A stretch of 64,000 bases of DNA, taken from Dehalococcoidales bacterium. Lineage in GTDB: Bacteria > Chloroflexota > Dehalococcoidia > Dehalococcoidales > RBG-16-60-22. Location of the stretch: NCBI GenBank assembly GCA_050014355.1, contig JBEKDL010000004.1, positions 21,438-85,437 on the forward strand, in the 5' to 3' direction. The notes beneath the pieces were generated by a model. That model saw only the letters and a program-made list of their open reading frames with translations. It did no database searches and was not told the DNA's origin. A program made the translations under genes and the position numbers. Of the stretch, positions 1 through 64,000 are shown one piece after another. Position 1 is the first letter of the stretch, and each line of letters begins with the position of its first letter.

Positions 1-15
1 CCTGCGCCTCCTAGC

Positions 16-1782
16 TTGCCCGTTATTGACCTCCCGTCTTCTATCAGCGTCAGGCAGCTGGCTGACATGCTGCAGGTAGACTCCGTTCTCGTCATCAAGC
101 AGCTGATGCGCAACGGCATCATGGCCAATATCAACCAGATTGTCGATTATGAGACTGCGGCGAACATCGTGTCCGGTTTCGGCTTTAAAGCGCATTTCAA
201 ACCGCTGAAAGAGCAGCAGGCGGCCACCGCCGTCCAAGAGAGCAAGAGACTCAAGCGGCACTATGGCAAAGAAGCCGGTGATTTACAGCCGCGTCCGCCG
301 GTCGTGACGGTCATGGGGCATGTCGACCACGGCAAGACCAAGCTCCTCGACGCTATCAGGAAGACCAACGTAGTGGACTCGGAGGCCGGAGGCATTACCC
401 AGCACATCGGCGCTTACCAGGTGACCATCGACGGTCATAAAATTACTTTTCTGGATACGCCCGGCCATGAGGCGTTCACCGCCATGCGCGCCCACGGCGC
501 TAACATTACCGATATCACCATCCTGGTAGTAGCCGCCGATGATGGGGTCATGCCGCAAACACTTGAAGCAATTAACCACGCTCGCGCTGCCGAAGTGCCT
601 ATCGTCGTGGCGATTAACAAAATCGATAAGGAAAATGCCAACCCGAACCTGGTCAAACAGCAGCTGGCCGAAGCCGGCCTGGTGGTCGAGGAGTGGGGAG
701 GCAAGGTTGTCAGCGTGGAAGTCTCCGCCAAGGAGAAGAAAGGCATCAAGGAACTCCTGGAAAGCCTGCTCCTGGTGGCGGAAATGGAAGAACTGAAAGC
801 GGACCCGACCCTGCCCGCCGCCGGCGTTGTCATCGAGGCGGAAATGGACAAGACCATGGGGCCGCTGGCCACCCTGCTGATTCAGTCCGGGACACTTAAA
901 GAGGGCGATACCATCGTTATCGGCGATACGTGGGGCCGGGTGAGGGCGATGTTCAACGACATGGCCAAACGCATCAAAAAAGCGGAGCCTTCCACCCCCG
1001 TGGAAATCCTCGGTTTGAACAGCGTGCCTGAGGTGGGGGACACTTTAACGGCCGTGGCCGATGAGCACCATGCCCAGGCCCTGCTTGCCCGGAACCGCGC
1101 CGCTAAAGAAAAGGAGGCCGCCCGGGCCAAGGCCATCAACCTTAACAACCTTTACGACCAGATAAGCGCCGGTAAAGTCAAAGAGCTTAATGTCATCCTC
1201 AAGACCGATGTCCAGGGCAGCATCGAGCCGATTAAAACTTCGCTGGAGCAGCTGGGGACAGACGAGGTCAAGGTCAGGGTCATTCACAGCGCCGCTGGCA
1301 GCGTCACTGATAGCGATGTCATGCTGGCCGCCGCCTCCAACGGGCTCATCATCGGTTTCAACGTCACCGCCCAGGAAGGTGCCAAACGGATGGCCGTGAC
1401 CAGCGGCGTGGACATCCGCTTTTACAACATCATCTATACCCTTACCGATGATGTCGCTAAGGCCCTCAAAGGCATGCTGGAACCTGTCTACGTCGAGGTT
1501 ATCGACGGGCGGGCGGAAATAAGGGCAATCTTCCCGGCCAGCAAAGGGATAAAAATAGCCGGCGTCCTTGTCAATGAAGGTAAAATAACGCGTAACGCCA
1601 AGGTCAGGGTGCGCCGTGGGAAAGAAATTATCGCCGACTCAACGGTAGCCAGCCTGAAACGCTTTAAGGACGACGTTAAAGAAGTGGCGGCCGGTTTCGA
1701 GTGCGGCATCGGTATTCAGGACGTCAACGATTTCCGCATCGGCGATATCCTGGAATTTTATAGAATAGAAAAATCAGGATAA
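16..1782 (+). CDS. infB: translation initiation factor IF-2 (5' end may lie beyond the window edge)
   Basis: GTPase motifs [13 protein letters not shown] and NKID are present, with IF2-type C-terminal domains. The reading frame stays open back to position 1, and the TTG at 16 is only the first possible start. Confidence 0.93.
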
Positions 1783-1803
1783 CGGCCTTACACGGGCCCG
1801 TAT

Positions 1804-2157
1804 ATGTCATATCGTATCGAGCGCGTCAATACACTTATGCAGCGGGAAATCAGTGAGCTGATCCAGCGCCAGCTTAGAGACCCGCGACTGGATGAGTTTA
1901 TTTCCGTGACCGAGGTCAGCGTTTCCCCCGACCTTAGGTTCGCTCAAGTCTATATCAGCAGCATGGGCGGCCAGCAAAAGGAGCACCAGATATTGGCTGC
2001 GCTTAACTCGGCATCCGGTTTCCTGCGCTCGGAGCTGGCTAAAAACGTGAGATTGCGCCGTATGCCGGAGCTGCACTTTCACTGGGACAACTCCATCGAA
2101 AAGGGCGACCGCGTGCTGCGGCTCATTGATGAAGTGACGCACCAGGAAAATCCTTAA
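1804..2157 (+). CDS. rbfA: ribosome-binding factor A
   Basis: The 117-aa size, its position directly after infB and an RbfA-like sequence (RLRRMPELHFHWD) support the call. Confidence 0.9.
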   Translation: MSYRIERVNTLMQREISELIQRQLRDPRLDEFISVTEVSVSPDLRFAQVYISSMGGQQKEHQILAALNSASGFLRSELAKNVRLRRMPELHFHWDNSIEKGDRVLRLIDEVTHQENP

Positions 2158-2191
2158 TTATTTTTATACCCTCCGGTCAAAGGAGCCGCGC

Positions 2192-3370
2192 ATGAAATTT
2201 TCGCCGCTGTTATATAAAATCCCGGATTACCCTTTCCGCAAAGTCGGCAGGATTTCCCGGGAGGCCGAACAGCGTAATGGGGTGCGCGTTATCAACGCCC
2301 GTATCGGTATCCCCGATGTCGAAGCCCCGAAAGCTATCAAGGAAGCCCTGGCGAAGTATGTCCTCGCGGATAAGTCCACTTTCGGCTACCCCTGCGATGT
2401 GCATCCGGAACGCGGTATCCCTGAACTCATCGAGGCCATTATCGAAGACTATCGCGTGAAACACGCCGTTAACCTCCGCCCGGAAAATATCATGGTCACC
2501 AGCTGGGCTAAAGAAGTACTGTACGATATGGCCTACCTGTTTGAGCCGGGAACGGTATTTATCCCCGACCCCGTTTATCCCGTTTATGAAGCCGCGACGG
2601 TGCTCTCCAATCACCGGCCGGTAAGAGTGGCGACCTCGTCGGCCACCGGCTGGCTGCCCGAATTTAATTTCTCCAAAAAAAGCGAAAAACCCGTGGCGTT
2701 TTATTTTTGCGACCCCAATAACCCCACCGGCGCGGTGGCCGGGCACGATTATTATGTCAATCTATTGAAAAAGATGAAAGAGTCCGATGTCACGGGCATT
2801 TTCGATAAAGCCTACAAGGACTATGTTTTCGATATTAAAACAAAGCCATTTTCCATCACCCAGATTCCCGAAATCATGGAACGCGGGTACGAGATTGTTT
2901 CCCTCTCCAAGCACTACAACTTCGTCGGCATCGGGCTGGCCTGGATTGTCAGCAGCGAAGCCAACATCGACCGGTGGCTTAAGGCCTCCAGCCAGCACCG
3001 CCAGGGCGTGGAATGGTACAAACAGAAAGCCGGCGTAGAGGCTTTGAAAAATCCGGCAGTCAAGGCGGAAATGCACGCCTACTTTAAAGAGCTTAAGGAG
3101 AGAAGGGACATTTTCGTCAGGGGACTGCAGGAGCTGGGGCTGACGGTGGCCGTGTCTGAAGCCACGCCGTACCTCTGGATACAGGCCCCGGACGGCTTCG
3201 ATGATGAAGACTTCGTGCTGAATACTTTGATAAACAAAGCGCACGTGGCCTTTATGCCGGGTTCATACTTCGGGGCCAGCGGTAAAGGCTATATGCGGGC
3301 GACCCTGTTCCTCTCCCGGAGTGAAATCGAAGAAGCGCTGGAGCGCATACGGAAAGTAAAAACGTGGTGA
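2192..3370 (+). CDS. PLP-dependent aminotransferase, class I/II
   Basis: It has the DPNNPTG motif and the SLSKHYN PLP-lysine motif typical of class I aminotransferases. The substrate cannot be assigned from sequence. Confidence 0.8.
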   Translation: MKFSPLLYKIPDYPFRKVGRISREAEQRNGVRVINARIGIPDVEAPKAIKEALAKYVLADKSTFGYPCDVHPERGIPELIEAIIEDYRVKHAVNLRPENIMVTSWAKEVLYDMAYLFEPGTVFIPDPVYPVYEAATVLSNHRPVRVATSSATGWLPEFNFSKKSEKPVAFYFCDPNNPTGAVAGHDYYVNLLKKMKESDVTGIFDKAYKDYVFDIKTKPFSITQIPEIMERGYEIVSLSKHYNFVGIGLAWIVSSEANIDRWLKASSQHRQGVEWYKQKAGVEALKNPAVKAEMHAYFKELKERRDIFVRGLQELGLTVAVSEATPYLWIQAPDGFDDEDFVLNTLINKAHVAFMPGSYFGASGKGYMRATLFLSRSEIEEALERIRKVKTW

Positions 3371-3403
3371 AATCACAGCGATGATAGAGCGGCGGATGAG
3401 GAC

Positions 3404-4297
3404 TTGGACGGCATACTGAACATTGATAAGCCCGCGGGCAACACATCCTACGGCGTTATCGCCAGGATAAAGCGCCTCACTGGCGAGAAGCGCGTGGGAC
3501 ACGCCGGCACGCTCGACCCTGACGCCACAGGAGTCCTCCCCGTCTGCCTCGGCAAGGCCACGCGCGTTGTCCAGTACCTGACCGACGCCACTAAAACCTA
3601 CCTGGCCGTTATCGAGCTGGGGACTGCCACCGATACTTACGACGCCGCCGGGAATATTATCCAGCGCGGCGACCCTTCAGGCATCGACCGCAATCGCCTG
3701 GAGTCAGCCCTTAACCGGTTCAGGGGCACCATTTCCCAGACCCCTCCCATGTACAGCGCCCTGAAGCACCAGGGGCAGCCCCTCTATAAGCTGGCGCGCG
3801 CCGGCATCAGCGTGGAGCGTAAAAGCCGCACGGTCACCATTCACCAACTGGTAATAACCGACTGGCAACCCCCGATTATCACTTTAAAAATCGAATGCAG
3901 CAAGGGTACTTATATCCGTTCGCTAGCTCACGACCTCGGGCAGGCGCTCGGCTGCGGCGCTTACCTTAAAAACCTCAAGCGAACAAGGTGCGGGATTTTC
4001 GATATCAAAGAAGCTATCTCATTATCGCGACTGGAAGAAGCCTGCCGCGATGGCAATCTGGAGAACTTTTTGCTCCCCATCGATTATGCTCTCCGGGACT
4101 TCCGCGCCGTGGTTATCGATGAGGCGGCGGAAAAAGCCATGAAGCAGGGCAACACCCTGGCGCTAAAGCAAGTTGATATGAAGTCCAATACGAAAGTGTG
4201 TCTCTGCCGCGCTTATGCGCCAGACGGGCGTTTCCTGGGTCTGCTCCGTTATATTCCCGATAGCGGCCGGTGGCAGCCGGAAAAGGTGCTTGTTTAG
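3404..4297 (+). CDS. truB: tRNA pseudouridine(55) synthase
   Basis: It has the N-terminal ILNIDKPAGNTS and the catalytic-Asp motif GHAGTLDPDATGVLPV. The start is TTG, with GAGGA upstream. Confidence 0.92.
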   Translation: MDGILNIDKPAGNTSYGVIARIKRLTGEKRVGHAGTLDPDATGVLPVCLGKATRVVQYLTDATKTYLAVIELGTATDTYDAAGNIIQRGDPSGIDRNRLESALNRFRGTISQTPPMYSALKHQGQPLYKLARAGISVERKSRTVTIHQLVITDWQPPIITLKIECSKGTYIRSLAHDLGQALGCGAYLKNLKRTRCGIFDIKEAISLSRLEEACRDGNLENFLLPIDYALRDFRAVVIDEAAEKAMKQGNTLALKQVDMKSNTKVCLCRAYAPDGRFLGLLRYIPDSGRWQPEKVLV

Positions 4298-4382
4298 GGC
4301 GCTTTAAGCCAACCTTTTACGTCCGTCTGCGTTGTACTATAATAGAAGATATTGTTAATTTGTTAATTTAGAGGGGGTAAAT

Positions 4383-4601
4383 ATGGCGGGAAAAATAGAA
4401 GCTAAACACGATATTTTCAGCAAACCTCTTCCGGAGCTCCTGGATGAGCTTGATAAAGCGGCCGCCGACGCGCGTAAAGCCGCGGACGAAGCGAGAGCCG
4501 CCGGCGAAAGGGCCGCCAATGATGTCATGAAAAAGCTGCGGAAGCTGTTCATGGCTATGGCCAAAGATATCACCGAAGAGCTCGGCGATAACAAGAAATA
4601 G
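4383..4601 (+). CDS. hypothetical small coiled-coil protein (72 aa)
   Basis: A strong RBS (GAGGGGG) lies 6 nt upstream and TATAAT lies at about 4337-4342. The sequence is Ala/Lys/Glu-rich and helical, and I recognise no family. Confidence 0.55.
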   Translation: MAGKIEAKHDIFSKPLPELLDELDKAAADARKAADEARAAGERAANDVMKKLRKLFMAMAKDITEELGDNKK

Positions 4602-4614
4602 CCGGTGGGTCCGC

Positions 4615-5139
4615 CTACCTGACAGCCGAAAAATTATATAATTTGCCTTTCCGGGATAAGCGGAAAAGTCCCGCGCCGGTAATTCTTGATATGATGTCTT
4701 GTTCCTCCAGGTGATGGTCGGAGACCGATAAAATCCCGTCCGGTTTCAGTACACGGCGCAATTCCGCCAGGACCGCACCCGGATTTTTCAGGTGGTGGAG
4801 GACGTCGTAAAGTAAAGCCACATCGATACTGCCGTCCGGCAGGCCCGTGGCGCCATCGGACAGGACTGTTTCAACGTTGAGCTTGTGCCTGGCCGCCAGC
4901 GATTTCACGGTCAATATCGCCGCCGGATTGACATCCAGAGCATAAATTTTCCCTGACGCGCCTATCAATTTAGCTACCGGCAGGATATAGCCGCCGGGCC
5001 CGCAGCCGAAGTCCAGCACCTGAAATCCCGGCCGGATGCCCACTTCCTTTAAAATCTTGCCGCGCGGCCGGAAAAAATCACGTAATTTGAACTGGAAAGA
5101 CATAAGTTTAAAGCTAAATCCGGACTGCGGTCTTTCCAT
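4615..5139 (-). CDS. class I SAM-dependent methyltransferase
   Basis: Motif I is VLDFGCGPGGY, with an LDV acidic motif downstream. Confidence 0.8.
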   Translation of the reverse strand: MERPQSGFSFKLMSFQFKLRDFFRPRGKILKEVGIRPGFQVLDFGCGPGGYILPVAKLIGASGKIYALDVNPAAILTVKSLAARHKLNVETVLSDGATGLPDGSIDVALLYDVLHHLKNPGAVLAELRRVLKPDGILSVSDHHLEEQDIISRITGAGLFRLSRKGKLYNFSAVR

Positions 5140-5156
5140 GATAAGTCCTCCCTTTA

Positions 5157-8100
5157 CTAAACGGCTTCTTCCACCTTGAAACCATCTTCGCCCACCAGCC
5201 CGGCCAGCTGTTTTTTCAGCTCCGGGCCATAATTAGTCTGTACGTTGGGCAGCTTCAGGGGGATAGGGGCGCCGCCGTTCAGGACGTTCAACTGGACTTC
5301 ATCACGGCCGGGACAGGTTTTTAGCGCGGCGATGATTTTTTCAAAGCGGACGATGTCCCCCTCTTTATCCGCCGTTTGCGTGATGTTAATTATCAGACGA
5401 TTTCTTTTTGCGGGCCCTTTTCCTGTCTGCGCGGAAGGCTCCGGCGCTCTAGGCGCGGGCGAGGGAACCGTCCCCTTTTCTTCCTCCGGCGGTTGGTAGA
5501 GGCGCACGTTATCGCAGCTTATCTGCGCCTGCTCGTCCCGCACCCTGACCTTGCCCTGCACCACGATTTCGTTGCCTTCCTGCCACAGCTCTTCCGTCTC
5601 GGAATAGACCTTGGGCCAGACCATGACCTCGATTTGCCCGCTGAAATCCTCCAGGACGGCGCTGGCGAAAGACCGTCCGTCCTTGGTGAGCAGATAGCGC
5701 GCCGAGATAATCCGGCCGGCCATGACCACGGCCTGTCCGTCCAGCTCTTCATCAACCTCATCGATAAATTTGGTGTCCGGGTTCTTCCCGCTGAACACCG
5801 GGCTAAACGGTTTCTCGGAAAAGCTCACCCCCATCAGCTCCTTTTCCCAGAACGCTTTTTCCCGGTCAGAGGTATCGGCCGGGGACATCTCCAGCTGCGG
5901 CAAAGGCACCGGAGCTGTATCTCCGAAAAGGTCGAACATGGTGGACTGCCCTGTCTCGCGTAATTTCTGCTCCCTCTGCGCCAGCGAAAGTATGTGCTCG
6001 ACACTGTTGAGCAGCGTCCCGCGCTTCCCCAGCGTATCCATGACGCCCGCCTTTATGAGGCTCTCCATAACGCGCCGGTTGACGGCGCGGAGGTCGCAGC
6101 GTCGGCACAGGTCTTCAATCGATTTGAATGTTCCGTTCTTAATGCGCTCGGCGATAACCGGCTCGATAGCGCCGGTGCCGACGTTCTTGATTGCCCCCAG
6201 CGCATAGCGGATGGACGGACTTCCATCGCTATCTTCGATAGAGAACTCTATCTGGCTGCGGTTGATATCCGGCGGCAGGACGGTGATGTCGAGGCGGCGG
6301 CACTCGGCGACCGCACTGGCGATTTTCTCCAGCTCCCCGGCATGGATGGTCAGGAAAGCGGTGATGTACGCCGCGGGGTAGTTCGCTTTCAGATAGGCGG
6401 TCTGGTAGGCGATGAGGGCATAGCTGAAGGCGTGCGCCTTGTTAAAAGCGTAACCGGCGAACGGCTCGATGAGCGAGAAGACTGCCTCGGCGACCTCGGC
6501 AGTGAACTCTTTTTTCTTCGCGCCTGCCATGAAGCTGCGCTTTTCCTTCTTCACCACCTCGGGAATCTTCTTGCCCATGGCCTTGCGGAAAATATCCGCC
6601 TGCCCGAGGCTGTAACCGGCCAGCGCCTGGACGATGTAGAGCACCTGCTCCTGGTAAACGATGACGCCGTAGGTCTCTTTGAGGATGCTCTCCAGCGCCA
6701 GGTGAGGGTACACTATGGGTTTGAGGCCGTGCTTGGCCGCGATGAAGGTAGGGACATGTTCCATGGGGCCGGGGCGGTAAAGCGCCACCATGGCCGCGAT
6801 ATCGCCGAAGTTAGTGGGTTTAAGCTCCTTGATGTAGCGGCGCATGCCGCCGCCTTCCAGCTGGAAGACGCCCGCCGTTTCCCCGGAAGAAAGCAGGCGG
6901 AAGGTTTTAGCATCATCCATCGGTAATTTGTACAGGTCGATGTCGAGGCCGTGCTTTTGCTGTATTATCTCTTTCGCTTTACCCAGGATGGTCAGGTTGG
7001 CCAGCCCGAGGAAGTCCATTTTCAACAGGCCGATGCGGGCGATATCGTTCATAGAAAACTGGGTCATCACGGCTTCTGCACTGTCTACCCTGGCGCCGCG
7101 CTGCAGGGAGACATATTTCGTCAGCGGTTCTTTAGAAATGACGACGCCGGCGGCGTGAGTGCTGGCGTGGCGCGATATGCCTTCCACCCGCCGCGCCGAA
7201 TTTACCAGGTTGCGCACGATTTCATCGCTCTGGTAGATGTTCTTCAGCTCCTGGTTCTCGTCCATGGCCCGCGCCAGTGTCATGTTGGGCATGCCGGGCA
7301 CCAGCCTGGCCACGCGGTCAACGTCACCGTAGGGCATGCCGAGGGCCCTACCAACGTCCCGGATAGCCGCCCGGGCGCCCAGCGTACCGAAAGTGATTAT
7401 CTGCGCCACGTGGTCCTGGCCGTATTTCTGGGAGACATAGGCAATCACTTCATCGCGGCGGTCATCCTGGAAGTCCATGTCCACATCGGGCATTTCCTTG
7501 CGCTCGATATTCAGAAAGCGCTCGAAAATCATGCCGTGTTCGAGGGGGTCGAGGGGGGTTATGCCGAGGCAGTGCAGAACGATGCTCGAAGCGGCGCTGC
7601 CCCTGACGCCATAGAGAATGTTCTGTTTTTTAGTGAACGAGATAATGTCCCACACGACCAGAATGTAGTTGGCGAACTGGGTAGTTTTGATGACGTCCAG
7701 TTCGTATTCCAGGCGCCTGGTTATCTCCGGGGTAGGGTCGGGATAATACTGTTTCAGGTTCTGGTAACAAAGCTCCGAAAGGTACTGGTCGGGCGTCTTA
7801 TTCGCGGGTATTCCTATTTCCGGCAGGTGCAGCCGCCCGAACTCTAAATCGAGATTGCATTTCTCCGCGATTTTTTCGGTGTTTTCCAGCGCCTCGGGGA
7901 TATCCTGGTAAAGCTCCGCCATCTCCTGCGGGCTCTTCAGGTAAAAGAAATCTCCCGGCATTTTCATGCGCTTCTCATCATGGACGGTAGTGTTGGTGCC
8001 GATGCACAGCAGCAAATCGTGGGCGGAGGCGTCTTCGCGGTTGACGTAATGGGTATCGTTGGTAGCCACCAGCGGGATATCCAGCTCGCGGCTCATCTGA

Positions 8101-8657
8101 ATCAGCGAGTTGTTGACGATTTCCGCCTCCGGCACGGGATGCCGCATCACTTCCAGGTAAAAATCGCCGAAGGTCCGCTGGTACCAGAGCGCCGCCTGCC
8201 TGGCCTCATCATAGCGCCGCCCGAGGATGAGGTACTGGACTTCCCCGGAAAAGCAGGCGCTTAGCGCGATGAGTCCTTCTTTATATTGCGCCAATAGCTC
8301 TTTATCCACCCTCGGACGGTAGTAAAAACCTTCGAGGTGGGCTCTGGTGGTAAGCTGGATGAGGTTCTGGTAGCCGATATTGTTTTTGGCCAGCAATATC
8401 AGGTGGTAGTTGCTTTTATCGCCGGCATTGCGACTCTGGTGGCCGCCCGGGGCGATATAAATCTCGCAGCCGATGATAGGCTTTAGACCGGCTTCTTTGG
8501 CCGCCTGGTAAAACTCGATAACGCCGTACATGACGCCGTGGTCGGTAATGGCCAGGCTCTGCATGCCCAGTTCCTTCGCTTTGGCCACGAGCTGCGGGAT
8601 GCGGCACATCCCATCGAGCAGGCTGTATTCGGTATGGACGTGGAGGTGGGTAAACAT
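5157..8657 (-). CDS. dnaE: DNA polymerase III alpha subunit
   Basis: The PHP-domain start MFTHLHVHTEYSLLDG, the polymerase core and the OB-fold C-terminus are all present. I place the start at the second Met (8657) because the 21-codon upstream extension is not DnaE-like and contains the promoter. Confidence 0.95.
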   Translation of the reverse strand: MFTHLHVHTEYSLLDGMCRIPQLVAKAKELGMQSLAITDHGVMYGVIEFYQAAKEAGLKPIIGCEIYIAPGGHQSRNAGDKSNYHLILLAKNNIGYQNLIQLTTRAHLEGFYYRPRVDKELLAQYKEGLIALSACFSGEVQYLILGRRYDEARQAALWYQRTFGDFYLEVMRHPVPEAEIVNNSLIQMSRELDIPLVATNDTHYVNREDASAHDLLLCIGTNTTVHDEKRMKMPGDFFYLKSPQEMAELYQDIPEALENTEKIAEKCNLDLEFGRLHLPEIGIPANKTPDQYLSELCYQNLKQYYPDPTPEITRRLEYELDVIKTTQFANYILVVWDIISFTKKQNILYGVRGSAASSIVLHCLGITPLDPLEHGMIFERFLNIERKEMPDVDMDFQDDRRDEVIAYVSQKYGQDHVAQIITFGTLGARAAIRDVGRALGMPYGDVDRVARLVPGMPNMTLARAMDENQELKNIYQSDEIVRNLVNSARRVEGISRHASTHAAGVVISKEPLTKYVSLQRGARVDSAEAVMTQFSMNDIARIGLLKMDFLGLANLTILGKAKEIIQQKHGLDIDLYKLPMDDAKTFRLLSSGETAGVFQLEGGGMRRYIKELKPTNFGDIAAMVALYRPGPMEHVPTFIAAKHGLKPIVYPHLALESILKETYGVIVYQEQVLYIVQALAGYSLGQADIFRKAMGKKIPEVVKKEKRSFMAGAKKKEFTAEVAEAVFSLIEPFAGYAFNKAHAFSYALIAYQTAYLKANYPAAYITAFLTIHAGELEKIASAVAECRRLDITVLPPDINRSQIEFSIEDSDGSPSIRYALGAIKNVGTGAIEPVIAERIKNGTFKSIEDLCRRCDLRAVNRRVMESLIKAGVMDTLGKRGTLLNSVEHILSLAQREQKLRETGQSTMFDLFGDTAPVPLPQLEMSPADTSDREKAFWEKELMGVSFSEKPFSPVFSGKNPDTKFIDEVDEELDGQAVVMAGRIISARYLLTKDGRSFASAVLEDFSGQIEVMVWPKVYSETEELWQEGNEIVVQGKVRVRDEQAQISCDNVRLYQPPEEEKGTVPSPAPRAPEPSAQTGKGPAKRNRLIINITQTADKEGDIVRFEKIIAALKTCPGRDEVQLNVLNGGAPIPLKLPNVQTNYGPELKKQLAGLVGEDGFKVEEAV

Positions 8658-8664
8658 CTGGATA

Positions 8665-8673
8665 ATTATAACA
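8665..8673 (-). promoter_or_regulatory. extended -10 promoter (TGTTATAAT) 7 nt upstream of the dnaE ATG
   Basis: The minus strand reads ...GGGCTTATGTTATAATTATCCAG-ATG, and no Shine-Dalgarno sequence lies between the hexamer and the ATG. Confidence 0.5.
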
Positions 8674-8741
8674 TAAGCCCGGTTGGCCAGAGTATTATTT
8701 TCGCCATCAATAATGTACAATTTAAATAGACCGGAATACCC

Positions 8742-9428
8742 ATGAACATCATCAAGACCGCAGCCTACTGGCTGTTTATCCTTTGCCTGCCAGTCCTGCT
8801 GATAACTACGAGCGTAAAAATCGCGGCCAACAGCTCGGAGCTGTACCGCTATGGTTTTAACAAATACGACATCAGCCAGGTAACGGGACTATCCCCGGCG
8901 GAACTGGATAAGGTCACAACCGGGCTGATATCGTATTTCAACTCAAACCAGGAATACATCGACCTGACGGTAATTAAAGACGGTAAACCATTCACGCTTT
9001 TTAACGAACGCGAGGCCGGCCATCTGAAGGACGTCAAAGGCCTGTTCCGGCTGGTCTGGTGGCTGCTGCTGGGCACCTTGATTTACTCCGTTATCTACGC
9101 CGCTCTGAACTATACTGTCTGGAAAGACCGGCGGCGGGTGGCGTGGGCGCTTATCGGCGGGAGCGGCCTGACTATCGCGCTGGTGATAGGCCTGGGTCTG
9201 ATGATTTCACTGAATTTCGACCAGTTCTTTTACGATTTCCACCTTATCAGTTTCGCCAACAACCTGTGGCAGCTCGACCCGTCTACGGACTATCTCATCA
9301 TGCTTTTCCCGCAGGGTTTCTGGTATGATGCGGCGCTTTTCTGCACCCTGGGCACCGCGGCGCTGGCGCTTTTCCTGGGAGGCACGGGCTGGTGGCGGTT
9401 GAGAAAAGAAAAACCGGTTAAAGTGTGA
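8742..9428 (+). CDS. integral membrane protein, TIGR01906/DUF1461-like
   Basis: It has an N-terminal TM segment, an extracytoplasmic segment with YRYGFNKY...EREAGHLKDVKGLF, and 3-4 further TM segments. The family was recalled from memory. Confidence 0.6.
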   Translation: MNIIKTAAYWLFILCLPVLLITTSVKIAANSSELYRYGFNKYDISQVTGLSPAELDKVTTGLISYFNSNQEYIDLTVIKDGKPFTLFNEREAGHLKDVKGLFRLVWWLLLGTLIYSVIYAALNYTVWKDRRRVAWALIGGSGLTIALVIGLGLMISLNFDQFFYDFHLISFANNLWQLDPSTDYLIMLFPQGFWYDAALFCTLGTAALALFLGGTGWWRLRKEKPVKV

Positions 9429-9443
9429 GGTATGAATCATCAC

Positions 9444-10529
9444 CTAAGCCTCGGCTGCTTTCTTCTTAAAAACGAACGAAATCACGATTAAGACCGCTCC
9501 GACCGCGAGCACCGCGATACTGAAAGCCAGCATTTTGCCGGTGACATCGCGATAGAGCGCATCAAGCCACGGCCCCAGGGAAGGTACTTTTTGCGGCAAC
9601 GCATTCAGAAGCGACTGGGCAGGATTGAAACTCCGCGCCGCCAAAACACCCGCCAGGTCCAGAGCCCCGAAGATAAACAGGTCAATCCCCAGCGCGCGGC
9701 TAGGTTCCTGCACATTGCGGTAAATCAGGAAAATACCCGCCGCCAGAAGCACCATTAAGACGATTAACCAGTAATAGGCGCTTTGGAAATAGCCGATATA
9801 TTTTCTGACCAGCAGCAGGTCGTCCATAGTATTCGCCGGAATGTTGGTCTGGTCGGCCACCAGATTATCCGGAATTTGCGCGGCATACTGGTTATAGTAA
9901 TAATCGAAATATGGCCTGACCAGCGTCTCCAGCAAGCCTGAAAGCGCCGGGGCGCTGCCCGTTGCGGTTATCTGCGCCTGGATTTGCTTAAGATATATAT
10001 CGACGTAAGATTTCAATTGCGCATCGGACATCAGGGCGAGGTCAGGCGTCAACAGGCTCCGGTACTGCTGAAAATTTTGAAAGATATAAGGTTCCAGCTG
10101 GGTCTGGATATTACCGCGCAGCCAGGAGGTGAGCTGCTTGCTCATTTCCTGCCACAGGCTGTTTTTGAGGTCGGCTTTTAAAGTGTTCAGCGGTATCTTG
10201 ATAGCGAGTTTATCAGTCTTGCCCAGGAAAAAGTTATAGCCGGAATCGATACTCTGGTCCGCCTGCGCTTTAAACCAGGGCTTCTGGTCGTCGATGGCGT
10301 TATAGACGGCGTCTTTTAAAAAGTATAGCTCGGCAGGCAAATAATCTTTTATCTGCTGGTCGGCGATGTCCCGCGCTACAGCCGAGATATCGATTCTATC
10401 CACCTGCTGCTTGACGAAACCGGGAGAAAGCAAGGTGCTGTTCAGCATAAAAGCCATACCGAAAATAGAAAGCGAAAGAAAAAGCAGAAAACCGAGGACG
10501 AATGCACCAAAGCCTTTTAAAAAGCCCAT
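9444..10529 (-). CDS. hypothetical membrane protein (N- and C-terminal TM segments around a large external domain)
   Basis: I chose the start at the second Met because GGAGG lies 7 nt upstream of it. The ORF track extends to 10568. Confidence 0.6.
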   Translation of the reverse strand: MGFLKGFGAFVLGFLLFLSLSIFGMAFMLNSTLLSPGFVKQQVDRIDISAVARDIADQQIKDYLPAELYFLKDAVYNAIDDQKPWFKAQADQSIDSGYNFFLGKTDKLAIKIPLNTLKADLKNSLWQEMSKQLTSWLRGNIQTQLEPYIFQNFQQYRSLLTPDLALMSDAQLKSYVDIYLKQIQAQITATGSAPALSGLLETLVRPYFDYYYNQYAAQIPDNLVADQTNIPANTMDDLLLVRKYIGYFQSAYYWLIVLMVLLAAGIFLIYRNVQEPSRALGIDLFIFGALDLAGVLAARSFNPAQSLLNALPQKVPSLGPWLDALYRDVTGKMLAFSIAVLAVGAVLIVISFVFKKKAAEA

Positions 10530-10641
10530 GCGGCAGCCTCCATCTAACTCTGGCCAATATTTTAACATACCAGCGAGGGTAATTTCATTCGCTTCGGGAG
10601 GTTGACTGTGAGATGGGTATCGAGTAGAATTACAATATCCT

Positions 10642-10715
10642 GGGCGGTTAGCTCAGCTGGTTAGAGCGCCGCGTTGACATCGCGGAGGTCAGTGGTTCAA
10701 GTCCGCTACCGCCCA
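10642..10715 (+). tRNA. tRNA-Val (anticodon GAC)
   Basis: A hand-folded cloverleaf fits: acceptor GGGCGGT/ACCGCCC, anticodon stem CCGCG/CGCGG with loop TTGACAT, and T-arm AGTGG-TTCAAGT-CCGCT. CCA is not encoded. Confidence 0.9.
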
Positions 10716-10731
10716 TTTTTAGATTAATTGA

Positions 10732-10763
10732 CCCTTATGTGAATCATTACATAAGGGTTTTTT
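10732..10763 (+). terminator. rho-independent terminator after tRNA-Val
   Basis: A 9-bp stem CCCTTATGT/ACATAAGGG with an 8-nt loop is followed by TTTTTT. Confidence 0.8.
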
Positions 10764-11043
10764 ACTAAAAGTAAGCCCATAACTACTACTACCTCGCTTG
10801 TAATTTTCTGGTTGTTGACAATATACTAAATCAATCATTCCGGTTTTCAAGCCTGAACAAGTGTAGCTGGTTGATATTACCTTATCTGCTGTAAGGAGTA
10901 CAGGCATCATTGGGCTCATTTCGAATTGACAGTCTCCAGTGATACAAATATTCCGCTATAAATCATAAACGAAACGCTCTTGCGAAAAGCAGGTACGCTG
11001 AAAATTTTTAAGTTATTATATATGACCAAGAGAGTGTGAAAAG

Positions 11044-12318
11044 ATGTTGTTAACGGATGACGAAAAACGGATTCTGGACGGCAAGCGAGGTGAGATTGCC
11101 CAAAGATGTATGACATTTTTAGTGGATTATGGTGAAGCGGCGGGAGCAGACAAACTGATTGATCTGGATGGAACAGTAGATTTGCATCCGGGTTCCGGCT
11201 GGGTTGGAGCTTATGATATCAAGCTGGAAGAAATTGCGGAATTGGCCAGAAAAGGTGAAGGATTTAAAGTACCTACCTTCTCCGACAAGGCCACTGCGCC
11301 TGGCTTTATTGTGGATGGATGGGAAAACTGCGGCGTCCTGCCCAGCAGCGACCCGACCTTTCACAAAAAGTGCCTGGAGGACCTCCAACCATATATTGAT
11401 ATGGGAATGGTGCCTACTTTCTCCTGCAACCATTACCTGGTAAGTTCGTTTTGGCCTTCTGTAGGCCAGCATTGTGCCTGGGTAGAGAGTTCAGCTGTTC
11501 CTTGGGTTAACGCCGTTTTAGGGGCCAGAAGTAATTTTGACGGTTGTTTTCAGACGGCGTATTTGGGAAAGGTCCCGGCATATGATATGCATCTGACCGA
11601 GAACCGCGCGGCGACGGTACTGGTACGCTGTGAGACTGAATTAAAAAGAGATATGGACTATGATTTATTCGGTTGGGCGGTTGGAGAAACTCTGGGGTTG
11701 AAAGTTCCGGCCTTCGTCGGTATCGGCAGACCAACAACCACTCAACTGGTGAAAATGAATTCCGCTCTGAACACAGGCGGGCAGGTACGCATGTATCATA
11801 TTCCCGGAAGAACTCCAGAAGCACCCACCCTGGAAGTGGCGTTTCAAGGGAAGAAACCCAAAGAGACCATATCCATTACGCGGGATGATTTGAAAAGAGT
11901 CTATGAACTGATGAATTACGGTTCCAGCGATGATATTGATTTTGTTTATTTAGGCTGCCCTCACTACAATATTGAAGAATTGAGAAAGGTGGCCGGTTTA
12001 CTTGAGGGTAAGAAATGCCAAACCAGGTTATGGGTAATGACAAACCCTCCCACTTATAAAGTGGCCGATATGGCAGGGTACCGGGAAAAAATCGAAGATG
12101 CAGGGGGCATACTATTATCCGGAACCTGTCCCGGCTTACTCAACGGGGTAGTAATGCCTCCGTCCGGGGTCCCCAAGGTTATAGCTACGGATGCAGCCAA
12201 ACAGGACTATTACATTACCGGCCATTGCCATCCAAATAAAGTTCAAGTCCGATACGGTACGACGGAAGATTGTGTTGATGCAGCCGTCACGGGAAAATGG
12301 AAAGGGGAGTGGAGGTAA
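11044..12318 (+). CDS. aconitase X (AcnX) catalytic/large subunit, DUF521 family
   Basis: The N-terminus MLLTDDEKRILDGKRGE and the overall 424-aa architecture are typical of the AcnX large subunit. It is followed 8 nt later by the small swivel subunit. Confidence 0.75.
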   Translation: MLLTDDEKRILDGKRGEIAQRCMTFLVDYGEAAGADKLIDLDGTVDLHPGSGWVGAYDIKLEEIAELARKGEGFKVPTFSDKATAPGFIVDGWENCGVLPSSDPTFHKKCLEDLQPYIDMGMVPTFSCNHYLVSSFWPSVGQHCAWVESSAVPWVNAVLGARSNFDGCFQTAYLGKVPAYDMHLTENRAATVLVRCETELKRDMDYDLFGWAVGETLGLKVPAFVGIGRPTTTQLVKMNSALNTGGQVRMYHIPGRTPEAPTLEVAFQGKKPKETISITRDDLKRVYELMNYGSSDDIDFVYLGCPHYNIEELRKVAGLLEGKKCQTRLWVMTNPPTYKVADMAGYREKIEDAGGILLSGTCPGLLNGVVMPPSGVPKVIATDAAKQDYYITGHCHPNKVQVRYGTTEDCVDAAVTGKWKGEWR

Positions 12319-12325
12319 GCATCTA

Positions 12326-12754
12326 ATGAATAAGCAAGCAAATAAAATTATTCTCAAGGGAAGAAAAGTAATAGGCGGAATTGCCCAGGGTGAAGCGCTG
12401 GTATCCAAAATGCCCTTAATGGGTTGGGGCAACGTTGATTCAAAAAATGGTTATACCGTAGAAAGAAACCATCCCCTTTACGAAGTTCCCTATAAAGGAA
12501 AGGTGCTGGTTTTCACTGAACCGAGGGGTTCCGGCGGCTTTGTGGGGTATGGCAGGTCTCGGCTTTTCGGCACTAACCCTGCAGCTTTCCTCTACAGAAA
12601 GGGGAATAATCTAACCGTCTTCGCGGCCATGGTAATGAATGTGCCTACAGTCACCGATTTTGACCAAGACCCTACTGAAGTCATTGAAACCGGAGACTAC
12701 GTTATTGTGAATGGGGATAGGGGGATTGTTGAGGTGATAAAAAAAACTAGATAG
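12326..12754 (+). CDS. aconitase X swivel-domain/small subunit, DUF126 family
   Basis: At 142 aa it matches the DUF126 pattern (GEALVS...EPRGSGG). The ATG at 12326 is preceded by GGGGAGTGGAGG. The longer ORF-track start at 12191 lies inside the upstream gene. Confidence 0.72.
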   Translation: MNKQANKIILKGRKVIGGIAQGEALVSKMPLMGWGNVDSKNGYTVERNHPLYEVPYKGKVLVFTEPRGSGGFVGYGRSRLFGTNPAAFLYRKGNNLTVFAAMVMNVPTVTDFDQDPTEVIETGDYVIVNGDRGIVEVIKKTR

Positions 12755-12933
12755 TAGCGGCGAGAGCATCGCAGGGATTAGACTGATGGGAAATCTGCCT
12801 TGGGCATCAGGTCAAATCCTGATATCTCGATGTGACAGCCTAGTACGTGGGTACACTTTCGGCAGGCAGAATTCCCTCTTTTTCAATGGTTACTCCGGCA
12901 ACGCTTTGGCCTTAAATGATGAAGGGTTGAATT

Positions 12934-13602
12934 CTAATACTTGGAAGCCCCTATCTCCTCCATCTTCCCGGTAACGATGAAGACGACCCGCTCACAGATG
13001 TTGGTGACCCTATCGGCGGCGCGTTCCAGATTATGAGCTACCCATATAAGGCGCGTGGCACGGGTAATTGTCTTCGGGTCTTCCGCCATGAAAATAAGCA
13101 GTTCCCGGAACACCTGGTCGTACAGGTGGTCAACCGTATCATCTTCGGTAGCGATTTTCCTGGCGGCTTCGGCGTCCCGGTTGATAAAAGCGTCCAGGCT
13201 GCGGTGGAGCATGTCGACCGTCCGCTCCGCCATGCGGGGTATATCGATATACGGCTTGAGAGGCGGCTCGTCACCAATCATGATTACAATCCGGGCAATG
13301 CCCACCGCGTAGTCGCCGATACGCTCTATCTCGGTAGTAATATTGAGCATGGCGATGATAGTGCGCAGATCACCGGCCATCGGCTGCTGTGTCGCTATCA
13401 GCTCGATACATTTCTCTTCAATTTCGAATCGCTTGCCATTCACCTTCTGGTCTTCGTTAACAACCTGGTGGGCCAGCTCCAGATCCCGGTTTTTTAAAGC
13501 GTCGACCGAGCGGAGCAGAGCCTTGTTCACCATGCTTCCCATGGCCAGGATATCGTCCTGAATTTCCCTTAATTGCTTGTGAAAAGCCGTTCTCATGTCC
13601 AT
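12934..13602 (-). CDS. phoU: phosphate signalling complex protein PhoU
   Basis: It is a two-repeat PhoU-type helical protein and the last gene of the pst operon. Confidence 0.9.
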   Translation of the reverse strand: MDMRTAFHKQLREIQDDILAMGSMVNKALLRSVDALKNRDLELAHQVVNEDQKVNGKRFEIEEKCIELIATQQPMAGDLRTIIAMLNITTEIERIGDYAVGIARIVIMIGDEPPLKPYIDIPRMAERTVDMLHRSLDAFINRDAEAARKIATEDDTVDHLYDQVFRELLIFMAEDPKTITRATRLIWVAHNLERAADRVTNICERVVFIVTGKMEEIGASKY

Positions 13603-13621
13603 GTGTGTCCTCCAAACAAGA

Positions 13622-14461
13622 CTACCCGAACCGCCCGGTGATATAGTCCTCGGTGCGCTTATCTTTAGGGTTCGTAAACAGTTGTGAGGTCTTCCCGTAT
13701 TCCACCAGTATACCGGCGCGGTCGGTGTCCATCAAGAAGAAAGCGGCCATCTCGGATACCCGCGCCGCCTGCTGCATGTTGTGGGTAACGATGACGAGGG
13801 TGTATTGTTCCGCCAGACTCCTCATCAGGTCCTCGATTTTGAGCGTGGCCGCCGGGTCCAGGGAGCTACACGGCTCATCCAGCAGTATTATCTCCGGCTC
13901 CACGGCCAGGGCCCGGGCGATGCACAGACGCTGCTGCTGGCCACCCGAAAGACAGGATCCGGACTCATTGAGCTTGTGTTTCACCTCGTCCCAGAGCGCC
14001 GCCTGGCGCAGACTACGCTCCACGACCTCTTCCAGCTCCCATCTTCGACTCCAGAGTCGGGTTAACCGGAGGCCTGCCGCCACGTTATCGAAAACGGACA
14101 TGGTAGGAAAGGTGGTTGGCTTCTGGAAGACCATCCCGATGCGCCGCCGGATGACCACGGGGTCGACATCGCGGGCATAAATATCTTTACCGTCCAGTAA
14201 TATGCAGCCTTCGACCCGTCCGCCGTGCGAGACTTCATGCATGCGGTTGAGACAGCGGATGAAGGTGGACTTGCCGCAACCCGAGGGCCCGATGATGGCG
14301 GTGATGGCCTGCGACTTGATGCTCATGCTGATTTGTTTGACGGCCAGAGTATTCCCGTACCAGGCGCTCAAGCCCTGGACCTCCAGGATGCCTTTCTTGT
14401 CTTCAACATCAGCCACGCCAGTCTTACATTGTGCGTTTTCGTTAACCAGGTTATTTATCAT
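13622..14461 (-). CDS. pstB: phosphate ABC transporter ATP-binding protein
   Basis: It has Walker [10 protein letters not shown], the signature LSGGQQQR and Walker B ILLDEP, plus the PstB-typical C-terminus [10 protein letters not shown]. Confidence 0.93.
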
Positions 14462-14499
14462 AACATTTTCCTTCCCTTCTATAAATCACCACTCATGAC

Positions 14500-15348
14500 T
14501 CATGTACGCCCCCGGTTGCTAATCCAGCGCACCAGGATGCTTATGCCCAGGACCAGCAGTACCAGCAGAAAAGCGCCGGCCCAGGCCTGCTGCTGCTGGT
14601 CAGGATAAGGTGACAGAGCATAGTGGTATATCTGCAGCGGCAGGGCGGTAATTGGCTTTAAGAAACCTGCGAAGCCGAAGTTGTTGCCAAGCGCGGTGAA
14701 AAGAAGCGGCGCGGTCTCTCCGGCGATTCTGGCTATCGCCAGCATTATTCCGGTCACGATTCCAGTGAGCGCGCCCGGCACGATGACACCCAGGACTGCT
14801 CTCCACCTGGTGATGCCCAGGGCCAGCGCCGCCTCGCGCATCGAGTTAGGCACCAGGCGCAATGATTCTTCGGCGGTGCGGGCGACGATGGGAATCATGA
14901 TGATAGCCAGCGCCACGCCCGCGGAAAACGCCGAGTAAGAGTGCATGGGCTTCACCACGATAGCGTAAGCGAAAACGCCAACCACTATCGAAGGAACACC
15001 GGCCAGAATGTCAGCCATAAATCTAATCGAGGCTGCCACCCTCGGGCCGGAGAATTCGGCCAGAAAAATACCCGCCATCATCCCCACCGGCAGGGCGAGC
15101 ACGGATGCCAGGATGACCAGGATAAAAGTGCCGATAATCTCATTCCGCATTCCCCCGCCGACCTCCCCCACCGGCTTGGCGGCCTGGGTAAGGAAATTAA
15201 GATTGAGAGCAGCGATGCCATGAGCCAGCGTGTAACCCAGGATAAGGGCCAGTATCAGGATGCCCAGCCCGGCGGCGCCGCTGCACAGGCCGAGCATCAC
15301 CCGGTTGAACCATTTACGGCGCCAATAACCACGTTCTGACATCGTCAT
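14500..15348 (-). CDS. pstA: phosphate ABC transporter permease PstA
   Basis: It is a multi-TM permease. I place the start at MTMSERGYW, where the ATG overlaps the pstC stop (ATGA). The ORF-track N-terminal extension is Arg/Gly-rich out-of-frame overlap with pstC. Confidence 0.88.
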   Translation of the reverse strand: MTMSERGYWRRKWFNRVMLGLCSGAAGLGILILALILGYTLAHGIAALNLNFLTQAAKPVGEVGGGMRNEIIGTFILVILASVLALPVGMMAGIFLAEFSGPRVAASIRFMADILAGVPSIVVGVFAYAIVVKPMHSYSAFSAGVALAIIMIPIVARTAEESLRLVPNSMREAALALGITRWRAVLGVIVPGALTGIVTGIMLAIARIAGETAPLLFTALGNNFGFAGFLKPITALPLQIYHYALSPYPDQQQQAWAGAFLLVLLVLGISILVRWISNRGRT

Positions 15349-16391
15349 TCTTTGGCCGCCTTTACCGCAGTCATACGCCACACCAGCAAGCGGGCCACTA
15401 CGTTCACCAGAAGCGTCACCCCGAAGAGTACCAGCGCCAGTTCCACCAGACTGCCGATAAAGACGCCGCTGGAAGCCTCGCTGAACTCGCTGGCTATCTT
15501 GCTGGCGATGGTGGCGCCCGGGGAAAAAAGGGAGGGCGTCAGTTTGTAAGCGTTGCCGATGACCATGGTCGCCGCCATCGTTTCGCCGAGGGCGCGCCCC
15601 AGCCCCAGGATTACGGCGCCCACCAGTCCCGAACGGCAATAGGGCAGCACTGCCTGGCGGATTGCTTCCCAGCGCGTCGCTCCAAGAGCAAAAATGGCCT
15701 CGCGTTGTTCATTGGGGACAGCCCTCATGGCGTCGCGGCTCACTGCGGTGATAATAGGGATAATCATGATAGCGAGGATGATTCCGGCGGCCAGAAAACC
15801 GACACCGAACGGCGGGCCCTGGAACAAAGGCAGAAATCCGATATGGCTGCCGAGCCAGCTTTCGATAGGCTTCCTGACAAAAGGCACGAGCACGAAGAGC
15901 CCCCAGAGCCCGATGACGACGCTGGGTATCGCGGCCAGCATCTCGATGACCAGCGAGGCTGGCCCCCTTAACCACGACGGCGCCAGCTCCACCAGGAAAA
16001 TGGCCGCCCCCAGGCTTATCGGCACGGCAATGAGCAGGCCGATTATTGAGCTTAAAAGCGTCCCGTAGATGGCCGGAAGGGCTCCGAAAGCCTGCCGCAC
16101 CGGGTCCCATGTAGAGCTGCCAATAAAAGAAAGCCCGAACCGGCTGATGGCCGGCCAGGCATCTATGAAAAGAATGATAACCAGCCCGATGAGAAGCACG
16201 ACTATCACTACGGCAAAAACGAGTGTGAGGTTGGAGAAAACCCGGTCACTGAACCCTGAACGGCGAATAAATCCCCAGCCTTTCACTCGTGCCGGTGATA
16301 GGACAGCTTCATGATGCTCCGTCGCTCTCAAGCTCTCTCTTTTTACCTCCCGCAAACAGGGAAATGCAGGAGGACTTTGCCCTTCCTGCAC
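15345..16391 (-). CDS. pstC: phosphate ABC transporter permease PstC
   Basis: It is a multi-TM permease with an EAA-like loop, sitting between pstS and pstA. The exact start is uncertain. Confidence 0.86.
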   Translation of the reverse strand: MQEGQSPPAFPCLREVKRESLRATEHHEAVLSPARVKGWGFIRRSGFSDRVFSNLTLVFAVVIVVLLIGLVIILFIDAWPAISRFGLSFIGSSTWDPVRQAFGALPAIYGTLLSSIIGLLIAVPISLGAAIFLVELAPSWLRGPASLVIEMLAAIPSVVIGLWGLFVLVPFVRKPIESWLGSHIGFLPLFQGPPFGVGFLAAGIILAIMIIPIITAVSRDAMRAVPNEQREAIFALGATRWEAIRQAVLPYCRSGLVGAVILGLGRALGETMAATMVIGNAYKLTPSLFSPGATIASKIASEFSEASSGVFIGSLVELALVLFGVTLLVNVVARLLVWRMTAVKAAKE

Positions 16392-16424
16392 GCCCCCGGG
16401 ACTATTAAAGTGTATCTTTATCGT

Positions 16425-17663
16425 CTACCGGCTTAGTAAAGACTGCCCCTGATACTTGATGGAGAGTATCTCGTTCTCGGCCTTGGCTACGGCGGCGCTG
16501 GATAGCGGCGCGTAGTCGAGCGCGGCGCTATATTGTTGCCCGTCGTGTATCGCCCACCAGAGCATATTAACCAGTGCCTGGCCTTTTACCTTATCGGTCT
16601 GGTTAACGTAGGCCAGTATCCAGGTGAAGCCGCATATCGGGTAAGCATCCGGATTTGTCGAGTTGGTAATCATTACCTTCATGTCGTCGGGTAAAGTGAT
16701 GCCCTCCGACGCTTTGGTTGTGCCTGCTAGGCTGGGAGCTTCATAGTTCCCGGCCACGTTCTTCAGCAGCGCCCAGGGTATTTTGTTCTGCTCGGCGTAA
16801 GCCAGCTCGACGTAGCCGATGGCGCCTGTTATCTGCTGCACCTGGCCGGCCACGCCCGCGTTCCCTTGACCGCCGATATCGCCCGGCCAGTTGACTGCCG
16901 TGGCATTACCCACCTTGGTGCTCCAGTCGGTGCTTACCTTGGAAAGGTAGTTAGTGAAGATGTAGGTCGTGCCGGAACCATCGGACCGGTGTACCACGGC
17001 GATAGGGGTATTGGGAAGAGTCAAACCGGGGTTAAGGGCGGTTATCTGCGGGTCGTTCCAGGTAGTTATCGTCTTGAGATAAATTTTCGCCAGGACATCG
17101 CCGGTGAGCTTGATTTGCCCCGAGGCGATATTAGGCAGGTTATAGACGATGGCGACCGCGCCGCTGGTCATGGGAATATGCAGTATTGGGCCTCCCGCGG
17201 TCTCCGCCGCTTTTTGCTGGTCAGCCGTCATGATGGCGTCACTGGCGCCGAAGTCGACGGTGCCCGCGGTAATCTGGTTGATGCCGGCGCCGGAACCGAC
17301 CGCCGCATAGTTTATCTTCGCGCCCGAGGTATAGTAGTATTCGCTGAACCATTTGGTGTATAAAGGCGCCGGGAATGTTCCCCCTGCGCCATTCAGATTG
17401 ACCGGCTGCGTTAACACGGTAGCCGGGGTTACCGTCGGCTTGGCCGTCGTCGGTGCCGGGGTGGTAGCCGGAGCGGTCGTCGTTGGTACCACGGTCGTGG
17501 GCGGTGAAGTCACCGTCGGCGTCGTGGTGATTGGTTTGGTCGTAGTAGGGGTCGTGGTGGTAGAGGTAGCTGCAGTGGTATTACTGGTACAGCCAGCAAT
17601 AGTTAAGGCTGTAACCATGATGAATACCAGTGGCAAGAACCATTTTTTAACAGATTTGAACAA
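16425..17663 (-). CDS. pstS: phosphate-binding lipoprotein PstS with a Thr/Pro-rich tether
   Basis: It has a signal peptide and lipobox (LTIAGC), then a linker of roughly 60 aa rich in T/P/A, then a PstS-type binding domain (GAGGTFPAPLY...SDGSGTT). Confidence 0.92.
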   Translation of the reverse strand: MFKSVKKWFLPLVFIMVTALTIAGCTSNTTAATSTTTTPTTTKPITTTPTVTSPPTTVVPTTTAPATTPAPTTAKPTVTPATVLTQPVNLNGAGGTFPAPLYTKWFSEYYYTSGAKINYAAVGSGAGINQITAGTVDFGASDAIMTADQQKAAETAGGPILHIPMTSGAVAIVYNLPNIASGQIKLTGDVLAKIYLKTITTWNDPQITALNPGLTLPNTPIAVVHRSDGSGTTYIFTNYLSKVSTDWSTKVGNATAVNWPGDIGGQGNAGVAGQVQQITGAIGYVELAYAEQNKIPWALLKNVAGNYEAPSLAGTTKASEGITLPDDMKVMITNSTNPDAYPICGFTWILAYVNQTDKVKGQALVNMLWWAIHDGQQYSAALDYAPLSSAAVAKAENEILSIKYQGQSLLSR

Positions 17664-17687
17664 CTTATTTCTCCTTTTCTTTAAGGA

Positions 17688-18185
17688 CTATAGTGAAATT
17701 TTCCATTTTTCATCCCTTTTTAATTCTATAGAAACCGAATGAGATTCGGGTTGATTTAAGCCTGAACCGGAGTTTTTTGATGGTGCTACATTTATCTCTT
17801 CAATCAGAGCTTGAACTTTTTTCCTGATGATATCTCTTATTTCCCTGACCTCGCCGATGGCCTTCCCTTCCGGGTCTTCAATTTGCCAGTCTTCCGCGGG
17901 GACGAAGCTGGCGGGGCAGACCTTTTCCGCGCCGCACCCCATGGTGATAACACGGTCAGCGCTTTTCATCATCTGGAATGTAATCATCTTGGGTTTTTTA
18001 CGGCTGACATCCAGGCCGACTTCACGCATAACCCGGACTACCGTAGGATTGATTTCCGGGGCCGGCTGGGTCCCGGCTGAAGAAGCTGACGCATTTTCTG
18101 CTGCGAGGTAGTTGAAAAAGGCTTCCGCCATCTGGCTGCGGCCAGAGTTATGGACACATACAAACAGCACCTTTTTCTTATCCAT
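17688..18185 (-). CDS. arsC: LMW-PTP-family arsenate reductase (thioredoxin-coupled type)
   Basis: It has the CX5R P-loop VCVHNSGRSQMAE and a downstream Cys pair GCGAEKVCP. Only 24 nt separate it from pstS. Confidence 0.75.
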   Translation of the reverse strand: MDKKKVLFVCVHNSGRSQMAEAFFNYLAAENASASSAGTQPAPEINPTVVRVMREVGLDVSRKKPKMITFQMMKSADRVITMGCGAEKVCPASFVPAEDWQIEDPEGKAIGEVREIRDIIRKKVQALIEEINVAPSKNSGSGLNQPESHSVSIELKRDEKWKISL

Positions 18186-18203
18186 CTAATAATAGTCTAA
18201 GGG

Positions 18204-18247
18204 GTAGAGTTTAAAGACGGATTAAGGGTGTGTTAAGGTTGTGTTAA
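18204..18247 (-). promoter_or_regulatory. Pho-box array: four direct repeats with 11-bp periodicity
   Basis: The minus strand reads TTAACAcaacc TTAACAcaccc TTAATCcgtct TTAAACtctac. The array sits between the phoR stop (18259) and the arsC ATG (18185). It resembles the TT(A/T/C)ACA repeats bound by PhoP/PhoB-type regulators. Confidence 0.7.
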
Positions 18248-18258
18248 ATTTTGGGGGG

Positions 18259-20007
18259 CTAACGGCGTGGAAGGTTAAAGCTGAAAGTTGACCCTTTGCC
18301 TTCTTCGCTCTGCGCCCGGATATCGCCGCCGTGGGCCTGGACGGTATGCTTGGCGATGGCCAGTCCCAGACCGCTGCCGCCGCCGGTGCGGGCTTTGTCC
18401 GCTTTGTAGAAGCGCTCGAAGACATGGGGCAGGTCAACGCCAGAGATTCCGATACCGCTATCGGCGACGCTTACGGTGACCGACTTTGCATCGAACTCGG
18501 TAGAGACAGTGACCGTGCCGGCGGGCTTGTTGAACTTGATGGCATTGTGTACCAGGTTGATAATCGTCTGGCGGATTCTATCTTTATCGGCCTGGATGAG
18601 TGGAAGGCCGGCCGATAGTTCTTCCGACAGGGTCACCTGCTGCTTTTCGGCCAGCGGACCCATTTGCGCCAGGATATCGCTTATCAGCGAGTTAAGGTCG
18701 ACGGGTTCCATTTTCAGCTCGGCCCGGCCAGTCTCAATCCTGGAAAGCTGGGTCAGCTCGGCCACCATCTGCGTCAGGCGGTCGACCTCGTCCTCGATGC
18801 GGGACAGAAAGCCCCGGGCCGCCTCGCGGTCGTCGATGGCGCCGTCTCGAAGGGTTTCGACCATCGCTTTGATACCGGCGATGGGTGTCCGCAACTCATG
18901 AGAAATATTGCCTACCAGTTCCCGCCGCATGGTCTGCAGGTTCCTTAGCTCGGTCAGGTCCTGAAGCAAGACCAGTGCCCCGTTTAATCTGTCCTGTTCC
19001 CTGACGGGGACAGCGATAACCCGGAGAAAATGCCGCGCGAGGCCGGACTCGAACTGCGTATTTTGCTCCCGGCCCGTTTTAAGACATTGCTTCATGATGT
19101 CATTGACCTCATGGTCACGGACCACCTCGATAAGAGGTCGGTTGACGGCATCGGCTTCCTGGAACCCGAAGAGCCTTTTCGCTGCCGGATTGGTCAGCAA
19201 AATATTGCCTTCCCTGTCCGTCATGATAACGCCATCGGCCATATTGGCGAGAATATTGGCAAGTTTGGTCTTTTCCGTGGAGATGGCCTCCATCGTAGTT
19301 TTCAGATTGGAGGACATCTCATTAAAGGCGGCGGCAAGCTGGCCGATTTCATCTCTCCTGGTTATTGTAATTTTCTGCTCCAGTTGTCCGCCGGCAATCT
19401 TTTTCGATGCCCGGGTAAGCTCTCTGATAGGCCGGGTAGTGGTCCGGGCGATGAGCCAGGCAGCCAGTGCGGCTAATACCGCGATGATGATGGTGGCCAA
19501 GATGATGGTTCGTGTGACGTGATTCACAGAGTTTTGTACCGTAGTCAGGGGAAGCGCCACCCTGGCTATGCCAATCAGTTTACCCTGACTGTTGACGGGC
19601 ACGGCCACGTACATCATCTTCTCATTGAGCGTGGCGCTTAGGCGGGTGCTCTCACCGAGGCCGGAAGCAACCGCCTGTACTACTTCCGGCCGGGTGGCGT
19701 GGTTCTCCATCGTGGACGGGTCCTGCATGGAATCGCCTAAAACCGTGCCGTCCGGCGCGATAATCGTGACACGGGTATCGATTTCGTTTCCCAGCTTGGT
19801 GGCTAAAGCGCCGGGGGCGTCCGCCTGTCCCAGCAGAGAAGGCAGAGCGGCCTCCGCCGTAATCTTGGCCTCATGCTCGAGTTGCACGCGTAGATTATCA
19901 AGCTGGTTATGCCTGACAGAGCTGGTGAGGTAAATTCCCAGTGCGCCCATACTGGCGACGATGAGGATAATGAACGCTATGGCGACGCGCCACTGAAAAC
20001 TCCGCAA
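18259..20007 (-). CDS. phoR: phosphate-regulon sensor histidine kinase
   Basis: It has 2 TM segments, HAMP, PAS, a HisKA H-box (SHELRTP) and HATPase N/G boxes, and is adjacent to an OmpR-type regulator and pst. Confidence 0.85.
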   Translation of the reverse strand: MRSFQWRVAIAFIILIVASMGALGIYLTSSVRHNQLDNLRVQLEHEAKITAEAALPSLLGQADAPGALATKLGNEIDTRVTIIAPDGTVLGDSMQDPSTMENHATRPEVVQAVASGLGESTRLSATLNEKMMYVAVPVNSQGKLIGIARVALPLTTVQNSVNHVTRTIILATIIIAVLAALAAWLIARTTTRPIRELTRASKKIAGGQLEQKITITRRDEIGQLAAAFNEMSSNLKTTMEAISTEKTKLANILANMADGVIMTDREGNILLTNPAAKRLFGFQEADAVNRPLIEVVRDHEVNDIMKQCLKTGREQNTQFESGLARHFLRVIAVPVREQDRLNGALVLLQDLTELRNLQTMRRELVGNISHELRTPIAGIKAMVETLRDGAIDDREAARGFLSRIEDEVDRLTQMVAELTQLSRIETGRAELKMEPVDLNSLISDILAQMGPLAEKQQVTLSEELSAGLPLIQADKDRIRQTIINLVHNAIKFNKPAGTVTVSTEFDAKSVTVSVADSGIGISGVDLPHVFERFYKADKARTGGGSGLGLAIAKHTVQAHGGDIRAQSEEGKGSTFSFNLPRR

Positions 20008-20009
20008 CT

Positions 20010-20705
20010 TTAACCCTCCAGTTTATACCCCGTGCCCCGGACAGTGACGAGGTGTACGGGATGAGCGGGGTCAGGCTCTATTTTTTGCCTTAACCACCGG
20101 ATGTGCACATCGACGGTGCGCGTGTCGCCGGCGTAATCATAGCCCCAGACTTTTTCCAGAAGATGTTCGCGGCTGAAGACCAGGCTCCTGTTTTTCGCCA
20201 GGAAGGCCAGCAGGTCGAACTCTTTCGGTGATAGCTCCAGCGCTTCACCGGACAAGGAAGCGCGATGCCGGGCGGCGTCGACTTCCAGATTACCGATTTT
20301 TATCGATGTTGTCTTGCCGGCCTGTGGCGCTTCCGCCATTTTTGTCCGCCGGAGCATGGCTCTTACCCGGGCCATGAGCTCTCTCATGCTGAAAGGCTTG
20401 GTCATGTAGTCGTCGGCGCCGATTTCCAGTCCCACGATTTTATCGGTCTCATCGGTCCGGGCGGTAAGCATCAGGATAGGCACAGCCATCTCTTTACGGA
20501 GCACCCGGCACACTTCAAAGCCGTTCATCTTGGGCAGCATGATATCCAGGAGGATAAGGTCAGGTTTATCTTTCCGGGCAACTTTAATCGCTTGCTCGCC
20601 ATCGGTGGCGGTGACGACATCATAACCCTCTTTGTGGAGATTATATTTTAGGGTCTCCAGCAGGTTGGGGTCATCTTCGACGACAAGAATTTTATTATCA
20701 GGCAT
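20010..20705 (-). CDS. phoB: OmpR/PhoB-family response regulator
   Basis: It has a receiver domain (VVEDDP...DLILLDIMLP) and a winged-helix C-terminus (VRGTGYKLE). Confidence 0.85.
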   Translation of the reverse strand: MPDNKILVVEDDPNLLETLKYNLHKEGYDVVTATDGEQAIKVARKDKPDLILLDIMLPKMNGFEVCRVLRKEMAVPILMLTARTDETDKIVGLEIGADDYMTKPFSMRELMARVRAMLRRTKMAEAPQAGKTTSIKIGNLEVDAARHRASLSGEALELSPKEFDLLAFLAKNRSLVFSREHLLEKVWGYDYAGDTRTVDVHIRWLRQKIEPDPAHPVHLVTVRGTGYKLEG

Positions 20706-20864
20706 CTTACGTTCTATGGCCTAGTATAAGGCTAAAAGCCGAGTTCATCAAATTCTGCCTTTACTATTCAAACTCTGGATTATTTGTAAAAAAGGGGGAG
20801 TAGGATTGCTCACCATGCGCTATGGGAACCAGCCAGATACTTGAAGTCAGGATACTTTTACAAG

Positions 20865-21674
20865 CTAAGTCTGGTCGGCGTACCGCCACCATGCCCCGGT
20901 AATAATTAAGCTTATAACGCCGACCAATCCCACCAGGACATAGCTGATAAGACCAAGCGGTGAAGCTGCTTTCCCGGTTAGTGCTTCCGCTGCGCCGCTG
21001 TACAGCATGGGAATCATCCACGGAAAATATTGACCGTTGCCAAGCTGACTGATGACCTGCCCGAGGATGAGGACCAGGAAAATACACCCCACAGCCGGTA
21101 AGTAGCCGCGGGTGAAACTTGCCACGAGACCGAATGGTATGCAGAGGAGTACCGTCAGCGAAGCCGTACCCAATAAAAGCCCCAGTCCGTTCCAGGCGGT
21201 TGCCCCCGACCACCCCGGCAGATGCAATATCGCCCCGATGCCCAGCATGAGGATGAATACCAGCAAAATGAGCGCCACCGACCAGTACGCCGCGGTGATA
21301 ATCTTCGCGCTAACGATGGTTACCCGCGACGTGGGCAGCGAAAGCGAATCGTAGACGGTCTTATCGCCGAATTCCCGGCCGAAGACCCAGACGAAGATAA
21401 AACCGAAAATTATTAAACCGCCGACACTTACTAAAAGTAAAACCAGGTTGAAAAAGCTCGGCCAGTCAGCCGTACCTCCGAATATCTGCGCCTTGGCCCC
21501 CACGATACCGAGGCGGCGCGCCTGCGCCGGGTCCTTGAGGATATACATGAAAAGACCGCCGATGATAACGGCCAGGAAAATACCCAGGGCGGTTATCCAG
21601 AGCGTCTTCGAGCGCCTCACCTTCAGGAGTTCGACCCATAGCGCCGGGACGATTTCACCGGTGATATTTTTCAT
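20865..21674 (-). CDS. ABC-2 type transporter permease
   Basis: It is a 6-TM hydrophobic protein whose start overlaps the stop of the upstream ATPase. Confidence 0.75.
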   Translation of the reverse strand: MKNITGEIVPALWVELLKVRRSKTLWITALGIFLAVIIGGLFMYILKDPAQARRLGIVGAKAQIFGGTADWPSFFNLVLLLVSVGGLIIFGFIFVWVFGREFGDKTVYDSLSLPTSRVTIVSAKIITAAYWSVALILLVFILMLGIGAILHLPGWSGATAWNGLGLLLGTASLTVLLCIPFGLVASFTRGYLPAVGCIFLVLILGQVISQLGNGQYFPWMIPMLYSGAAEALTGKAASPLGLISYVLVGLVGVISLIITGAWWRYADQT

Positions 21675-22603
21675 TATTTTTTCTCCCCTTTCACGCCGAC
21701 CAGTCCCAGAAAGTAGGATTCGAGGTCTCCCTGCTCGACCACCAGTCTGGTTGGCGGAAGACCCGCTTCGACCAGCAGCATCGCGATTCGGTCGGGATAC
21801 TGCACCGCCAGTTTATCCGTGATAACGAGCGAGCTATTTTCACCCGGCCTCGCCGTGATACCAGCTTTCCCCAATACAGATAGGGCGGCACCCGTGTCAC
21901 GAACGTCGACCGCCAGGCGTTGTTCTTCCTGTTCCGCCAGCTCTCCGGCGTACAGTTCCTTCACCAGCCGCCCCTCGTGAACCACGCCTATCCGCATGGC
22001 CAGCCTGGCCACTTCACTTAAGATATGGCTGGAGATAAAAATAGTCGCGCCGTCGTTTTCGGCGAGACCGCGCAGCAGGTTCCTTACTTCGACGATACCG
22101 GCCGGGTCCAGCGCGTTCGCCGGCTCGTCCAGGATGAGTAAATCGGGATGATGGATAAGCGCCTTGGCCAGTCCCAGCCGCTGGGCATTGCCGAGCGAAA
22201 GTGTTCTGGCACGCCGGCTGGCGTAAGGTGTCAACCCTAATTCTTGGATAACCTTTTCCACCGCGCCGGCGTCTTTCAGGTGGCGAAGTCGCCGGACTAT
22301 CTCGATATTTTCCCGGACGGTCAGGTCGGGATAAGCGTGGGGAGTCTCGACAAGATACCCGACCCGCTGCCAGATTGACCTTTGACCGGGCTGCACCTTC
22401 ATACCGAAAAGCGAGACGGAGCCGGCGCTCGGTCTAATCATTCCCAGCAGCATACGAATGGTCGTTGTCTTGCCTGCCCCATTCAACCCTAAAAATCCGG
22501 GAATTTCCCCGCTGCGGATATTCAGGGAGAGGTCATTAACGGCCGTAAAGCTGCCAAAACGCTTCGTTAGCCCGGAAGCCATAATCGAAAGTGATTCGCC
22601 CAT
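21674..22603 (-). CDS. ABC transporter ATP-binding protein (ABC-2/DrrA-like)
   Basis: It has Walker A GLNGAGKTT, the signature LSLGNAQR and Walker B LILDEP. Confidence 0.88.
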   Translation of the reverse strand: MGESLSIMASGLTKRFGSFTAVNDLSLNIRSGEIPGFLGLNGAGKTTTIRMLLGMIRPSAGSVSLFGMKVQPGQRSIWQRVGYLVETPHAYPDLTVRENIEIVRRLRHLKDAGAVEKVIQELGLTPYASRRARTLSLGNAQRLGLAKALIHHPDLLILDEPANALDPAGIVEVRNLLRGLAENDGATIFISSHILSEVARLAMRIGVVHEGRLVKELYAGELAEQEEQRLAVDVRDTGAALSVLGKAGITARPGENSSLVITDKLAVQYPDRIAMLLVEAGLPPTRLVVEQGDLESYFLGLVGVKGEKK

Positions 22604-22752
22604 TTTCAGTCGCTCCAGTCCTGTTAGCTATATAATTATAGATTTTGGAATAATATGTTATAATTATTATAATTATTATAGTCCACAATATTGTAATTGT
22701 CAATGTAATATTATATAATAATTATAAATATAATATCATATGGAGGCGGCAC
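22604..22752. promoter_or_regulatory. divergent promoter/operator region, extremely A+T-rich with reiterated TATAATTAT units
   Basis: It contains the perfect palindrome TATAATTATA (22629-22638) and runs such as TTATAATTATTATAATTATTATA. It lies between the ABC operon and the divergent TetR gene. Confidence 0.6.
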
Positions 22753-23328
22753 ATGGATGGGTTCGAGCGCAGGAAAGAGCAGAGTAAGGAAGATATCCGC
22801 CGGGCGGCTGAAGAGCTTTTTTCAAAGTTCGGCGCCGACAAGGTCAGCGTCAACGATATTGCCCGTAAAGCCGGCGTATCCCAGGCTACCATTTACAACA
22901 ACTTCGGCAGCAAGGACGAACTGGTGCATGATTACCATAATATGATTGTCAAAATGATTGCCAGCCGTTTCCGCGAGATATTAGTCTGGAAAAAATCGTA
23001 CGTGGAAAAATTGCAGGGTTTTTTGCAGTCCTGGATAGACATCGCCGACCGATACAAAATCGAAATTAAAGACTCCGAAACAAAACCGTCCCGTGATGCT
23101 ATCGGAATCGAAATCGAAAACTCATTCCGGGAATTCATCAAAGAAGGCAAAGACCAGGGCGACCTCCGTTCGGACCTTTCCGACCAGGCCATCATCGCAT
23201 ATTTTAAATTTTTCCAGCAGGGCATCTCCAACAACCCGGGAATCAGCGATAGGATGCGTCGCAATTCAAAACTATCTCGTGACCTGCTTTCGCTTTTTAT
23301 GTACGGAATTAGCGGACAGAGCGGTTAG
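22753..23328 (+). CDS. TetR/AcrR-family transcriptional regulator
   Basis: It has an N-terminal HTH (VSVNDIARKAGVSQATIYNNFGSKDEL), and GGAGG lies upstream. Confidence 0.88.
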   Translation: MDGFERRKEQSKEDIRRAAEELFSKFGADKVSVNDIARKAGVSQATIYNNFGSKDELVHDYHNMIVKMIASRFREILVWKKSYVEKLQGFLQSWIDIADRYKIEIKDSETKPSRDAIGIEIENSFREFIKEGKDQGDLRSDLSDQAIIAYFKFFQQGISNNPGISDRMRRNSKLSRDLLSLFMYGISGQSG

Positions 23329-23670
23329 TTCAGTCAGCAACTCAAGTTATTATGGTTTAAATCCTTTCGCCGGCCACTATGAAGCCTCTTGAATTTGAAA
23401 TATCTCAATTTATTTTTTTATCGGCCGGGAATGGATTGCGTAATCAAATTCTTTGAATTAAACAATTGGACTATATCCAGAATATATAAAACGCCCGACA
23501 CGCGGCATTTAATCTCTATCCTGCCTGACCATCTGGCCAAGGTAAAAGCTCGCCTAACGTCCAACCCATAATTACCCTGAAGCAGGGCGCGCTATAGGAT
23601 ATTTTTCGATACACTTAAAGTATCAAGCAGATGATTCAATTCACGAGCTGATGAAAAAAGGAGGCTGAAA

Positions 23671-24111
23671 ATGCAAAATAATGATTTAAACAACGCTTCG
23701 GCAGCTGAAAACCCCGGCGCCCAGGGGCCTTCCTACCGGGACTGGAGAGAAGAGCGCCGCGAATGGCGGAGAGCATGGAAAGAAGAAAGGCGCAGGCTCC
23801 CTTGCCACGGCCTGTTCTGGGGACTGGGCCTGCTACTGCTGGGCGTGCTCTTGCTGCTGAATCAGGCAGGATGGGTATCCGGCGATACCTGGTGGCAGTC
23901 CCTGCTTATCGGCCTGGGGGCTATCTCGGTAGTTAACGGCGTGGCGCATTACCGGAGTCCGGCTTACCGCTGGGGCAGCTATGGCAAATTCGTCTTTGGG
24001 GCTATCCTCATTCTTGTCGGGGTTCTCCTCATGCTCGGTATCAGCCAGTGGTGGCCGGCGGTCTTGATTGTAGCGGGAATCGCCTTGCTCGGCCGTTTCT
24101 TCTGGAGATAA
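23671..24111 (+). CDS. small membrane protein with an Arg-rich N-terminal helix and a LiaF/LiaI-like 4-TM domain
   Basis: The segment RDWREERREWRRAWKEERRR is followed by four TM helices. It is paralogous to the N-terminus of the downstream kinase. Confidence 0.65.
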   Translation: MQNNDLNNASAAENPGAQGPSYRDWREERREWRRAWKEERRRLPCHGLFWGLGLLLLGVLLLLNQAGWVSGDTWWQSLLIGLGAISVVNGVAHYRSPAYRWGSYGKFVFGAILILVGVLLMLGISQWWPAVLIVAGIALLGRFFWR

Positions 24112-24196
24112 AACTCGCACGTATAACGAGCCTGTAAACACAAATCTTTAAATGCTATAATTACTTTACCCATAGGGATGATATTGGTGGGCTGAT

Positions 24197-25729
24197 ATGA
24201 CGGACGAGAAAAACACTAAAAAAACAGGGTATCAGAGCGAAGATACTACGCCCTTCCGGTCTGTGAGGGAGTTGCGGCGGGTGAGAAAAGAGCTGCGGCG
24301 CGCGCGGAAAGAACTGAAGCGCCAGAGAAAGGACCAGCGCCCTCCTTTGCGCTATCTCTTCTGGGGGCTGATGTTAATACTGTGGGCGGTTCTCATTTTT
24401 CTTCTGGAACAAAAATGGATAACGGCAGATAACCTGTGGAAAGCTTTTATCACCGGCCTGGGAACAATCTTCATCATTCAAGCAGTAATTTATTACCTGA
24501 CACCCTCTTACCGTTCCCACGCCCTCGGACGGCTTATACCGGGCATTATTCTTACCATCATCGGCGTGGTATTTCTTTTCGGCAACAACGCCTGGTTGCC
24601 GCTGATTCTCGTCGCTGCCGGGATATCAGTTATTTTTATTTCATGGTTTCTCCAGCGGGAAATCGAAAGGCGCCGTATCACCCAGGAAACGCTGCGCGAG
24701 AGCGAGGTCAAATACAGCCATATCATCGATAATGCCAACAGCGTTATCATGGAAATAGACACCGGCGGGAATATCACGTTTATGAATAAATTCGCCCTGA
24801 ACTTTTTTGGATTTCAGGACGGGGAAATACTGGGACACAATCTGGTAGGGACCATCGTCGCCCCCGGGGCTGCGGCCATCGCCGAGCGGGACGCCATGAT
24901 TAAGGATATTATCTCCTCTCCGCAGAGCTATCTACATAATGAAAAGGGAAATCTCCGCAAGAACGGTGAGAAGGTCTGGATGGTCTGGACTTATAAGCCC
25001 ATCCTGGACGAGGTAAACAATCTTAAAGAGATATTATGCACCGGCATCGATAGGACACAGCAAAAGAAAGCCGAGGAGCTGGCCGCCCGGGAAATCAAGG
25101 AAAAAACGGCCATCGAGGAGCGCACCCGCCTGGCCCGCGACCTCCACGATGCGGTCAGCCAGACCCTGTTCTCCACCAGCCTGATTGCCGAGGTGCTGCC
25201 AAGGGTGTGGGAGCGGAATAAAGAAGAAGGCTTAAAAAAGCTCGAAGAAGTCCGCCAGTTGACCCGCGGCGCCCTGGCCGAAATGCGCACATTGCTTTTC
25301 GAACTGCGGCCCGCCGCGCTGGCCGATGCAGACCTGAATGATTTATTGCGCCAGCTAGCGGAATCAGTCATCGGCCGGGCGCGCGTGCCGGTAGCGTTAG
25401 AGGTCGAAGGGGCCTGTGAAATCCCCCCTGATGTTAAAGTCGCCCTCTACCGCATAGCGCAGGAAGCCCTGAACAACATCGCCAAGCACTCGGGAGCCAG
25501 CCAGGCACGGGTATCCCTGCACTGCCAGCCGCAGGGGATTAATTTGCAAATCATCGATAACGGGCATGGCTTCGATATCTCGCGGGCAGCCCCGGGCAGT
25601 TTCGGTCTGAATAATATGAAGGAACGCGCCGGTCAAATCGGCGCCGCGCTGCGAATTGAAAGTAAAATTAATCATGGTACCGAAATTAGCGTTGACTGGC
25701 ATGACCATGCCGGGGAGGTGCCGCAATGA
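24197..25729 (+). CDS. sensor histidine kinase (NarL/LiaS class) with a fused LiaF-like 4-TM input domain and PAS
   Basis: After the Arg-rich helix and 4 TM segments come a PAS domain, a HisKA_3-type H-box (RDLHDAVSQTL) and an HATPase domain. Confidence 0.85.
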   Translation: MTDEKNTKKTGYQSEDTTPFRSVRELRRVRKELRRARKELKRQRKDQRPPLRYLFWGLMLILWAVLIFLLEQKWITADNLWKAFITGLGTIFIIQAVIYYLTPSYRSHALGRLIPGIILTIIGVVFLFGNNAWLPLILVAAGISVIFISWFLQREIERRRITQETLRESEVKYSHIIDNANSVIMEIDTGGNITFMNKFALNFFGFQDGEILGHNLVGTIVAPGAAAIAERDAMIKDIISSPQSYLHNEKGNLRKNGEKVWMVWTYKPILDEVNNLKEILCTGIDRTQQKKAEELAAREIKEKTAIEERTRLARDLHDAVSQTLFSTSLIAEVLPRVWERNKEEGLKKLEEVRQLTRGALAEMRTLLFELRPAALADADLNDLLRQLAESVIGRARVPVALEVEGACEIPPDVKVALYRIAQEALNNIAKHSGASQARVSLHCQPQGINLQIIDNGHGFDISRAAPGSFGLNNMKERAGQIGAALRIESKINHGTEISVDWHDHAGEVPQ

Positions 25730-26367
25730 CACAATCAAATACTATTAGAGTCCTGCTGGTCGACGACCACATGGTGGTGCGCACCGGCTTAAGCACCGTC
25801 CTGGCAGTGCATGACGATTTGAAGCTGGTCGGTGAGGCGGGGGACGGGGAAGAAGCCATCCGCCTCTGTGAGCGTCTCCAGCCGGACGTAGTCCTGATGG
25901 ACCTGCTGATGCCGAAGATGGACGGCGTGACGGCCACGCGGATAATCAAAGAGCGCTGGCCGCGCGTCCAGGTTATCGCCCTGACAAGCTTTAAAGAAAA
26001 GGAATACGTGGAAGGAGCGCTAAAAGCCGGGGCTAACGGTTATCTGCTTAAGAACGTCTCGGCGGAGGAGCTGGTGAACGCGGTGCGGCGGGCCGTTTCC
26101 GGGCAGCCGAGCCTCTCGCCGGAGGCCGCCCAGGTCCTGATTCAGAAGGTCAACGAGCCTGCGCCACCCGGGCAGGACATGACCGACCGCGAGAAAGAAA
26201 TCCTGGCTTTGATGGTCGAAGGCCTTTCCAATATTGAAATCGCTGAACGCCTTATCGTCAGCCAGTCCACCGCGAAATTCCATGTCAGCAACATCCTGTC
26301 CAAGCTGGGCGTCAGCAGCCGGACGGAGGCGGTCGCGCTGGCGGTGAAACACCACTTGGTCAAATGA
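25726..26367 (+). CDS. NarL/LuxR-family response regulator
   Basis: It has a receiver domain and a C-terminal LuxR HTH (REKEILALMVEGLSNIEIAERLIVSQSTAKFHVSNIL). It overlaps the kinase stop by 4 nt. Confidence 0.9.
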   Translation: MTQSNTIRVLLVDDHMVVRTGLSTVLAVHDDLKLVGEAGDGEEAIRLCERLQPDVVLMDLLMPKMDGVTATRIIKERWPRVQVIALTSFKEKEYVEGALKAGANGYLLKNVSAEELVNAVRRAVSGQPSLSPEAAQVLIQKVNEPAPPGQDMTDREKEILALMVEGLSNIEIAERLIVSQSTAKFHVSNILSKLGVSSRTEAVALAVKHHLVK

Positions 26368-26402
26368 CCAGTTATTAATCTGGCCGCCCTTCCAGTGCCT
26401 AA

Positions 26403-26441
26403 TCCCCCCGAACGCACGGCGTATCCGGGGGGATTTCTATT
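26403..26441 (+). terminator. rho-independent terminator
   Basis: An 8-bp G/C stem TCCCCCCG/CGGGGGGA is followed by a T-rich tract. Confidence 0.65.
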
Positions 26442-26489
26442 TATAATGAACTTGAAAGTCAACTGCGGACTAAAACGAGGAGCAAAAAT

Positions 26490-27407
26490 ATGGAAAGCAT
26501 CATTGAAGTCAATAATCTCACGAAAAAGTATGGTGATACGGCTGCCGTTAACGGGGTGAGCTTCGCGGTGGAGAAGGGCGAGGTCTTCGGCATACTGGGA
26601 CCTAACGGGGCGGGTAAAACGACCACGGTCGAAATGATAGAAGGTCTGCGTAAGCCGGACGGCGGCAGCATCCACGTGTGCGATATCGACGCATTGAGAG
26701 AACCCCGCCGCACTAAGGAGATAATAGGGGTGCTACTCCAGGCCACTAGCCTTTACGATAATATACGCGTTAAGGAAATCATCGAACTCTTCGGCAGCTA
26801 CTATGCTAAAGCGCTGCCGGCAGCGCAAATCCTGGACGAAGTGTCGCTCACCGATAAAAAACATGGCACGGTAAGCTCACTTTCGGGCGGCCAGAAACAG
26901 CGCCTTAGCATCGGCCTGGCCCTGGTGAACGACCCGGAAGTCCTGTTCCTGGACGAGCCCACTACCGGGCTTGACCCGCAAGCCAGGCACAATGTCTGGA
27001 GCATTGTCGAGAAACTAAGAGACCGCGGCAAAACGATTATCCTGACAACGCACTACATGGAAGAAGCGGAACAGCTGTGCCAGCGCCTCGCCATCATCGA
27101 CCGCGGAAAAATCATCGCCATGGATACCCCGGACAGCCTGATTAATAACGCCGGGCTGGACACGTCGATAGAGTTCGCCACGTCAAGGGAGCTGAACGGC
27201 TTATTGAATAAAATCCCCGGTATCCAGAAAGTCAATAACGGAAAAACACACAAATACTCGGTGAATACCAGGGCCGTCTCGCTGGTATTGAAAGACCTGA
27301 CCAATCTCTGCTATGAAAATCACGTCGACCTGGAAAATATCTCGGTCAGAAAAGCGACGCTGGAAGACGTCTTCCTGGCCATGACCGGCCGTAAATTACG
27401 CGAATAG
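26490..27407 (+). CDS. ABC transporter ATP-binding protein (DrrA-like)
   Basis: It has Walker A GPNGAGKTT, the signature LSGGQKQR and Walker B LFLDEP. Confidence 0.88.
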   Translation: MESIIEVNNLTKKYGDTAAVNGVSFAVEKGEVFGILGPNGAGKTTTVEMIEGLRKPDGGSIHVCDIDALREPRRTKEIIGVLLQATSLYDNIRVKEIIELFGSYYAKALPAAQILDEVSLTDKKHGTVSSLSGGQKQRLSIGLALVNDPEVLFLDEPTTGLDPQARHNVWSIVEKLRDRGKTIILTTHYMEEAEQLCQRLAIIDRGKIIAMDTPDSLINNAGLDTSIEFATSRELNGLLNKIPGIQKVNNGKTHKYSVNTRAVSLVLKDLTNLCYENHVDLENISVRKATLEDVFLAMTGRKLRE

Positions 27408-27419
27408 GAGGATATACCA

Positions 27420-28163
27420 ATGGCTATGCTACTCAAACAAACCGCCATCGAAACCAGACTATTTCTTAGAAGGAGAAGCGAACTTCTCTGGACCCTGGCC
27501 TTCCCGATAATGTTTATGGTGCTTTTCGGCCTTATTTACGGCAACACGCAATGGAACGGCATGGACATGCGGGCGGTGGACTTTCTCCTGCCCGGCATTA
27601 TCGTCATGGGAGCGATGGTGACCGGCATCATGCGCACCTCCGTCGGATTCGTGGGAGAACGTGAAAAAGGAATTTATCGCCGCCTGGGCCTGACCCCGCT
27701 AAAAAGGCAGACGCTCATCGGCAGCCAGTTGTTGCAGCACTATATCGTCATTGTCGTTCAGACCATACTGCTGATAGCCATCGGCGTTACTTTCTTTAAA
27801 GTCAATATTACGGGCAATATGTTCCTGTTCTGGCTCGTGGTTTCCATCGGCGCTCTGTGCTTTATGAGCATCGGCTTTGCCCTCACCGGCCTTATCAAGA
27901 CCGCGCGCAGCGCCACGCCCATCAACCAGATGGCCTACTTCACCCTGATGTTCCTCGGCGGCATCTTTTTCCCCAACAGCATGCTGCCCCATTTTCTGGC
28001 GAATGTAGCCAATGCGTTGCCCTCTACCCAGATGAGCGACGCCCTGCGCATGGTCGCTTACCAGGGAGGCGGCATCGCGGACATCTGGCAAAATATGGTC
28101 ATCATGGCGGGGTGGATACTGGCCTGCCTGGCCATCTCTATCAAGTTTTTCCGCTGGGAATAA
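27420..28163 (+). CDS. ABC-2 type transporter permease
   Basis: It is a 6-TM protein directly downstream of the ATPase, with AGGAGG as RBS. Confidence 0.8.
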   Translation: MAMLLKQTAIETRLFLRRRSELLWTLAFPIMFMVLFGLIYGNTQWNGMDMRAVDFLLPGIIVMGAMVTGIMRTSVGFVGEREKGIYRRLGLTPLKRQTLIGSQLLQHYIVIVVQTILLIAIGVTFFKVNITGNMFLFWLVVSIGALCFMSIGFALTGLIKTARSATPINQMAYFTLMFLGGIFFPNSMLPHFLANVANALPSTQMSDALRMVAYQGGGIADIWQNMVIMAGWILACLAISIKFFRWE

Positions 28164-28260
28164 ATTTCAATTCGTACGGTAGATAATCTTGCAGCGGGCG
28201 GCTTTCACTCTATTCTCCCAAACAGGCATTATTTGCCTGTGCGCGCCTTCTGACGCCCAT

Positions 28261-28303
28261 TTGACAGGTAAAAGACCGGTATGCTATACTCATCGTTAAA
28301 CGA
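28261..28303 (+). promoter_or_regulatory. zur promoter with candidate Fur-family operator
   Basis: The promoter is TTGACA (28261-28266), an 18-nt spacer, then the extended -10 TGCTATACT (28282-28290). It is followed by the inverted repeat TCGTT-A-AACGA (28293-28303). Confidence 0.55.
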
Positions 28304-28328
28304 CATCTAATTTCAACTGCAATACGAT

Positions 28329-28769
28329 ATGAGACTTACAGCGAATAGGATAGCGGGAATTCTCCGGGAGCATGGACATAAACTTACCCCCCAGCGCCAT
28401 GTCGTACTTAAAGTGATGGCCTCGAGCCACGACCATCTAACACCGGAAAGCATATACGAGAAGTCACGCCTGGAAAACCCGACCATCGGCCGTGTCACGG
28501 TCTATCGCACTCTTGACCTGCTCGGCAAACTGAATTTAGTCTGCCGGGTCCATGCCGATGGCAGATGCCGGAACTATATGATGAGGAGACCTGCAGAACA
28601 TCACCATCATCTGGTCTGTTCGGGCTGCGGCAAAGTCGTAGATTTCACCAGCTGCGGTCTTAACGAGATGGAAAAAAAACTGTCCCTGGAAAGCGGCTTC
28701 GATATTAAAGGCCACTTACTCGAGTTTTACGGCCTCTGCCGCGATTGCGTCGTAAATATCCCGCTTTAG
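28329..28769 (+). CDS. zur: Fur-family metalloregulator (Zur-like)
   Basis: It has the Fur-fold motifs HHHHLVCSGCGKV...CRDC and is encoded directly upstream of znuABC. Confidence 0.8.
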   Translation: MRLTANRIAGILREHGHKLTPQRHVVLKVMASSHDHLTPESIYEKSRLENPTIGRVTVYRTLDLLGKLNLVCRVHADGRCRNYMMRRPAEHHHHLVCSGCGKVVDFTSCGLNEMEKKLSLESGFDIKGHLLEFYGLCRDCVVNIPL

Positions 28770-28821
28770 TTTTTCGTTTTCATGGCACAATAAAGTAAAA
28801 CTAATTATTTAAAGTAGATAC

Positions 28822-28911
28822 CCACGGGCAGAGCCCGTGGCACTTTGTAACTCAAGCTTTGCTGCACGCCCTTCGGGCGGTTACGCATTCACCCACGGGC
28901 AAAGCCCGTGG
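28822..28911. repeat. two copies of a 19-nt perfect hairpin CCACGGGC-NNN-GCCCGTGG
   Basis: The copies lie at 28822-28840 (loop AGA) and 28893-28911 (loop AAA). Each is followed by a GCCCTTCGGG motif. The second copy lies inside the predicted 5' end of znuA. Confidence 0.85.
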
Positions 28912-29836
28912 AACCCTGCCCTTCGGGTTTATTCTGGGTGCCCTCGTTGTGCTGGTTCTTCCGGGTATGCTGGCCTGTCAGCCGGGCGCGGGCACCGCCA
29001 ATAATAGCCAGAAATCCATTGTTGTTACCTATTCAATCCTTGGTTCCATAGTCAAAGACCTGGTTGGCGATAAGGCGACTGTAACCGTATCGATACCAAA
29101 TGGACTGGACCCACATGAGTGGGAGCCTTCGGCCAGAGACATAGAAAGGATAAACAAGGCCGACCTCGTTATTGAAAACGGGCTCGGGCTTGAAGGCGGT
29201 CTGGAAAAGACCCTGGCCACGGCCAGAAGCAATGGAGTAAAATTTTTTACGGCTTCCGATTACATTACTGTCCGTCATGTCGGAGCGGGGGAAGGAATTC
29301 CTTCCGGTGACCCCGACCAAGTGATTGGCGCCGCCGACCCCCATATATGGATGGACCCGGTAAGCATGAAGAGTGTCGTTAGCGCGCTGGCTCTCGCGCT
29401 GAAGAAAGACCTTAATCTGGACGTTACCGGCCAGGCAACGGACCTGGAAAACCGGCTGGACAGCCTGAACTCCGAGGTTGCTGATATAGTGGCACAGATA
29501 CCTTTAACTGAAAGAAAACTCGTCACCGGCCATGAATCAATGGGGTACTTCGCCCAGCGTTACGGCTTTAAACTGGTCGGTGTTATTATTCCCAGTCTAT
29601 CTTCACAGGCCGGGGTATCAGCCGCCGACCTGGCGGCTCTTAAAAAGGCCATCCAGAATAACCAGGTTAAAGCGATATTCACCGAGCTTGGCACTTCACC
29701 GGCGGTGGCTAAAGCCATCGGGGATGAAACGGGGGTCAAGGTGGTCGAGTTAACAACCCACGCTCTACCTGGTGATGGTTCTTATTTTACATTCCTGCTA
29801 AATCTCACTAATATTGTGGTTAACGCCCTGAAATAA
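28859..29836 (+). CDS. znuA: zinc ABC transporter substrate-binding lipoprotein (TroA/ZnuA family)
   Basis: It has a lipobox (GMLAC) and metal-ligand motifs DPHEWEPS and DPHIWMDP. The start is a putative TTG and is uncertain. Confidence 0.85.
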   Translation: MLHALRAVTHSPTGKARGTLPFGFILGALVVLVLPGMLACQPGAGTANNSQKSIVVTYSILGSIVKDLVGDKATVTVSIPNGLDPHEWEPSARDIERINKADLVIENGLGLEGGLEKTLATARSNGVKFFTASDYITVRHVGAGEGIPSGDPDQVIGAADPHIWMDPVSMKSVVSALALALKKDLNLDVTGQATDLENRLDSLNSEVADIVAQIPLTERKLVTGHESMGYFAQRYGFKLVGVIIPSLSSQAGVSAADLAALKKAIQNNQVKAIFTELGTSPAVAKAIGDETGVKVVELTTHALPGDGSYFTFLLNLTNIVVNALK

Positions 29837-29844
29837 GGATAACC

Positions 29845-30696
29845 GTGGACTTACTAATAACGCCGTTTTCAAACAATAGTTTCATGCTCCAGGCTCTTAC
29901 CGCCGGTATCCTGGTTTCCATAGCCTGTGCTATTGCCGGTACTTTTGTGATATTGCGCGGGCTGGCTTTCATCGGGGATGCGCTGGCCCACGGTGTATTG
30001 CCCGGTATTGCCGTGGCAATTTTAGCGGGTTTTCCCGGGATAATCGGGGCGGCGATAGGCGCCGCGTTCATGATTGGCGGCATCACGCTGATTACCAGGC
30101 GTTCGCGATTATCCTCTGATACTGCTATCGGGCTTTTATTCATCGGAATGCTGTCCCTGGGTGTCGTCATCGTGTCCCGCTCCAACTCTTTCAGCGGCGA
30201 CCTTACCCGCATACTCTTTGGCGAGATTCTGGGCATCAGCACACGGTCAATTTTGATTCAGCTGATAACCACGATTATTATCGCGGCTATCGCTATCATT
30301 TGCGCCCGGCCGTTCCTGCTGCTAAGTTTTGACCCCGAGCAGGCCCAGGTGGCCGGTTTCTCCGCACGCTTTTATCATAATATTATGCTCTTCATGGTCG
30401 CGGCCACCGTGATTGTATCTTTCCAGACCGTGGGCACTCTACTCGTCTTCGGTTTGCTTATCGCGCCGGCCGGCGCCGGTGCCCTGCTGGCGCGGCGCAT
30501 CGAAGTGATGATAGCCTGGGCGATACTCTTCGGCATTCTGTCAATGTATTCAGGGTTATTAATCAGCTATTATTTTAATCTGGCCGCGGGAGCTTCGGTG
30601 ATACTCGTGACAGTGTTAATCTTTTTTATCGTTTTTACTATTCAGAATATACGGCATCGCCGGCTGGTCCATCCCCGGGAGTTGAAACATGTATAA
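29845..30696 (+). CDS. znuB: zinc/manganese ABC transporter permease
   Basis: It is a ZnuB/TroC-type permease with 8-9 TM segments and a GTG start after AAGGA. Confidence 0.85.
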   Translation: MDLLITPFSNNSFMLQALTAGILVSIACAIAGTFVILRGLAFIGDALAHGVLPGIAVAILAGFPGIIGAAIGAAFMIGGITLITRRSRLSSDTAIGLLFIGMLSLGVVIVSRSNSFSGDLTRILFGEILGISTRSILIQLITTIIIAAIAIICARPFLLLSFDPEQAQVAGFSARFYHNIMLFMVAATVIVSFQTVGTLLVFGLLIAPAGAGALLARRIEVMIAWAILFGILSMYSGLLISYYFNLAAGASVILVTVLIFFIVFTIQNIRHRRLVHPRELKHV

Positions 30697-31528
30697 TCAG
30701 GGAAAGGCTTTTGCCTCACCAAAGAACCCCGGCGCTCTATGTATACAGACCAGGGCGCTTGATATTGGTTACGCCGACGAGGTTGTCGTGGCGGATATCA
30801 ACTTCGAGCTAAGACCGGGCGAGGCCATCGCCCTTATCGGCACTAATGGCTGCGGTAAATCGACCCTTTTAAAAACGATTGTGGGTCTGCTGCCGCTTCT
30901 GGGAGGCCACCTGTCGGTATTCGGAGCTCCTCCCGGCAACACCCCTTCCCGGATAGCCTATCTTGGTCAGTTCCATGCCTCCGGGTTTGTCCTACCTATC
31001 CGCACTACAGATGCGGTGCGCATGGGCCGCTTCCCTCTTTATGGCCTGTGGAAGCGCATGGGCCGGCAGGATGATGATATTATTTTTTCCGCCATGCGCA
31101 CCATGGGAATCGAAAAACTGGCCGACTCTCCATTACGCTCACTATCCGGCGGGCAGCAACAGCGGACCTATATCGCCCAGGTCCTGGCTCATCAGGCGGA
31201 CCTGCTGGTGCTCGATGAGCCGACGTCCGGTCTGGATGCCGGCGGCAGAGAACTCTATTTGCAGGCAATAAATAATGAGCTACGCCGGGGAGCTTCGATT
31301 ATCGTGGCCACGCATGATATCCAGGAAGAAGCGGCGCTTTGCCATCAGGTAATGCTCCTGGCCCGCAAAGTAGTCGCTATCGGCGCGCCGCAGGATGTAA
31401 TCACGCCCGAAGCCTTGCTGAAGACATTTGGCATCGTGGTGACCGGTGATAAACGTCTTCAGGTAATTGAGACCAAACACGGGCATGGCGGTAGCGGGCC
31501 ACCGGACGTCACCCAAGAGGAACATTAA
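30689..31528 (+). CDS. znuC: zinc/manganese ABC transporter ATP-binding protein
   Basis: It has Walker A GTNGCGKST, the signature LSGGQQQR and Walker B LVLDEP. Confidence 0.85.
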   Translation: MYNQGKAFASPKNPGALCIQTRALDIGYADEVVVADINFELRPGEAIALIGTNGCGKSTLLKTIVGLLPLLGGHLSVFGAPPGNTPSRIAYLGQFHASGFVLPIRTTDAVRMGRFPLYGLWKRMGRQDDDIIFSAMRTMGIEKLADSPLRSLSGGQQQRTYIAQVLAHQADLLVLDEPTSGLDAGGRELYLQAINNELRRGASIIVATHDIQEEAALCHQVMLLARKVVAIGAPQDVITPEALLKTFGIVVTGDKRLQVIETKHGHGGSGPPDVTQEEH

Positions 31529-31561
31529 TTTGTATCTCCGGTCTCACTCAATAGATAGTCT

Positions 31562-32350
31562 ATGATAGCGATTAATGTGGACCCGGTGGCCTTAACTATC
31601 GGACCTTTATCTGTCCGCTGGTACGGCTTGATGTATGTCGTGGGCATCAGCGTCGGTTTACTGATAGCCTGGCCATATGCCAAGGCCAAAGGGTTCATCG
31701 CCAACCAGTTTGTAACAATCGTTTTATGGGCGGTTCTGGCAGGGTTCGTCGGCGCCAGACTGTACTACGTCGTTCAACAACCTTTAGGACCATACCTCGT
31801 AGAGCCGTGGCGCATTCTGGCAGTATGGGAAGGCGGGATGGCCTTTTACGGGGCCATCTTCGCCGTAGTAATCGTGTTATTTATTGCGGGCTGGCGCCTG
31901 AAAATTTCCACTCTGAAACTACTGGACGTCGGGGCGCTTTTTGCCGCAGTTGGACAGTTCTTTGGCCGCATCGGTAACTTTATCAACGGAGACGTTATCG
32001 GTTACCCTACGGGTTTACCCTGGGGAGTGGTGTACGCTAATCCCAACTCATTCGCTCCAAGACACGATATAGCCTACCAGCCGGCGGCCGCATATGAGGC
32101 CTTGATAAACGTACTGCTCTTCGGTCTTCTCTGGTGGCTGCAGAACAGACTGAAGCCGGGCGTATTATTCTTTGTCTACATCCTTGGCTATTCCATCAGC
32201 CAGATAATCGTGTTTACCTGGCGGGATAACGAGGTAGTATTCCTTGGACTGAAGCAGGCGCAACTGACGGCCATAATAGTTATCATCATCGCTGTAGCTA
32301 TTTTTCTGGCGTTGTTCAGGCGACAGCGTAAACCCGCAACCAGACCTTGA
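31562..32350 (+). CDS. lgt: prolipoprotein diacylglyceryl transferase
   Basis: Lgt hallmarks are present: RWYGLMYV, GARLYYV, GRIGNFINGD. Confidence 0.9.
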   Translation: MIAINVDPVALTIGPLSVRWYGLMYVVGISVGLLIAWPYAKAKGFIANQFVTIVLWAVLAGFVGARLYYVVQQPLGPYLVEPWRILAVWEGGMAFYGAIFAVVIVLFIAGWRLKISTLKLLDVGALFAAVGQFFGRIGNFINGDVIGYPTGLPWGVVYANPNSFAPRHDIAYQPAAAYEALINVLLFGLLWWLQNRLKPGVLFFVYILGYSISQIIVFTWRDNEVVFLGLKQAQLTAIIVIIIAVAIFLALFRRQRKPATRP

Positions 32351-32395
32351 GAAAACGAGCGGAAGGACTGCGGTACCGCTCGAAAAGGAGAGACC

Positions 32396-33167
32396 ATGTT
32401 CAAGGTAAAAGCAACGGTAATTGATTTCCTCGGCGACAAAGAAAAATACCCGTGCCATCATCGATATAAACTCGGCGATGAGTTTATCTTCGATGGCGAG
32501 AGCTTTTCTGGTACAATTTGTCCGAGCCTGGCGCCCCTGGTCGTGCCTAAAATAATTGAGCTTCATGCCGCCGGGCCGAGATACCGGGACACGCTATTTT
32601 ATTACCCTTTCCTGTACTCTCCGGTGAGCGCGGAGGACCCTTCGCTGAAAAGTGAGCGCGGAGGACCCTTCGCTGAAAATCTTCGACGGTGTCGGGTTCA
32701 GGAATGTCCTGCAGACCTATACAGAACCCAGATACCACATGGCTAACCTAGCCAGCAGCGGCTTTAAATGGCCGCCGCCCGAAGCGAGGACCGTGCGCAA
32801 GGACGTCACGATTATCTGCCCTGACTACCGCACCTCCGTGAAGGTGAAGCTTGAAGCCTTCGACTTAAGCGATAAAGGCCGCAACATACCCTATTTCCGC
32901 AGAGAAATGGTACTCTTGCACAAGATTCAAAAAAAGCCGGGCATCAAAATAGATGATATCCTCGGCGAATTTTCCCGTGAACAGATAGAAGGGATATACC
33001 CGGCTTTAAGCCAGGTAATGGTCCGGATGTTAGTGGAGGAGCTGGAGCTAATGTCCTACCTGGGAATCCAAGATGACCGAGCTAAAATCACCAAAAAAGG
33101 GAAGGCTAAACTTGCCGGTTTCAGAGCGGGTCTATCGAAGGAAGAGATAAAGGCGCTGGAAATTTAA
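32396..33167 (+). pseudogene. gene for a roughly 247-aa protein (TIGR04076-like N-terminus, low confidence) disrupted by a +1 frameshift from a 28-bp tandem duplication
   Basis: ORFs 32396-32746 and 32652-33167 share the peptide SAEDPSLK at the junction. Removing one 28-bp copy fuses them in frame (...SPVSAEDPSLKIFDGVGF...). Confidence 0.85.
32624..32679. repeat. perfect 28-bp tandem duplication (2 copies)
   Basis: GTGAGCGCGGAGGACCCTTCGCTGAAAA occupies 32624-32651 and is repeated exactly at 32652-32679. Confidence 0.97.
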
Positions 33168-33356
33168 CCGGATAATCCGGGCTCTTTCCATTCTTTTTAC
33201 CTTCCCCGAAAAATCAAGCCAAAGGTGCAATTTGATTGCATCGCTGCCGATGGTCTATAATCGAGTAGCTATAGAACATTGTTCCTGTAACTTTCCGGAC
33301 GTAACACAGGTCTAATCGTAACCATAAAGTGCGGCAAATAATCTCGAGGAGGCGCC

Positions 33357-34547
33357 ATGGCTAGCGTACTGGAAGGGATTAAAGTTCTGGATTTGACGCA
33401 GGTGTATTCCGGGCCGTTTTGCACGCTGCTGCTTAAAGATATGGGCGCTGAAATCATTAAAATTGAAAGGCCTGGCGCCGGTGACCTGATAAGGAACGAT
33501 GTGCCGCATACGGAAGGCATGGAAGGCGGCCCTTTTATTATCTTGAACCGCGGGAAAAAAAGCCTGACTCTGAATCTAAGGACTGAAAAAGGCCGCAATA
33601 TCTGCAAAGAGCTGTCTAAAAAAGTCGATGTGCTGGTCGAGAATTTCAGCCCGGGGACGATGGACAAGCTCGGCCTTGACAGCAAAGTGCTCTGCAAGCT
33701 GAACCCCGTCCTGATATATGCCTCGATTTCCGCCTACGGGCAGACCGGCCCTTTGCGCGATTACCCCGGCTTTGACCCGGTCGCCCAGGCCATGGGCGGC
33801 ATGACCGCCGTCACCGGCTTCCCGGATAATCCCACCCGTTGCGGTGTATCAATTGCCGACTTTTCCACCGGCATTTTTACCGCGTATTCCATCATCGGCG
33901 CGCTGTTTCACCGGATGAAAACCGGCGAGGGCCAGACGATAGATATTTCCATGCAGGAATGTATCTGGCAATTGACCTCTATCGAGTTTGCGCCATACTA
34001 TTTCCTTAACGGCCAGGACCCGCCGCGCCTGGGAAACCGGCATGCGGCGATGATACCCTGCAACCTTTACCCCACCCAGGACGACAGAATCTTTATCATG
34101 GCCGGCGTCCTCGACCAGCTCAAGCGGCTTTATACCACCATGGGCCGTCAGGACCTCCTTAACACCCCGCTCTGCGCCAACCAGAACGAACGCTACAAGT
34201 ACCGGGATGAAATCGATAACATAATCACGGGCTGGACAAAGACCAGGAAGACCGATGAAATCATGGCGCTGCTCCGCAAAGCCGATGTACCCTGCTCCAG
34301 ATTCCCCACCTTCACGGAAGTCTGCCATGACCCGCAACTGCTAAGCCGGAACGCCATCATCGAAGTGGAACAGATGATATCGGGTAAAGTGAAAGTCCCC
34401 GGCTCTCTCTTCAAGCTTTCTAAAACGCCCGGCAAAATCGATTACCCGGCCCCGTTCCTCGGCCAGGATAATCACGATGTTTTATCAGAAATGCTCGGCT
34501 ACAGCGGGGAAGAAATAACGAAGCTGACTGATGAAGGTGTCCTCTAA
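33357..34547 (+). CDS. family III CoA-transferase (CaiB/BaiF type)
   Basis: The N-terminal LEGIKVLDLTQVYSGPFCTLLLKDMGAEIIKIERPGAGD is typical of the family. The RBS is GAGGAGG. Confidence 0.88.
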   Translation: MASVLEGIKVLDLTQVYSGPFCTLLLKDMGAEIIKIERPGAGDLIRNDVPHTEGMEGGPFIILNRGKKSLTLNLRTEKGRNICKELSKKVDVLVENFSPGTMDKLGLDSKVLCKLNPVLIYASISAYGQTGPLRDYPGFDPVAQAMGGMTAVTGFPDNPTRCGVSIADFSTGIFTAYSIIGALFHRMKTGEGQTIDISMQECIWQLTSIEFAPYYFLNGQDPPRLGNRHAAMIPCNLYPTQDDRIFIMAGVLDQLKRLYTTMGRQDLLNTPLCANQNERYKYRDEIDNIITGWTKTRKTDEIMALLRKADVPCSRFPTFTEVCHDPQLLSRNAIIEVEQMISGKVKVPGSLFKLSKTPGKIDYPAPFLGQDNHDVLSEMLGYSGEEITKLTDEGVL

Positions 34548-34674
34548 CCTCAAAATCCTGTTAATCAGCGCCTCATAAATGGGGGATAGCACCATACCCA
34601 AACCAATGCTAAATCCCACTCGCCGCTACGTGTAAGACGCTATCCTGTTATCAGCCATCACGTGAAGGTAAATC

Positions 34675-37308
34675 ATGCATAAGTTAAAACGCCGGCTGAT
34701 AGGCGGCGCGTTGGTGTTCGCGTTGCTGTTTGTATGCCTGTTCATTCCAGCGTTAATACCCCGCGCCGAAGCCGGCACGTTAGCGGCGTCCTCCCCGGCC
34801 CCCGACCTCACGATTGCATCAATTACCATTTCACCGGATACGCCTTCCATCGGGGATACGGTAACTTTCACCGTGACAGTACAGAACCGGGGAGACGGCC
34901 CGGCAGCGGCATCTCTGCTCGCCTGTTTTATCGATGAGCAAAACTTTGCTACGAGCCAGGTTGACGCAATAAATGCCGGCGCGGTCACGATGATAACTTT
35001 TACCTGGAAAGCGAAGGCGGGGCCGCACGTATTCAGGGCGGTCATCGATAGTAATGACAGCATCGCCGAGTCCGACGAGAACAATAACGATAGGACGATC
35101 GCTTTTTCCGTCCTCGCGGCGGACCTTACCGTCAAGGCGATTTCATGGGTGCCGGTCAGTCCGGCCATGGGAGATACCGTAACTTTTACGGTAACGATTA
35201 CCAACCGGGGCGATAAAAAAGCCGGTAGTTCCCAGCTCGATTTTTCCATCGACGGCAATTCACGGGGTTACCGCACCCTTCTCCCGATAGAAGCCGGCGC
35301 CAGCGTCAACGAGACCTATACCTGGGTGGCTTTATCCGGCACGCATAACATCAGGGCCGTCGCGGATGTGCTGCAGCAGGTTGCCGAGAGCGATGAGACC
35401 AATAACGCTCTGGAGGCTACCCTGGCGACCGCTCTCCCCGACCTGATAATCAATTCTTTGACCGTTTCTCCTCAGAGTATTTTGGCTGGTGATAATGTTA
35501 CATTAACGGCTATAGTTATAAACCAGGGCAGCGGCAGAGCGGTACCATCTATAGTAGCGTGCTATGTCGACAACACGCTTTGGGATTCAACCTACGTTAG
35601 CTTTTTGAGTCCAGGTGAGACTTCGACAGTAACATTCGAGTGGACAACCGATGATAATCCGCACCTCTTCAAAATAATCGCCGATGCCACCGATGTAGTC
35701 AAAGAAAGCGATGAGACCAACAATGTGGCGACCGCTCCATCGCCCCTGGTCTTACCTGACCTTGTTATCCAGAACATCACATGGTCACCTGTATCTCCCG
35801 TAATAAACACTCCGGTGATATTTACGATTACGGTTGCAAACCAGGGTAAATGCAAGTCCTCCTACACTGACCTTAAATACGGAATAAATACTATTTACCA
35901 GTTTACCGCGGTAATTAGCGATCTGGCCCCCGGTGAAACGGCCACGACCACGTTTATGTGGATTCCGGCGTACCCGTCATTCACCATACAGGCCGCCATC
36001 GATACCGCCAATTCTGTCCGAGAAAGCAATGAGTCTAATAACACCTTAACGAAAACGGTTAACTGCATAAATCCCGCGCCGACCGCCGACCTTATCGTTC
36101 AGGACCTCACTGTATCGCCGGCGAAGCCGGTAATCGGAGACACTGTCACGCTAAGCTTGAGTGTAAAAAATCAGGGCACCGGCACGGCGGTCGGTTCGTA
36201 TGCCGCCATTTATCTGGATGATAGCAGGATAAACACGGTATTTATCGATGAGCTTAGCGCCGGAGCGACAATCAATAAAGACATGCCTGTCTCGCTTGCA
36301 GGCCTTACCTACAAAAGCTCGTACAAAATTAGAGTGGAACTCGATTGTAACAGCAACGTATTGGAGACCAATGAATTTAACAATACGAAGGAAATATCTT
36401 TCTCGGTGCTCGCCCCGGACCTCATTGTCCAGAGCATAGAATGGGCGCCGGAACTGCCCGCCGCCGGAGGGCGCATTACATTTGATATTACGGTGAAAAA
36501 CCGCGGCGACGCGAAGGCCGGTAGCTACAAAATTTCCTACTACGTCGATAACGTTTTTGCCGGCCAGCACCTCATCGAGACTATGGAACCCGGGGCCACG
36601 GTTAACCGGTCTTTCACCTGGACGGTTCAAAAGGAACCGTTCACCCTCAATGCGGTTATTGATGAAGCCAACGAAATCAAGGAACAGGATAAATCTAATA
36701 ACAGTAAATCAGTCACTATACCTGCTCCTGATTTGGTAATCGATTTGATAACATGGACGCCGGAAAAGCCGGTAGAAATCGGTCTGGTTACTTTCACCGT
36801 TGGCATTAAAAATCGAGGGTACGGCCAGTCCCCCGGCACTCTTTTATATTGCTATATCGATAGCGCCGCGCCGCTAAGTCTGAAAACCGGGGAAATCGGC
36901 CCCGGCGGGACAACATCCATCACCTTCACTAACTCGTTCATGTCCGGCGGGCACGTCATCCGCTTAATAGCGGACGGTAATGATGCCGTGGCCGAGAGCG
37001 ATGAATCAAATAATGAGAAAACCATCAATATCTCCGTACAACCCTTGCCTAATACCGCATCAACCGTTGCAGTCAAGCCAGCAACCGCCGTTTCCGTAAC
37101 CACCCCTAACCCCGGGGTAACCCCCTCCCCACTGAATAAAACTCCGGCCCAGACGGCAACGGGTAACATCACCTCCAATCTTAAGTCCGCGCCGCCGAAA
37201 TGGCAGAGTATCCTCCAGAACCGCTGGCTCATCATCGGCGTGGCCGTGCTGGGCATCGGCGCTATCGGGGTGCTGCTGGTTTTCAGGAGGAAGAGGAAAA
37301 ACAAGTAA
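34675..37308 (+). CDS. cell-surface protein with seven tandem CARDB-like domains, a Thr/Pro-rich stalk and a C-terminal TM anchor
   Basis: It has a signal peptide, then seven repeats of about 107 aa (roughly 34801-37044). Each repeat carries PDL-x-[IV]...GD-x-VTFT-[IV]-x-N-x-G...ESDE-x-NN. The C-terminus is WLIIGVAVLGIGAIGVLLVFRRKRKNK. Confidence 0.8.
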   Translation: MHKLKRRLIGGALVFALLFVCLFIPALIPRAEAGTLAASSPAPDLTIASITISPDTPSIGDTVTFTVTVQNRGDGPAAASLLACFIDEQNFATSQVDAINAGAVTMITFTWKAKAGPHVFRAVIDSNDSIAESDENNNDRTIAFSVLAADLTVKAISWVPVSPAMGDTVTFTVTITNRGDKKAGSSQLDFSIDGNSRGYRTLLPIEAGASVNETYTWVALSGTHNIRAVADVLQQVAESDETNNALEATLATALPDLIINSLTVSPQSILAGDNVTLTAIVINQGSGRAVPSIVACYVDNTLWDSTYVSFLSPGETSTVTFEWTTDDNPHLFKIIADATDVVKESDETNNVATAPSPLVLPDLVIQNITWSPVSPVINTPVIFTITVANQGKCKSSYTDLKYGINTIYQFTAVISDLAPGETATTTFMWIPAYPSFTIQAAIDTANSVRESNESNNTLTKTVNCINPAPTADLIVQDLTVSPAKPVIGDTVTLSLSVKNQGTGTAVGSYAAIYLDDSRINTVFIDELSAGATINKDMPVSLAGLTYKSSYKIRVELDCNSNVLETNEFNNTKEISFSVLAPDLIVQSIEWAPELPAAGGRITFDITVKNRGDAKAGSYKISYYVDNVFAGQHLIETMEPGATVNRSFTWTVQKEPFTLNAVIDEANEIKEQDKSNNSKSVTIPAPDLVIDLITWTPEKPVEIGLVTFTVGIKNRGYGQSPGTLLYCYIDSAAPLSLKTGEIGPGGTTSITFTNSFMSGGHVIRLIADGNDAVAESDESNNEKTINISVQPLPNTASTVAVKPATAVSVTTPNPGVTPSPLNKTPAQTATGNITSNLKSAPPKWQSILQNRWLIIGVAVLGIGAIGVLLVFRRKRKNK

Positions 37309-37428
37309 CTTTATGTAAAGCTTGCCCCTGACCTATATTGCCAAGATACCCCTCCCTAACTGTTTTATTGACGTAACTTCCATATCAGCGATAAGATTAA
37401 ATTAGATTTGCAGCGGAGAAGTTTGCTC

Positions 37429-38127
37429 ATGACAGATTTAAACCAGAGAATAGGCCATCTGGCACAGCGGCTACTCGAGGCAAAATATGTTGTCGTATTC
37501 ACGGGCGCGGGCATCAGCACGGACTCCGGCTTGAGAGACTTCCGCGGGCCGGACGGCCTCTGGACGCGGCGCGATAAGGGTCTGCCCACGCCGGAGCAAA
37601 ACTGGACCGGCGTCGAGCCGAACTCCGGGCATGTCGCCATCTTCGAACTCCAGGAGCTGGGCAAGCTGGCTTTCCTTATTTCCCAGAACGTGGACAACCT
37701 GCACCTGAAATCGGGTATCAGGCCAGAAATTCTGGCGGAGCTGCACGGCAACCTGACCAAGGTGCGCTGCGTCAATTGCGAGTTCAAGATGGACAGAATG
37801 GAGGACGAACGCGCTTGTCCGCTTTGCGGCGGGAAGCTGAAATCAACGGTGGTGAACTTCGGCGACTCGCTGCCGGCTAAAGACCTGGAGGAATCTTACG
37901 AACATTCGCAGAAATGCGACCTTTTTATCGTAGTGGGTTCCAGCCTGGTAGTCTACCCGGCGGCGGAGATGCCACGGGTGGCTTTAGAGGCCGGGGCCAA
38001 GCTGGTCATCATCAACCAGGGTGAAACTCTGTATGATGCACATGCCCACCTGCGCTTTTCCGAGGGCATCGACGAGGTGCTGCCGGCGGCGGTGGAGAGG
38101 CTGAAAGGATTGATGAAAAATTCTTAG
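37429..38127 (+). CDS. cobB: NAD-dependent protein deacylase, Sir2 family
   Basis: It has GAGISTDSGLRDFRGPDGLW, QNVDNLH and the Zn ribbon CVNCEF...CPLCGG. The ATG at 37429 follows GGAGAAG. Confidence 0.88.
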   Translation: MTDLNQRIGHLAQRLLEAKYVVVFTGAGISTDSGLRDFRGPDGLWTRRDKGLPTPEQNWTGVEPNSGHVAIFELQELGKLAFLISQNVDNLHLKSGIRPEILAELHGNLTKVRCVNCEFKMDRMEDERACPLCGGKLKSTVVNFGDSLPAKDLEESYEHSQKCDLFIVVGSSLVVYPAAEMPRVALEAGAKLVIINQGETLYDAHAHLRFSEGIDEVLPAAVERLKGLMKNS

Positions 38128-38167
38128 CTATCTCCGTCATTAACGCCGCGCCTTTTTTCCCCGCCCA

Positions 38168-38195
38168 CTGGATTCCTGCTTTCACCGGAATGATG
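38168..38195. repeat. REP-like element, degenerate copy of the CTGGATTCCGGCTTTCGCCGGAATG family
   Basis: CTGGATTCCTGCTTTCACCGGAATGATG lies between the convergent cobB and VLRF1-like genes. A perfect-hairpin copy lies at 61738-61763. Confidence 0.7.
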
Positions 38196-38196
38196 T

Positions 38197-38931
38197 TTAC
38201 TCGGTAAACTCCACCACTGTGCTCGACCATACCCGGGAGACCGCTTTTTCCAGCACTGCCTGCCGCGGGTCAGGGATATCCAGCAGCGGCGGCAGGACCA
38301 GCGTTTTCAACTGCATTAACAGAGGACAGTACTTTTGCAGCAGCTGTATTGTATCGCGGGCGCCGCCGTAGACAATGTAGTCCAGTTTTTTAACATAAGG
38401 CCCGAGCGTTTCATGGACATGCTCGCAGACGCGGTTGAGGAACGTTTCTATCTGTTTATCGCGGTGGCGCTCGAACCGGTGCGCCGAAGAGCCACCCTGC
38501 CGATGCCGCCCGTGGACAAGCCCCGTGCCCACCTTGCTGCTTATGAGTTGTTCGCCGCGGGACACGCCCACCGCGTAAGCACCCAGCCTCACCAGCACCA
38601 GACCAATCACCAGGTCGCGCTCTATCTGCGAGCGTACCTGCTCCAGGTCGAGGGGCTGTACCGCCTGCTTTTCCGTGGCGGGGAAAGGGGGCACAACGAG
38701 GCACTTTTGCGCGGCGCTCCAGAAAACATAGCAGCCTGTTTTCGAACCGGCAGCCAACTTTATTAAATGAGGATGCACGTCTTCGGGTATTTCACCCAGC
38801 TTGCAGACTCCCTGCGTTTCCTCCGGCGCGAGGTTAGGCGGTAAACAGAACGCGGCGGCCTTCCCGGGCACGCCTTTCAGGCTTTCCAGGTATTCCAGCG
38901 TCGCTTGACGATTCAAAATACGTTTTTTCAT
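38197..38931 (-). CDS. Vms1/ANKZF1-like (VLRF1, acVLRF1-type) release-factor-fold protein, putative peptidyl-tRNA-cleaving enzyme
   Basis: The core LVLVRLGAYAVGV...GRHRQGGSSAHRFERHRDKQ resembles the VLRF1 signature (R-x-GG-S-x-S..RF.R). Its ATG overlaps the mutS2 stop (ATGA). Confidence 0.62.
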   Translation of the reverse strand: MKKRILNRQATLEYLESLKGVPGKAAAFCLPPNLAPEETQGVCKLGEIPEDVHPHLIKLAAGSKTGCYVFWSAAQKCLVVPPFPATEKQAVQPLDLEQVRSQIERDLVIGLVLVRLGAYAVGVSRGEQLISSKVGTGLVHGRHRQGGSSAHRFERHRDKQIETFLNRVCEHVHETLGPYVKKLDYIVYGGARDTIQLLQKYCPLLMQLKTLVLPPLLDIPDPRQAVLEKAVSRVWSSTVVEFTE

Positions 38932-41297
38932 AATTTGACCACCGTGGCGCCGTCGCCGCCTTCATTGCGCTCACCAGGTCGGAATGATTTTACCAGGGGG
39001 TGCGCGGCGAGCATTTCACGCACGATATTGCGCACTGTGCCGGTCGCAATGCCGTGGACAATGCGCACTTCGGTCATGTCCGCGCGGACCGCATCGTTAA
39101 GATAGCTATCCAGCGCCGGTTCCACCTCGTCGGCGCGCTTGCCGCGGAGGTCGAGTTCCCGCGGGACTCTCCTGCCGACCGGCTCGATGTGCGGCGGCGC
39201 TGTTGAGTCCGGCAAGGCAGACGCTTTAACCACGCTGTCCAGTCCCAGCCTCATCTTCGTCCTGCCGGACTGTACTTCAATTTCCCCGGTCTCTTCCGAA
39301 ATCGAAAGCACCGTGGCGGTCAGGCCGGCTTCCTTTACCCGCACCGTGTCCCCTACTTTAATCAGTCCGGCATCCGCTTCCGGCTTTTCCGCTAAATGGG
39401 GCTGCCAGATATCTTTTTCGAGCTGCTCGCGCACTGTAGATAAGCTGCGCCTGGCCTTTTCGACACCGGCAGCGGATTTCTTCTTGCGCAGTTCGGCAAC
39501 CGCCTGGCGGATTTCTCGGTGCAGCTCCGCGGCCTCGCGCACTACCGCGTCACGCGTCTCCTGAATCGCTTTACGCTCCTCGGTCTTAAGCTTCTGGAGC
39601 TCGATATCCAGTTCGGCATTGCGCCGCGCAAAATCATCCCGTTCGGTCTCAAGTTCCTTGTGGAGCGACGCTATTTTCTGTTTTTCCGCCATCAGGTTAG
39701 CGAGCAGCGTTTCCAGCTCCTGACTGCTCCCCGTGAGCATGCCGCGGGCGTCTTTGATTATCTCCGCCGGAATACCCAGTCGGGCGGCGGTGGCCATGGC
39801 GTTGCTGCCGCCGGGGATACCCACCGTCAGCCGATAGGTAGGCGACAGCGTTACAGGGTCGAACTCGAGCGAGGCGTTCTCCAGTCCCTGGGTAACATGG
39901 GCAAAGGCCTTTAGGTCGCTGTAATGCGTGGTGGCGACGGTCAGCGTCCCGCGCGCCAGGAAATAGCGCAGAATAGCCCTGGCCAGGGCGGAGCCTTCGG
40001 CGGGGTCGGTACTTGTCCCCAGCTCATCAAGGAGCACCAGGCTCTTGCCCGTGGCGCTTTGAATAATCCGGACAACGTTCCCCATATGCCACGAGAAGGT
40101 GGAAAGCGTCTGCTCGATGCTCTGTTCGTCGCCGATATCGGCAAAAATACCGTCGAAAAGCGGCAGCCGACTCTCCGCCGCGGCCGGGATAGGCATACCC
40201 GCCTGCGCCATCAGGCTTAACAGTCCAATGGTCTTGAGCGTCACTGTCTTACCGCCGGTGTTCGGGCCGGTGATAATCAATCCGGTGAAGTCCTGCCCCA
40301 GTTCCAGTGAGAAGGACACGGCTTTATCACCGAGGAGAGGATGGCGCGCCTCTACCAGCTTGATAAAGCCCGGCTGCTTTCGCGGGGCGCTAAAATTACT
40401 ATCCGGCTCGATGATTTCAGGCTCGACGGCCTTTATTCTCTGTGCGTACCTGGCTTTGGCCATGACTAAATCTAACTCGGCAACCAGCTCGATAGAGCGG
40501 GAAATATCGTCGCTGTGAGCGCCCACCTCGGCGCTCAAGAGACGCAGCACTTTCTCCACCTCGCGCCTCTCTTCGATGACCAGCTCCCGCAGCGCGTTGC
40601 CCAGCCCCACGGTGGCCGTAGGCTCCATGAAAACCGTGGCGCCAGTGTTGGAGATATCGTGGACGATGCCTTTGACATCGTGGCGATTTTCCACCTTGAC
40701 GAGGATGACATAGCGCCCTTCGCGTTCAGTTATAACATCCTCCTGGAGAAGACGGCTGCCCCGCGGCGACCTTATGATGGCCTCCAGCCGCTCCAGGATT
40801 TGCCCGCGCGTTTCGCGCAGTTGCTGGCGGATGGCGGAAAGAGACGGAGATGCCGTATCCAGGACTTCTCCCGCCGGGTCGAGGCAGGCGCCGATGTCTT
40901 TTTCAATCTGGCGCAGCTCGGCGATGCCCTCGGCGATGTTCCAGAGCAGCGGGAAATCCGCCGCGATGCTTTTAAGATAGCGGCGCAGCTCGTGCATGGC
41001 GGCGAGCGCCTGCTGGACTTCCAGCAAGCTTAAAGGCTCAAGGATGCCTTCCAGCGCCGCCAGCCGGACCTTATCGCGGATATCGGTCACGCTGCCAATG
41101 GAAAAGCCCCTGTCCTGTGCCAGCAGCCGGCGCGCCTCGGCCGTTTGCTGCAGCAGTTGCGATATCTCCATAAAATCCTGCAACGGCGCTAAAGCGACGG
41201 CCAGTTCGCGGCTGGCGGAAAAAGAGGTATAACCCGCCAGTATTTCCTTTATCCGCGGGAACTCCAGCATTTCCAGGCTTTTATTATCCATGCTCAT
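38928..41297 (-). CDS. mutS2: endonuclease MutS2 (MutS-paralogue ATPase with KOW-like and Smr domains)
   Basis: It has Walker A GPNTGGKTV, Walker B LLDELGTSTDP, a long coiled coil and a C-terminal Smr domain (LDLRGKR...VRIVHGIATG). Confidence 0.92.
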   Translation of the reverse strand: MSMDNKSLEMLEFPRIKEILAGYTSFSASRELAVALAPLQDFMEISQLLQQTAEARRLLAQDRGFSIGSVTDIRDKVRLAALEGILEPLSLLEVQQALAAMHELRRYLKSIAADFPLLWNIAEGIAELRQIEKDIGACLDPAGEVLDTASPSLSAIRQQLRETRGQILERLEAIIRSPRGSRLLQEDVITEREGRYVILVKVENRHDVKGIVHDISNTGATVFMEPTATVGLGNALRELVIEERREVEKVLRLLSAEVGAHSDDISRSIELVAELDLVMAKARYAQRIKAVEPEIIEPDSNFSAPRKQPGFIKLVEARHPLLGDKAVSFSLELGQDFTGLIITGPNTGGKTVTLKTIGLLSLMAQAGMPIPAAAESRLPLFDGIFADIGDEQSIEQTLSTFSWHMGNVVRIIQSATGKSLVLLDELGTSTDPAEGSALARAILRYFLARGTLTVATTHYSDLKAFAHVTQGLENASLEFDPVTLSPTYRLTVGIPGGSNAMATAARLGIPAEIIKDARGMLTGSSQELETLLANLMAEKQKIASLHKELETERDDFARRNAELDIELQKLKTEERKAIQETRDAVVREAAELHREIRQAVAELRKKKSAAGVEKARRSLSTVREQLEKDIWQPHLAEKPEADAGLIKVGDTVRVKEAGLTATVLSISEETGEIEVQSGRTKMRLGLDSVVKASALPDSTAPPHIEPVGRRVPRELDLRGKRADEVEPALDSYLNDAVRADMTEVRIVHGIATGTVRNIVREMLAAHPLVKSFRPGERNEGGDGATVVKL

Positions 41298-41452
41298 GGG
41301 TTCTACCGTATTTCCACTTTATTATACCAGCTACTAACATAATTTTTCACAATAGGATTTTACGTTCACCGTTTCGTTACCGCTCCCGAACATGCTATAA
41401 TAATTAGTGAGTCAGCTTTCGGGATAGCTGGCTTATTATTGTTTTAACTCCC

Positions 41453-43078
41453 ATGTCACAAGTACAGATGCATGCCGGCAGCTTGAGCACTTTACCCCGG
41501 AAACAGGTCATTATTACCCTAGTAGGTGTGATGATGGCCATGTTCCTGGGCTCACTCGACCAGACGGTCGTCGGCACGGCCATGCCGCGCATCATTAGCG
41601 ACCTCGGCGGCTTTAGTCAATACACCTAGGTCACCACGTCCTACATGATTACCTCGGCGGTCGCGGTGCCGATTGTCGGCAAACTGACGGATATCTACGG
41701 GCGCCGGATTTTTTATATCTGCGGCGTGGCTATCTTCACGGTGGGGTCGGTTTTATGCGGTTTCAGCCACACCATCACGCAGATTATTTTCTTCCGGGGT
41801 TTCCAGGGAATCGGCGCCGGCATCATGATGGCCAATGCTTTTACTACCATCGGCGACCTGTTCCCTCCGGCCGTGCGCGGCAAGTACCAGGGGCTGATGA
41901 GCTCGGTTTTCGGGGTTTCATCGATTATCGGACCTACACTGGGAGGGTATATCACCGATACTCTGTCCTGGCACTGGATATTTTTCGTCAATATACCCCT
42001 GGGGCTGGCGGTTATTTTCCTCTTTATTTTCTACTTCCCCAACATACGGCGGGATAATTTAAAGCATAGCATCGATTACACCGGCGTGGCCCTGCTGATA
42101 CTGGTCGTGGTGCCTCTGCTGCTGGCCCTCTCATGGGGAGATGTGGAATATCCCTGGAGCTCTCCGCAAATCATTGGCATGTTTGCCTTCTCGGCCATCG
42201 CATTTCTCTTTTTCTTCCTGGTGGAAAGGCGCAGCCAGGAACCTATCGTGCCTTTATCGCTTTTTAAAAATCGTATCGTGGCTGTCTCGCAAGTGATGAC
42301 TTTTCTGACGTGGTTTGGCATGTTCGGCAGCACCATCTTCGTCCCGCTTTTTTTCCAGGGCGTGCTGGGTGATAAAGCTACCGCTAGCGGTAACTTCCTT
42401 ACGCCGATGATGCTGGGCAACGTCTTCGGCGCTTTTATTTCCGGCCAGTTCCTCTCACGCACGGGCGGGCATTATCGCATCCAAGGTGCCGTGGGCATGG
42501 CAATTTTAACTTTCGGTTTTTTCCTTCTTTCCGGGATGAGTATGAGCACTTCACACGCCATCGCTGTGAGGAATATTATCATTACCGGGTTCGGCATGGG
42601 TATTACCATGCCGCTTTACATTATCGCCGTTCAGAATGCGGTGCCATACAGCTTCCTGGGCACAGCCACTTCAGTTACCGCTTTTACCCGTTCTGTCGGC
42701 GGAACGGTGGGCCTTTCGATATTCGGTTCCATGATGAGCAACCGTTTTGCCACGGAACTGGCGGTGAGAATACCTGCGGAGGTAAAGGCTGTCGTGCCAG
42801 CGGCGCAGCTCGATGCGATGGTGCATAACCCCCAGGCCCTGTTCAGCGCCGAGGCGCAGAGCCAGCTCCAGGGACTTTTCAGCCAGGCCGGCCAGGGCGG
42901 TACCGCCCTTTTCCAGAACATGCTGCAGGCCCTACGCCAGTCTCTCGATACAGCTATCGGCCACGTTTTTCTGTTCGCCTTCGGCGCCTTGGCGTTCGGC
43001 TTTGTCGTGAACTTTTTCATCAAAGAGATACCGCTACGGGCGCACCACACCATAGATGCGGAACCGCTCAAGAAATAG
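41453..43078 (+). pseudogene. MFS transporter (DHA2/EmrB-like, 14-TM class) interrupted by an in-frame TAG at 41627-41629
   Basis: The frame from ATG 41453 reads MSQVQMHAGS...MPRIISDLGGFSQYT*VTTSYMITSAV and continues into ORF 41645-43078. The stop sits where this family typically has Trp (TGG). Confidence 0.75.
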
Positions 43079-43115
43079 CGCCGGAGCGCCACCAATAAGA
43101 TGGGCTAAGGAAATT

Positions 43116-44351
43116 CTATTCCGACCTTAAGGCCTCGATAGGATTGAGACGGGAGGCGTTCCAGGCGGGGTAAAAGCCAAAGAACAGCCCGATACCCACT
43201 GAAACCGATACGGCCATAATAATTATGTCCGGCGTTATCACCGTCGTATAGATTTTAAGGTAGTCGAGCGCCGTGGACACCCCCAGGCCAACGACCACCC
43301 CGATTATGCCGCCGGCGAAGCACAGCAGGGCCGCTTCAACAAGAAACTGAATCCAGATGTCCCTTTCCCGGGCGCCCAGCGCTTTGCGGATGCCGATTTC
43401 TCTCGTGCGTTCCAACACGGAAACAAGCATGATGTTCATGACGCCGATGCCGCCCACCAGCAGTGAAATCGCCGCGACAGCCCCGAGCAACAGGGTAAGT
43501 TGCCCCGTCGTCTGGGTGAGCGTGCTGGCTATCTGTTCCATCGACTGGATACGGAAATCGCTATCCGCAGATGCCGACAGCTGGTGGCGGGTGCGTAACA
43601 GGCTGGTGATATCAGCGATGACCTGCTGGGTGTATTTAGAATCGGTGACATCGAGGTTTATCGATGATACTTGGTTGCCGCCCTGCGCCGTGCGCGCCGG
43701 TTGGGAAACCATTTGCTGCATCGTAGTCAGCGGCATATAAACCGCATCGTCAGGAGAACCGAAGCCGGCGCCCTGGCTCACCAGCACACCGATAACGCGC
43801 ACAATAACATTGCCCATCCGCATCTGCTGCCCGACGGGTTCAATGTTCGGGAAGAGTGTTGTAGCCACATTGGAGCCAATTACTGCGTACATCGCAGACT
43901 GGTTATAATCATCATCCGAGAATAGATTACCATCGGCCAAATTAAGGTTACTTATTTGAAAATATTGAGGGTTTACCCCGGAAACCTGGGCATTAACGTT
44001 TTGCGCTCCTACGATAAGCTGCAGGTTGCTGGTGTAGACCGGGGATATCCCCGAGATATTGGAGACCTGTTCCTGGATGGCCTGGGCATCCTGCATCGTC
44101 AGCGTCCTGGTGGCGCCACCGGCGCTCCTGACTCCGCCTGTAGTTGTTGCCCCGGGGCTAATTGTAATAAGGTTCGCGCCCATGCGTGAAATATTGGCCA
44201 GAATATTCGCGGTGGTCCCCTTGCCGATAGACATCAGGGCGATTACAGCGGCCACACCGATGACGATGCCCAGCATGGTCAAAATGCTGCGCAGTTTATG
44301 AGTACTGATGCCAACCCAGACAGTCGATAAAACGCCTAACCATTTTTTCAT
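43116..44351 (-). CDS. ABC transporter permease, MacB/FtsX type
   Basis: It has an N-terminal TM segment, a large external domain and a C-terminal FtsX 3-TM bundle (REIGIRKALGA). Confidence 0.85.
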   Translation of the reverse strand: MKKWLGVLSTVWVGISTHKLRSILTMLGIVIGVAAVIALMSIGKGTTANILANISRMGANLITISPGATTTGGVRSAGGATRTLTMQDAQAIQEQVSNISGISPVYTSNLQLIVGAQNVNAQVSGVNPQYFQISNLNLADGNLFSDDDYNQSAMYAVIGSNVATTLFPNIEPVGQQMRMGNVIVRVIGVLVSQGAGFGSPDDAVYMPLTTMQQMVSQPARTAQGGNQVSSINLDVTDSKYTQQVIADITSLLRTRHQLSASADSDFRIQSMEQIASTLTQTTGQLTLLLGAVAAISLLVGGIGVMNIMLVSVLERTREIGIRKALGARERDIWIQFLVEAALLCFAGGIIGVVVGLGVSTALDYLKIYTTVITPDIIIMAVSVSVGIGLFFGFYPAWNASRLNPIEALRSE

Positions 44352-45028
44352 AATTTTTCCTCGGCCTCGATCTCACCGTCCTTGATGTGAATAATACGCT
44401 GGCAGAAATGGGCAACGGCGGCATCATGGGTGACCACCACTACGGTAATCCCCTTCTCGGTGCTCAAGGACGTGAGGATAGAAATCACTTCTTTGCCGGA
44501 GTGGCTATCCAGCTGCCCGGTAGGCTCGTCGGCCAGGAACATCGGGGGGTTTTTAACCAGAGCGCGGGCGATGGCCACTCTCTGCTGTTCTCCGCCGGAG
44601 AGCTCGATAGGACGGTGGTACATTCTTTCTCCGAGACCGACACTGTCAAGCGCATCTTTAGCGGTCTGGCGATTAATGCCGCCGGCGTAGACCATGCCCA
44701 GCTCAACATTGGCCAGCGCCGTGAGCCGGGAAAGCAGGTTGAAAGTCTGGAAGATAAAGCCTATCTTCTGCCCCCGGATACCCGCCAGTTCGTTGCCGCT
44801 AAGACAGCTGACCTCACTTCCCTCGAAAAAGTATTTACCGGAGGTCGGCTTATCCAGGCAGCCAAGGAGGTTAAGCAAGGTTGTTTTGCCCGACCCTGAC
44901 GGCCCCATGACCGCCACCAGCTCACCCTTAGCTACCTCGAGGTTGATACCTTTGAGCACCAGAAGCTCATTTTTACCCATGGCGTAGGACTTGGTCAGTC
45001 CCTCTAGTTTAATCATTTCCATCGTCAT
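44348..45028 (-). CDS. ABC transporter ATP-binding protein, MacB/LolD type
   Basis: It has Walker A GPSGSGKTT, the signature LSGGEQQR and Walker B FLADEPTG. Confidence 0.9.
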   Translation of the reverse strand: MTMEMIKLEGLTKSYAMGKNELLVLKGINLEVAKGELVAVMGPSGSGKTTLLNLLGCLDKPTSGKYFFEGSEVSCLSGNELAGIRGQKIGFIFQTFNLLSRLTALANVELGMVYAGGINRQTAKDALDSVGLGERMYHRPIELSGGEQQRVAIARALVKNPPMFLADEPTGQLDSHSGKEVISILTSLSTEKGITVVVVTHDAAVAHFCQRIIHIKDGEIEAEEKL

Positions 45029-46792
45029 CTACCTGCCGAGAAATATTCCGCCGCCGCCGGGTAGCGCGGTAGTCTTGGCTGGCGCTGTAGAAGAGGCCTT
45101 CGTAACAACTATTTTATCGCCTTCGTTCAACCCGCCGGTCACCTGGGTGTTCTGGTAGTCGGACAGTCCGGTCTGTACAGGACGTTTTTCAATGGTGTTA
45201 TTGGCGCTCATTACGTTGACTGTGCTCTGATTTCCCGATTTCGTAATCGCGTTATTGGGCACCAGCAGCACGCTGTTCGCCTGTGATAATATCAGGCTCA
45301 CGGTACCGCTAAGACCCTGCTTGAGCTGAATATTAGACGCTAGCTGGCTGGCAGCCCGGCTGCCGTAAGAGGATGAGCCCGCACCCGCCGGAGGTGTAAC
45401 GCCGGCCTGTGTTGTGAAGTTTCCCGAAGCACCACCCGGTTGCCGGCCGGTGGCATTAGCCGTGGAGAACGGCAATGAACCGGCGGTAACAGGCGTGACA
45501 GAGGTTATATTCACGGTGACGGCATAGTTGACCACGCCCGATGATATCGTAGCCGTAGGAGAAATTTGAGTAACTTTGGCCGGCAGGGTTAAGCCGGGTA
45601 TGGCGTTTAAGGTCATCGTGGCATCCCCTCCGACTTGAACATTCATGATATTCATCTCACTAACGAGTATATTCGCTTGAAACTTGTTGGGGTCGGCCAC
45701 AGTTACCGCTATCGTGCCGTTAGGCACCTGGTCGCCGCCGCTGACATTGACCTTGGTAATAAAACCGTCAAAGGGAGCTGTAATTTGCGGGCTCATAGCC
45801 TGGGCAGAGGTCAGCTTCTTCTGGGCATCTGCCAGCGTGCTGTTAGCAAGGTCAAGGTCTGACTTGGCATTGGCTAACGTCACCTGCTGTTTGGAAACGG
45901 CGTAGTTAGCATCATCCACCGCTTGCTGGGCCGTTTGTACGGCTAAATTGGCGTCATCCACTGCGTTTTGAGCGTCCACCAGCGCTGATACAGCCTGGTT
46001 AAATGCAAGGACCTTCTGCGCCACCGATAATGCGACATCGGTGGAGGTCGTGGTGCTGGTGCCGCCGAGTAAGTCCTTCATGTCTCCCATTAACCCTTTA
46101 GTAGGGGGGGATGCGGTTGAATCACCGTTCAGTGTTTTATAAGTATCCTGGTAGAGTTGGTACCAATAAGCATAATTTTCGGTACCTAGCATCATGCTCT
46201 TGGCCAGCTGCAAGGTGTAGTTGGCATTGTCAATTTCGTCCTGAAGCTTTTTAACTTGCTGTATGTTGTACAGGGTATTATTGGCTGACGTTACATTAAG
46301 CTGTGCCCCCGTAAGAGAGAGGTTTTTTAGATCAACCTGGTGCTGCGCCCTGGCTACGGCAGTTATCGTAGCAGTGACCTGGCGCTGCAGGACAGCAAGC
46401 TGGCGTTCAGCATCGGTCTCCGCGGTGCTTTTAGTCGTAACAGTACGCTGCGCTGTGGTCTGATTCTGCTGTACAACATTCAACTCGTCATTCCACTCGT
46501 CATTATCCACCGTGACGAGTACCTGACCGGCTTTTACGGAGTCGCCTAACTGTACCAGGACGCTGGCGATGGTCCCCTTAGTCCCACCAGGGTAGAAGAG
46601 GTTCACAGGGAGGTCTTCCGTTTGCGCGAGCGCCAGGTTACCCGCCGCGGTAATCGTGTTGGAAACGTCCCCCCTTTTTACGGTGTATATCTGTGTTGTT
46701 GTGGTAGAAGCCTTCTTCGAGCCGCAGCCGGCAAATGTGGCCACCAGCACACCCGAGGCCAGTATCACCAGTAACGTTTTCCAGACTTTCAT
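45029..46792 (-). CDS. HlyD/MacA-family efflux adaptor lipoprotein with an extended coiled coil
   Basis: I place the start at MKVWKTLL... because AGGAG lies 7 nt upstream. It has a lipobox (TFAGC), a biotinyl-lipoyl-like beta segment, a long coiled coil and a beta-barrel. Confidence 0.8.
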   Translation of the reverse strand: MKVWKTLLVILASGVLVATFAGCGSKKASTTTTQIYTVKRGDVSNTITAAGNLALAQTEDLPVNLFYPGGTKGTIASVLVQLGDSVKAGQVLVTVDNDEWNDELNVVQQNQTTAQRTVTTKSTAETDAERQLAVLQRQVTATITAVARAQHQVDLKNLSLTGAQLNVTSANNTLYNIQQVKKLQDEIDNANYTLQLAKSMMLGTENYAYWYQLYQDTYKTLNGDSTASPPTKGLMGDMKDLLGGTSTTTSTDVALSVAQKVLAFNQAVSALVDAQNAVDDANLAVQTAQQAVDDANYAVSKQQVTLANAKSDLDLANSTLADAQKKLTSAQAMSPQITAPFDGFITKVNVSGGDQVPNGTIAVTVADPNKFQANILVSEMNIMNVQVGGDATMTLNAIPGLTLPAKVTQISPTATISSGVVNYAVTVNITSVTPVTAGSLPFSTANATGRQPGGASGNFTTQAGVTPPAGAGSSSYGSRAASQLASNIQLKQGLSGTVSLILSQANSVLLVPNNAITKSGNQSTVNVMSANNTIEKRPVQTGLSDYQNTQVTGGLNEGDKIVVTKASSTAPAKTTALPGGGGIFLGR

Positions 46793-46876
46793 GTTTTTTC
46801 TCCTGTGCCAGATGTTTTTCACTGGCAATATTAACCTGGCCGATGGACCATTAATATAGAATATGCCAGATAAATG

Positions 46877-48316
46877 TTAAGAAATTATTTCACCATGTTC
46901 ATTTACCGGCATGGGAAGGCTGAAGGTAAAAGTGGTGCCTTCCCCGAGTTTACTCCTTACGTCTATCCTGCCACCGTGCGCCTCTACAATGCGCCGGGCT
47001 ATCGTCAGACCAAGGCCGGTGCCGCCGGTAGACCTCGTGCGGGATTTATCCACGCGATAGAAGCGCTCGAAGATAAACGGCAGGTCCTCCGCCGGGATGC
47101 CTTCGCCGGTATCTGACACGCTGACATACACCTGGCCTTCTTCTCGCCAGGCGGTCAGAGTTATCCTGCCGTCCCGGCCGGTGTGAGCCACCGCGTTATC
47201 CAGTAAATTATATAGCACCTGCTTGATGCGCTGCGAGTCAATATTCAGCTCCGGAAGCGAAGCCGGGACATCGGTGAACACGATAATACCTTTAGCTGCT
47301 ATCTTGGTCTGTGAAGCCGCCACCGTCTCTTTAATCAGCCGGGAGATATCTTCAGGCTGTAAAACCAGCTTCAGCTCTCCGGCATCGGCCAGACTTAACT
47401 CCTGGAGGTCATCGACGAGGCGGGACAGCGAAGAGGCCTCATCGTTAAGGGAGTGGATGGTTGTATCATCCGGTTTGACCAGGCCATCGCTGACTGCCTC
47501 CAGGTAACCGCGGAGGTTGGACAGTGGCGTTCTCAACTCGTGGGCGATATCAGCCACCATATTCCTCCGCAGGCGTTCGTTTCGCTCCAGGCCATCAGCC
47601 ATGGTATTAAAAGAACGGGCCAGTTCACCCATTTCGCCTTTATCATCAGAGTCCACCCGGCGTGAAAAGTCCCCTTTGCCAAACTCCCTGGTAACACCCG
47701 TCAGGGCTTTAACCGGCGCGAGGATACGGCGAGACAGGACGTACGTCAGCAAAAAAGCGATGGCAATCGCCAGCAGACCGCCCCACAGGAAGAAACGCCC
47801 TATCGTGTTATAGGTTATCTGTAATGAAGCACGGTCAATATCCTGCGAGTCGGTGTGAAGAACGTAAAGAACACCGGTAGTGTGTGCCCCCGCTATCGGC
47901 ATAGCGGCCTGGTCGGATGGCGCGGTGTTCTGGTTTGCCCGCAGGAGGCTCCCCAATATTCCTTCCACCGTTATCACCGGCTGTCCCTGGTCTTTGGTTG
48001 TGTATTTAGTACCCGTCAGTTTTTGATCAGAGTCGGCCTGGACGATACCGGCATTATTGGTAAGAATGATGCGGGAATTATAGAGCTTGGCAAGCTGAAG
48101 GACCGCGGGTTGCACTCCATCCCAGGTGCCGGCCAGCTGATAATAGCGCGCCAGCTCTATTTCAACCCGTCTGTCCTGGGCCGTCTGCAGACGCTCTTGA
48201 ATGTGGCTGATTTCATCGCGGGTATTCCGGTAAGTAAAGAAAAAAACCGTACTGATGATAACCACAATAACGACGGTGAAAGCAGCCAGAAGCCTGAAGT
48301 TCAGACTATGTCTCAC
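46877..48316 (-). CDS. sensor histidine kinase (BaeS/CusS-like)
   Basis: It has 2 TM segments, HAMP, a HisKA H-box (AHELRTP) and an HATPase domain (GGTGLGLTIA). Confidence 0.88.
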   Translation of the reverse strand: MRHSLNFRLLAAFTVVIVVIISTVFFFTYRNTRDEISHIQERLQTAQDRRVEIELARYYQLAGTWDGVQPAVLQLAKLYNSRIILTNNAGIVQADSDQKLTGTKYTTKDQGQPVITVEGILGSLLRANQNTAPSDQAAMPIAGAHTTGVLYVLHTDSQDIDRASLQITYNTIGRFFLWGGLLAIAIAFLLTYVLSRRILAPVKALTGVTREFGKGDFSRRVDSDDKGEMGELARSFNTMADGLERNERLRRNMVADIAHELRTPLSNLRGYLEAVSDGLVKPDDTTIHSLNDEASSLSRLVDDLQELSLADAGELKLVLQPEDISRLIKETVAASQTKIAAKGIIVFTDVPASLPELNIDSQRIKQVLYNLLDNAVAHTGRDGRITLTAWREEGQVYVSVSDTGEGIPAEDLPFIFERFYRVDKSRTRSTGGTGLGLTIARRIVEAHGGRIDVRSKLGEGTTFTFSLPMPVNEHGEIIS

Positions 48317-49001
48317 TCATTCTCTCCAGGAGCTTGTAGCCCGCTCCGTATACCGTTTTTAAATACCTGGGGTGATGAGGGTCAGGTTCAAGCTTGCGGC
48401 GGAGCTTGAGGATATGGACATCGATGGTGCGGTCGAAGCCGTTGAAATCATGGCCGAGCGCTTTATCGATTATCTGGGCGCGGCTGAAGACACGCCCCGG
48501 CTCTTTGACAAGAGCCCCCAGCAGCTTAAACTCTATCGGTGTAAGGTTTAATGACCTACCCTCCAGAAAAGCTTCATGTTTGAGGAAGTCAACCAGCAAA
48601 GCGCCGTGTTCGATTTTTTCCGGTCCGCGTTCTCCGGGCAACCGGCGCAGCACCGCCCGTACCCTGGCCGCCAGTTCACGGGGACTGAAGGGCTTGGTCA
48701 CGTAGTCGTCAGCGCCGAGTTCCAGGCCTTTTAATCTATCATCATCGGTGGTGAGCGCGGTCAGCATGATGATGGGGACGTCCGACTCTTCCCGGAGAAT
48801 ACGGCACACCTCCAGCCCGCTCATACCGGGTAACATGAGGTCGAGGACGATGAGGTCAGGATGGTTTTCCCGGGCCAGCCTCAAGGCGTCATTGCCGTCA
48901 CCGGCAGTAATCACGCGGTAGCCGTCGCGGTTCAAATAAAGCTTGACGAGCTCTACCGTCTTGGCATCATCGTCTACGACTAAGACTTTTTTACCGGCCA
49001 T
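48306..49001 (-). CDS. OmpR-family response regulator
   Basis: It has a receiver domain (KVLVVDDD...DLIVLDLMLP) and a winged helix (VYGAGYKL). The start could instead be the upstream ATG at 49037. Confidence 0.88.
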   Translation of the reverse strand: MAGKKVLVVDDDAKTVELVKLYLNRDGYRVITAGDGNDALRLARENHPDLIVLDLMLPGMSGLEVCRILREESDVPIIMLTALTTDDDRLKGLELGADDYVTKPFSPRELAARVRAVLRRLPGERGPEKIEHGALLVDFLKHEAFLEGRSLNLTPIEFKLLGALVKEPGRVFSRAQIIDKALGHDFNGFDRTIDVHILKLRRKLEPDPHHPRYLKTVYGAGYKLLERMSET

Positions 49002-49065
49002 AATTATACCTGTGTAATTTGATGTTATCATAATCATGTTAGACCATAAATGTTAAGATATTGTT

Positions 49066-49098
49066 AAAACAAAGGAGAGGTATTGTCCCTACCTCTCC
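49066..49098 (-). terminator. rho-independent terminator of the 156-aa secreted-protein gene
   Basis: On the minus strand a 9-bp stem GGAGAGGTA/TACCTCTCC is followed by TTTGTTTT. Confidence 0.75.
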
Positions 49099-49136
49099 TT
49101 TTCCCTGCTAGAGCGAGTTTCCAGGATTTCTCTGTA

Positions 49137-49607
49137 TTAACGATGGAACATTTTGCCGACTCCGCCAAAACCGCGCGGCGAAGCTGGCGCGGGCATTCCC
49201 GGTCCGAAGGGTACGCCCTGGGGCTTGGACTGTAACCATTGTTCGTACTGGTCGGATATGACCGTGCTTGGCTTGGAGTTCAGCCAGTTTTTGTAATCGG
49301 TAGCCTGCTGTTGGGTAATTTTGCCGGAATCCACGAGCTTCTTTAACGTAGCATCCAGTCGCTGGCTTGCCAGCTGCTGTTGCGCCTGGGTAAAGGCTTT
49401 TTGCAGCTGCGCGGAATCAATCGTGGTACCTGTGTTCTGCCTATAGATTTGAGCGACTGTATCCAGCAAACTAGTTGTATTGGCCGTGCTGCTCGGCGTC
49501 GTGGTAGTCGGGGTATCTGCCTGGACGAACGCCACAGCCGCCAGCGTAGCGCCAATTACAAGCACTGCCGCGACCGCGATGATAATTATTTTCTTATGTT
49601 TTCTCAT
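49137..49607 (-). CDS. secreted hypothetical protein (signal peptide, Thr-rich linker, Gln-rich helical domain)
   Basis: It has a signal peptide (KKIIIIAVAAVLVIGATLAAVAFVQA) and the internal repeat NWLNSKP/QWLQSKP. Any CpxP/Spy-like role is speculative. Confidence 0.6.
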   Translation of the reverse strand: MRKHKKIIIIAVAAVLVIGATLAAVAFVQADTPTTTTPSSTANTTSLLDTVAQIYRQNTGTTIDSAQLQKAFTQAQQQLASQRLDATLKKLVDSGKITQQQATDYKNWLNSKPSTVISDQYEQWLQSKPQGVPFGPGMPAPASPRGFGGVGKMFHR

Positions 49608-49699
49608 TCTTTTTCCCTCCTGTTACTGAAAGAATAGCAATGAAATATTAAAATCTGATTAATATTCAGGGCATCATCAAACGATGTTCCAACAACTAC

Positions 49700-49760
49700 T
49701 TGACAACCGGTGAAAACACTGCTATTATTTAGGTGTACCTAATATTTAGGCAAGCCTAAA
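49700..49760 (+). promoter_or_regulatory. dtxR-feoB promoter with two tandem DtxR/IdeR-type operators
   Basis: The promoter is TTGACA (49700-49705), a 17-nt spacer, then TGCTATTAT (49720-49728). The palindromes TTAGG-TGTA-CCTAA (49729-49742) and TTAGG-CAAG-CCTAA (49746-49759) follow. Confidence 0.7.
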
Positions 49761-49771
49761 AGGAGACTGAC

Positions 49772-50485
49772 ATGAGCATCAGCACAGAAGAGTACCTGGA
49801 AGCTTTGTATACTCTTACCCAGGACGGCAAACCGGCGAGCACCTCCGCTATCTCAAAGCGGTTGAATATCACCCCGGCCAGTGTTACCGAGATGGTGCAG
49901 AAAATGGCGGAAAACGGTTATGTCAACTATTCCCCTTACCAGGGGGCGACGCTTACCCCTCAAGGGTACAAGCTCGCCGAGAAGATGACCCGTAAACATC
50001 GTTTGCTGGAACGTTTCCTGCACGACGTGCTGAAAACAGGCAATGATAAAGTACATCATGAAGCCTGTGAAATGGAACACGCGCTATCGGACGAGACCGC
50101 CCGCGCGATGTGCCAGACCCTTCAAGCGCCTGATAAGTGCCCGGATGACGGCCAGCTGATTCCACCCTGCGACCTGGGATTTTCCAGCTGTGACGAATGC
50201 CGGAAATGGGGACAGGATAACCTGGAAAATGTCGGCCAGCGCAGGACGAACATCGTGTCGATGGCCTCGTTAAAAGAAAACCAGGAAGGGCTCATCAGCT
50301 TTATCCGCGGGGACAATAAAGTGCTCCGGCGGCTGCTGGACCTGGGGCTTACGCCGGGGACCAAAATAAAGGTCAGCCGGGTGGCGCCGCTCAAGGGGCC
50401 GATGGAGATTGCCTGCCGGGGTTCCAGGCTGGCCCTCGGCGATGAAGTAGCCTGTAACGTCTTTGTTGAAAAAGTAGCCCGCTAA
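49772..50485 (+). CDS. DtxR/IdeR-family metal-dependent regulator with a Cys-rich insert and a C-terminal FeoA/SH3-like domain
   Basis: It has an N-terminal wHTH (TEEYLEALYTL...ISKRLNITPASVTEMVQKM), a dimerisation helix (KHRLLERFL) and a FeoA-like tail. Confidence 0.85.
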   Translation: MSISTEEYLEALYTLTQDGKPASTSAISKRLNITPASVTEMVQKMAENGYVNYSPYQGATLTPQGYKLAEKMTRKHRLLERFLHDVLKTGNDKVHHEACEMEHALSDETARAMCQTLQAPDKCPDDGQLIPPCDLGFSSCDECRKWGQDNLENVGQRRTNIVSMASLKENQEGLISFIRGDNKVLRRLLDLGLTPGTKIKVSRVAPLKGPMEIACRGSRLALGDEVACNVFVEKVAR

Positions 50486-50501
50486 CCGGGAGGTCGCAGG
50501 A

Positions 50502-52547
50502 TTGGCTAACATGTCTTGTCATCCCACAACCCCGGTAAAAGCAACGGGTAAAAGCAACGGCGGCAAGACCCTGACCATCGCCCTGGCCGGTAACGCTAAC
50601 GTCGGCAAGAGCGTCATTTTCAACCAGCTGACCGGCTCGCACCAGACCATCGGCAACTGGCCCGGCAAGACCGTGGACAGCGCTAAGGGCAGCCTCCACT
50701 TCGACGGTTATGATATAACCATTGTCGACCTGCCCGGAATTTATTCTCTCTCCACCTTCTCCCTGGAAGAACTCGTCACCAGGGACTATATCGCACAGGA
50801 AAAGCCCGATGTCATCATCGACGTTATCGGTGCTCCTGTACTGGAACGGAACCTTTTCTTCACCCTGCAGCTCATGGAATTGAATACGCCCATGGTAGTA
50901 TGCCTCAACCAAGTCGACCTTGCCCGTTCACAGGGGATAACCATCGGCGTTCCGAAGCTGGAGAACTGGCTGGGCGTCTCCGTGGTGCCCACCACGGCCT
51001 CCCGGGGTCAGGGCATACGTGAGCTCATCGGCAAGGCTATTGAAACAGCCAACACTACAGAAAATGCGGCCGAACCCGTCGCCGGTTTCAGAGAAGGGCA
51101 CGGCAAAGACAGCACAGCGGGGCACCGGAATCGCCGGAGAGCGCGTTTCCGGGGCGGCCTTGACGACAGCATCGAAGGACTGGCGTCTCTTGTTGAATCG
51201 GAGAAGCTTGGCCTTGAATTCCCCCCGCGGTGGGTGGCGCTCAAGCTGCTCGAAGGCGACACGCAAATACACGAAGTAGTAGGCTCGAAATCGGAGAGCA
51301 TCCTACCTGCAGCCGAGAAATTGGCAAAAAAGATGGAAGAGGTCTACCGGCAGCCGCGCTTTGCGGCCATCGCTTCGGAGCGATACGCCCTGGCCAGCCA
51401 GATAGCCCAGGATGTGCAGAGCCGGGCAGCTACCAGGCCCACTCTGGCCGATAGACTCGACCGCCTGACGACCCAAAAAGTGGCCGGGTATGTCATGGCA
51501 TTCATCGTCATTGCCGGGCTGCTGCTGTGGACTTTCACCGTGGGGAATTCCCTTTCCAGGCTGCTGGCAAACGCCTTCAGCTTTTTTCATCCGGTAAACC
51601 CGCAGGTCAGCGGCACACTTGGGAGCGTCATCTGGAACGGCGTGTTCGGGGGCTTCGTCGCCGGAGTGACGCTGGTGCTGCCTTTCGTTATTCCATTCTA
51701 CCTGCTGCTGGCCGCGATGGAGGATTCAGGGATTCTGACACGGGTCGCCTTTATGCTTGATAGCGCCATGCACCAGCTGGGGCTACACGGCAAAGCGATT
51801 ATCCCGCTCATACTCGGCTATGGCTGCAATGTCCCCGCTATCTACTCCACGCGCATTATGGGTACCAGACGGGAGCGGCTGCTCGCGTCTTTCGCTATTA
51901 CCTTCGCGCCCTGTACCGCGCGGACGATAGTTATCCTCGGTCTGGTGGCCGTCTTCGTCGGTATAGGGTGGGCGCTGGCGCTTTACGCCCTGGACTTGCT
52001 GATAATGTTCGCTGCCGTTAAAGTTGCCCTTAAGATAAATCCGGGAGAAACGCCCGGCCTGATAATGGAGATGCACGCTTTTAAAGTGCCGTCCCTTAAA
52101 GTAATCGCCAGGCAGACATGGTCACGGACAAAGTCGCTGATTTTCATGGTCTTCCCGATGTACATGGCAGGCACTGCCGCCGTCCAGGGGTTGTACGCTT
52201 CTGGCGTGCTGGGACCGGTCAGCCATACCCTGTCCCCGCTGACGGTAGGCTGGCTGGGACTGCCGGTCATCGCGGGCATCCTGCTGATATTCGGTATCGT
52301 CAGAAAAGAAATGATACTTCTCACCCTAGTCGCGATATACGGTACGAACCTGGCGGTAGTCTTGACTCCCGACCAGTTTTTCGTGCTGGCCCTGGTTGGT
52401 ACGTTATACCTCCCCTGCATCGCAACCATAGGTATTCTCACCAGGGAGTTCGGCTGGAAACCGGCCGCGGCGATATCAGCCGCTAACCTAGCTTCGGCGC
52501 TGCTCTTCGGCGGCATCGTCGCCAGGATACTTACGCTCATCCATTAG
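50502..52547 (+). CDS. feoB: ferrous iron transporter FeoB
   Basis: It has an N-terminal G domain (GNANVGKS, DLPG, NQVD) followed by a polytopic membrane domain. The TTG start lies 8 nt after GGGAGG. Confidence 0.9.
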   Translation: MANMSCHPTTPVKATGKSNGGKTLTIALAGNANVGKSVIFNQLTGSHQTIGNWPGKTVDSAKGSLHFDGYDITIVDLPGIYSLSTFSLEELVTRDYIAQEKPDVIIDVIGAPVLERNLFFTLQLMELNTPMVVCLNQVDLARSQGITIGVPKLENWLGVSVVPTTASRGQGIRELIGKAIETANTTENAAEPVAGFREGHGKDSTAGHRNRRRARFRGGLDDSIEGLASLVESEKLGLEFPPRWVALKLLEGDTQIHEVVGSKSESILPAAEKLAKKMEEVYRQPRFAAIASERYALASQIAQDVQSRAATRPTLADRLDRLTTQKVAGYVMAFIVIAGLLLWTFTVGNSLSRLLANAFSFFHPVNPQVSGTLGSVIWNGVFGGFVAGVTLVLPFVIPFYLLLAAMEDSGILTRVAFMLDSAMHQLGLHGKAIIPLILGYGCNVPAIYSTRIMGTRRERLLASFAITFAPCTARTIVILGLVAVFVGIGWALALYALDLLIMFAAVKVALKINPGETPGLIMEMHAFKVPSLKVIARQTWSRTKSLIFMVFPMYMAGTAAVQGLYASGVLGPVSHTLSPLTVGWLGLPVIAGILLIFGIVRKEMILLTLVAIYGTNLAVVLTPDQFFVLALVGTLYLPCIATIGILTREFGWKPAAAISAANLASALLFGGIVARILTLIH

Positions 52548-52647
52548 CGCAGTCTATTCCGGCTTCCCGTCTTAACTTTTCAAAAAACAGCTACCGGAAT
52601 ATAATGTAACCAGCCGCTATCGTTAAACTTAATATCTGGAGGTAGTC

Positions 52648-54054
52648 GTGACCGAAAAAACACCTGTGCGCCCGGACAACTGGAGCCAGCTTTCCCACGA
52701 ACAGAAACGCGGGTTGAGACTGAAATGGCTGGCGGATACAGCTAAAGGCATCAAGTTTGTCAGCCAGGACGCGGAAAAAAATTACAAAATAAAGCTGCAG
52801 CGGCTGATTGACGTTTACAGCATCCGGGAGCCGGACCGCGTACCGGTCAATATCTCGGCGGGGGTCGTGCCGCTGTATGCCTCCGGCATCGATTACCATA
52901 CCGCGATATATGACTACGAAAAGGCGGTGGAGGCGTTCGCCAGATTCAACGAAGAGCACGGCATCGAGCTTGATAACTATTTTGTCCCCGCCATTTTCCC
53001 AGCCCGTGTGGTCGACAAACTTGACTACAGGCTCTACGCCTGGCCGGGCCGCGGCATACCCGAAAGCGCCGCCGGCTACCAGTTCAACGAAGGCGAATAC
53101 ATGAAAGCTGACGAGTACGACGCCTTTATCCGCAATCCGTCCGATTTCTGGATGCGCACTTACCTGCCCCGTCTCTTCGGCGCTTTCGAGCCGCTGGGGA
53201 AGGTCGGGCCGATTACCGACATCCTCGAGTTCCCTATCGGCTCACTGATGCCGTTGAGCCGGCCGGATGTCCAGGCCACGCTGCGCAAGCTGCTCGATGC
53301 GGGCAAAGAGCTGGCGCGGTTCGGTAAAATTACCGGCGATTTCATCCGGAAAGTCCAGGAAAAAGGCTATCTCACACCTTCCGCCATGAACGTGGCGCAC
53401 GCCCCCTTCGACACTTTAGGGGATACTTTGAGAGGAACGCAGGCCATAATAAAAGACATGTTCCGGCGACCGGATAAACTCCTGGAAGCCCTGGACGCTA
53501 CCGCTGACCTGACCATCAGCTCCATCCTGGGCTCCGCTAACGCCGCCCGGGCTTTTAGGGTGTGGTTCCCCCTGCACAAAGGCGCCGACGGCTGGATGTC
53601 TCAAAAGCAGTTCGACACTTTTTATTTCTCTCCCCTGAAAAAAGTCATGGACGCTTTTATCAACGAGGGCTATATCATCACATTGTTCGCTGAAGGCAGC
53701 TTCGATACGCGCCTGGAGCGCTTCACCGACTTTCCGAAAGGCACCGTCCACTGGCAGTTCGACCGCACGGACATGGCCCGCGCTAAAAAGCTCCTCGGGG
53801 GTAAATTCAGCCTAGAAGGCAACGTGCCGTCTTCCCTGCTGACCACCGGCAATCCGAAGGATGTTAAGGAGCTTTGCCGCAAGCTCATCGAGGTCTGCGG
53901 CATGGGCGGCGGCTATATCCTGGCCGGTGGGGCTTCCGTCAGTAATCCCAAAGTGGATAACCTCAAAGCCATGGTGGAGGCCACTAAAGAATACGGGGTC
54001 TACGGGGAGCGTGAACTGGCGGGCCAGGACGACTTGTTTGTCAGCGGATATTAA
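52648..54054 (+). CDS. uroporphyrinogen-decarboxylase (URO-D) superfamily protein, function unknown
   Basis: Its size, APFDTLGDTLRG and the C-terminal GGGYILAGGASV resemble the URO-D/MtaA-like fold. The GTG start follows GGAGG. Confidence 0.5.
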   Translation: MTEKTPVRPDNWSQLSHEQKRGLRLKWLADTAKGIKFVSQDAEKNYKIKLQRLIDVYSIREPDRVPVNISAGVVPLYASGIDYHTAIYDYEKAVEAFARFNEEHGIELDNYFVPAIFPARVVDKLDYRLYAWPGRGIPESAAGYQFNEGEYMKADEYDAFIRNPSDFWMRTYLPRLFGAFEPLGKVGPITDILEFPIGSLMPLSRPDVQATLRKLLDAGKELARFGKITGDFIRKVQEKGYLTPSAMNVAHAPFDTLGDTLRGTQAIIKDMFRRPDKLLEALDATADLTISSILGSANAARAFRVWFPLHKGADGWMSQKQFDTFYFSPLKKVMDAFINEGYIITLFAEGSFDTRLERFTDFPKGTVHWQFDRTDMARAKKLLGGKFSLEGNVPSSLLTTGNPKDVKELCRKLIEVCGMGGGYILAGGASVSNPKVDNLKAMVEATKEYGVYGERELAGQDDLFVSGY

Positions 54055-54151
54055 GACCCTGCTTTTCTCCCTTGCCCCCTTTGTTCCCTCCCTAAAGGGC
54101 GAGGGGATTAAGGGTATTGGGTATCACTCATTAGAAAATGAAAGCTCCCAG

Positions 54152-54200
54152 TTGAATTAAAGTTTTAAAATTGATAATATATATGCGGATATGTGCATAT
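54152..54200 (+). promoter_or_regulatory. arsR promoter and candidate ArsR operator
   Basis: The promoter is TTGAAT (54152-54157), a 17-nt spacer, then TAATAT (54175-54180) preceded by TG. The inverted repeat ATATGC-N8-GCATAT lies at 54181-54200. Confidence 0.5.
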
Positions 54201-54231
54201 TAGCTTATTTCCCAATCAAAGTAGGAAAGCC

Positions 54232-54594
54232 GTGCAGGATTTAATCAATACATTGAAGGCTCTCTCCGACGAGACAAGACTCAGGATTATGAATATCTTA
54301 CTGGAGAGGGAATGCTGTGTCTGCGAAGTTATGCAGGCTTTAGATATTTCTCAAACAAGAGCTTCCCGAAACCTGGGCATTCTCCAGAAAGCAGGTTTTT
54401 TAAAGACCAAGCGCGAAGGCCCATGGATAGTGTATTCCGTAGACCGGGAGACAAACAACCAATACGTAAGTTCTCTTACGCAATTATTTCAAAATTCTTC
54501 AGTCAGCAGCGATGTTTTGAAAAAAGACAGACAAAATCTTAAACACGCCCAACGTATAGGTCCCGGCTGCAAGACAAAGGCAATTGATGCTTGA
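54232..54594 (+). CDS. arsR: ArsR/SmtB-family metalloregulator
   Basis: It has LKALSDETRLRIMNILLERECCVCEV (the CVC metal site) and an HTH. The GTG at 54232 is preferred because of the AGGAAAG RBS. The ORF track starts at 54193. Confidence 0.85.
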   Translation: MQDLINTLKALSDETRLRIMNILLERECCVCEVMQALDISQTRASRNLGILQKAGFLKTKREGPWIVYSVDRETNNQYVSSLTQLFQNSSVSSDVLKKDRQNLKHAQRIGPGCKTKAIDA

Positions 54595-54799
54595 AATAAA
54601 GAGAACAGCCATCAGTCTAGATGAAAATGACCTTATAGAACTGGAAAGAATCTGTATTGACGGAGACAAGGAAGGTGCTCTCGGATTCCTGAAAAAGTTC
54701 TATAAAAGGATTATTTTCTCTCAGCAAGGTAAGTTGAAATCACATTTAGACACAGGTGTTAACCCCGTGGACAAGTTTAATAAGAATAAAAACAGGTAG
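54584..54799 (+). CDS. hypothetical small protein (71 aa) between arsR and acr3
   Basis: The ORF overlaps the arsR 3' end by 11 nt. I recognise no family, and the local G+C is lower than in acr3. Confidence 0.4.
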   Translation: MMLEIKRTAISLDENDLIELERICIDGDKEGALGFLKKFYKRIIFSQQGKLKSHLDTGVNPVDKFNKNKNR

Positions 54800-54841
54800 T
54801 GCGAAATCCTGTAAATAACAATACTCAAAAGGATTAAAAAC

Positions 54842-55909
54842 GTGAATCAACAAAACACTACCACGAGCAAGCTGTCCTTTCTAGACAGGTTTTTAACGCT
54901 CTGGATATTCCTGGCGATGGGTCTGGGGGTGGGGCTGGGCTATTTCATCCCCCGAGTGGCCGACTTCATCAGCTATTTCCAGGTGGGCACCACTTCGATT
55001 CCTATCGCTATCGGGCTTATCCTGATGATGTACCCGCCGCTGGCCAAGGTCAGGTACGAGGAGATGGGGCGCGTCTTCCGCAACTGGCGTGTCCTTGGAC
55101 TTTCGCTCGCACAGAACTGGGTTATCGGCCCTATTCTCATGTTCCTGCTGGCGGTCCTCTTCCTCGGCCATATCTGGCCCAATCCCGACTACATGGCCGG
55201 GCTGATATTAATCGGCCTGGCGCGCTGCATCGCCATGGTCATCGTCTGGAACGAGCTGGCCAGGGGCGATAGAGAGTACGCCGCGGGACTGGTCGCTTTC
55301 AACTCCGTGTTCCAGATTGTCTTTTACTCGGTTTATGCTTATGTCTTTATCACCGTGCTGCCCGGATGGTTCGGGTTGAAAGGCTCCACGGTGAACATAA
55401 CCATCGGCGAGATAGCCAGGAGCGTGTTAATCTACCTGGGTATACCCTTCTTCGGAGGGATGCTAACGCGCTTTACTTTAATCAAAGCCAGAGGGCGAGA
55501 GTGGTATGAGAGCAAGTTCATCCCCAAAATCAGCCCCATCACGCTGGCGGCGCTGCTTTTCACCATCGTGGTTATGTTCTCTCTCAAAGGCGAAATAATC
55601 GTGCAGATTCCTCTGGACGTGTTAAAAATCGCCGTCCCGCTTTTAATCTATTTCGTCATCATGTTCCTGGTATCGTTCTACATGGGGAGGAAAATCGGGG
55701 CCGACTACAGCCAGACAGCCAGCATTGCTTTCACCGCCGCCAGCAATAACTTCGAGCTGGCCATCGCCGTGGCCGTGGCCGTTTTCGGTATCGGTTCCGG
55801 GCAGGCGTTTGCCGCCGTCATCGGCCCCCTGGTAGAAGTGCCCGCGCTCATCGGCCTGGTCAATGTCGCCCTCTATTTCCAGCGCCGGTATTTCAAGCAA
55901 GCCTCTTGA
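54842..55909 (+). CDS. acr3: ACR3-family arsenite efflux transporter
   Basis: The N-terminal [13 protein letters not shown] and a 10-TM profile are typical of Acr3/ArsB(ACR3). The start is GTG. Confidence 0.88.
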
Positions 55910-55934
55910 CATAGATACCAGGCAATATCTCATT

Positions 55935-55970
55935 TTATTGCACGAATCTTATGACCGGTGCTAGAATGAC
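55935..55970 (+). promoter_or_regulatory. ilvC promoter (TTGCAC, 18-nt spacer, extended -10 TGCTAGAAT)
   Basis: The -35 lies at 55938-55943 and the -10 at 55962-55967, with TG at 55959-55960. It is 28/34 identical to the rib promoter module. Confidence 0.65.
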
Positions 55971-56018
55971 TGTGTTAGTCTTCTGGATTTCATCAATCAG
56001 AAAAGGAGAGCAGGCACT

Positions 56019-57119
56019 ATGGCAATTATCAATTTCGGCGGCGTGAAGGAAGAGGTCGTCATGCGGAGCGAGTTCTCCATGGAAAAGGCCCGCAAAGTCC
56101 TCAAGAATGAGACCATCGCTATTATCGGCTACGGCGTCCAGGGCCCCGGCCAGTCTTTAAATATGAAAGATAACGGTTTCAATGTTATCATCGGGCAGTC
56201 GAAAGATTTCATGCAGGACTGGAACCGCGCGGTCAAAGACGGCTGGAAACCCGGTAAAGACCTGTTCGAGATAGAGGAAGCAGCCAAACGCGGCACCATC
56301 ATCGAAATGCTGGTCTCGGATGCCGCCCAGAAGCAAATCTGGCCGACCATCAAGAAACAGTTAAAACCGGGTAAGGCTTTGTACTTCTCGCACGGGTTCT
56401 CGATTGTCTATAAAGACCAGACCAAGATAATCCCTCCCAAAGGCGTCGATGTCATCATGGTGGCGCCTAAAGGCTCGGGGACATCCCTGCGGCGCAACTT
56501 CCTCTCCGGGGCGGGCATTAACTCCAGCTTCGCCGTTTTCCAGGACGCCACGGGGCGGGCTAAAGAGCGCTGCCTGGCGCTGGGTATTGCCATCGGCTCC
56601 GGTTACCTCTTCCCCACAACCTTTGAAAATGAGGTCTTCAGTGACCTCGTGGGCGAGCGCGGCGTGCTCATGGGCGCGCTGGCGGGCATCATGGAGGCGC
56701 AATACGACACTTTACGCAAGCACGGGCATTCCCCCAGCGAGGCCTTTAATGAAACTGTGGAAGAGCTTACTGAAAGCTTAATCAAACTCGTGGCGGAAAA
56801 CGGCATGGACTGGATGTATGCCAACTGCTCGGCCACGGCGCAGCGCGGCGCCCTGGACTGGAAGCCGAAGTTTAAGAAGGCGGTCATGCCTGTCTTTAAA
56901 GAGCTTTACGAGAGGGTGGCCACCGGCGTCGAGACGCGCCGCGTTATCCGCTCCTGCGGACGACCGGACTACAAACAGCTGTTGGGCAAAGAGCTGGCGG
57001 TCATGGGCAACTCCGAGATGTGGCAGGCGGGCAAAGCGACCCGCAGCCTGCGGCCCAAAGAGCCGGAGAAAGCCAACATCAAGACGGCGAAAGGCGTTGC
57101 TGGCAGGCAAGCGAACTGA
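56019..57119 (+). CDS. ilvC: ketol-acid reductoisomerase
   Basis: It has the Rossmann motif IAIIGYGVQGPGQSLN and KARI catalytic-region motifs (SHGF, VAPKGSG, EVFSDLVGERGVLMG). Confidence 0.9.
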   Translation: MAIINFGGVKEEVVMRSEFSMEKARKVLKNETIAIIGYGVQGPGQSLNMKDNGFNVIIGQSKDFMQDWNRAVKDGWKPGKDLFEIEEAAKRGTIIEMLVSDAAQKQIWPTIKKQLKPGKALYFSHGFSIVYKDQTKIIPPKGVDVIMVAPKGSGTSLRRNFLSGAGINSSFAVFQDATGRAKERCLALGIAIGSGYLFPTTFENEVFSDLVGERGVLMGALAGIMEAQYDTLRKHGHSPSEAFNETVEELTESLIKLVAENGMDWMYANCSATAQRGALDWKPKFKKAVMPVFKELYERVATGVETRRVIRSCGRPDYKQLLGKELAVMGNSEMWQAGKATRSLRPKEPEKANIKTAKGVAGRQAN

Positions 57120-57135
57120 AAATCATGAACACACC

Positions 57136-57266
57136 GTCATTGCGAGGAGTCCCGATAAATCGGGACGACGTGGCAATCTCAATGATGAACCTGATACAGA
57201 GATAGAGATTGCCGCGCCTCCCGATTCGCGTGAGGAAAGAAGCTCATCGGGATGGCTCGCAATGAC
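57136..57266. repeat. inverted pair of REP-like elements with termini GTCATTGCGAG / GGCAATCTC
   Basis: Copy A (57136-57180) contains the hairpin GTCCCGAT-AA-ATCGGGAC. Copy B (57205-57266) is in the opposite orientation (GAGATTGCC...CTCGCAATGAC) with a CCCGAT...ATCGGG stem. Confidence 0.8.
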
Positions 57267-57314
57267 AGGATATGTCAGTGATTAGTTTGTTTATATTATC
57301 TACCGCATTATTAT

Positions 57315-57350
57315 TTATTGCGCTTATCTTATGACAAGTGCTAAAATGCA
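57315..57350 (+). promoter_or_regulatory. rib operon promoter (TTGCGC, 18-nt spacer, extended -10 TGCTAAAAT)
   Basis: The -35 lies at 57318-57323 and the -10 at 57342-57347. The layout matches the ilvC promoter. Confidence 0.65.
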
Positions 57351-57379
57351 GTAGGAAGAGCGCGTCTCCAGGAGTAGTA

Positions 57380-58009
57380 ATGTTCACCGGCATCGTTGAA
57401 GAGGTAGGGAGTATTGTCTCGGTCAGCGCATCAGGCCTGACGGTAGCCGCCGCTAAAGCGCTCCGGGACATGCAGCCCGGCGGCTCCATCGCCGTTAACG
57501 GCGTCTGCCTCACAGCGATTGCCTTCGATAGTAAAACATTTTCCGTCAACGTCATGCCGGAGACACTGCAAAAGACCAACCTTGGGTTACTCAAATCAGG
57601 AGATAAGGTCAACCTGGAAAGGCCCCTGGCGCTGGGCGGTGAGTTGGGCGGCCATCTCGTGCAGGGACATATTGACGGGACGGGGAGAGTGAGCGCGGTT
57701 ATTCAGGAGGGTGGGGCGGTGCGGATTAAATTCGAGGCTGAGCCGGAGCTAATGCGCTATATCGTGTCCAAGGGCTTTATCACCGTGGACGGCGTGAGTC
57801 TGACCGTCACCGAAAAAGACGCCCGCTCATTCGGCGTTTCGATTGTGGATTTCACGCGCCGGAACACGATTCTGGCCGGGAGAAAAGTCGGGGACACTGT
57901 CAACCTTGAAGCGGATATCATCGGTAAATATGTCGCCGAGTTTCTCAAGCCGCAGGATAGTGGCATCACCGCAGAGTTTTTACAGGAGCACGGTTTCCGG
58001 GTAAACTGA
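57380..58009 (+). CDS. ribE: riboflavin synthase
   Basis: It has the [10 protein letters not shown] start and the duplicated GDxVNLE motifs (GDKVNLE, GDTVNLE). The ATG at 57380 follows GGAG. Confidence 0.92.
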
Positions 58010-58037
58010 AACCCCGGCGCATAAGGAGAAGGAGACT

Positions 58038-59255
58038 ATGGGACTGGCAACGATTCCGGAGGCCATTGAAGATATCAAGGCCGGCAAGTTCGTTATTGTC
58101 GTGGACGACGAGGACCGGGAAAATGAAGGCGACCTTATCATGGCGGCCGAGAAAGTCACCCCGGAGGCCATTAATTTCATGGCCGTCCACGGCCGCGGGC
58201 TCATCTGCATGCCCGTCACCGGCCAGCGCCTGGATGAGCTGAAGATACCGATGATGGTCGTCAATAATACGGCCAAGCTCGGCACGGCTTTTACGGTATC
58301 AGTCGAAGCCAGGGAAGGCACGAGCACCGGCATCTCGGCAGCGGACAGGGCCAGGACCGTTCAGGCTATCATCAACCCCCGGACCATGCCTGAAGACCTG
58401 ATATATCCCGGGCACATGTTCCCCCTGCGCGCCAAGGACGGGGGAGTCCTGGTACGGGCCGGGCAGACCGAAGCCACCATAGATTTAGCGAGACTGGCCG
58501 GGCTTTACCCCGCCGGTGTCTGCTGCGAGATTATGAATGAAGACGGGACCATGGCGCGGCTGCCCCAGCTGGAAGCTATCGCTAAAAAGTTTAACTTGAA
58601 GATCATCAGCGTGGCCGACCTTATCGCTTACCGGTTCCGCCACGAAAGACTCGTGCAGCGTGTCGCCGAGGCTAAACTCCCGACACCGTACGGAGAGTTC
58701 AAAGTCATCGCTTATAAGAGCAGCACCGACCCGGATGAGCACCTGGCGCTGGTCATGGGCGATGTGGCTACCGATGAACCGGTGCTGGTGCGCGTGCACA
58801 GCCAGTGCCTCACCGGCGATGTCTTCGGCAGCCTGCGCTGCGATTGCGGCGAGCAGATTCAGATGGCGATGAAAAAAATCGCCGAGGAGGGTCGCGGCGT
58901 CGTCCTTTACATGAGGCAGGAAGGGCGGGGCATCGGCATCCACAATAAAATAAAAGCCTACGCTTTGCAGGACCAGGGACTGGACACCGTCGAGGCCAAC
59001 CTTTCCCTCGGTTTCAAGGCCGACCAGCGCACTTACGGTACCGGCGCCCAGATTCTCGTCGACCTGGGTGTGCGCAACATGCGGCTGATGACCAATAACC
59101 CCAAGAAAATGAGCGGGCTGGAAAGCTACGGTCTAAAAATCGCCGAGCAGCTACCCCTGACCACGCAACCCAACGAGCATAACCTCCGCTATCTCCAGAC
59201 CAAGCAAAAGAAAATGGGACACCTTTTAAACGTGCTGGACACAGACTGCGAGTAA
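58038..59255 (+). CDS. ribBA: bifunctional 3,4-dihydroxy-2-butanone-4-phosphate synthase / GTP cyclohydrolase II
   Basis: The RibB half has [11 protein letters not shown]. The RibA half has [21 protein letters not shown]. Confidence 0.93.
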
Positions 59256-59275
59256 TATCAACCGAGGAGATGATT

Positions 59276-59743
59276 ATGGGCAAGACATACGAAGGCAATT
59301 TGCTGGGGAAGGGGCTGAAATTCGGGGTGGTGGTCTCGCGCTTTAACGAGTTCTTCAGCCAGAAGCTGCTGGCGGGGGCGCAGGATGCCCTTGTCCGCCA
59401 TGGAGTCAATGAGACTGATATCGAGGTCGCCTGGACGCCCGGCTCTTTTGAAATTCCTCTCATTGCCCAGAAAATGGCCGAATCGAAGAAGTATAACGCT
59501 GTCATTTGTCTGGGAGCGGTGATACGCGGAGGGACGCCTCACTTCGACTATATCGCCGCCGAGGTAAGCAAAGGCATCGCTAACGTGGGTCTGCGTACGG
59601 GAGTGCCAGTGATTTTCGGGGTTATTACCACCGATACATTGGAGCAGGCGATAGAGCGCTCGGGAACGAAGGACGGCAACAAGGGCTTCGATGCGGCCGT
59701 CAGCGCTATCGAGATGGCGAACCTGGTGAAGGCGATTGGGTAG
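59276..59743 (+). CDS. ribH: 6,7-dimethyl-8-ribityllumazine synthase
   Basis: It has VVSRFNEFF and [15 protein letters not shown]. The ATG at 59276 is preferred because GAGGAG lies 6 nt upstream. The ORF track starts at 59270. Confidence 0.92.
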
Positions 59744-59755
59744 ACTGATAAGTCG

Positions 59756-59819
59756 AAACTCAAAGCTCAAAAGGCGAAGACAGAATTTAAAGTCATAACA
59801 GACAAAGCTTTGAGTTTTT
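59756..59819. terminator. long-loop hairpin / bidirectional terminator between ribH and the convergent gene
   Basis: A 12-bp stem AAACTCAAAGCT (59756-59767) / AGCTTTGAGTTT (59806-59817) is followed by T residues. The left arm belongs to a repeat family also seen at 61622. Confidence 0.6.
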
Positions 59820-59858
59820 AAGCATGGTTTTTGAGATTTTACTTTTAAACTTTCAAGT

Positions 59859-60110
59859 TTAAGTTACCTTGTAGACCGTGTCCCCAGCCCTGACCTTGTC
59901 CGGGACCTTTATCCCCACGGACTGGCCATTCTTCGCCTCGGTGACATTCTGGTTGTCAATCTGCATTGAGGCCACGGTAATTTCCACGTCGGTGGTATGC
60001 CCCTTGATGTGGATTTTATCCCCCACCTTCAGGCTCCCGCTCATGTCAATACCGGCGACCACCGGCTTGGCAAAAAAGTCGCTCACCTTGCCGATTTCCG
60101 TTTCAGCCAT
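59859..60110 (-). CDS. small EF-Tu-domain-2-like beta-barrel protein (83 aa)
   Basis: MAETEIGKVSDFFAKPVVAGI...GDKIHIKGHTTD...GDTVYKV resembles the stand-alone translation-factor beta-barrel domain. The start at 60110 follows GGAGGG. Confidence 0.6.
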   Translation of the reverse strand: MAETEIGKVSDFFAKPVVAGIDMSGSLKVGDKIHIKGHTTDVEITVASMQIDNQNVTEAKNGQSVGIKVPDKVRAGDTVYKVT

Positions 60111-60201
60111 ATACTTCCCTCCTGTAGCTTGATACTGTATGGATTCAAGCTTCGTATTCTGGATTATACCGCCCGTTTCCAGATAAATCAATAAAAATCT
60201 T

Positions 60202-60231
60202 TTGACATACTTCCCCTTCGGGACATATAAT
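60202..60231 (+). promoter_or_regulatory. sigma-70-type promoter TTGACA, 18-nt spacer, TATAAT
   Basis: TTGACA lies at 60202-60207 and TATAAT at 60226-60231, upstream of ORF 60264. Confidence 0.65.
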
Positions 60232-60263
60232 AAATCCAACTATGTTAGGAAAGGATATAAGCC

Positions 60264-60482
60264 TTGGTAAAGCCAGATGAATTAGACAAGTCCGTTCAGG
60301 ATATCGAGCGTATCAGCAAGCAACTGGATGCTCTGGATAAACGACTGGATAATGTCGACTCCGTCGTAACCGCGGTCGCCGAGCGTGTCATGAAGCAGCC
60401 GATTACGCTCAATATTACCTGTTCCAGATGCGGCCATAAAATAGAAATCGCCATTATCGGGTCCGAGAAACCGGGCCGCTAG
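60264..60482 (+). CDS. hypothetical small protein (72 aa; coiled-coil N-terminus, single CxxC)
   Basis: It has a TTG start after AGGAAAGGA, and a consensus promoter lies upstream. I recognise no family. Confidence 0.45.
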   Translation: MVKPDELDKSVQDIERISKQLDALDKRLDNVDSVVTAVAERVMKQPITLNITCSRCGHKIEIAIIGSEKPGR

Positions 60483-60561
60483 AGCCGGCCTTGGTTCAAA
60501 AGAAGTATACCGCACTGGCGCGTTTCCCCGACAAATAAATAATTTAATACCTGGAGGAAAT

Positions 60562-61182
60562 ATGACTTTAGCCGCGAGAGTTGAACGGACCCGGTATGAT
60601 GTCTTCCGCTGGCGCTATGAATCAAGTGTACCTATGAAGCTGGCCCTGGCCCTGGGCATGGCAGTCCTGACCGGCCTGCTCGCTCAGGTGAGAATCCAGC
60701 TTCCGTGGACTCCCGTACCCTTGACCGGTCAAACGCTGGCGGTACTCCTGGCCGGGGTGGCACTGGGGAAATGGTGGGGTGGCATCAGCATGGCCGTTTA
60801 CGCGGGGCTAGGCATGGCAGGTGTGCCGTGGTTCCAGGGAATGAACGGGGGACTGGCTTACCTGGCCGGGCCTACTGGCGGCTATATCATCGGGTTTATC
60901 CTGGCAACGCTTTTCCTCGGGTATTTTACCGATAAATATATCAAATCGCGCCGCTTTTTCAGCTTGCTGGGGCTGATGCTTTTCGCCAGCTTAATCATCG
61001 TCTATGTGCCCGGCCTGCTACAGCTCGGACTCTGGCTGCACCTGGCCAAGGGCCAGCCGGTCACTTTCAGCGGACTGATGACGATGGGCGCGCTGCCTTT
61101 CATCGCCGGGGATATCACCAAAGCCGTTGTCGCCGCGCTTATTGCCCGGGGCATCATGCCGCGGAAGGATTACAGCCAATAG
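60562..61182 (+). CDS. bioY: biotin transporter BioY
   Basis: BioY motifs PVPLTGQTLAVLLAGVALG and GPTGGYIIGF are present. GGAGG is the RBS. Confidence 0.88.
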   Translation: MTLAARVERTRYDVFRWRYESSVPMKLALALGMAVLTGLLAQVRIQLPWTPVPLTGQTLAVLLAGVALGKWWGGISMAVYAGLGMAGVPWFQGMNGGLAYLAGPTGGYIIGFILATLFLGYFTDKYIKSRRFFSLLGLMLFASLIIVYVPGLLQLGLWLHLAKGQPVTFSGLMTMGALPFIAGDITKAVVAALIARGIMPRKDYSQ

Positions 61183-61299
61183 ACCGGTGGAAACCAGCAA
61201 GCCCGGCTGACCCCCGGTTACGTGCCTCTGGCAAAGTGCCGCGCATGCGTTATACAATATAAGTGGTGGGTGAAAACGTACCGTTGACGGGGGGCAGTT

Positions 61300-61623
61300 A
61301 TGGCTGATATTTTGAATGAAGCTTACGGCATAGTCCAGTGCAAGGAATGTCCCTGGTTTAAAGCCTGTGTCATTCCAATGAAATTTACCGCCCAGGACAT
61401 CCGGCGGCAGCTGGAACAGGCGCCTCCGGGTCTGGGCGCCCCGCAGCAGATAGACGCCGGCATGGAAAACCTGCTGGCCAGCATGGCCACGGCGGCGCAG
61501 GCCTCTTTGCTCGAAGGGTGCCCAATTTTTATCGAGCGGCTGCGCACCAGCCCGAAGCTCGCCCAGCGCCTGAAAGAGCTGATGCAGGACTGGGGCAGCG
61601 AGGAAAAGCCGGGGGAAAAGTAA
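61300..61623 (+). CDS. hypothetical protein (107 aa) with a CxxCx5C...C motif
   Basis: Its composition is balanced and a GGGGGG RBS lies upstream. It carries the CKECPWFKAC motif plus a fourth Cys. The longer antisense ORF 61018-61656 looks like a shadow. Confidence 0.55.
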   Translation: MADILNEAYGIVQCKECPWFKACVIPMKFTAQDIRRQLEQAPPGLGAPQQIDAGMENLLASMATAAQASLLEGCPIFIERLRTSPKLAQRLKELMQDWGSEEKPGEK

Positions 61624-61737
61624 ACTCAAAGCTGAAAAGTCAAAAGTCAAAACCACAGGTCAAAAGTAAAAAACTGGACTAACTGAATCTTCTCTACTGT
61701 CCCGGTTCCATCGGGGCGAAGTAATCCGTTAACCCGA

Positions 61738-61763
61738 CTGGATTCCGGCTTTCGCCGGAATGG
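61738..61763. repeat. REP-like perfect hairpin CTGGATTCCGGC-TTTC-GCCGGAATGG
   Basis: The 8-bp stem is ATTCCGGC/GCCGGAAT. It is related to the copy at 38168-38195 and sits at the left border of the A+T-rich islet. Confidence 0.8.
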
Positions 61764-61825
61764 TTTATCTATCTACAATGAACATCACAAGTATACCATG
61801 ACAACAGGGGATTAAAATAATTTAT

Positions 61826-61981
61826 TCAGGATAATACACTTTTTCCAATTGCTATTAAAATAACTATGAGAAACGCACCAAGTAATACGTCACCCCAAAT
61901 AGGCAATATATGGCTTGAAATAATAGCGACCACTATTAATATGCCAACTATACCTAAAACGAGGCCAGATAAGAATCTCAT
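61826..61981 (-). CDS. candidate small 2-TM membrane protein (51 aa), below the ORF-track cutoff
   Basis: My hand translation is MRFLSGLVLGIVGILIVVAIISSHILPIWGDVLLGAFLIVILIAIGKSVLS. AAAGGG lies 7 nt upstream of the ATG. It competes with the 5' part of plus-strand ORF 61866-62486. Confidence 0.4.
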   Translation of the reverse strand: MRFLSGLVLGIVGILIVVAIISSHILPIWGDVLLGAFLIVILIAIGKSVLS

Positions 61982-62057
61982 TAATAACCCTTTGAATAAA
62001 TTGAAAATCTTTTATATTTTACCACTATTAATAAATACGTCAACATGTTTTCAAAAT

Positions 62058-62486
62058 ATGTTAATATATATTGCCATGTCAAAAAAATGGTTTATCTATA
62101 AATATTACAAACTAATCGCTACTATTTCTTACAAATGTATTCTTGTTATTTCTAGTTATACCATATTAACAAACTGGTTTGCCCATATCTATCAAGTATT
62201 CCTAAAAACATGGGCAATATATATTTACCACACAATTCCTTTTATTATTACAGGCGTCTTTGGTGTAGCAACGATTGCTCCATCCATTTTTGATATTTAC
62301 AAGGGGTATAAATTATCAATAAATTCCAATATTGAAATTACTATACCCATAAGAATGTATATAGTTGATTATCAAATACTTGTATATGGATTTCCAGCTT
62401 GTTTAGTTTTTGCTCTTATGTACGGTTATTATTATCATCATAAATTCGGGCAATTCCCAGATTGGAGGTCATTGAAATTATGGTAG
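62058..62486 (+). CDS. hypothetical aromatic-rich membrane protein in the A+T-rich islet
   Basis: The frame stays open for 206 codons (61866-62486) in very A+T-rich DNA, which is unlikely by chance. The hydrophobic part begins near Met 62058/62076. The start is uncertain and I see no obvious RBS. Confidence 0.5.
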   Translation: MLIYIAMSKKWFIYKYYKLIATISYKCILVISSYTILTNWFAHIYQVFLKTWAIYIYHTIPFIITGVFGVATIAPSIFDIYKGYKLSINSNIEITIPIRMYIVDYQILVYGFPACLVFALMYGYYYHHKFGQFPDWRSLKLW

Positions 62487-62519
62487 GCTTTTGGATATTT
62501 TATTCGGCAAGGAGGCATT

Positions 62520-63275
62520 ATGGACCTGGGATTTAAAGGTAAAGTGGCGCTGGTCACCGGCGCGGGCAGCCAGATAGGCTTCGGGAAAGCGATAGCGCTG
62601 CTCCTTGCCAAAGAAGGGTGTGACGCCCTCGCGGTTAACGACATTAACCTCGATGACGCGAAGAAAACGGCGGATGCCGTCAAAGCGCTGGGGCGCAAGG
62701 CCATCGCCGTCAAGGCCGACGTCACTAAAAAAGCCGAAGTGCAGGAGATGGTCAAAAAAGCGCTGGCAGAGTTTAAAAAGATAGACATTCTCGTGAATGT
62801 GGCCGGCGCTATCCTCGGCGGCGGGCCTTTCGATAAACAGGAGGAAGAGCTCTGGGACAAAGAAATGTCCCTCAATTTCAAGGGCACGATGCTCGTGACC
62901 CAGGCGGTCATCCCCGGCATGATAGAGCGTAAATACGGCAAGATAGTTAATATCTCCTCCGGGTCGGTTAGAGCGGCTTTCGGCGTTTCCACATATACTC
63001 TGGCCAAGGGCGCTGTCGAGATATTCACGCGGCACCTGGCGAAAAGTGTCATCAAGGACGGCGTTAACGTCAACTGTGTGTCTCCGGGATGGGCGCTGAC
63101 CAACTTTATTAAAGGTGATAAGGAAGAAGCCAGAAAGCGTTTTTTGCCCGGCACCCCGATTGGCCGGGGCACTACACCGGAAGACATCGCCAACGCGGTA
63201 GTGTTTTTCGCCTCGGATATATCCGGTGATGTCGTGGGGCAGGTGCTTGACGTGACCGGGGGCTCGACCCTTTAA
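62520..63275 (+). CDS. short-chain dehydrogenase/reductase (FabG-like)
   Basis: It has the cofactor motif TGAGSQIGFG and the catalytic S...YxxxK (STYTLAKGAV). Confidence 0.88.
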   Translation: MDLGFKGKVALVTGAGSQIGFGKAIALLLAKEGCDALAVNDINLDDAKKTADAVKALGRKAIAVKADVTKKAEVQEMVKKALAEFKKIDILVNVAGAILGGGPFDKQEEELWDKEMSLNFKGTMLVTQAVIPGMIERKYGKIVNISSGSVRAAFGVSTYTLAKGAVEIFTRHLAKSVIKDGVNVNCVSPGWALTNFIKGDKEEARKRFLPGTPIGRGTTPEDIANAVVFFASDISGDVVGQVLDVTGGSTL

Positions 63276-63306
63276 ACTCGACCTCGCATAATTTAAGGAG
63301 GCAAAC

Positions 63307-64000
63307 ATGGACCTGGGACTGAAGGGCAAGATAGCGCTGGTAACCGGCGCTGGCAGCCAGATAGGCTTCGGCAAAGCCATTTCTCTAACGCTGGCCAAAG
63401 AGGGTTGTGATATCGCCGTTAACGATATCAACCTCGATGACTCCAAGAAAACGGCGGCGGAGGTCAAGGCCGTGGGACGCAAGGCCATCGCCATCAAGGC
63501 CGATGTCACCAAAAAAGCCGAGGTGCAGGAAATGGTAAAAAAGGCCCTGGCCGAGTTCGGCAGGATAGACATACTGGTCAATAACGCCGGGGGCATTCAT
63601 CCGCAGGGACCTTTTACCGACCAGAAAGAAGAGACCTGGGACAAAGATTTTAACCTCAATATCAAGGGTTCCATGTTATGTGCCCAGGCGGTGCTGCCCG
63701 CCATGGCAGAGCGAAGGTACGGCAAGATTATCAATATCTCCTCCAGCGTGGCAAAAATGGCTTTCCCAGGAGTTTCCACCTACGCTATGGCCAAGGCGGC
63801 GATTTACGTTTTCACCAGGGGGCTGGCCAAGTCGGTCATCAAGCAAGGCATCACCGTTAACAGCGTCGCCCCGGGGTGGGCGCTGACCAACTTCGATAAA
63901 ACACCGCCGGAGGAGCTGATTAAACGCTTTACGCCGGACACGCCCATCGGGCGGGGTACCACGCCGCAGGATATCGCCAACATGGTGACCTTCCTCGCAT
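63307..64000 (+). CDS. short-chain dehydrogenase/reductase, tandem paralogue (3' end beyond the window)
   Basis: My hand translation begins MDLGLKGKIALVTGAGSQIGFGKAI and contains NNAGG and STYAMAKAAI. AAGGAGG is the RBS. It is missing from the ORF track because no stop occurs inside the window. Confidence 0.85.
   Translation, partial: MDLGLKGKIALVTGAGSQIGFGKAISLTLAKEGCDIAVNDINLDDSKKTAAEVKAVGRKAIAIKADVTKKAEVQEMVKKALAEFGRIDILVNNAGGIHPQGPFTDQKEETWDKDFNLNIKGSMLCAQAVLPAMAERRYGKIINISSSVAKMAFPGVSTYAMAKAAIYVFTRGLAKSVIKQGITVNSVAPGWALTNFDKTPPEELIKRFTPDTPIGRGTTPQDIANMVTFLA

Follow-up and report, generated by a model that had tools for sequence, protein, structure and literature searches.

The closest described counterparts of the promoter reported here belong to the phosphate regulons of Bacillus subtilis and E. 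coli. For PhoP of B. subtilis, the rule quoted in PMC11870197 asks for four TT(A/T/C)ACA-like hexamers with an 11-bp periodicity, and the E. coli Pho box has the core CTGTCAT with two units per box (PMC11870197). Arsenic and phosphate genes are also known to be linked: in arsenite oxidisers, pst and pho genes are found inside arsenic islands with cross-regulation by PhoB and ArsR (PMC3834237), and phosphate-limited Crocosphaera induces arsB, a gene for arsenite efflux (PMC11665274). We searched the literature for an arsC-pst arrangement and for Pho boxes in Chloroflexota or Dehalococcoidia without obtaining any specific report. Here we describe a locus in which a predicted Pho box lies ahead of arsC and the pst genes.

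Organization of the locus

The window, by which we mean the whole analysed stretch of 64,000 nucleotides from a Dehalococcoidales bacterium, carries on its minus strand, in this order, a phoB-like gene, a phoR-like gene, the array, arsC and pstSCAB-phoU:

20010-20705, minus strand: OmpR/PhoB-family response regulator, PhoB/PhoP-like (Pfam Response_reg and Trans_reg_C), presumed binder of the array
18259-20007, minus strand: PhoR-like sensor histidine kinase, sCache-HAMP-PAS-HisKA-HATPase (Pfam, NCBIfam)
18204-18247, minus strand: predicted four-unit Pho box with 11-bp units, TTAACAcaacc, TTAACAcaccc, TTAATCcgtct and TTAAACtctac (sequence, weight matrix, conservation)
17688-18185, minus strand: arsC open reading frame, LMWPc protein of 165 aa (Pfam)
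16425-17663, minus strand: pstS, lipoprotein with a Thr/Pro-rich linker, TTG start (17663) and AAGGAG Shine-Dalgarno sequence (NCBIfam)
15345-16391, minus strand: pstC (NCBIfam)
14500-15639, minus strand: pstA, reading frame as listed, the real start probably near 15340 (NCBIfam)
13622-14461, minus strand: pstB (NCBIfam)
12934-13602, minus strand: phoU (NCBIfam)

Pfam and NCBIfam searches agree with the identities that a preliminary description had given to the PhoB-like regulator, the kinase and the LMW-PTP-type protein. The kinase gene stops with TAG at 18261-18259 and the array begins 11 nt past this stop. No credible match to a known RNA element was obtained with Rfam in the region 16000-21000.

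A predicted four-unit Pho-box array follows phoR

The four direct repeats in exact 11-bp phase that had been reported on the minus strand at 18247-18204 agree with the sequence letter for letter. Counted from a start at 18187, the 44-bp array runs from about -60 to -18, and its last hexamer ends at -22. Units 1 and 2 (TTAACA) match TT(A/T/C)ACA exactly, and units 3 and 4 (TTAATC and TTAAAC) match it partially. Partial hexamer matches are usual in distal Pho-box units. A search of the window for TTAA-N7 repeated four times gives a single hit even when one mismatch is tolerated, and 100 dinucleotide-preserving shuffles give none. On a weight matrix built from 37 sites, all of them in other genomes and with the consensus TTAACa, the array scores 64.6 bits, whereas no other site in the window exceeds 4.9 bits and the best of 20 shuffles reaches 2.4. 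The array is not due to chance.

At 11037-11053, at the start of an AcnX gene on the opposite strand, there is a TTAACA-like match with two mismatches.

For the comparative analysis we used 80 related loci, namely those of the best 80 PstS relatives, all from metagenome-assembled genomes. In about 37 Dehalococcoidia genomes at species level, the array has phoR on one side and the leading gene of the pst cluster on the other. Nearly all related Dehalococcoidia genomes have it after phoR, irrespective of whether this leading gene is arsC, mgsA, pstS or pstC, and in 26 genomes it precedes pstS itself. Over 1.06 Mb of related loci, at least three TTAA in 11-bp phase are found almost only adjoining pho/pst genes. 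In one locus (L001), a different gene is present upstream in place of phoR, and conservation starts exactly at the array with the promoter and the ATG kept (alignment A1). Within the clade of the window, the 62-nt promoter shows 85.8% pairwise identity as compared to 61.4% at arsC third codon positions, and 40 of its 62 columns are invariant. The TTAA core is invariant in units 1-3 and is followed by C/A, while units 3-4 decay to TTAAnC or TTTAT.

Constraint on the array equals that of first and second codon positions. The shortness of each hexamer, and nothing else, would favour a reading in which AT-rich hexamers line up in the short intergenic spacer by accident and without function; an accidental run should neither be absent from shuffles nor be conserved across genomes at the level of coding positions. 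We give this reading next to no chance, and the comparative sequence data already refute it. The array instead has the even number (four) of direct hexamer repeats in exact 11-bp phase expected of a Pho box, occupies the place of the -35 element at a fixed distance 5' of the -10 hexamer, with no need for a TTGACA-like -35 at 17-bp spacing, and stands 5' of phosphate-regulon genes including pstS, a position kept across related genomes. The comparison therefore supports its prediction as a PhoP/PhoB-type Pho box. The earlier call of a Pho box is borne out at this level, since the array fits the B. subtilis rule and the same architecture follows phoR throughout the set of about 37 genomes.

The position of arsC ahead of pstS, pointed out in the preliminary description, is conserved in the clade of the window and recurs in other arrangements, so it is typical of the lineage and no one-off. 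A survey of the phoR-arsC-pstS order in relatives, which had been proposed there, reveals the order phoBR-arsC-(mgsA)-pstSCAB-phoU again and again in the lineage, and all seven ArsC homologs sampled (7/7) belong to phoBR-arsC-(mgsA)-pst loci. The gene may precede pstS, stand behind a box of its own and ahead of another that serves mgsA, or come after phoU; in three loci (L010, L037 and L082), arsC and mgsA each stand behind their own array. These repeated independent placements beside Pho boxes suggest selection for the wiring and not chance insertion.

Which regulator reads the array

In most of the 80 related loci, pst-phoU has an orthologous regulator-kinase pair as its immediate neighbour. 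Among solved structures, the adjacent regulator is closest to RegX3, a mycobacterial regulator of phosphate starvation (E 4.7e-71). The regulator scores 255 bits on the NCBIfam PhoB model TIGR02154, below its cut-off of 296. Best NCBIfam matches of the kinase are WalK, PnpS (373 vs 400) and PhoR TIGR02966 (275 vs 334), all below the equivalog cut-offs. For both members of the pair the YycF/WalK models score above the PhoB/PhoR models, again below their own cut-offs.

A second PhoB-like regulator, for which PhoB is the best NCBIfam match, is encoded at 49001-48306, and upstream of its gene there are two TTAACA hexamers with 11-bp spacing together with TAACAT at the same offset. This second regulator, with its TTAACA hexamers, is thus another candidate reader of the array. 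These observations, along with the preference of the adjacent pair for YycF and WalK models, would be accounted for if another OmpR-family regulator, either the 49001-48306 protein or a WalR/YycF-like one, read the array in response to a signal other than phosphate. However, dozens of genomes carry the array together with phoBR and pstSCAB-phoU, the site at the second regulator reaches only 4.9 bits on the four-unit matrix, and the kinship of the adjacent regulator with RegX3 points to phosphate starvation. We consider another reader very unlikely and take the adjacent PhoB-like regulator as the probable one.

The predicted arsC promoter and its start

Two further features connect the array to arsC:

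18194-18199, minus strand: -10 hexamer TAGACT, of the TAnnnT type, 4 nt past unit 4 (fixed offset in 37 sites)
18185-18187, minus strand: predicted transcription start at A 18187, G 18186 or A 18185 (the A of the ATG), leaving a leader of 0-2 nt

Among the 37 sites, the TA...T pattern past unit 4 keeps a fixed offset and hardly varies (1.7-1.8 bits per column), and the hexamer is TAGACT or TAAACT in 9/9 members of the window clade. The spacing from the -10 to the ATG is 8 nt in all nine distinct sequences of this clade, though the bases inside vary, and 6-13 nt in four other arsC-first loci. The start at 18185-18187 is predicted because transcription usually begins about 7 nt past the -10 hexamer. 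Two other -10 candidates, TATTAT (18194-18189) and TATTAG (18191-18186), were rejected: they would place the start in or past the ATG, and only TAGACT lies at the offset of the 37 sites.

The arsC gene starts with an invariant ATG at 18185, directly preceded by an in-frame TAG; the 5' end of its message is a prediction. A GTG at 18170 was rejected as the start, this codon being GTC or GTT in relatives. Shine-Dalgarno sites are present before phoR, pstS, pstC, pstB and phoU. No such sequence precedes the arsC ATG in the window or its clade, in agreement with the preliminary description. The -10 lies within the leaderless range of about 6-9 nt from the start codon and leaves no room for a Shine-Dalgarno site, although 8 nt comes close to the upper limit if transcription begins exactly at the first base of this codon. 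Because the ATG is placed exactly 8 nt past a conserved hexamer and lacks a Shine-Dalgarno sequence, we predict an arsC message with no leader or almost none. The earlier suggestion to this effect thus gains support from a -10 at the conserved array offset and from its invariant distance to the ATG.

No terminator-like site was found between phoR and arsC, and transcripts from the phoBR promoter could therefore run on into arsC as well. The sequence 5' of phoB has a sigma-70-like promoter match and, over 20706-20860, no Pho box by the weight matrix. It is conceivable that arsC is expressed mainly by such read-through, with its ATG used internally without a Shine-Dalgarno sequence, while the array boosts pst only and the spacing between TAGACT and the ATG is incidental. 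The rarity of leaderless genes in Chloroflexi, where they are a minority estimated at about 4-6% in genomes in which they were detected (PMC3160421), is in keeping with this. Yet any transcript started from TAGACT must include arsC because the hexamer is upstream of its ATG, the 8-nt spacing stays invariant in nine distinct sequences while the bases inside it change, and L001 keeps the same promoter and ATG with no phoR upstream. We regard expression mainly by read-through as unlikely and favour a start from TAGACT.

The predicted ArsC protein

The sole Pfam family of the arsC product is PF01451 (LMWPc), at 81.9 bits as compared to a cut-off of 23.2. Its homologous part is the following:

17787-18185, minus strand: ArsC core, residues 1-133, LMW-PTP fold with Cys10, Arg16, Cys84, Cys90 and Asp104 (Pfam, structure matches, homolog alignment)

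Both elements named in the preliminary description are present in the peptide, the N-terminal CX5R(S/T) loop CVHNSGRS (C10-VHNSG-R16-S17) and the cysteine pair in GCGAEKVCP. Cys84 and Cys90 align with the cysteine pair of 3t38 and are conserved together with Cys10 in all pho-linked homologs, and Asp104, in the DP motif of WQIEDPEG, is kept in these homologs except in one (L063). The corresponding residues Cys82 and Cys89 (pI258 numbering) serve the intramolecular disulfide cascade of thioredoxin-coupled ArsC. Nearest among solved structures are the arsenate reductases 3t38 (E 7e-24) and 3rh0 (E 5e-23), and identity to 3t38, the ArsC1' of Corynebacterium glutamicum, is about 38% over 129 residues as counted from the alignment. 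The protein remains far below the NCBIfam equivalog cut-offs for ArsC (TIGR02689 90.8/157.6, PRK13530 88.8/215 and TIGR02691 80.5/174.3 bits).

The other half of an arsenic pathway is found elsewhere in the window:

54193-55909, plus strand: arsR-acr3 pair, without its own arsC, presumed downstream half of the arsenic pathway (NCBIfam)

Both genes, arsR (54193-54594) and a true ACR3 gene (54842-55909; 453 bits vs a cut-off of 282.8), are confirmed at the distance of 36 kb from arsC that had been noted before.

A phosphatase acting on phosphotyrosine, phosphoarginine or small phosphate esters, in phosphate scavenging or signalling within the Pho regulon, would also suit a phosphate-starvation operon. 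Enzymes of the LMW-PTP fold, such as pI258 ArsC, keep weak phosphatase activity, and both the single family assignment and the scores below every ArsC equivalog cut-off are compatible with such an enzyme. It would not, however, need Cys84 and Cys90, which the ArsC disulfide cascade requires and which pho-linked homologs conserve. Moreover, the 14 best solved relatives are all arsenate reductases, with phosphatases of the YwlE type matching at E 1e-5 or worse, and the window, which has acr3 and arsR, yielded no other LMW-PTP-type arsC in a search for LMWPc genes. A phosphatase is therefore distinctly unlikely in our judgement. The conserved residues and structure matches support the earlier arsC assignment, even with scores below the equivalog cut-offs, and the protein is a predicted arsenate reductase with the LMW-PTP fold that would use three cysteines and couple to thioredoxin.

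The end of the arsC reading frame

Homologs of ArsC are 128-144 aa long, and the last part of the 165-aa reading frame has no counterpart in them:

17688-17786, minus strand: non-homologous C-terminal tail of the arsC reading frame, about 32 codons (alignment A2)
17735-17749, minus strand: small hairpin CCGAAT-CTC-ATTCGG followed by TTTCT, inside the tail (sequence, alignment)
17683-17722, minus strand: remnant of the mgsA ribosome-binding site and of its first ~8 codons (alignment A2)

The remnant is ATGGAAAATTTCACTATAGTCCTT in the window and ATGAAAAATTTCACTCTAGCCCTT in L041/L003 (alignment A2), and the intact gene of the relatives is a true mgsA (methylglyoxal synthase) by NCBIfam. According to this alignment, mgsA was lost from the window, and read-through of former intergenic DNA, comprising a spacer hairpin and the mgsA remnant, makes up the final ~100 nt of the arsC frame (about 30 codons). 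The hairpin stem is common to L001 and the window and the loop differs. Its function is uncertain, since the arsC-pstS spacer folds no better than its shuffles (z = 0.74). The distance of 24 nt between arsC and pstS in the preliminary description thus holds for the reading frame as annotated (17688 to 17663), but the final ~100 nt of that frame are not ArsC.

Proposed mechanism

When phosphate is limiting, the adjacent regulator, whose gene lies two genes upstream, would in its phosphorylated form occupy the array, probably with two dimers arranged head to tail, through TTAAC(A)-like hexamers presented on one face of the helix. The array would stand in for the -35 element, the bound regulator recruiting RNA polymerase to TAGACT (18199-18194), and transcription would begin about 7 nt later, at the arsC ATG or 1-2 nt before it. 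ArsC would then be translated from a leaderless or near-leaderless message, with pstS, pstC, pstB and phoU on the same transcript served by ordinary Shine-Dalgarno sites. Pst is the entry route for arsenate when phosphate is scarce. Pho control of ArsC would couple arsenate reduction to Pst induction, and the arsenite formed by ArsC would de-repress the separate arsR-acr3 efflux pair. As a conserved, predicted Pho box fronts an arsC that heads the uptake operon, arsenate defence and the transporter that admits arsenate are probably induced as one. To this explanation as a whole, in which binding, start, co-transcription, activity and the link to arsR-acr3 are predicted from sequence, we assign a probability of about 0.78.

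It is possible to go one step further, tentatively and at somewhat less than even odds, and to see two circuits here, with the reductase wired to phosphate starvation, arsenic sensed only by the efflux half, and ArsC and MgsA serving as dedicated Pst accessories. The phosphate-starvation circuit may then consist of the Pho-box promoter and a leaderless arsC message heading arsC-(mgsA)-pstSCAB-phoU. Methylglyoxal synthase frees phosphate from triose phosphates. If the split is real, ArsC and methylglyoxal synthase would pre-empt two costs of a high-affinity pump, the import of arsenate and the trapping of phosphate in sugar phosphates.

Dehalococcoidia are an abundant, mostly uncultured class with very little regulatory knowledge. 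The present analysis provides a testable and well-supported motif and promoter architecture for their phosphate regulon (four 11-bp units, 4 nt, TAnnnT), and the matrix can be used for predicting Pho regulons in Dehalococcoidia genomes. Transcriptional control of arsenate reduction, and of methylglyoxal synthase in relatives, appears to be shared with the phosphate importer instead of depending on arsenic sensing. This matters for the handling of arsenate by anaerobes in peat, sediment and groundwater at low phosphate, and arsC transcripts in metatranscriptomes may report phosphate stress rather than arsenic.

Comparison with known systems

The Pho box, the pst operon, ArsC and the leaderless start are all of known kinds, so the advance is incremental. 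As in B. subtilis PhoP promoters such as those of pstS, phoA and tuaA, four 11-bp-phased hexamers on the coding strand replace the -35 element and would drive the pst operon, and the kinase shares the extracytoplasmic-HAMP-PAS-HisKA architecture. According to the Hulett laboratory, B. subtilis Pho boxes reportedly span roughly -60 to -20, which is similar to the array in the window. Unlike B. subtilis, the core in the window is TTAA, the -10 offset is rigid, the host belongs to Chloroflexota and binding of the regulator is predicted; the first cistron is arsC (with mgsA in relatives) in place of pstS, and its message is predicted to be leaderless. The E. coli PhoB box resembles the array in its 11-bp direct repeats over the -35 position about 10 bp 5' of the -10, and in an OmpR-family regulator encoded beside a kinase, whereas the core sequence differs and the window has four units.

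Regarding the enzyme, the fold, the CX5R(S) loop, the two downstream cysteines and the DP aspartate are shared with ArsC of S. aureus pI258, B. subtilis ArsC and ArsC1' of Corynebacterium glutamicum. The loop reads CVHNSGRS as compared to CTGNSCRS in known thioredoxin-coupled ArsC, and the spacing between the cysteines is 5 in the window, 6 in pI258 and 3 in ArsC1'. The arsC of the window lies in a pst operon under a predicted Pho box and not in an ArsR-controlled ars operon.

The logic, that arsenate enters via phosphate transporters, is the same as in the known links between arsenic and phosphate. Those links were described in Proteobacteria and cyanobacteria, whereas the lineage here is the anaerobic Dehalococcoidia. 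Compared to the arsenic islands the polarity is reversed, as a single ars gene leads a housekeeping pst operon and the efflux half is located elsewhere under ArsR.

Gene organization and the repeat array

The phosphate genes of the window, which is part of a Dehalococcoidales metagenome-assembled genome, lie on the minus strand in the following order.

20705-20010, minus strand: OmpR/PhoB-family response regulator (phoB)
20007-18259, minus strand: histidine kinase with sCache-HAMP-PAS-HisKA-HATPase domains (phoR)
18185-17688, minus strand: LMW-PTP-family ORF of 165 codons (arsC)
17663-16425, minus strand: pstS
down to 12934, minus strand: pstC, pstA, pstB and phoU, in this order after pstS

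All five Pst/PhoU proteins pass their NCBIfam equivalog cut-offs. PstS (16425-17663, minus strand) exceeds the typical length by about 90 residues, its N-terminus consisting of a lipoprotein signal peptide (…TIAGC) and a Thr/Pro-rich linker; low-complexity PstS linkers of variable length are also present in relatives.

The kinase stop is separated from arsC by a 73-nt spacer (...ccccccaaaat TTAACAcaacc TTAACAcaccc TTAATCcgtct TTAAACtctac ccct TAGACT attattag ATG). Its four hexamers, located at 18247, 18236, 18225 and 18214 of the minus strand, are spaced by exactly 11 bp, and the four phased direct repeats reported in the preliminary description are therefore present in sequence and position. 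Four TTAA-N7 units in phase, with one mismatch allowed, occur a single time in the 64 kb and in 0/100 dinucleotide-preserving shuffles. A weight matrix of 60 columns, built from 37 sites of other genomes with the window excluded, scores the array at 64.6 bits as compared to 4.9 bits for the next best window position and 2.4 bits for the best of 20 shuffles. Since the shuffles lack the pattern and the matrix score is far above the rest of the window, a chance origin of the array is excluded.

Conservation of the array in related genomes

A PstS scan of species-representative genomes yielded the best 80 loci, mostly from Dehalococcoidia MAGs, on which pho and pst genes were placed by tblastn; the contig positions of close ArsC homologs were also determined. 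Counts refer to the 41 loci in which such a gene comes immediately after phoR in the same orientation, the next gene being pstS in 26, arsC in 10, mgsA in 4 and pstC in 1. Just 3' of phoR, TTAAC(A) hexamers in 11-bp phase are found in nearly all 41, either as four clear units or as three together with a degenerate TTTAT(A/C) unit, and at least three phased TTAA occur almost exclusively beside pho/pst genes in the 1.06 Mb of fetched DNA. The window's clade comprises nine distinct sequences (window, L001-L003, L041 and L086-L089). Among them, the 62-nt segment that begins with the first TTAA and runs up to the ATG shows 85.8% pairwise identity and 40/62 invariant columns; for arsC, identity is 61.4% at third codon positions as compared to 86.8% at the first two. 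At one locus of this clade (L001) arsC is preceded by an unrelated, divergently oriented gene, and conservation still begins exactly at the array. Among proteins of solved structure, the adjacent regulator is closest to the mycobacterial phosphate-starvation regulator RegX3. The position after phoR and the conserved promoter support the earlier proposal of a PhoP/PhoB-type Pho box.

It is possible but unlikely that the motif is read by another regulator; a second PhoB-like regulator gene of the window (49001-48306, best NCBIfam match PhoB), accompanied by a kinase gene (48316-46877), would suit this reading, as upstream of it (49036-49067, minus strand) a pair of exact TTAACA hexamers with 11-bp spacing is followed by TAACAT at the Pho-promoter offset, whereas the linkage of the array speaks against it. 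With 4.9 bits, more than any shuffle reaches, that site ranks second among the matrix matches of the window. It may represent a Pho box of two units through which the second two-component system comes under Pho control, or alternatively a site for the second regulator itself.

Four-unit TTAACA arrays in 11-bp phase also occur several kb upstream of the respective pst operons in Bacteroidota/Ignavibacteriota-type loci (Rosettibacter, Melioribacter; L070 5784, L071 1149, L072 1107), which suggests that the use of this type of box extends well outside Chloroflexota and Firmicutes. In L058 (2302) and L059 (8225), an extra four-unit array stands between pstS and pstC, about 1.4 kb after pstS, and implies that a putative unit with Pho control of its own has been inserted into the pst cluster.

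Promoter geometry and the arsC start

Across the 37 sites, a TAnnnT hexamer is located 4 nt past unit 4, with the T, A and final T nearly invariant (1.7-1.8 bits each). The window has the following element at the same offset.

18199-18194, minus strand: predicted -10 hexamer TAGACT

Because this offset is conserved, TATTAT, although visually tempting as a -10 element, was ruled out. From the usual distance of about 7 nt past the hexamer, transcription would start at 18187-18185, and the array would span about -60 to -22, much the same range as is covered by the Pho box in PhoP-activated promoters of B. subtilis.

The distance from the -10 hexamer to the ATG is exactly 8 nt in 9/9 clade sequences, while the bases within it vary (gtaactag, attcttag, atttttag). 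The ATG is invariant in the clade and directly preceded by an in-frame TAG; a GTG five codons downstream was rejected as the start, the codon not being conserved. As previously claimed, no Shine-Dalgarno sequence is found upstream of arsC, whereas phoR, pstS, pstC, pstB and phoU have one. In four other arsC-first loci (L031, L007, L008, L012) the distance is 6-13 nt, too short for a ribosome-binding site. The fixed spacing, invariant ATG and lack of a Shine-Dalgarno sequence thus make a leaderless message, or one with a 1-2-nt leader, the best prediction, in line with the earlier suggestion. For Chloroflexi genomes where leaderless genes were detected, their share has been estimated at about 4-6% (PMC3160421).

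A recognisable Shine-Dalgarno sequence is likewise absent at the phoB start (20706-20760, minus strand), where TATACT lies 17 nt before the ATG and TTGATG 17 bp further upstream. No Pho box was found upstream of phoB, and autoregulation of phoBR is not evident from the sequence.

Loss of mgsA and the tail of the arsC ORF

Most placed homologs have a true methylglyoxal synthase gene, mgsA, between arsC and pstS (NCBIfam score 177 bits, cut-off 84). ArsC homologs stop at 128-144 residues, and alignment of the window with relatives having an intact mgsA identifies the last ~100 nt (~32 codons; 17683-17790, minus strand) of the 165-codon ORF as read-through. The tail passes, in another frame, through the former ribosome-binding site and initial eight codons of the deleted mgsA and contains one further feature.

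17749-17735, minus strand: small hairpin, common to L001

The mgsA remnant in the tail shows, on the alignment, that the window lineage has lost this gene, and the extra C-terminal residues of ArsC are probably without meaning. The 24-nt distance to pstS noted previously holds for the ORF as it stands, but the alignment makes it a by-product of the read-through. L001 has a similar deletion; relatives retain an intact mgsA between arsC and pstS.

Own three-unit TTAA arrays lie directly upstream of mgsA in many relatives (L010 3603, L037 6340, L082 3356, L057 1058, L063 6155, L058 191, L059 6130, L014 6370), so that in Dehalococcoidia mgsA seems to belong regularly to the Pho regulon. At some loci a Pho promoter serving arsC stands in tandem with another that serves mgsA-pstSCAB-phoU.

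Placement of arsC and the arsenic genes

ArsC homologs placed on contigs (66-79% identity) lie within or beside a Pho locus in 7/7 cases: five in phoB-phoR-arsC-mgsA-pstSCAB-phoU, one (L001) in arsC-pstSCAB-phoU without phoBR upstream, and the seventh (P0111 on L090) about 2 kb upstream of phoBR, with a second LMWPc gene after phoR on the same contig. The phoR-arsC-pstS order, for which a survey had been proposed, recurs without mgsA in other Dehalococcoidia (L007, L008, L012, L015). In L010, L037 and L082, arsC follows the post-phoR array and precedes mgsA with its own array; in L057, L059 and L063 it follows phoU, and in a Binatia MAG (L065) it follows phoBR. A plain phoBR-pstS order is found in about two thirds of the related genomes. 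Judged from these placements, arsC is normally the leading gene of the pst operon in the window's lineage, and the association of arsC with Pho genes has come about in several different layouts.

The ArsR-Acr3 pair was confirmed 36 kb from arsC.

54193-54594: ArsR
54842-55909: true ACR3 transporter

The two genes (54193-55909) are separated by 248 nt and followed by a ketol-acid reductoisomerase gene. No arsC adjoins the pair, so the arsenic genes of the window are split over two loci with different presumed regulators.

The ArsC protein

The peptide belongs to the LMWPc family and contains the CVHNSGRS loop and GCGAEKVCP cysteine pair on which its assignment as an arsenate reductase was based. 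Its best solved relatives are arsenate reductases, namely C. glutamicum ArsC1' (3t38, E 7e-24), ArsC2 (3rh0), Synechocystis ArsC and pI258 ArsC, which favours that assignment. Cys10 (nucleophile position), Arg16 (loop arginine), Cys84/Cys90 (disulfide-cascade pair) and Asp104 (general acid) are kept in pho-linked homologs, except for Asp104 in L063. A role as a phosphatase is disfavoured: the family is LMW-PTP-like, but the conserved cysteine pair speaks against it, and phosphatases such as YwlE match thousand-billion-fold worse. As the score is well under all three NCBIfam ArsC equivalog cut-offs, we regard the protein as a probable rather than proven thioredoxin-type ArsC of a divergent subgroup. 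The window has no second LMW-PTP gene.

Proposed mechanism and comparison with known systems

Low phosphate would activate the kinase, and the phosphorylated regulator would occupy the four units, possibly as two tandem dimers by analogy with PhoB and PhoP, standing in for a -35 element and activating the TAGACT promoter. The transcript would run from at or next to the arsC AUG on through pstSCAB-phoU; no terminator intervenes along it. Read-through from phoBR may add to arsC expression but cannot replace the promoter. Arsenate admitted by Pst would be reduced by ArsC, and the arsenite could relieve ArsR repression of acr3.

Our literature search turned up no description of a pst operon led by arsC or mgsA under the control of a Pho box, nor of a Pho box in Dehalococcoidia. 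The arrangement has good support, makes biological sense and is of use in annotation, and in principle it is not surprising. The pst operon and ArsC belong to ordinary families, and the Pho box is an added member of the Bacillus-type class. Known arsenic/phosphate links run the opposite way to that in the window, where arsC leads the pst operon: arsenic islands that contain pst and pho genes have been described (PMC3834237), and in Crocosphaera phosphate stress induces ars genes (PMC11665274).

Follow-up and report, generated by a model that had tools for sequence, protein, structure and literature searches.

Why does a gene of a Dehalococcoidales metagenome-assembled genome (MAG) lie in two pieces, and does the break belong to the cells or to the assembly? 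Within the window (the entire 64,000-nucleotide stretch analysed here, whose coordinates are used throughout), a 28-bp sequence occurs twice in tandem inside a single reading frame. The preliminary description of this DNA read the pair as a very recent slippage event, a reversible switch, or an assembly artefact. We have compared the locus with related assemblies, with the wider protein family, and with contigs of the same population produced by other assemblers, and we weigh these readings below.

A perfect 28-bp duplication within one gene

The features concerned are these:

32396..33167, + strand: the whole disrupted gene; minus one copy of the repeat it gives a 247-aa protein with a TIGR04076-type domain and a putative winged helix
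32396..32746, + strand: upstream half-ORF of 116 aa (…SPVSAEDPSLKSERGG…), with residues 1-85 native and then 31 out of frame before a stop
32624..32651, + strand: copy 1 of the 28-bp unit GTGAGCGCGGAGGACCCTTCGCTGAAAA, encoding V77-K85 plus one extra base
32652..32679, + strand: copy 2 of the 28-bp unit, extra relative to all relatives; its GTG starts the 171-aa ORF annotated by NCBI
32652..33167, + strand: downstream half-ORF of 171 aa with a GTG start (MSAEDPSLKIFDG…), comprising native residues 77-247

The two copies are identical by direct string comparison, and Tandem Repeats Finder describes the tract at 32624-32679 as having a period of 28, 2.0 copies, 100% matches, and a score of 112, which bears out the perfect duplication first claimed from the letters. 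There are exactly 2.0 copies, and the repeat cannot be extended by even one base at its left (…CTCCG/GTGA…) or right (…AAAA/TCTT…) edge; inspection of both edges found no microhomology at the ends. Where the single-copy form reads …CTTCGCTGAAAA / TCTTCGACGG…, the duplicated form reads …CTTCGCTGAAAA / GTGAGCGCGGAGG…, and the junction k-mer made by the duplication is …GAAAAGTGAGC…. This is the sole perfect tandem duplication with a period greater than 13 in the window, and the chance expectation of a perfect 28-bp tandem copy in a sequence of this length is about 64000 x 4^-28, or about 1e-12. No further copy of the unit, full or partial (at least 12 bases), was found elsewhere in the 64 kb. The DNA fold at the site is not unusual (z = 0.43) and includes no hairpin, and no Rfam match to a structured RNA was found between 31500 and 34000.

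As 28 is not divisible by 3, the reading frame shifts after K85 and meets a stop 31 codons on. Both ORFs are present as the preliminary description gave them, the segment that it had noticed at the junction is retained in both halves (as VSAEDPSLK), and removal of one 28-bp copy yields an ORF of 247 aa, the length that it had anticipated. The disrupted gene has a good ribosome binding site (AAGGAG, 5-6 nt before the ATG), and its upstream half-ORF keeps the TIGR04076-like domain with C20, H21, and C42; the downstream half-ORF includes the invariant C132 and the putative winged-helix C-terminus. Since the break severs C20, H21, and C42 from C132 and the putative winged helix, the duplicated allele is most likely null. 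A search of the junction by eye for a programmed ribosomal frameshift found no canonical X XXY YYZ heptamer, and the orthologues are single-frame.

The 171-aa half-ORF (P0098 in our protein set) is annotated by NCBI as MGD0794197.1, 'hypothetical protein ABR958_01190 [Dehalococcoidales bacterium]', on an 86,999-bp MAG contig, and the duplication is therefore present in the MAG as deposited. In the protein collection searched, this product is recorded only from one NCBI contig, and the 116-aa upstream product has no exact entry.

Comparison with relatives

An independent ENA assembly of this population, ERZ27250059, is about 99.99% identical to the window over 42.5 kb (loci L002, L004, and L024). 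Small indels are absent, and the differences amount to four SNPs (13197, 13222, 38065, and 49044) plus two larger indels, one being the 28-bp duplication and the other a 62-bp deletion at 28933/28934. The gene is present in one copy on contig k141_702832 of that assembly, where all 744 nt agree with the repaired window gene, and its 247-aa product (P0122) is identical to the repaired protein; the intact P0122 is also the sole full-length member of the 90% cluster to which the 171-aa product belongs. One copy is likewise found in L001 (JGI 3300038425, about 98% identical to the window), in L003 (ENA ERZ25039515, 91-95% identical), and in L007 (JGI). When JGI metagenome contigs and GTDB genome contigs were scanned with a 20-mer from the unit, no second duplicated contig was found; apart from two chance matches, every contig recovered belonged to this population and was single-copy.

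The wider family tells the same story. The repaired protein has 669 homologues in our search, and 118 of the best 120 are 247-263 aa long, at 99-100% coverage. Among these best 120 of 669, the exceptions to full length are P0098, the 171-aa product itself, and P0077 (ENA, 213 aa), in which a frameshift near residue 190 cuts the protein short. We asked whether P0077 might be another gene split at this junction, and the position of its break, which differs from the window's, rules this out. An alignment of 44 homologues contains no indel at V77-K85, the segment between the invariant P76 and D88, and dN/dS of the intact gene against three relatives is 0.07-0.09.

Taken together, the single-copy relatives, the absence of length variation at V77-K85 in the alignment, and the low dN/dS mark the intact single gene as ancestral and under purifying selection elsewhere. 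The preliminary description had proposed that orthologues carrying two separate genes at this junction would speak against a recent disruption; the homologues proved to be single genes of 247-263 aa, not split there, so this objection falls away. Since single copies occur in the near-identical ENA contig, the relatives, and the homologues, and the split product occurs, in the protein collection searched, only as MGD0794197.1, the duplication is derived and unique to this assembly; it is also very recent, with no decay in either half.

Domain structure and gene neighbourhood

The TIGR04076 model (NCBIfam) scores 33.2 bits against a curated cut-off of 33 (E = 5.7e-08), a borderline result, and the match is partial, residues 1-63 aligning with profile positions 1-61 of 91. 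All 44 aligned homologues match the model at E <= 0.01 (best E, 8.4e-11) through their first ~60 residues. The earlier, low-confidence guess of a TIGR04076-type protein was thus right for the N-terminal ~63 residues, and the relationship, as the sequences present it, is at the level of the N-terminal domain; the protein is not a full-length family member. TIGR04076 proteins are about 90 aa long (NCBIfam), whereas the window protein has 247 residues and carries, outside the model, a conserved ~60-residue insertion, an extra Cys-bearing beta-hairpin, and a putative C-terminal winged helix. No Pfam family matched the 247-aa protein. The sole comment on the function of TIGR04076 that our searches produced is a guess, at the level of annotation, of roles in redox or iron-cluster metabolism (table in PMC8667426).

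The AlphaFold model of the 247-aa protein has a mean pLDDT of 73. Residues 1-62 form a confident beta/alpha module; residues 65-122, with the duplicated segment inside, are modelled with low confidence yet are conserved in sequence; strands at 128-148 bear C132; and residues 156-245 form a confident helical domain, the C-terminal region having pLDDT values of 80-94. C20, H21, C42, and C132 are invariant in the family, as judged from the 44-homologue alignment. The top Foldseek matches of the C-terminal domain are all winged-helix proteins (aS19/eS19, CggR, MarR, and PadR), none of them at E <= 0.001; the match to the DNA-binding domain of CggR has a TMt of 0.67 and an rmsd of 1.6 with a weak E-value, and a profile match to eS19 reaches E = 0.0015 over residues 158-239. 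The helical C-terminus of the preliminary description therefore stands as far as the model goes, and these weak matches suggest that it is, more precisely, a winged helix. The protein is predicted to join a Cys/His domain that binds metal or a cluster to a winged helix that binds nucleic acids. In the searches made, we found no characterised member of a family with this TIGR04076-like and winged-helix combination.

The gene downstream (33357-34547) encodes a family III CoA-transferase (PF02515, E = 2.9e-112), as the preliminary description had said, and the adjacency is lineage-specific. The order Fur, ZnuA, ABC-3, ABC ATPase, Lgt, TIGR04076/winged-helix gene, CoA-transferase III, CARDB, SIR2 is kept only among close relatives. 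In the P0016 lineage (81% identity) the downstream neighbour is URO-D-like, and in the P0084 lineage (67% identity) the gene is on its own, with Opp clusters on either side. We considered the CoA-transferase as a clue to function and rejected it, because its adjacency is limited to this lineage and is uninformative on that point.

Directly downstream of the CoA-transferase, at 34675-37308, lies a gene for an 877-aa secreted CARDB-repeat protein; the lengths called for it are 877 aa in L001, 864 aa in L002, and 604 aa in L003. As L002 and the window are 99.98% identical in DNA, at least the discrepancy between 877 and 864 aa stems from the choice of start codon.

A strain branch point at the edge of the duplication

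The 3′ edge of the duplication (32651/32652, in single-copy terms) is the last base common to the window and a co-occurring strain of the L001 type. In that strain the preceding 123-mer is identical, and the base that follows is C in place of T. The JGI contigs L009 and L019 and the Logan contig L020 terminate exactly at 32651, the last base of copy 1. L009 is 100% identical to window positions 29895-32651, and another JGI contig, L007, begins 123 bp upstream of the 32651 end and reads through the single-copy junction; the overlap of 123 bp between these two Ga0187886 contigs indicates a graph branch at k = 123. Contigs of Logan SRR7028477 stop at 32651 and restart at 32783, the end of the strain bubble, where both strains are identical again. 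We considered the contig ends at 32651 as independent evidence that the duplication is polymorphic in the population. The identical 123-mer of the L001-type strain, the different base after it, and the Logan restart at 32783 attribute these ends to a SNP bubble between two strains, and we rejected that use of them. Given 34 SNPs in 744 nt, a random edge would fall on such a branch point with a chance of 5-9%.

A second indel near znuA

The 62-bp deletion at 28933/28934, measured against the ENA contig (L002 323-384), has the junction GGGTTTATT / CTGGGTGCC. It is the only indel besides the 28-bp duplication in the 42.5 kb compared, and it lies 3.7 kb from it. The deletion removes the ribosome binding site and the ATG (MKVKCTI) of a ZnuA-like lipoprotein gene; the reading frame continues upstream as far as a TTG at 28859 (325-aa ORF), so the signal peptide may be remodelled, not lost. 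The deletion starts at the right end of a REP/MITE-like insertion of ~120 bp.

That insertion (28815-28933), in the fur-znuA spacer, is present in the window and in L002 and absent from L001 and L003. It is made up of two copies of ACCCACGGGCA(G/A)AGCCCGTGG, which has a palindromic core, together with two copies of GCCCTTCGGG.

Origin of the duplication

The reading we prefer, with our belief in it evenly balanced, is that the feature is a real, very young duplication mutation in the consensus of one Dehalococcoidales MAG. Replication slippage or template switching would have generated the 28-bp tandem duplication in cells; the duplication would then shift the frame after K85, bring in a stop 31 codons later, and abolish function; and, being perfect and in tandem, it could revert by the exact loss of one copy. 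The presence of the duplication in cells, the loss of function, and the mutational mechanism are what we infer from the assembled sequence and its relatives. Part of the preliminary description agrees with this: its suggestion of a very recent disruption of an intact gene is sustained by the 0 differences in 744 nt. A serious rival, to which we assign somewhat less than an even chance, is an artefact of assembly or of post-assembly processing, in which case the organism would carry the intact 247-aa gene. Such an artefact could have arisen, by conjecture, if graph-adjacent contigs with a 28-base overlap (k-1, with k = 29) were joined untrimmed; alternatively, polishing, gap-closing, or merging may have mis-repaired a site at which several strains co-occur. 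The position of the 3′ edge speaks for an error of this sort, since it lies exactly on the strain branch point, where the 123-mer common to the L001-type strain gives way to C instead of T and where two other assemblers (JGI and Logan) break their contigs precisely at 32651. Had an overlap been left untrimmed, the copy should be perfect, its ends free of microhomology, and the two copies undiverged, and all three are seen. In the same direction point the second window-only indel, which begins at the edge of the strain-specific ~120-bp insertion 3.7 kb off, and the remainder of the 42.5 kb, in which small indels are absent and SNPs number four; for real divergence, the ratio of two indels (28 and 62 bp, both within 3.7 kb) to four SNPs in 42.5 kb is unusual. 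The duplicated allele, moreover, was found in no independent assembly in the protein collection or in the JGI and GTDB contig scans. Against an artefact, de Bruijn-graph assemblers are normally unable to create a junction k-mer that is absent from all reads, and standard pipelines of this kind invent none. The value k = 29 is conjectural. The window contains no other perfect duplication of 28 bp or longer, so the artefact would not be a systematic one; the 62-bp deletion is left unexplained by an untrimmed overlap; and a coincidence of edge and branch point at a 5-9% chance is not negligible. The case resembles the frameshift pseudogenes and local mis-assemblies familiar from MAGs in that the break affects a single gene, at a site of strain heterogeneity, and that neither the near-identical sister assembly nor any relative shares it. 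MAG frameshifts are for the most part 1-2-bp indels, and the perfect 28-bp duplication seen here is a less common form.

The remaining readings give the duplication a biological role. It could be an evolved, reversible ON/OFF switch, a form of phase variation in which gain and exact loss of the 28-bp copy would turn the gene off and on, as in pneumococcal cap3A; we regard this as very improbable indeed. The cap3A duplications were reportedly described by Waite et al. in 2001 and the phcA duplications by Poussier et al. in 2003. Intragenic tandem duplications with exact reversion serve as ON/OFF switches in cap3A of Streptococcus pneumoniae type 3 and in phcA of Ralstonia solanacearum, according to two accounts that cite this work (PMC11163986; bioRxiv 10.1101/2023.04.27.538605). 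The window resembles those cases, as these accounts present them, in having a short, perfect, out-of-frame intragenic duplication as the OFF allele, one from which loss of one copy restores the exact wild type; it differs in that switching was shown there by experiment and at many positions per gene, whereas here there is one occurrence in one MAG, known from sequence alone. Both states do exist in near-identical genomes, with two copies in the window and one in the ENA locus L002, and exact reversion is possible for perfect tandem duplications and has precedents. Revertibility is common to any perfect tandem duplication, however, and is thus no proof of an evolved switch. The OFF state was seen once, with no recurrence: set against one duplicated allele are the single copies of L001, L002, L003, and L007, and this comparison disclosed no recurrent length change of the kind expected of a phase-variable locus. 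No repeat array, microhomology, or secondary structure (z = 0.43) predisposes the site, which in the single-copy allele contains no repeat; neither the 44 aligned homologues nor the best 120 of the 669 include a length variant at this junction; and the contig breaks there reflect the strain SNP bubble, not a duplication allele. We found nothing in favour of the switch that the preliminary description had entertained beside a recent disruption, taken as an evolved device.

A related reading, highly unlikely in our estimation, takes both indels as real: the duplication and the 62-bp deletion would be independent, recently selected disruptions within one Fur-ZnuABC-Lgt-TIGR04076/winged-helix neighbourhood, and the duplication would be the revertible OFF state of a metal- or redox-sensing winged-helix protein. 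If true, this would be duplication switching of the cap3A type, but in an environmental anaerobe, namely an uncultured Dehalococcoidales population. Barely credible to us is a functional split gene, both half-ORFs being made and working as two polypeptides. As a result of the duplication, an in-frame GTG does follow the GGAGGA (32632-32637) that copy 1 supplies, the VSAEDPSLK segment is kept in both halves, and the NCBI pipeline called the 171-aa ORF. But that GGAGGA is the sole Shine-Dalgarno-like sequence upstream of the GTG at 32652 and stands 14-15 nt away, outside the usual spacing of 5-10 nt; the break falls in a conserved segment, not in a linker; C132 and the strands at 128-148 are parted from C20, H21, and C42; and none of the best 120 of the 669 homologues is split at this junction. 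We conclude that the duplication is an ordinary event, either a mutation of very recent date or an error of assembly, and that it does not represent a new biological system.

Other loci noticed

At the 5′ end of feoB (50534-50560) the window contains a perfect tandem repeat of two 13-bp copies, with the unit GGTAAAAGCAACG, and it is in frame. Both copies are needed to keep the annotated FeoB N-terminus (TTG 50502 or ATG 50511) in one frame with the G-domain. The repeat is identical in four assemblies, one of which is only 98.4% identical, and is therefore fixed, which suggests an older duplication that has been absorbed into the coding sequence. Its unit shares a 14-mer with the 5′ end of the TIGR04076/winged-helix gene. 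We considered the repeat as a sign of paralogy or as a second recent duplication and rejected both, because it is fixed and in frame and because 64 kb of sequence should hold one shared 14-mer by chance.

Between 13368, where the ENA assembly of this population stops, and 28612, where it picks up again, the window may contain a strain-variable region or island. No exact entry for the 510-aa protein encoded at 24197-25729 was found in the collection, and AT-rich repeats occur at 22658-22741.

Two further genes are split in L003 (ENA ERZ25039515 contig_122813, a Flye-style name), at these positions:

2451-3301: ABC-3 permease, split into 107 + 182 aa
9986-10700: SIR2, split into 135 + 117 aa

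These splits are probably long-read frameshift errors of that assembly.

Implications

The duplication is a known and ordinary kind of event, and its use lies mainly in annotation and in the quality control of MAGs. The NCBI entry MGD0794197.1, a 171-aa 'hypothetical protein', is the back half of a broken 247-aa gene and deserves an annotation flag. The position of the break, on a strain branch point, offers a useful example of how gene disruptions in MAGs can be caused, or imitated, by co-occurring strains. Should the duplication be real, as we prefer to read it, the population would provide a routine case of a very young, revertible loss-of-function allele. The family to which the intact gene belongs, with its TIGR04076-like and putative winged-helix domains, 669 homologues, and a dN/dS of about 0.08, is of mild interest independently of the duplication.

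Follow-up and report, generated by a model that had tools for sequence, protein, structure and literature searches.

An A+T-rich islet with two divergent small membrane-protein genes, very probably acquired horizontally, in a Dehalococcoidales bacterium

The window analysed here, a stretch of 64,000 nucleotides from a Dehalococcoidales bacterium, contains at positions 61765 to 62500 an islet that would best be explained as a horizontally acquired, autonomous cassette of two genes. The islet encodes two membrane proteins and no other open reading frame, and the two products probably work together in the cytoplasmic membrane. As shown by the comparison of three unrelated sequences, the two divergent genes are conserved together in the same arrangement, and the conserved blocks of the spacer between them coincide with the predicted expression signals of both genes. 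The anatomy of the cassette, as described in Table 1, is almost certain. Its horizontal acquisition is very probable, and a joint function of the two proteins is probable. The explanation as a whole is evenly balanced between being right and being wrong.

Table 1. Features of the islet and its borders, in window coordinates
Feature	Position	Strand	Basis or detail
A+T-rich insert, self-contained two-gene cassette	61765..62500		about 0.74 kb, 29% G+C
136-aa membrane-protein gene	62076..62486	+	start aligned with the homologues' starts and the promoter; hydropathy
51-aa peptide gene, product MRFLSGLVLGIVGILIVVAIISSHILPIWGDVLLGAFLIVILIAIGKSVLS	61826..61981	-	open reading frame and homologues
Predicted Shine-Dalgarno (SD) sequence of the small gene, AAAGGG	61988..61993	-	6 nt upstream of the ATG
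Predicted promoter of the small gene, TTGACG-16 nt-TAAAAT, with TG upstream of the -10	62016..62043	-	promoter scan, 10/12 matches and TG
Predicted extended -10 of the larger gene, TGtTAATAT	62059..62067	+	8 nt before the ATG, without SD
Palindrome AACATGTTTTCAAAATATGTT	62042..62062		sequence
Non-coding antisense shadow of the peptide gene and spacer	61866..62075	+	comparison with homologues
Right end of the insert, 14-nt post-stop tail GCTTTTGGATATTT	62487..62500	+	12/14 nt common to L083
Host hairpin ATTCCGGC-TTTC-GCCGGAAT, then a T-rich tail; probable terminator of the 107-aa gene	61742..61761	+	terminator scan, 8-bp stem

The G+C content of the islet is 28.9%, compared with a mean of 0.538 for the 64-kb window, in agreement with the sharp drop to about 30% reported in the first-pass annotation. 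Segments of 300 nt have a G+C of 0.26-0.31 within 61800-62500 and of 0.52-0.62 on either side, and the 400-nt segment starting at 62001 is the minimum of the whole 64 kb (0.2625). Codon usage is likewise unlike that of the flanks, with a GC3 of 0.25 for the larger gene and 0.27 for the small gene versus 0.67-0.72 for bioY, the gene of a 107-aa protein and the SDR gene. The islet is surrounded by these three genes and a second SDR gene, the 107-aa gene being a conserved one, and riboflavin genes lie upstream. Its site of insertion is bounded on one side by the probable terminator of a conserved Dehalococcoidia gene and on the other by the SDR gene's ribosome-binding site.

Among 1.84 billion representatives searched exhaustively with HMMER, the larger protein was found in three copies only, that of the window included. 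The two homologues are situated on short metagenome contigs, L082 and L083, and were detected with E values of 9e-6 and 8.5e-4 and a core identity of 28-33%. In a set of about 15 billion proteins the family amounts to three clusters, each a singleton. In both contigs a peptide gene lies on the opposite strand and the larger gene starts at the equivalent of position 62076. The family thus has three members; L082 and L083 both end inside the peptide gene, so that the left end of the cassette is not comparable among the copies.

Neither protein had been recognised in the first-pass annotation, and sensitive searches also failed to place them. When 5.8 billion proteins were searched by word seeding, the 206-aa frame described below, the 51-aa peptide and a three-sequence profile retrieved the three known copies or nothing. 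Pfam, which was compared with all six proteins, and NCBIfam gave no match above noise, and the sequence profiles of the PDB gave nothing for either. When all six proteins were compared with PHROGs, no match fell below E 0.01, the best (E 0.014) being to a family of unknown function, and PADLOC returned 0 families at E <= 1 for the same six proteins. Searches of 50,697 phage records and of plasmid records with tblastn and blastn yielded chance similarity to the TM segments of P-type ATPases only. The IMG/VR contigs contain no further copies detectable by protein, DNA or motif scan. A degenerate DNA pattern of the peptide core had 13 hits in the JGI metagenome contigs, all of which proved to be chance matches once translated.

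The left end of the islet is defined by the jump in composition directly 3' of the hairpin, and the right end by the loss of similarity to L083 at 62500/62501 in an alignment of the 3' flanks. The similarity stops at 62501, 8 nt upstream of the SD of the host SDR gene. The hairpin at the left border is host DNA and is probably the terminator belonging to the 107-aa gene upstream. It had been described earlier as a REP-like repeat bordering the insert. The label "REP-like" is defensible given a second copy at 38172-38191, which has 2 mismatches and about 27 nt in common (none of 100 shuffles gives 2 matches), but the hairpin looks like the terminator of the upstream gene and not like a border repeat belonging to the insert. 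Repeat searches and end-to-end alignments of the islet revealed no terminal inverted repeats, target-site duplication, transposase or recombinase, and the islet does not qualify as an IS or a MITE. No attC-like site or R''/R' core pair was recognised by eye at the insert ends and there is no neighbouring integrase; Rfam and tRNA scans found nothing within or beside the islet. A 14-nt direct repeat (61759 and 62086) was considered as a terminal repeat and discarded, being only marginally unusual and having no extension. The sequence GGCAATATAT occurs three times, as does some 10-mer in 6% of islet shuffles, and was not retained as a significant motif.

Homologues of either gene are absent from all 80 related Dehalococcoidia loci that were compared, and the cassette is present in an unrelated context in L082. 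Together with the extreme composition and foreign codon usage, these findings uphold the horizontal acquisition that had been suggested earlier. An empty site was not found among the closest relatives, which diverge immediately 3' of the 107-aa gene; it is not demonstrable because the nearest relatives are 85% identical in the neighbouring protein and synteny downstream is lost. An exact look-up of the SDR protein returned no record. The L082 cassette adjoins a helicase-related ORF, which is homologous to residues ~693-753 of a 1151-aa protein and is truncated about 22 residues past the end of the homology. As the ORF ends so soon after the homology stops, the cassette is in a different and apparently disrupted context there, and the truncated gene beside it points to mobility. 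On a Synechocystis plasmid, a gene of this helicase-related type adjoins genes for a DNA methyltransferase and a VapC toxin.

The peptide gene on the minus strand is present, and its translation is exactly as previously written. Its length by itself is not significant because frames of 51 or more codons stay open in 75% of islet shuffles; the gene is validated by homologous sequences rather than by length. The peptide is 51-63% identical to the opposite-strand peptides of L082 and L083 (a tblastn search of a small local database gave E values of 5e-10 and 6e-14). In all three pairs, the identity in the minus frame is highest at codon position 2, lower at position 1 and lowest at position 3, a pattern that shows purifying selection on this frame; the antisense frame is 35-40% identical. 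The peptide has a GRAVY value of 2.07 and two hydrophobic stretches in the hydropathy profile. Its predicted fold is a hairpin of two TM segments joined by a tight turn of conserved sequence, T/S-S-G/H-I-L-P-x-W. The AlphaFold model, built from a single sequence, is one long helix and is uninformative as to the hairpin. The superior ribosome-binding site ascribed to this gene is borne out, as every one of the three copies has an SD 6 nt upstream of the ATG (AAGGAA in L082, AAAGGA in L083, with 4 of the 6 columns invariant) and the plus-strand gene has none. The peptide gene is annotated in none of the three public assemblies.

The core of the larger protein (residues 44-136) has two TM segments around a loop of about 30 residues, which carries the motif VAT-x-x-PS-x-x-DI(Y/F)-x-G(F/Y). 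The protein has a basic tail and ends in FPD-x-R-x-x-(K/R)-L-W. Members of the family are 93-136 aa long, and the copy in the window has about 42 additional N-terminal residues with one further hydrophobic stretch. The C-terminal part of the plus-strand frame had been described as rich in Tyr, Ile and Phe, and the composition of the 136-aa part agrees with this (12.5% Tyr, 16.2% Ile and 7.4% Phe). However, the two homologues contain 2% Tyr, showing that the Tyr richness is an effect of A+T-rich codons and not a functional signature. The AlphaFold model of the larger protein (pLDDT 60, pTM 0.27) is unusable for fold comparison, as models of such low confidence yield meaningless matches.

The plus-strand frame at 61866-62486 comprises 206 codons and is part of a region that is stop-free for 221 codons from 61821. 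That such a frame is open and improbable by chance, as had been stated, is correct: 0 of 5000 islet shuffles reach 221 stop-free codons, the longest run being 174. Nevertheless, it is not one gene, as the homologues break the frame. In L082 there is a stop between the equivalent upstream frame and the larger gene, and in L083 the two are in different frames. The upstream part, a shadow of the peptide gene and spacer, is without stops in all three copies, yet is 35-40% identical. The public gene calls start the larger gene at 61941 and give it 181 aa (P0001). By comparison with the homologues, the 45-residue N-terminal extension in these calls is false, representing the antisense shadow of the missed 51-aa gene. 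The islet thus illustrates the failure of automatic annotation on small genes. A match to DUF7598 (E 1.5e-4, 22 bits versus a cut-off of 27) was rejected, as it lies largely in the shadow and reflects hydrophobic bias, and so was the repetitive protein P0002 from the HMMER search, which matches residues 38-76 of the shadow part only. A single plus-strand gene of 181-206 aa with a spurious minus ORF would account for the 221 open codons and for the choice of 181 aa by the gene callers. In view of the broken frame in both homologues, the coding pattern in the minus frame and the conservation of the peptide gene's start, SD and promoter, there is scarcely any chance that this is so. Nor is there for an assembly chimera, both junctions being 100% identical in the window, L001 (Logan) and L084 (ENA), and the same in the JGI source.

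The start codons of the two genes are 94 bp apart in the window (61982-62075) and 90-94 bp apart across the copies. The layout of two divergent small membrane genes with a spacing of about 80-95 bp, as deduced at first from the window, recurs in L082 and L083. The promoter predicted for the small gene is near-consensus, TG-extended and of the sigma-70 type, with a predicted leader of about 28 nt; its L083 counterpart, TTGACA-16-TAGAAT with TG, has 11 of 12 matches in the promoter scan. The extended -10 box predicted for the larger gene corresponds to TGaTAATAT in L082 and TGgTAATAT in L083; in both, ATCGGC comes next and leads directly into an ATG or GTG start. The L082 box is also listed in the promoter scan. 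The box is separated from the start by 6 nt in the homologues versus 8 nt in the window, and an SD-like sequence is absent. A -10 box placed 6-8 nt before the start and lacking an SD is the arrangement of a leaderless gene, and we infer that the larger gene is made from a leaderless or near-leaderless mRNA. Against the leaderless reading stand the GTG start of one homologue, since in some bacteria GTG serves poorly as a leaderless start, and the wider spacing in the window copy. Invariant columns of the spacer make up 22 of 32 inside the predicted elements versus 14 of 62 outside (Fisher p = 1.7e-5), a statistic that is somewhat circular, as the promoter elements were partly recognised through their conservation.

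The palindrome reported between the genes is present but is largely accounted for by two promoter elements, the -35 of the minus-strand promoter and the TGn of the extended -10 on the plus strand, and its conservation in the homologues is loose. The -35 elements of both promoters fall in part within the left arm, and the TGn within the right arm; dyads with different spacing occupy its position in L082 (ACACT..AGTGT) and L083 (ACAT..ATGT). It may be an operator. The predicted -35 regions of the two promoters coincide over 8 bp (62038-62045), so that there is probably competition for RNA polymerase between the two genes, or joint control of both. Transcription is predicted to start at two points about 67 bp apart and to proceed away from the other gene in each case, and the predicted transcripts do not overlap. 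The absence of a terminator 3' of the larger gene makes read-through into the downstream SDR genes probable.

The two genes may encode an ordinary accessory membrane complex, such as a small channel, a stress or envelope factor or a pair of accessory subunits, which arrived horizontally and has no role in conflict or addiction. This is a possibility of some weight, though we would not favour it. Their joint conservation, the lack of any match to a defence or toxin model, and the strong, constitutive-looking promoter and good SD of the peptide gene, unusual for an unrepressed toxin, are consistent with such a complex; a selfish element accounts better for the extreme rarity noted above and for the occurrence in unrelated contexts, among them a disrupted gene. 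Derivation from a phage or mobile element, the islet being a moron, a holin/antiholin pair or a superinfection-exclusion pair whose remainder was lost or never inserted, is improbable. The islet is an A+T-rich autonomous transcription unit with small TM proteins, and phage morons and holin/antiholin pairs likewise are autonomous units that differ in composition from their neighbours and encode small proteins of two or three TM segments; the helicase-related neighbour in L082 is of the kind found near a methyltransferase and VapC on the Synechocystis plasmid. However, the islet lacks a phage context and any PHROG, phage-record or IMG/VR match, neither protein matches a holin family, and no endolysin, integrase, prophage or phage gene adjoins it in the window.

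It is still less probable that the insert is inert as regards its own genes and, having displaced the upstream region of the SDR gene, now drives SDR transcription, whether through read-through or through a promoter-like site. The insert does end 8 nt before the SDR SD, no terminator follows the larger gene, and a scan finds a promoter-like TTGAAA-16-GATATT at 62472-62499, but the distance of this site is not conserved in L083. Moreover, both ORFs are intact in DNA of 27-35% G+C, where stops abound, and are conserved in two further lineages. A type I toxin-antitoxin locus, in which the 51-aa peptide would be the toxin and the divergent transcript its RNA antitoxin, is very improbable. TisB/IstR-1, ShoB/OhsC, ZorO/OrzO, Hok and Fst share with the islet a hydrophobic peptide of fewer than 60 aa, a locus of less than 1 kb and a divergent partner, and a patchy distribution resembling that of horizontally transferred genes is common to these loci and the islet. 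A direct repeat of 12/13 nt shared by the peptide gene (61899-61911) and the larger gene (62210-62222) would permit pairing between the two mRNAs. In type I loci, however, the partner is an sRNA, whereas no non-coding RNA antitoxin is found here: the divergent partner is a conserved membrane-protein gene with 28-33% amino-acid identity among the copies, the transcripts are predicted not to overlap, and there is no Rfam match. A charged tail is common in type I toxins, whereas the islet peptide has none, probably has two TM segments and shows no sequence or Pfam match to them. A 10-mer is also found three times over in 6% of the islet shuffles.

Returning to the preferred reading of a horizontally acquired cassette whose two products act jointly, we would guess, tentatively, at a paired membrane toxin/immunity or exclusion module, in which one membrane-active protein is countered by a membrane partner. 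The rarity of the cassette, its patchy occurrence and its possession of its own expression signals would all suit such a module. In the type V toxin-antitoxin system GhoT/GhoS, a membrane peptide with two TM segments (GhoT, about 57 aa) is accompanied by a protein of about 100 aa, GhoS, a soluble RNase encoded in the same operon. This type V system is similar to the islet in combining a two-TM peptide with a protein partner; in the islet, by contrast, the partner is itself a membrane protein, divergently encoded with its own promoter, and no sequence similarity was detected. The cassette matches no PADLOC defence model, and no hit in PHROGs, Pfam, NCBIfam or the PDB sequences ties either protein to toxicity.

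Integron cassettes also are units of about 0.7 kb with orphan genes, found in unrelated contexts and without a recombinase of their own. The islet differs in having two divergent genes with their own promoters and in being a lone unit among housekeeping genes instead of part of an array. The back-to-back promoters of Tn10 tetA/tetR share one short control region, as predicted for the islet from its sequence, and lambda cI is expressed from PRM, whose -10 box abuts a start codon without SD, as predicted for the larger gene. Unlike these systems, neither islet gene encodes a DNA-binding protein. Carried further, the guess would make the islet an unrecognised, ultra-rare mobile module, a new toxin/immunity or exclusion system built of two integral membrane proteins, in which the shared -35 would allow one gene to be transcribed at a time as a minimal two-state switch, and which would move between distant lineages without its own recombinase. 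We consider this extended version rather unlikely.

The islet adds a new pair of protein families, with expression signals that are readable from a three-way comparison and contained in a compact unit of about 740 bp. Should the toxin/immunity or exclusion module prove true, it would represent a new minimal type among small-protein conflict systems; otherwise, the islet is a well-characterised orphan insert with a well-supported orphan gene pair. In the former case it would also be a rare instance of recent gene acquisition in uncultured wetland Dehalococcoidia.

The A+T-rich islet at 61765-62500 is real. It is an insert of foreign composition that carries two membrane-protein genes, which are conserved together and have conserved signals of their own. 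Its architecture is the one given in the first-pass annotation: a 51-aa peptide gene and a larger, 136-aa gene, divergent and separated by a short spacer. The islet is the region of lowest G+C content in the 64 kb (28.9% versus a window mean of 0.538), the lowest 500-nt bins outside it being 0.42. In 300-nt windows the value is 0.58-0.60 at 61300-61700, 0.26-0.31 within 61800-62500 and 0.54 again by 62500, in agreement with the sharp drop originally described by eye. The codon-usage comparison suggested at that time gave a GC3 of 0.25 and 0.27 for the two islet genes versus 0.67-0.72 for three flanking genes. An assembly chimera is very unlikely, because two independent public assemblies (the SRR7028477 Logan contig and an ENA contig of 36 kb) match the window with 100% identity over both junctions, and the islet protein is also present in a JGI source.

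Word-seeded searches of 5.8 billion proteins returned only the window's own gene call, of 181 aa from 61941, and nothing for the peptide. When 1.84 billion cluster representatives were scanned exhaustively with HMMER, two remote relatives of the larger protein emerged, P0003 (E-value 9e-6) and P0004 (8.5e-4), both matching its C-terminal part only; a repetitive protein matching residues 38-76 alone was discarded. A profile of the three real members of this family found no additional ones, and each member is a singleton cluster. Both relatives come from ENA contigs of very short length, 775 nt for L082 and 545 nt for L083. There the larger gene encodes 99 aa from ATG and 93 aa from GTG, respectively. 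It is preceded by a spacer of 90-92 nt and then by a gene on the opposite strand, starting MKFLMAFITGAVAIVIVVAFITSGILPWWASVLF... in L082 and MNFLVGLIAGIIGILVVVAIITSGILPVWASVLL... in L083, whose product is 51% and 63% identical, without gaps, to the window peptide (tblastn E 5e-10 and 6e-14 in a small local database). The presence of the same layout on both contigs settles the architecture as two divergent genes. Both contigs end (nt 1) inside the peptide gene, at codons 45 and 41, which may be accidental, the contigs being short and of low coverage, or may reflect a repeat or strain variation there.

The plus frame is free of stops for 221 codons, and none of 5000 islet shuffles was as long (maximum 174), so that its openness is, as had been claimed, unlikely by chance. 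The minus-strand ORF of 51 codons is present with a translation identical to the earlier one; its length is uninformative by itself, as an open frame that long occurs in 75% of shuffles. Over the peptide gene the two frames have their third codon positions in common, and both therefore stay fairly conserved. However, protein identity is 51-63% in the minus frame versus 35-40% in its plus-strand shadow, and minus-frame identity decreases from codon position 2 to 1 to 3 in all three pairwise comparisons (for example 0.85, 0.54, 0.32), which is the pattern of a coding frame. These alignments point to the minus frame as the coding frame. By frame geometry, the shadow can contain a stop only where the minus gene has a codon for Tyr, His or Gln; Tyr and Gln are missing from the peptide and His occurs once, and the shadow is consequently open in all three copies. 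In L082 the shadow reaches a stop before the larger gene, and in L083 the two are in different frames. Given the minus-frame conservation and these two broken shadows, the 206-codon ORF (61866-62486) is, on comparative grounds, a composite of the real 136-aa gene, 31 stop-free spacer codons and the shadow of the peptide gene. The start originally chosen at 62076 is right, since the homologues break the frame upstream of it. The public 181-aa call is wrong, its upstream part being spacer and shadow.

The peptide (GRAVY 2.07) has two hydrophobic stretches linked by its most conserved segment, VVA-I-(T/S)-S-(G/H)-ILP-x-W, and we read it as a hairpin of two TM segments, tightly turned, whose two ends both lie in the cytoplasm. 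Its single-sequence AlphaFold model is one long helix (pLDDT 96). In the core of the larger protein (residues 44-136 of the window copy), two TM segments flank a loop, about 30 residues long, in which the positions A-T, P-S, D-I, G, E and D are invariant; the tail is basic and ends in FPD-x-R-x-x-(K/R)-L-W. The AlphaFold model of this protein is unusable (pLDDT 60, pTM 0.27). The window copy has about 42 additional N-terminal residues containing one further hydrophobic stretch, and recurrence of the N-terminal W-F-x-Y motif at residue 46 suggests an internal duplication. The Tyr richness reported earlier was measured at 12.5%; since Tyr makes up 2% of the homologues, it is a side effect of A+T-rich codons.

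Alignment of the three spacers shows conserved blocks, with unconserved stretches between them, that coincide with the predicted signals. Invariant columns number 22 of 32 inside the elements versus 14 of 62 elsewhere (Fisher p = 1.7e-5), a comparison that is somewhat circular, the elements having been recognised partly by conservation.

Features of the islet and of its upstream border
Feature	Position	Strand or location	Sequence or remark
107-aa gene	61300-61623	directly upstream of islet	no Pfam family
Peptide gene (51 aa)	61981-61826	minus	
Small-gene SD	6 nt before peptide ATG	minus	AAAGGG, AAGGAA or AAAGGA in three copies
Small-gene predicted promoter	62043-62016	minus	TTGACG-16-TAAAAT with TG
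Larger-gene predicted promoter		plus	TGnTAATAT, then 6 nt (L082, L083) or 8 nt (window), then start codon
Larger gene (136 aa)	62076-62486	plus	

A scan called the small-gene promoter independently, in the window (10/12) and in L083 (TTGACA-16-TAGAAT with TG, 11/12), and the peptide would be expressed from this strong promoter and its SD. The larger gene has no SD in the window, L082 or L083. A -10 box abutting the start codon is a hallmark of leaderless mRNAs, and from this arrangement we infer that the larger gene is expressed leaderless, its promoter being of the extended -10 type. At 62038-62043 the minus promoter has its -35 hexamer, which shares base pairs with the best plus candidate (62040-62045), so that the promoters would interfere with each other and may compete or be jointly controlled. 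The palindrome proposed in the first-pass annotation is present at 62042-62062; it extends exactly from the shared -35 as far as the plus-promoter TGn, and the dyads at this position in the homologues have different arms and spacing. A true operator is possible; neither cassette product looks like a DNA-binding protein. The window contains three copies of the 10-mer GGCAATATAT, all within the islet: at the peptide-gene ILP codons (61902-61911, plus), at the plus promoter and start (62066-62075, minus) and, in the larger gene, at the second WxxY motif (62213-62222, plus). This is unexpected against the whole window, but in 6% of islet shuffles some 10-mer is likewise present three times.

Presence in relatives was checked as had been suggested, and homologues of either islet gene are absent from 80 related loci. 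None of these has a comparable composition trough beside the 107-aa gene, the lowest 400-nt windows being mostly 0.35-0.50. An empty site could not be shown, because the nearest relatives are distant (85% protein identity) and synteny breaks straight after the 107-aa gene; in the related locus L002 a convergent 253-aa gene lies about 50 nt past it. The homologous cassettes, too, have a lower G+C content than the DNA flanking them (0.36 versus 0.48 in L082, 0.40 versus 0.44 in L083). The L082 flank is a helicase-related ORF (527-774) that matches a 1151-aa Synechocystis plasmid protein at residues ~693-753 only (E 1e-16) and ends ~22 residues past the homology, ~65 nt from the cassette. The setting is a second and unrelated one, apparently disrupted. 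The neighbours of the full-length Synechocystis relative, on plasmid pSYSX, are a VapC toxin and a DNA methyltransferase.

Downstream of the larger gene's stop codon, the window and L083 are identical at 12 of 14 nt and diverge completely at 62501, which fixes the right end 8 nt before the SD of the SDR gene. At the left, the jump in composition that directly follows the host hairpin (61761/61765) is taken as the end. The islet showed neither terminal repeats nor a target duplication. An exact 14-nt direct repeat, AATGGTTTATCTAT, straddles the left border (61759-61772) and recurs in the larger gene at 62086-62099, over codons 4-8, where the WFIY motif lies. The similarity does not extend, and 1 of 500 shuffles scored as high; the repeat could be fortuitous, or the insertion could have used it as microhomology. 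The border hairpin is part of a ~27-nt host element (ACTGGATTCCnGCTTTCnCCGGAATG; 38172-38191 and 61742-61761), both copies of which lie at gene 3' ends. It is absent from the loci of the 80 relatives and may be a lineage-specific REP-like terminator element.

The gene order is riboflavin synthesis genes, bioY, the 107-aa gene, the islet and two tandem SDR genes, in housekeeping surroundings. No integrase, transposase or tRNA lies near the islet, the sole tRNA being at 10641-10716. The conserved 107-aa protein has a CxxC-like N-terminus (VQCKECPW) and relatives in at least 155 genomes; the best 80 of these are all uncultured Dehalococcoidia/Dehalococcoidales bins (67-85% identity) from wetlands, peat, groundwater and sediments. 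It adjoins bioY only in the window and a few relatives. Immediately past its stop codon are GTCAAAAG repeats (61632-61672; GTCAAAAGTCAAAA, GTCAAAAGTAAAAA; 20 nt apart), replaced in L002 by a T-rich, TAGTTTG-like repeat. The SDR genes (62520-63275 and 63309-64000+) are paralogous, and the neighbourhood has been rearranged, since most relatives have a single SDR homologue on the opposite strand, separated from the 107-aa gene by 2-4 kb. Elsewhere in the window, patches with reduced G+C (0.42-0.47) lie at 10500-12500, beginning at tRNA-Val; at 22500-23500, with a 191-aa ORF (22753-23328) that reads as TetR-like; and at 54000-55000, with a 133-aa ORF (54193-54594) that reads as ArsR-like and whose counterpart on an ENA contig carrying the same locus is annotated HTH_5/HTH_20. 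Three related loci carry A+T-rich islets that are milder (0.33-0.36 G+C) and contain small orphan genes: L013 (9067-9291, a GIY-YIG-like 74-aa ORF), L063 (2764-3452) and L032 (3560-4361), the last two having small membrane ORFs in pairs. In this Dehalococcoidia lineage, small foreign inserts seem to be common.

Six proteins had no match above noise in Pfam, NCBIfam, PHROGs or PADLOC, in agreement with the initial failure to recognise either islet product. PDB sequences, phage and plasmid records (protein or DNA search) and IMG/VR contigs gave no match, and 13 matches of a degenerate peptide-core pattern in JGI metagenome contigs were all chance on translation. The two products would act jointly in the membrane. 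There is no terminator 3' of the larger gene, so transcription would read through into the SDR genes. The rarity, patchy spread and self-sufficiency of the unit make a conflict-type pair, toxin/immunity or exclusion, our favoured but tentative guess. A benign accessory membrane complex, also a doubtful assignment, is nearly as likely.

Other explanations rank lower. Like type I toxin-antitoxin loci, the cassette has a small hydrophobic peptide and a divergent partner, but this partner is a conserved protein whereas that of a type I locus is by definition an RNA. Among the known systems compared with it, GhoT/GhoS is alike in sizes only. A phage remnant would account for an A+T-rich autonomous unit of small TM proteins, as in phage morons and holin pairs, but the cassette lacks a phage context. 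Integron cassettes, a further point of comparison, resemble the islet in size and context-independence, but neither attC, looked for by eye, nor an integrase was noticed. An inert insert mattering only for SDR expression likewise ranks lower, and both islet genes are co-conserved. A single gene or an assembly artefact ranks low too: the long plus frame is composite and the junctions recur in independent assemblies. The two genes form an orphan pair that is new, although small islets gained by horizontal transfer are a familiar category, and their regulatory layout is unusually clean and backed by a three-copy comparison.
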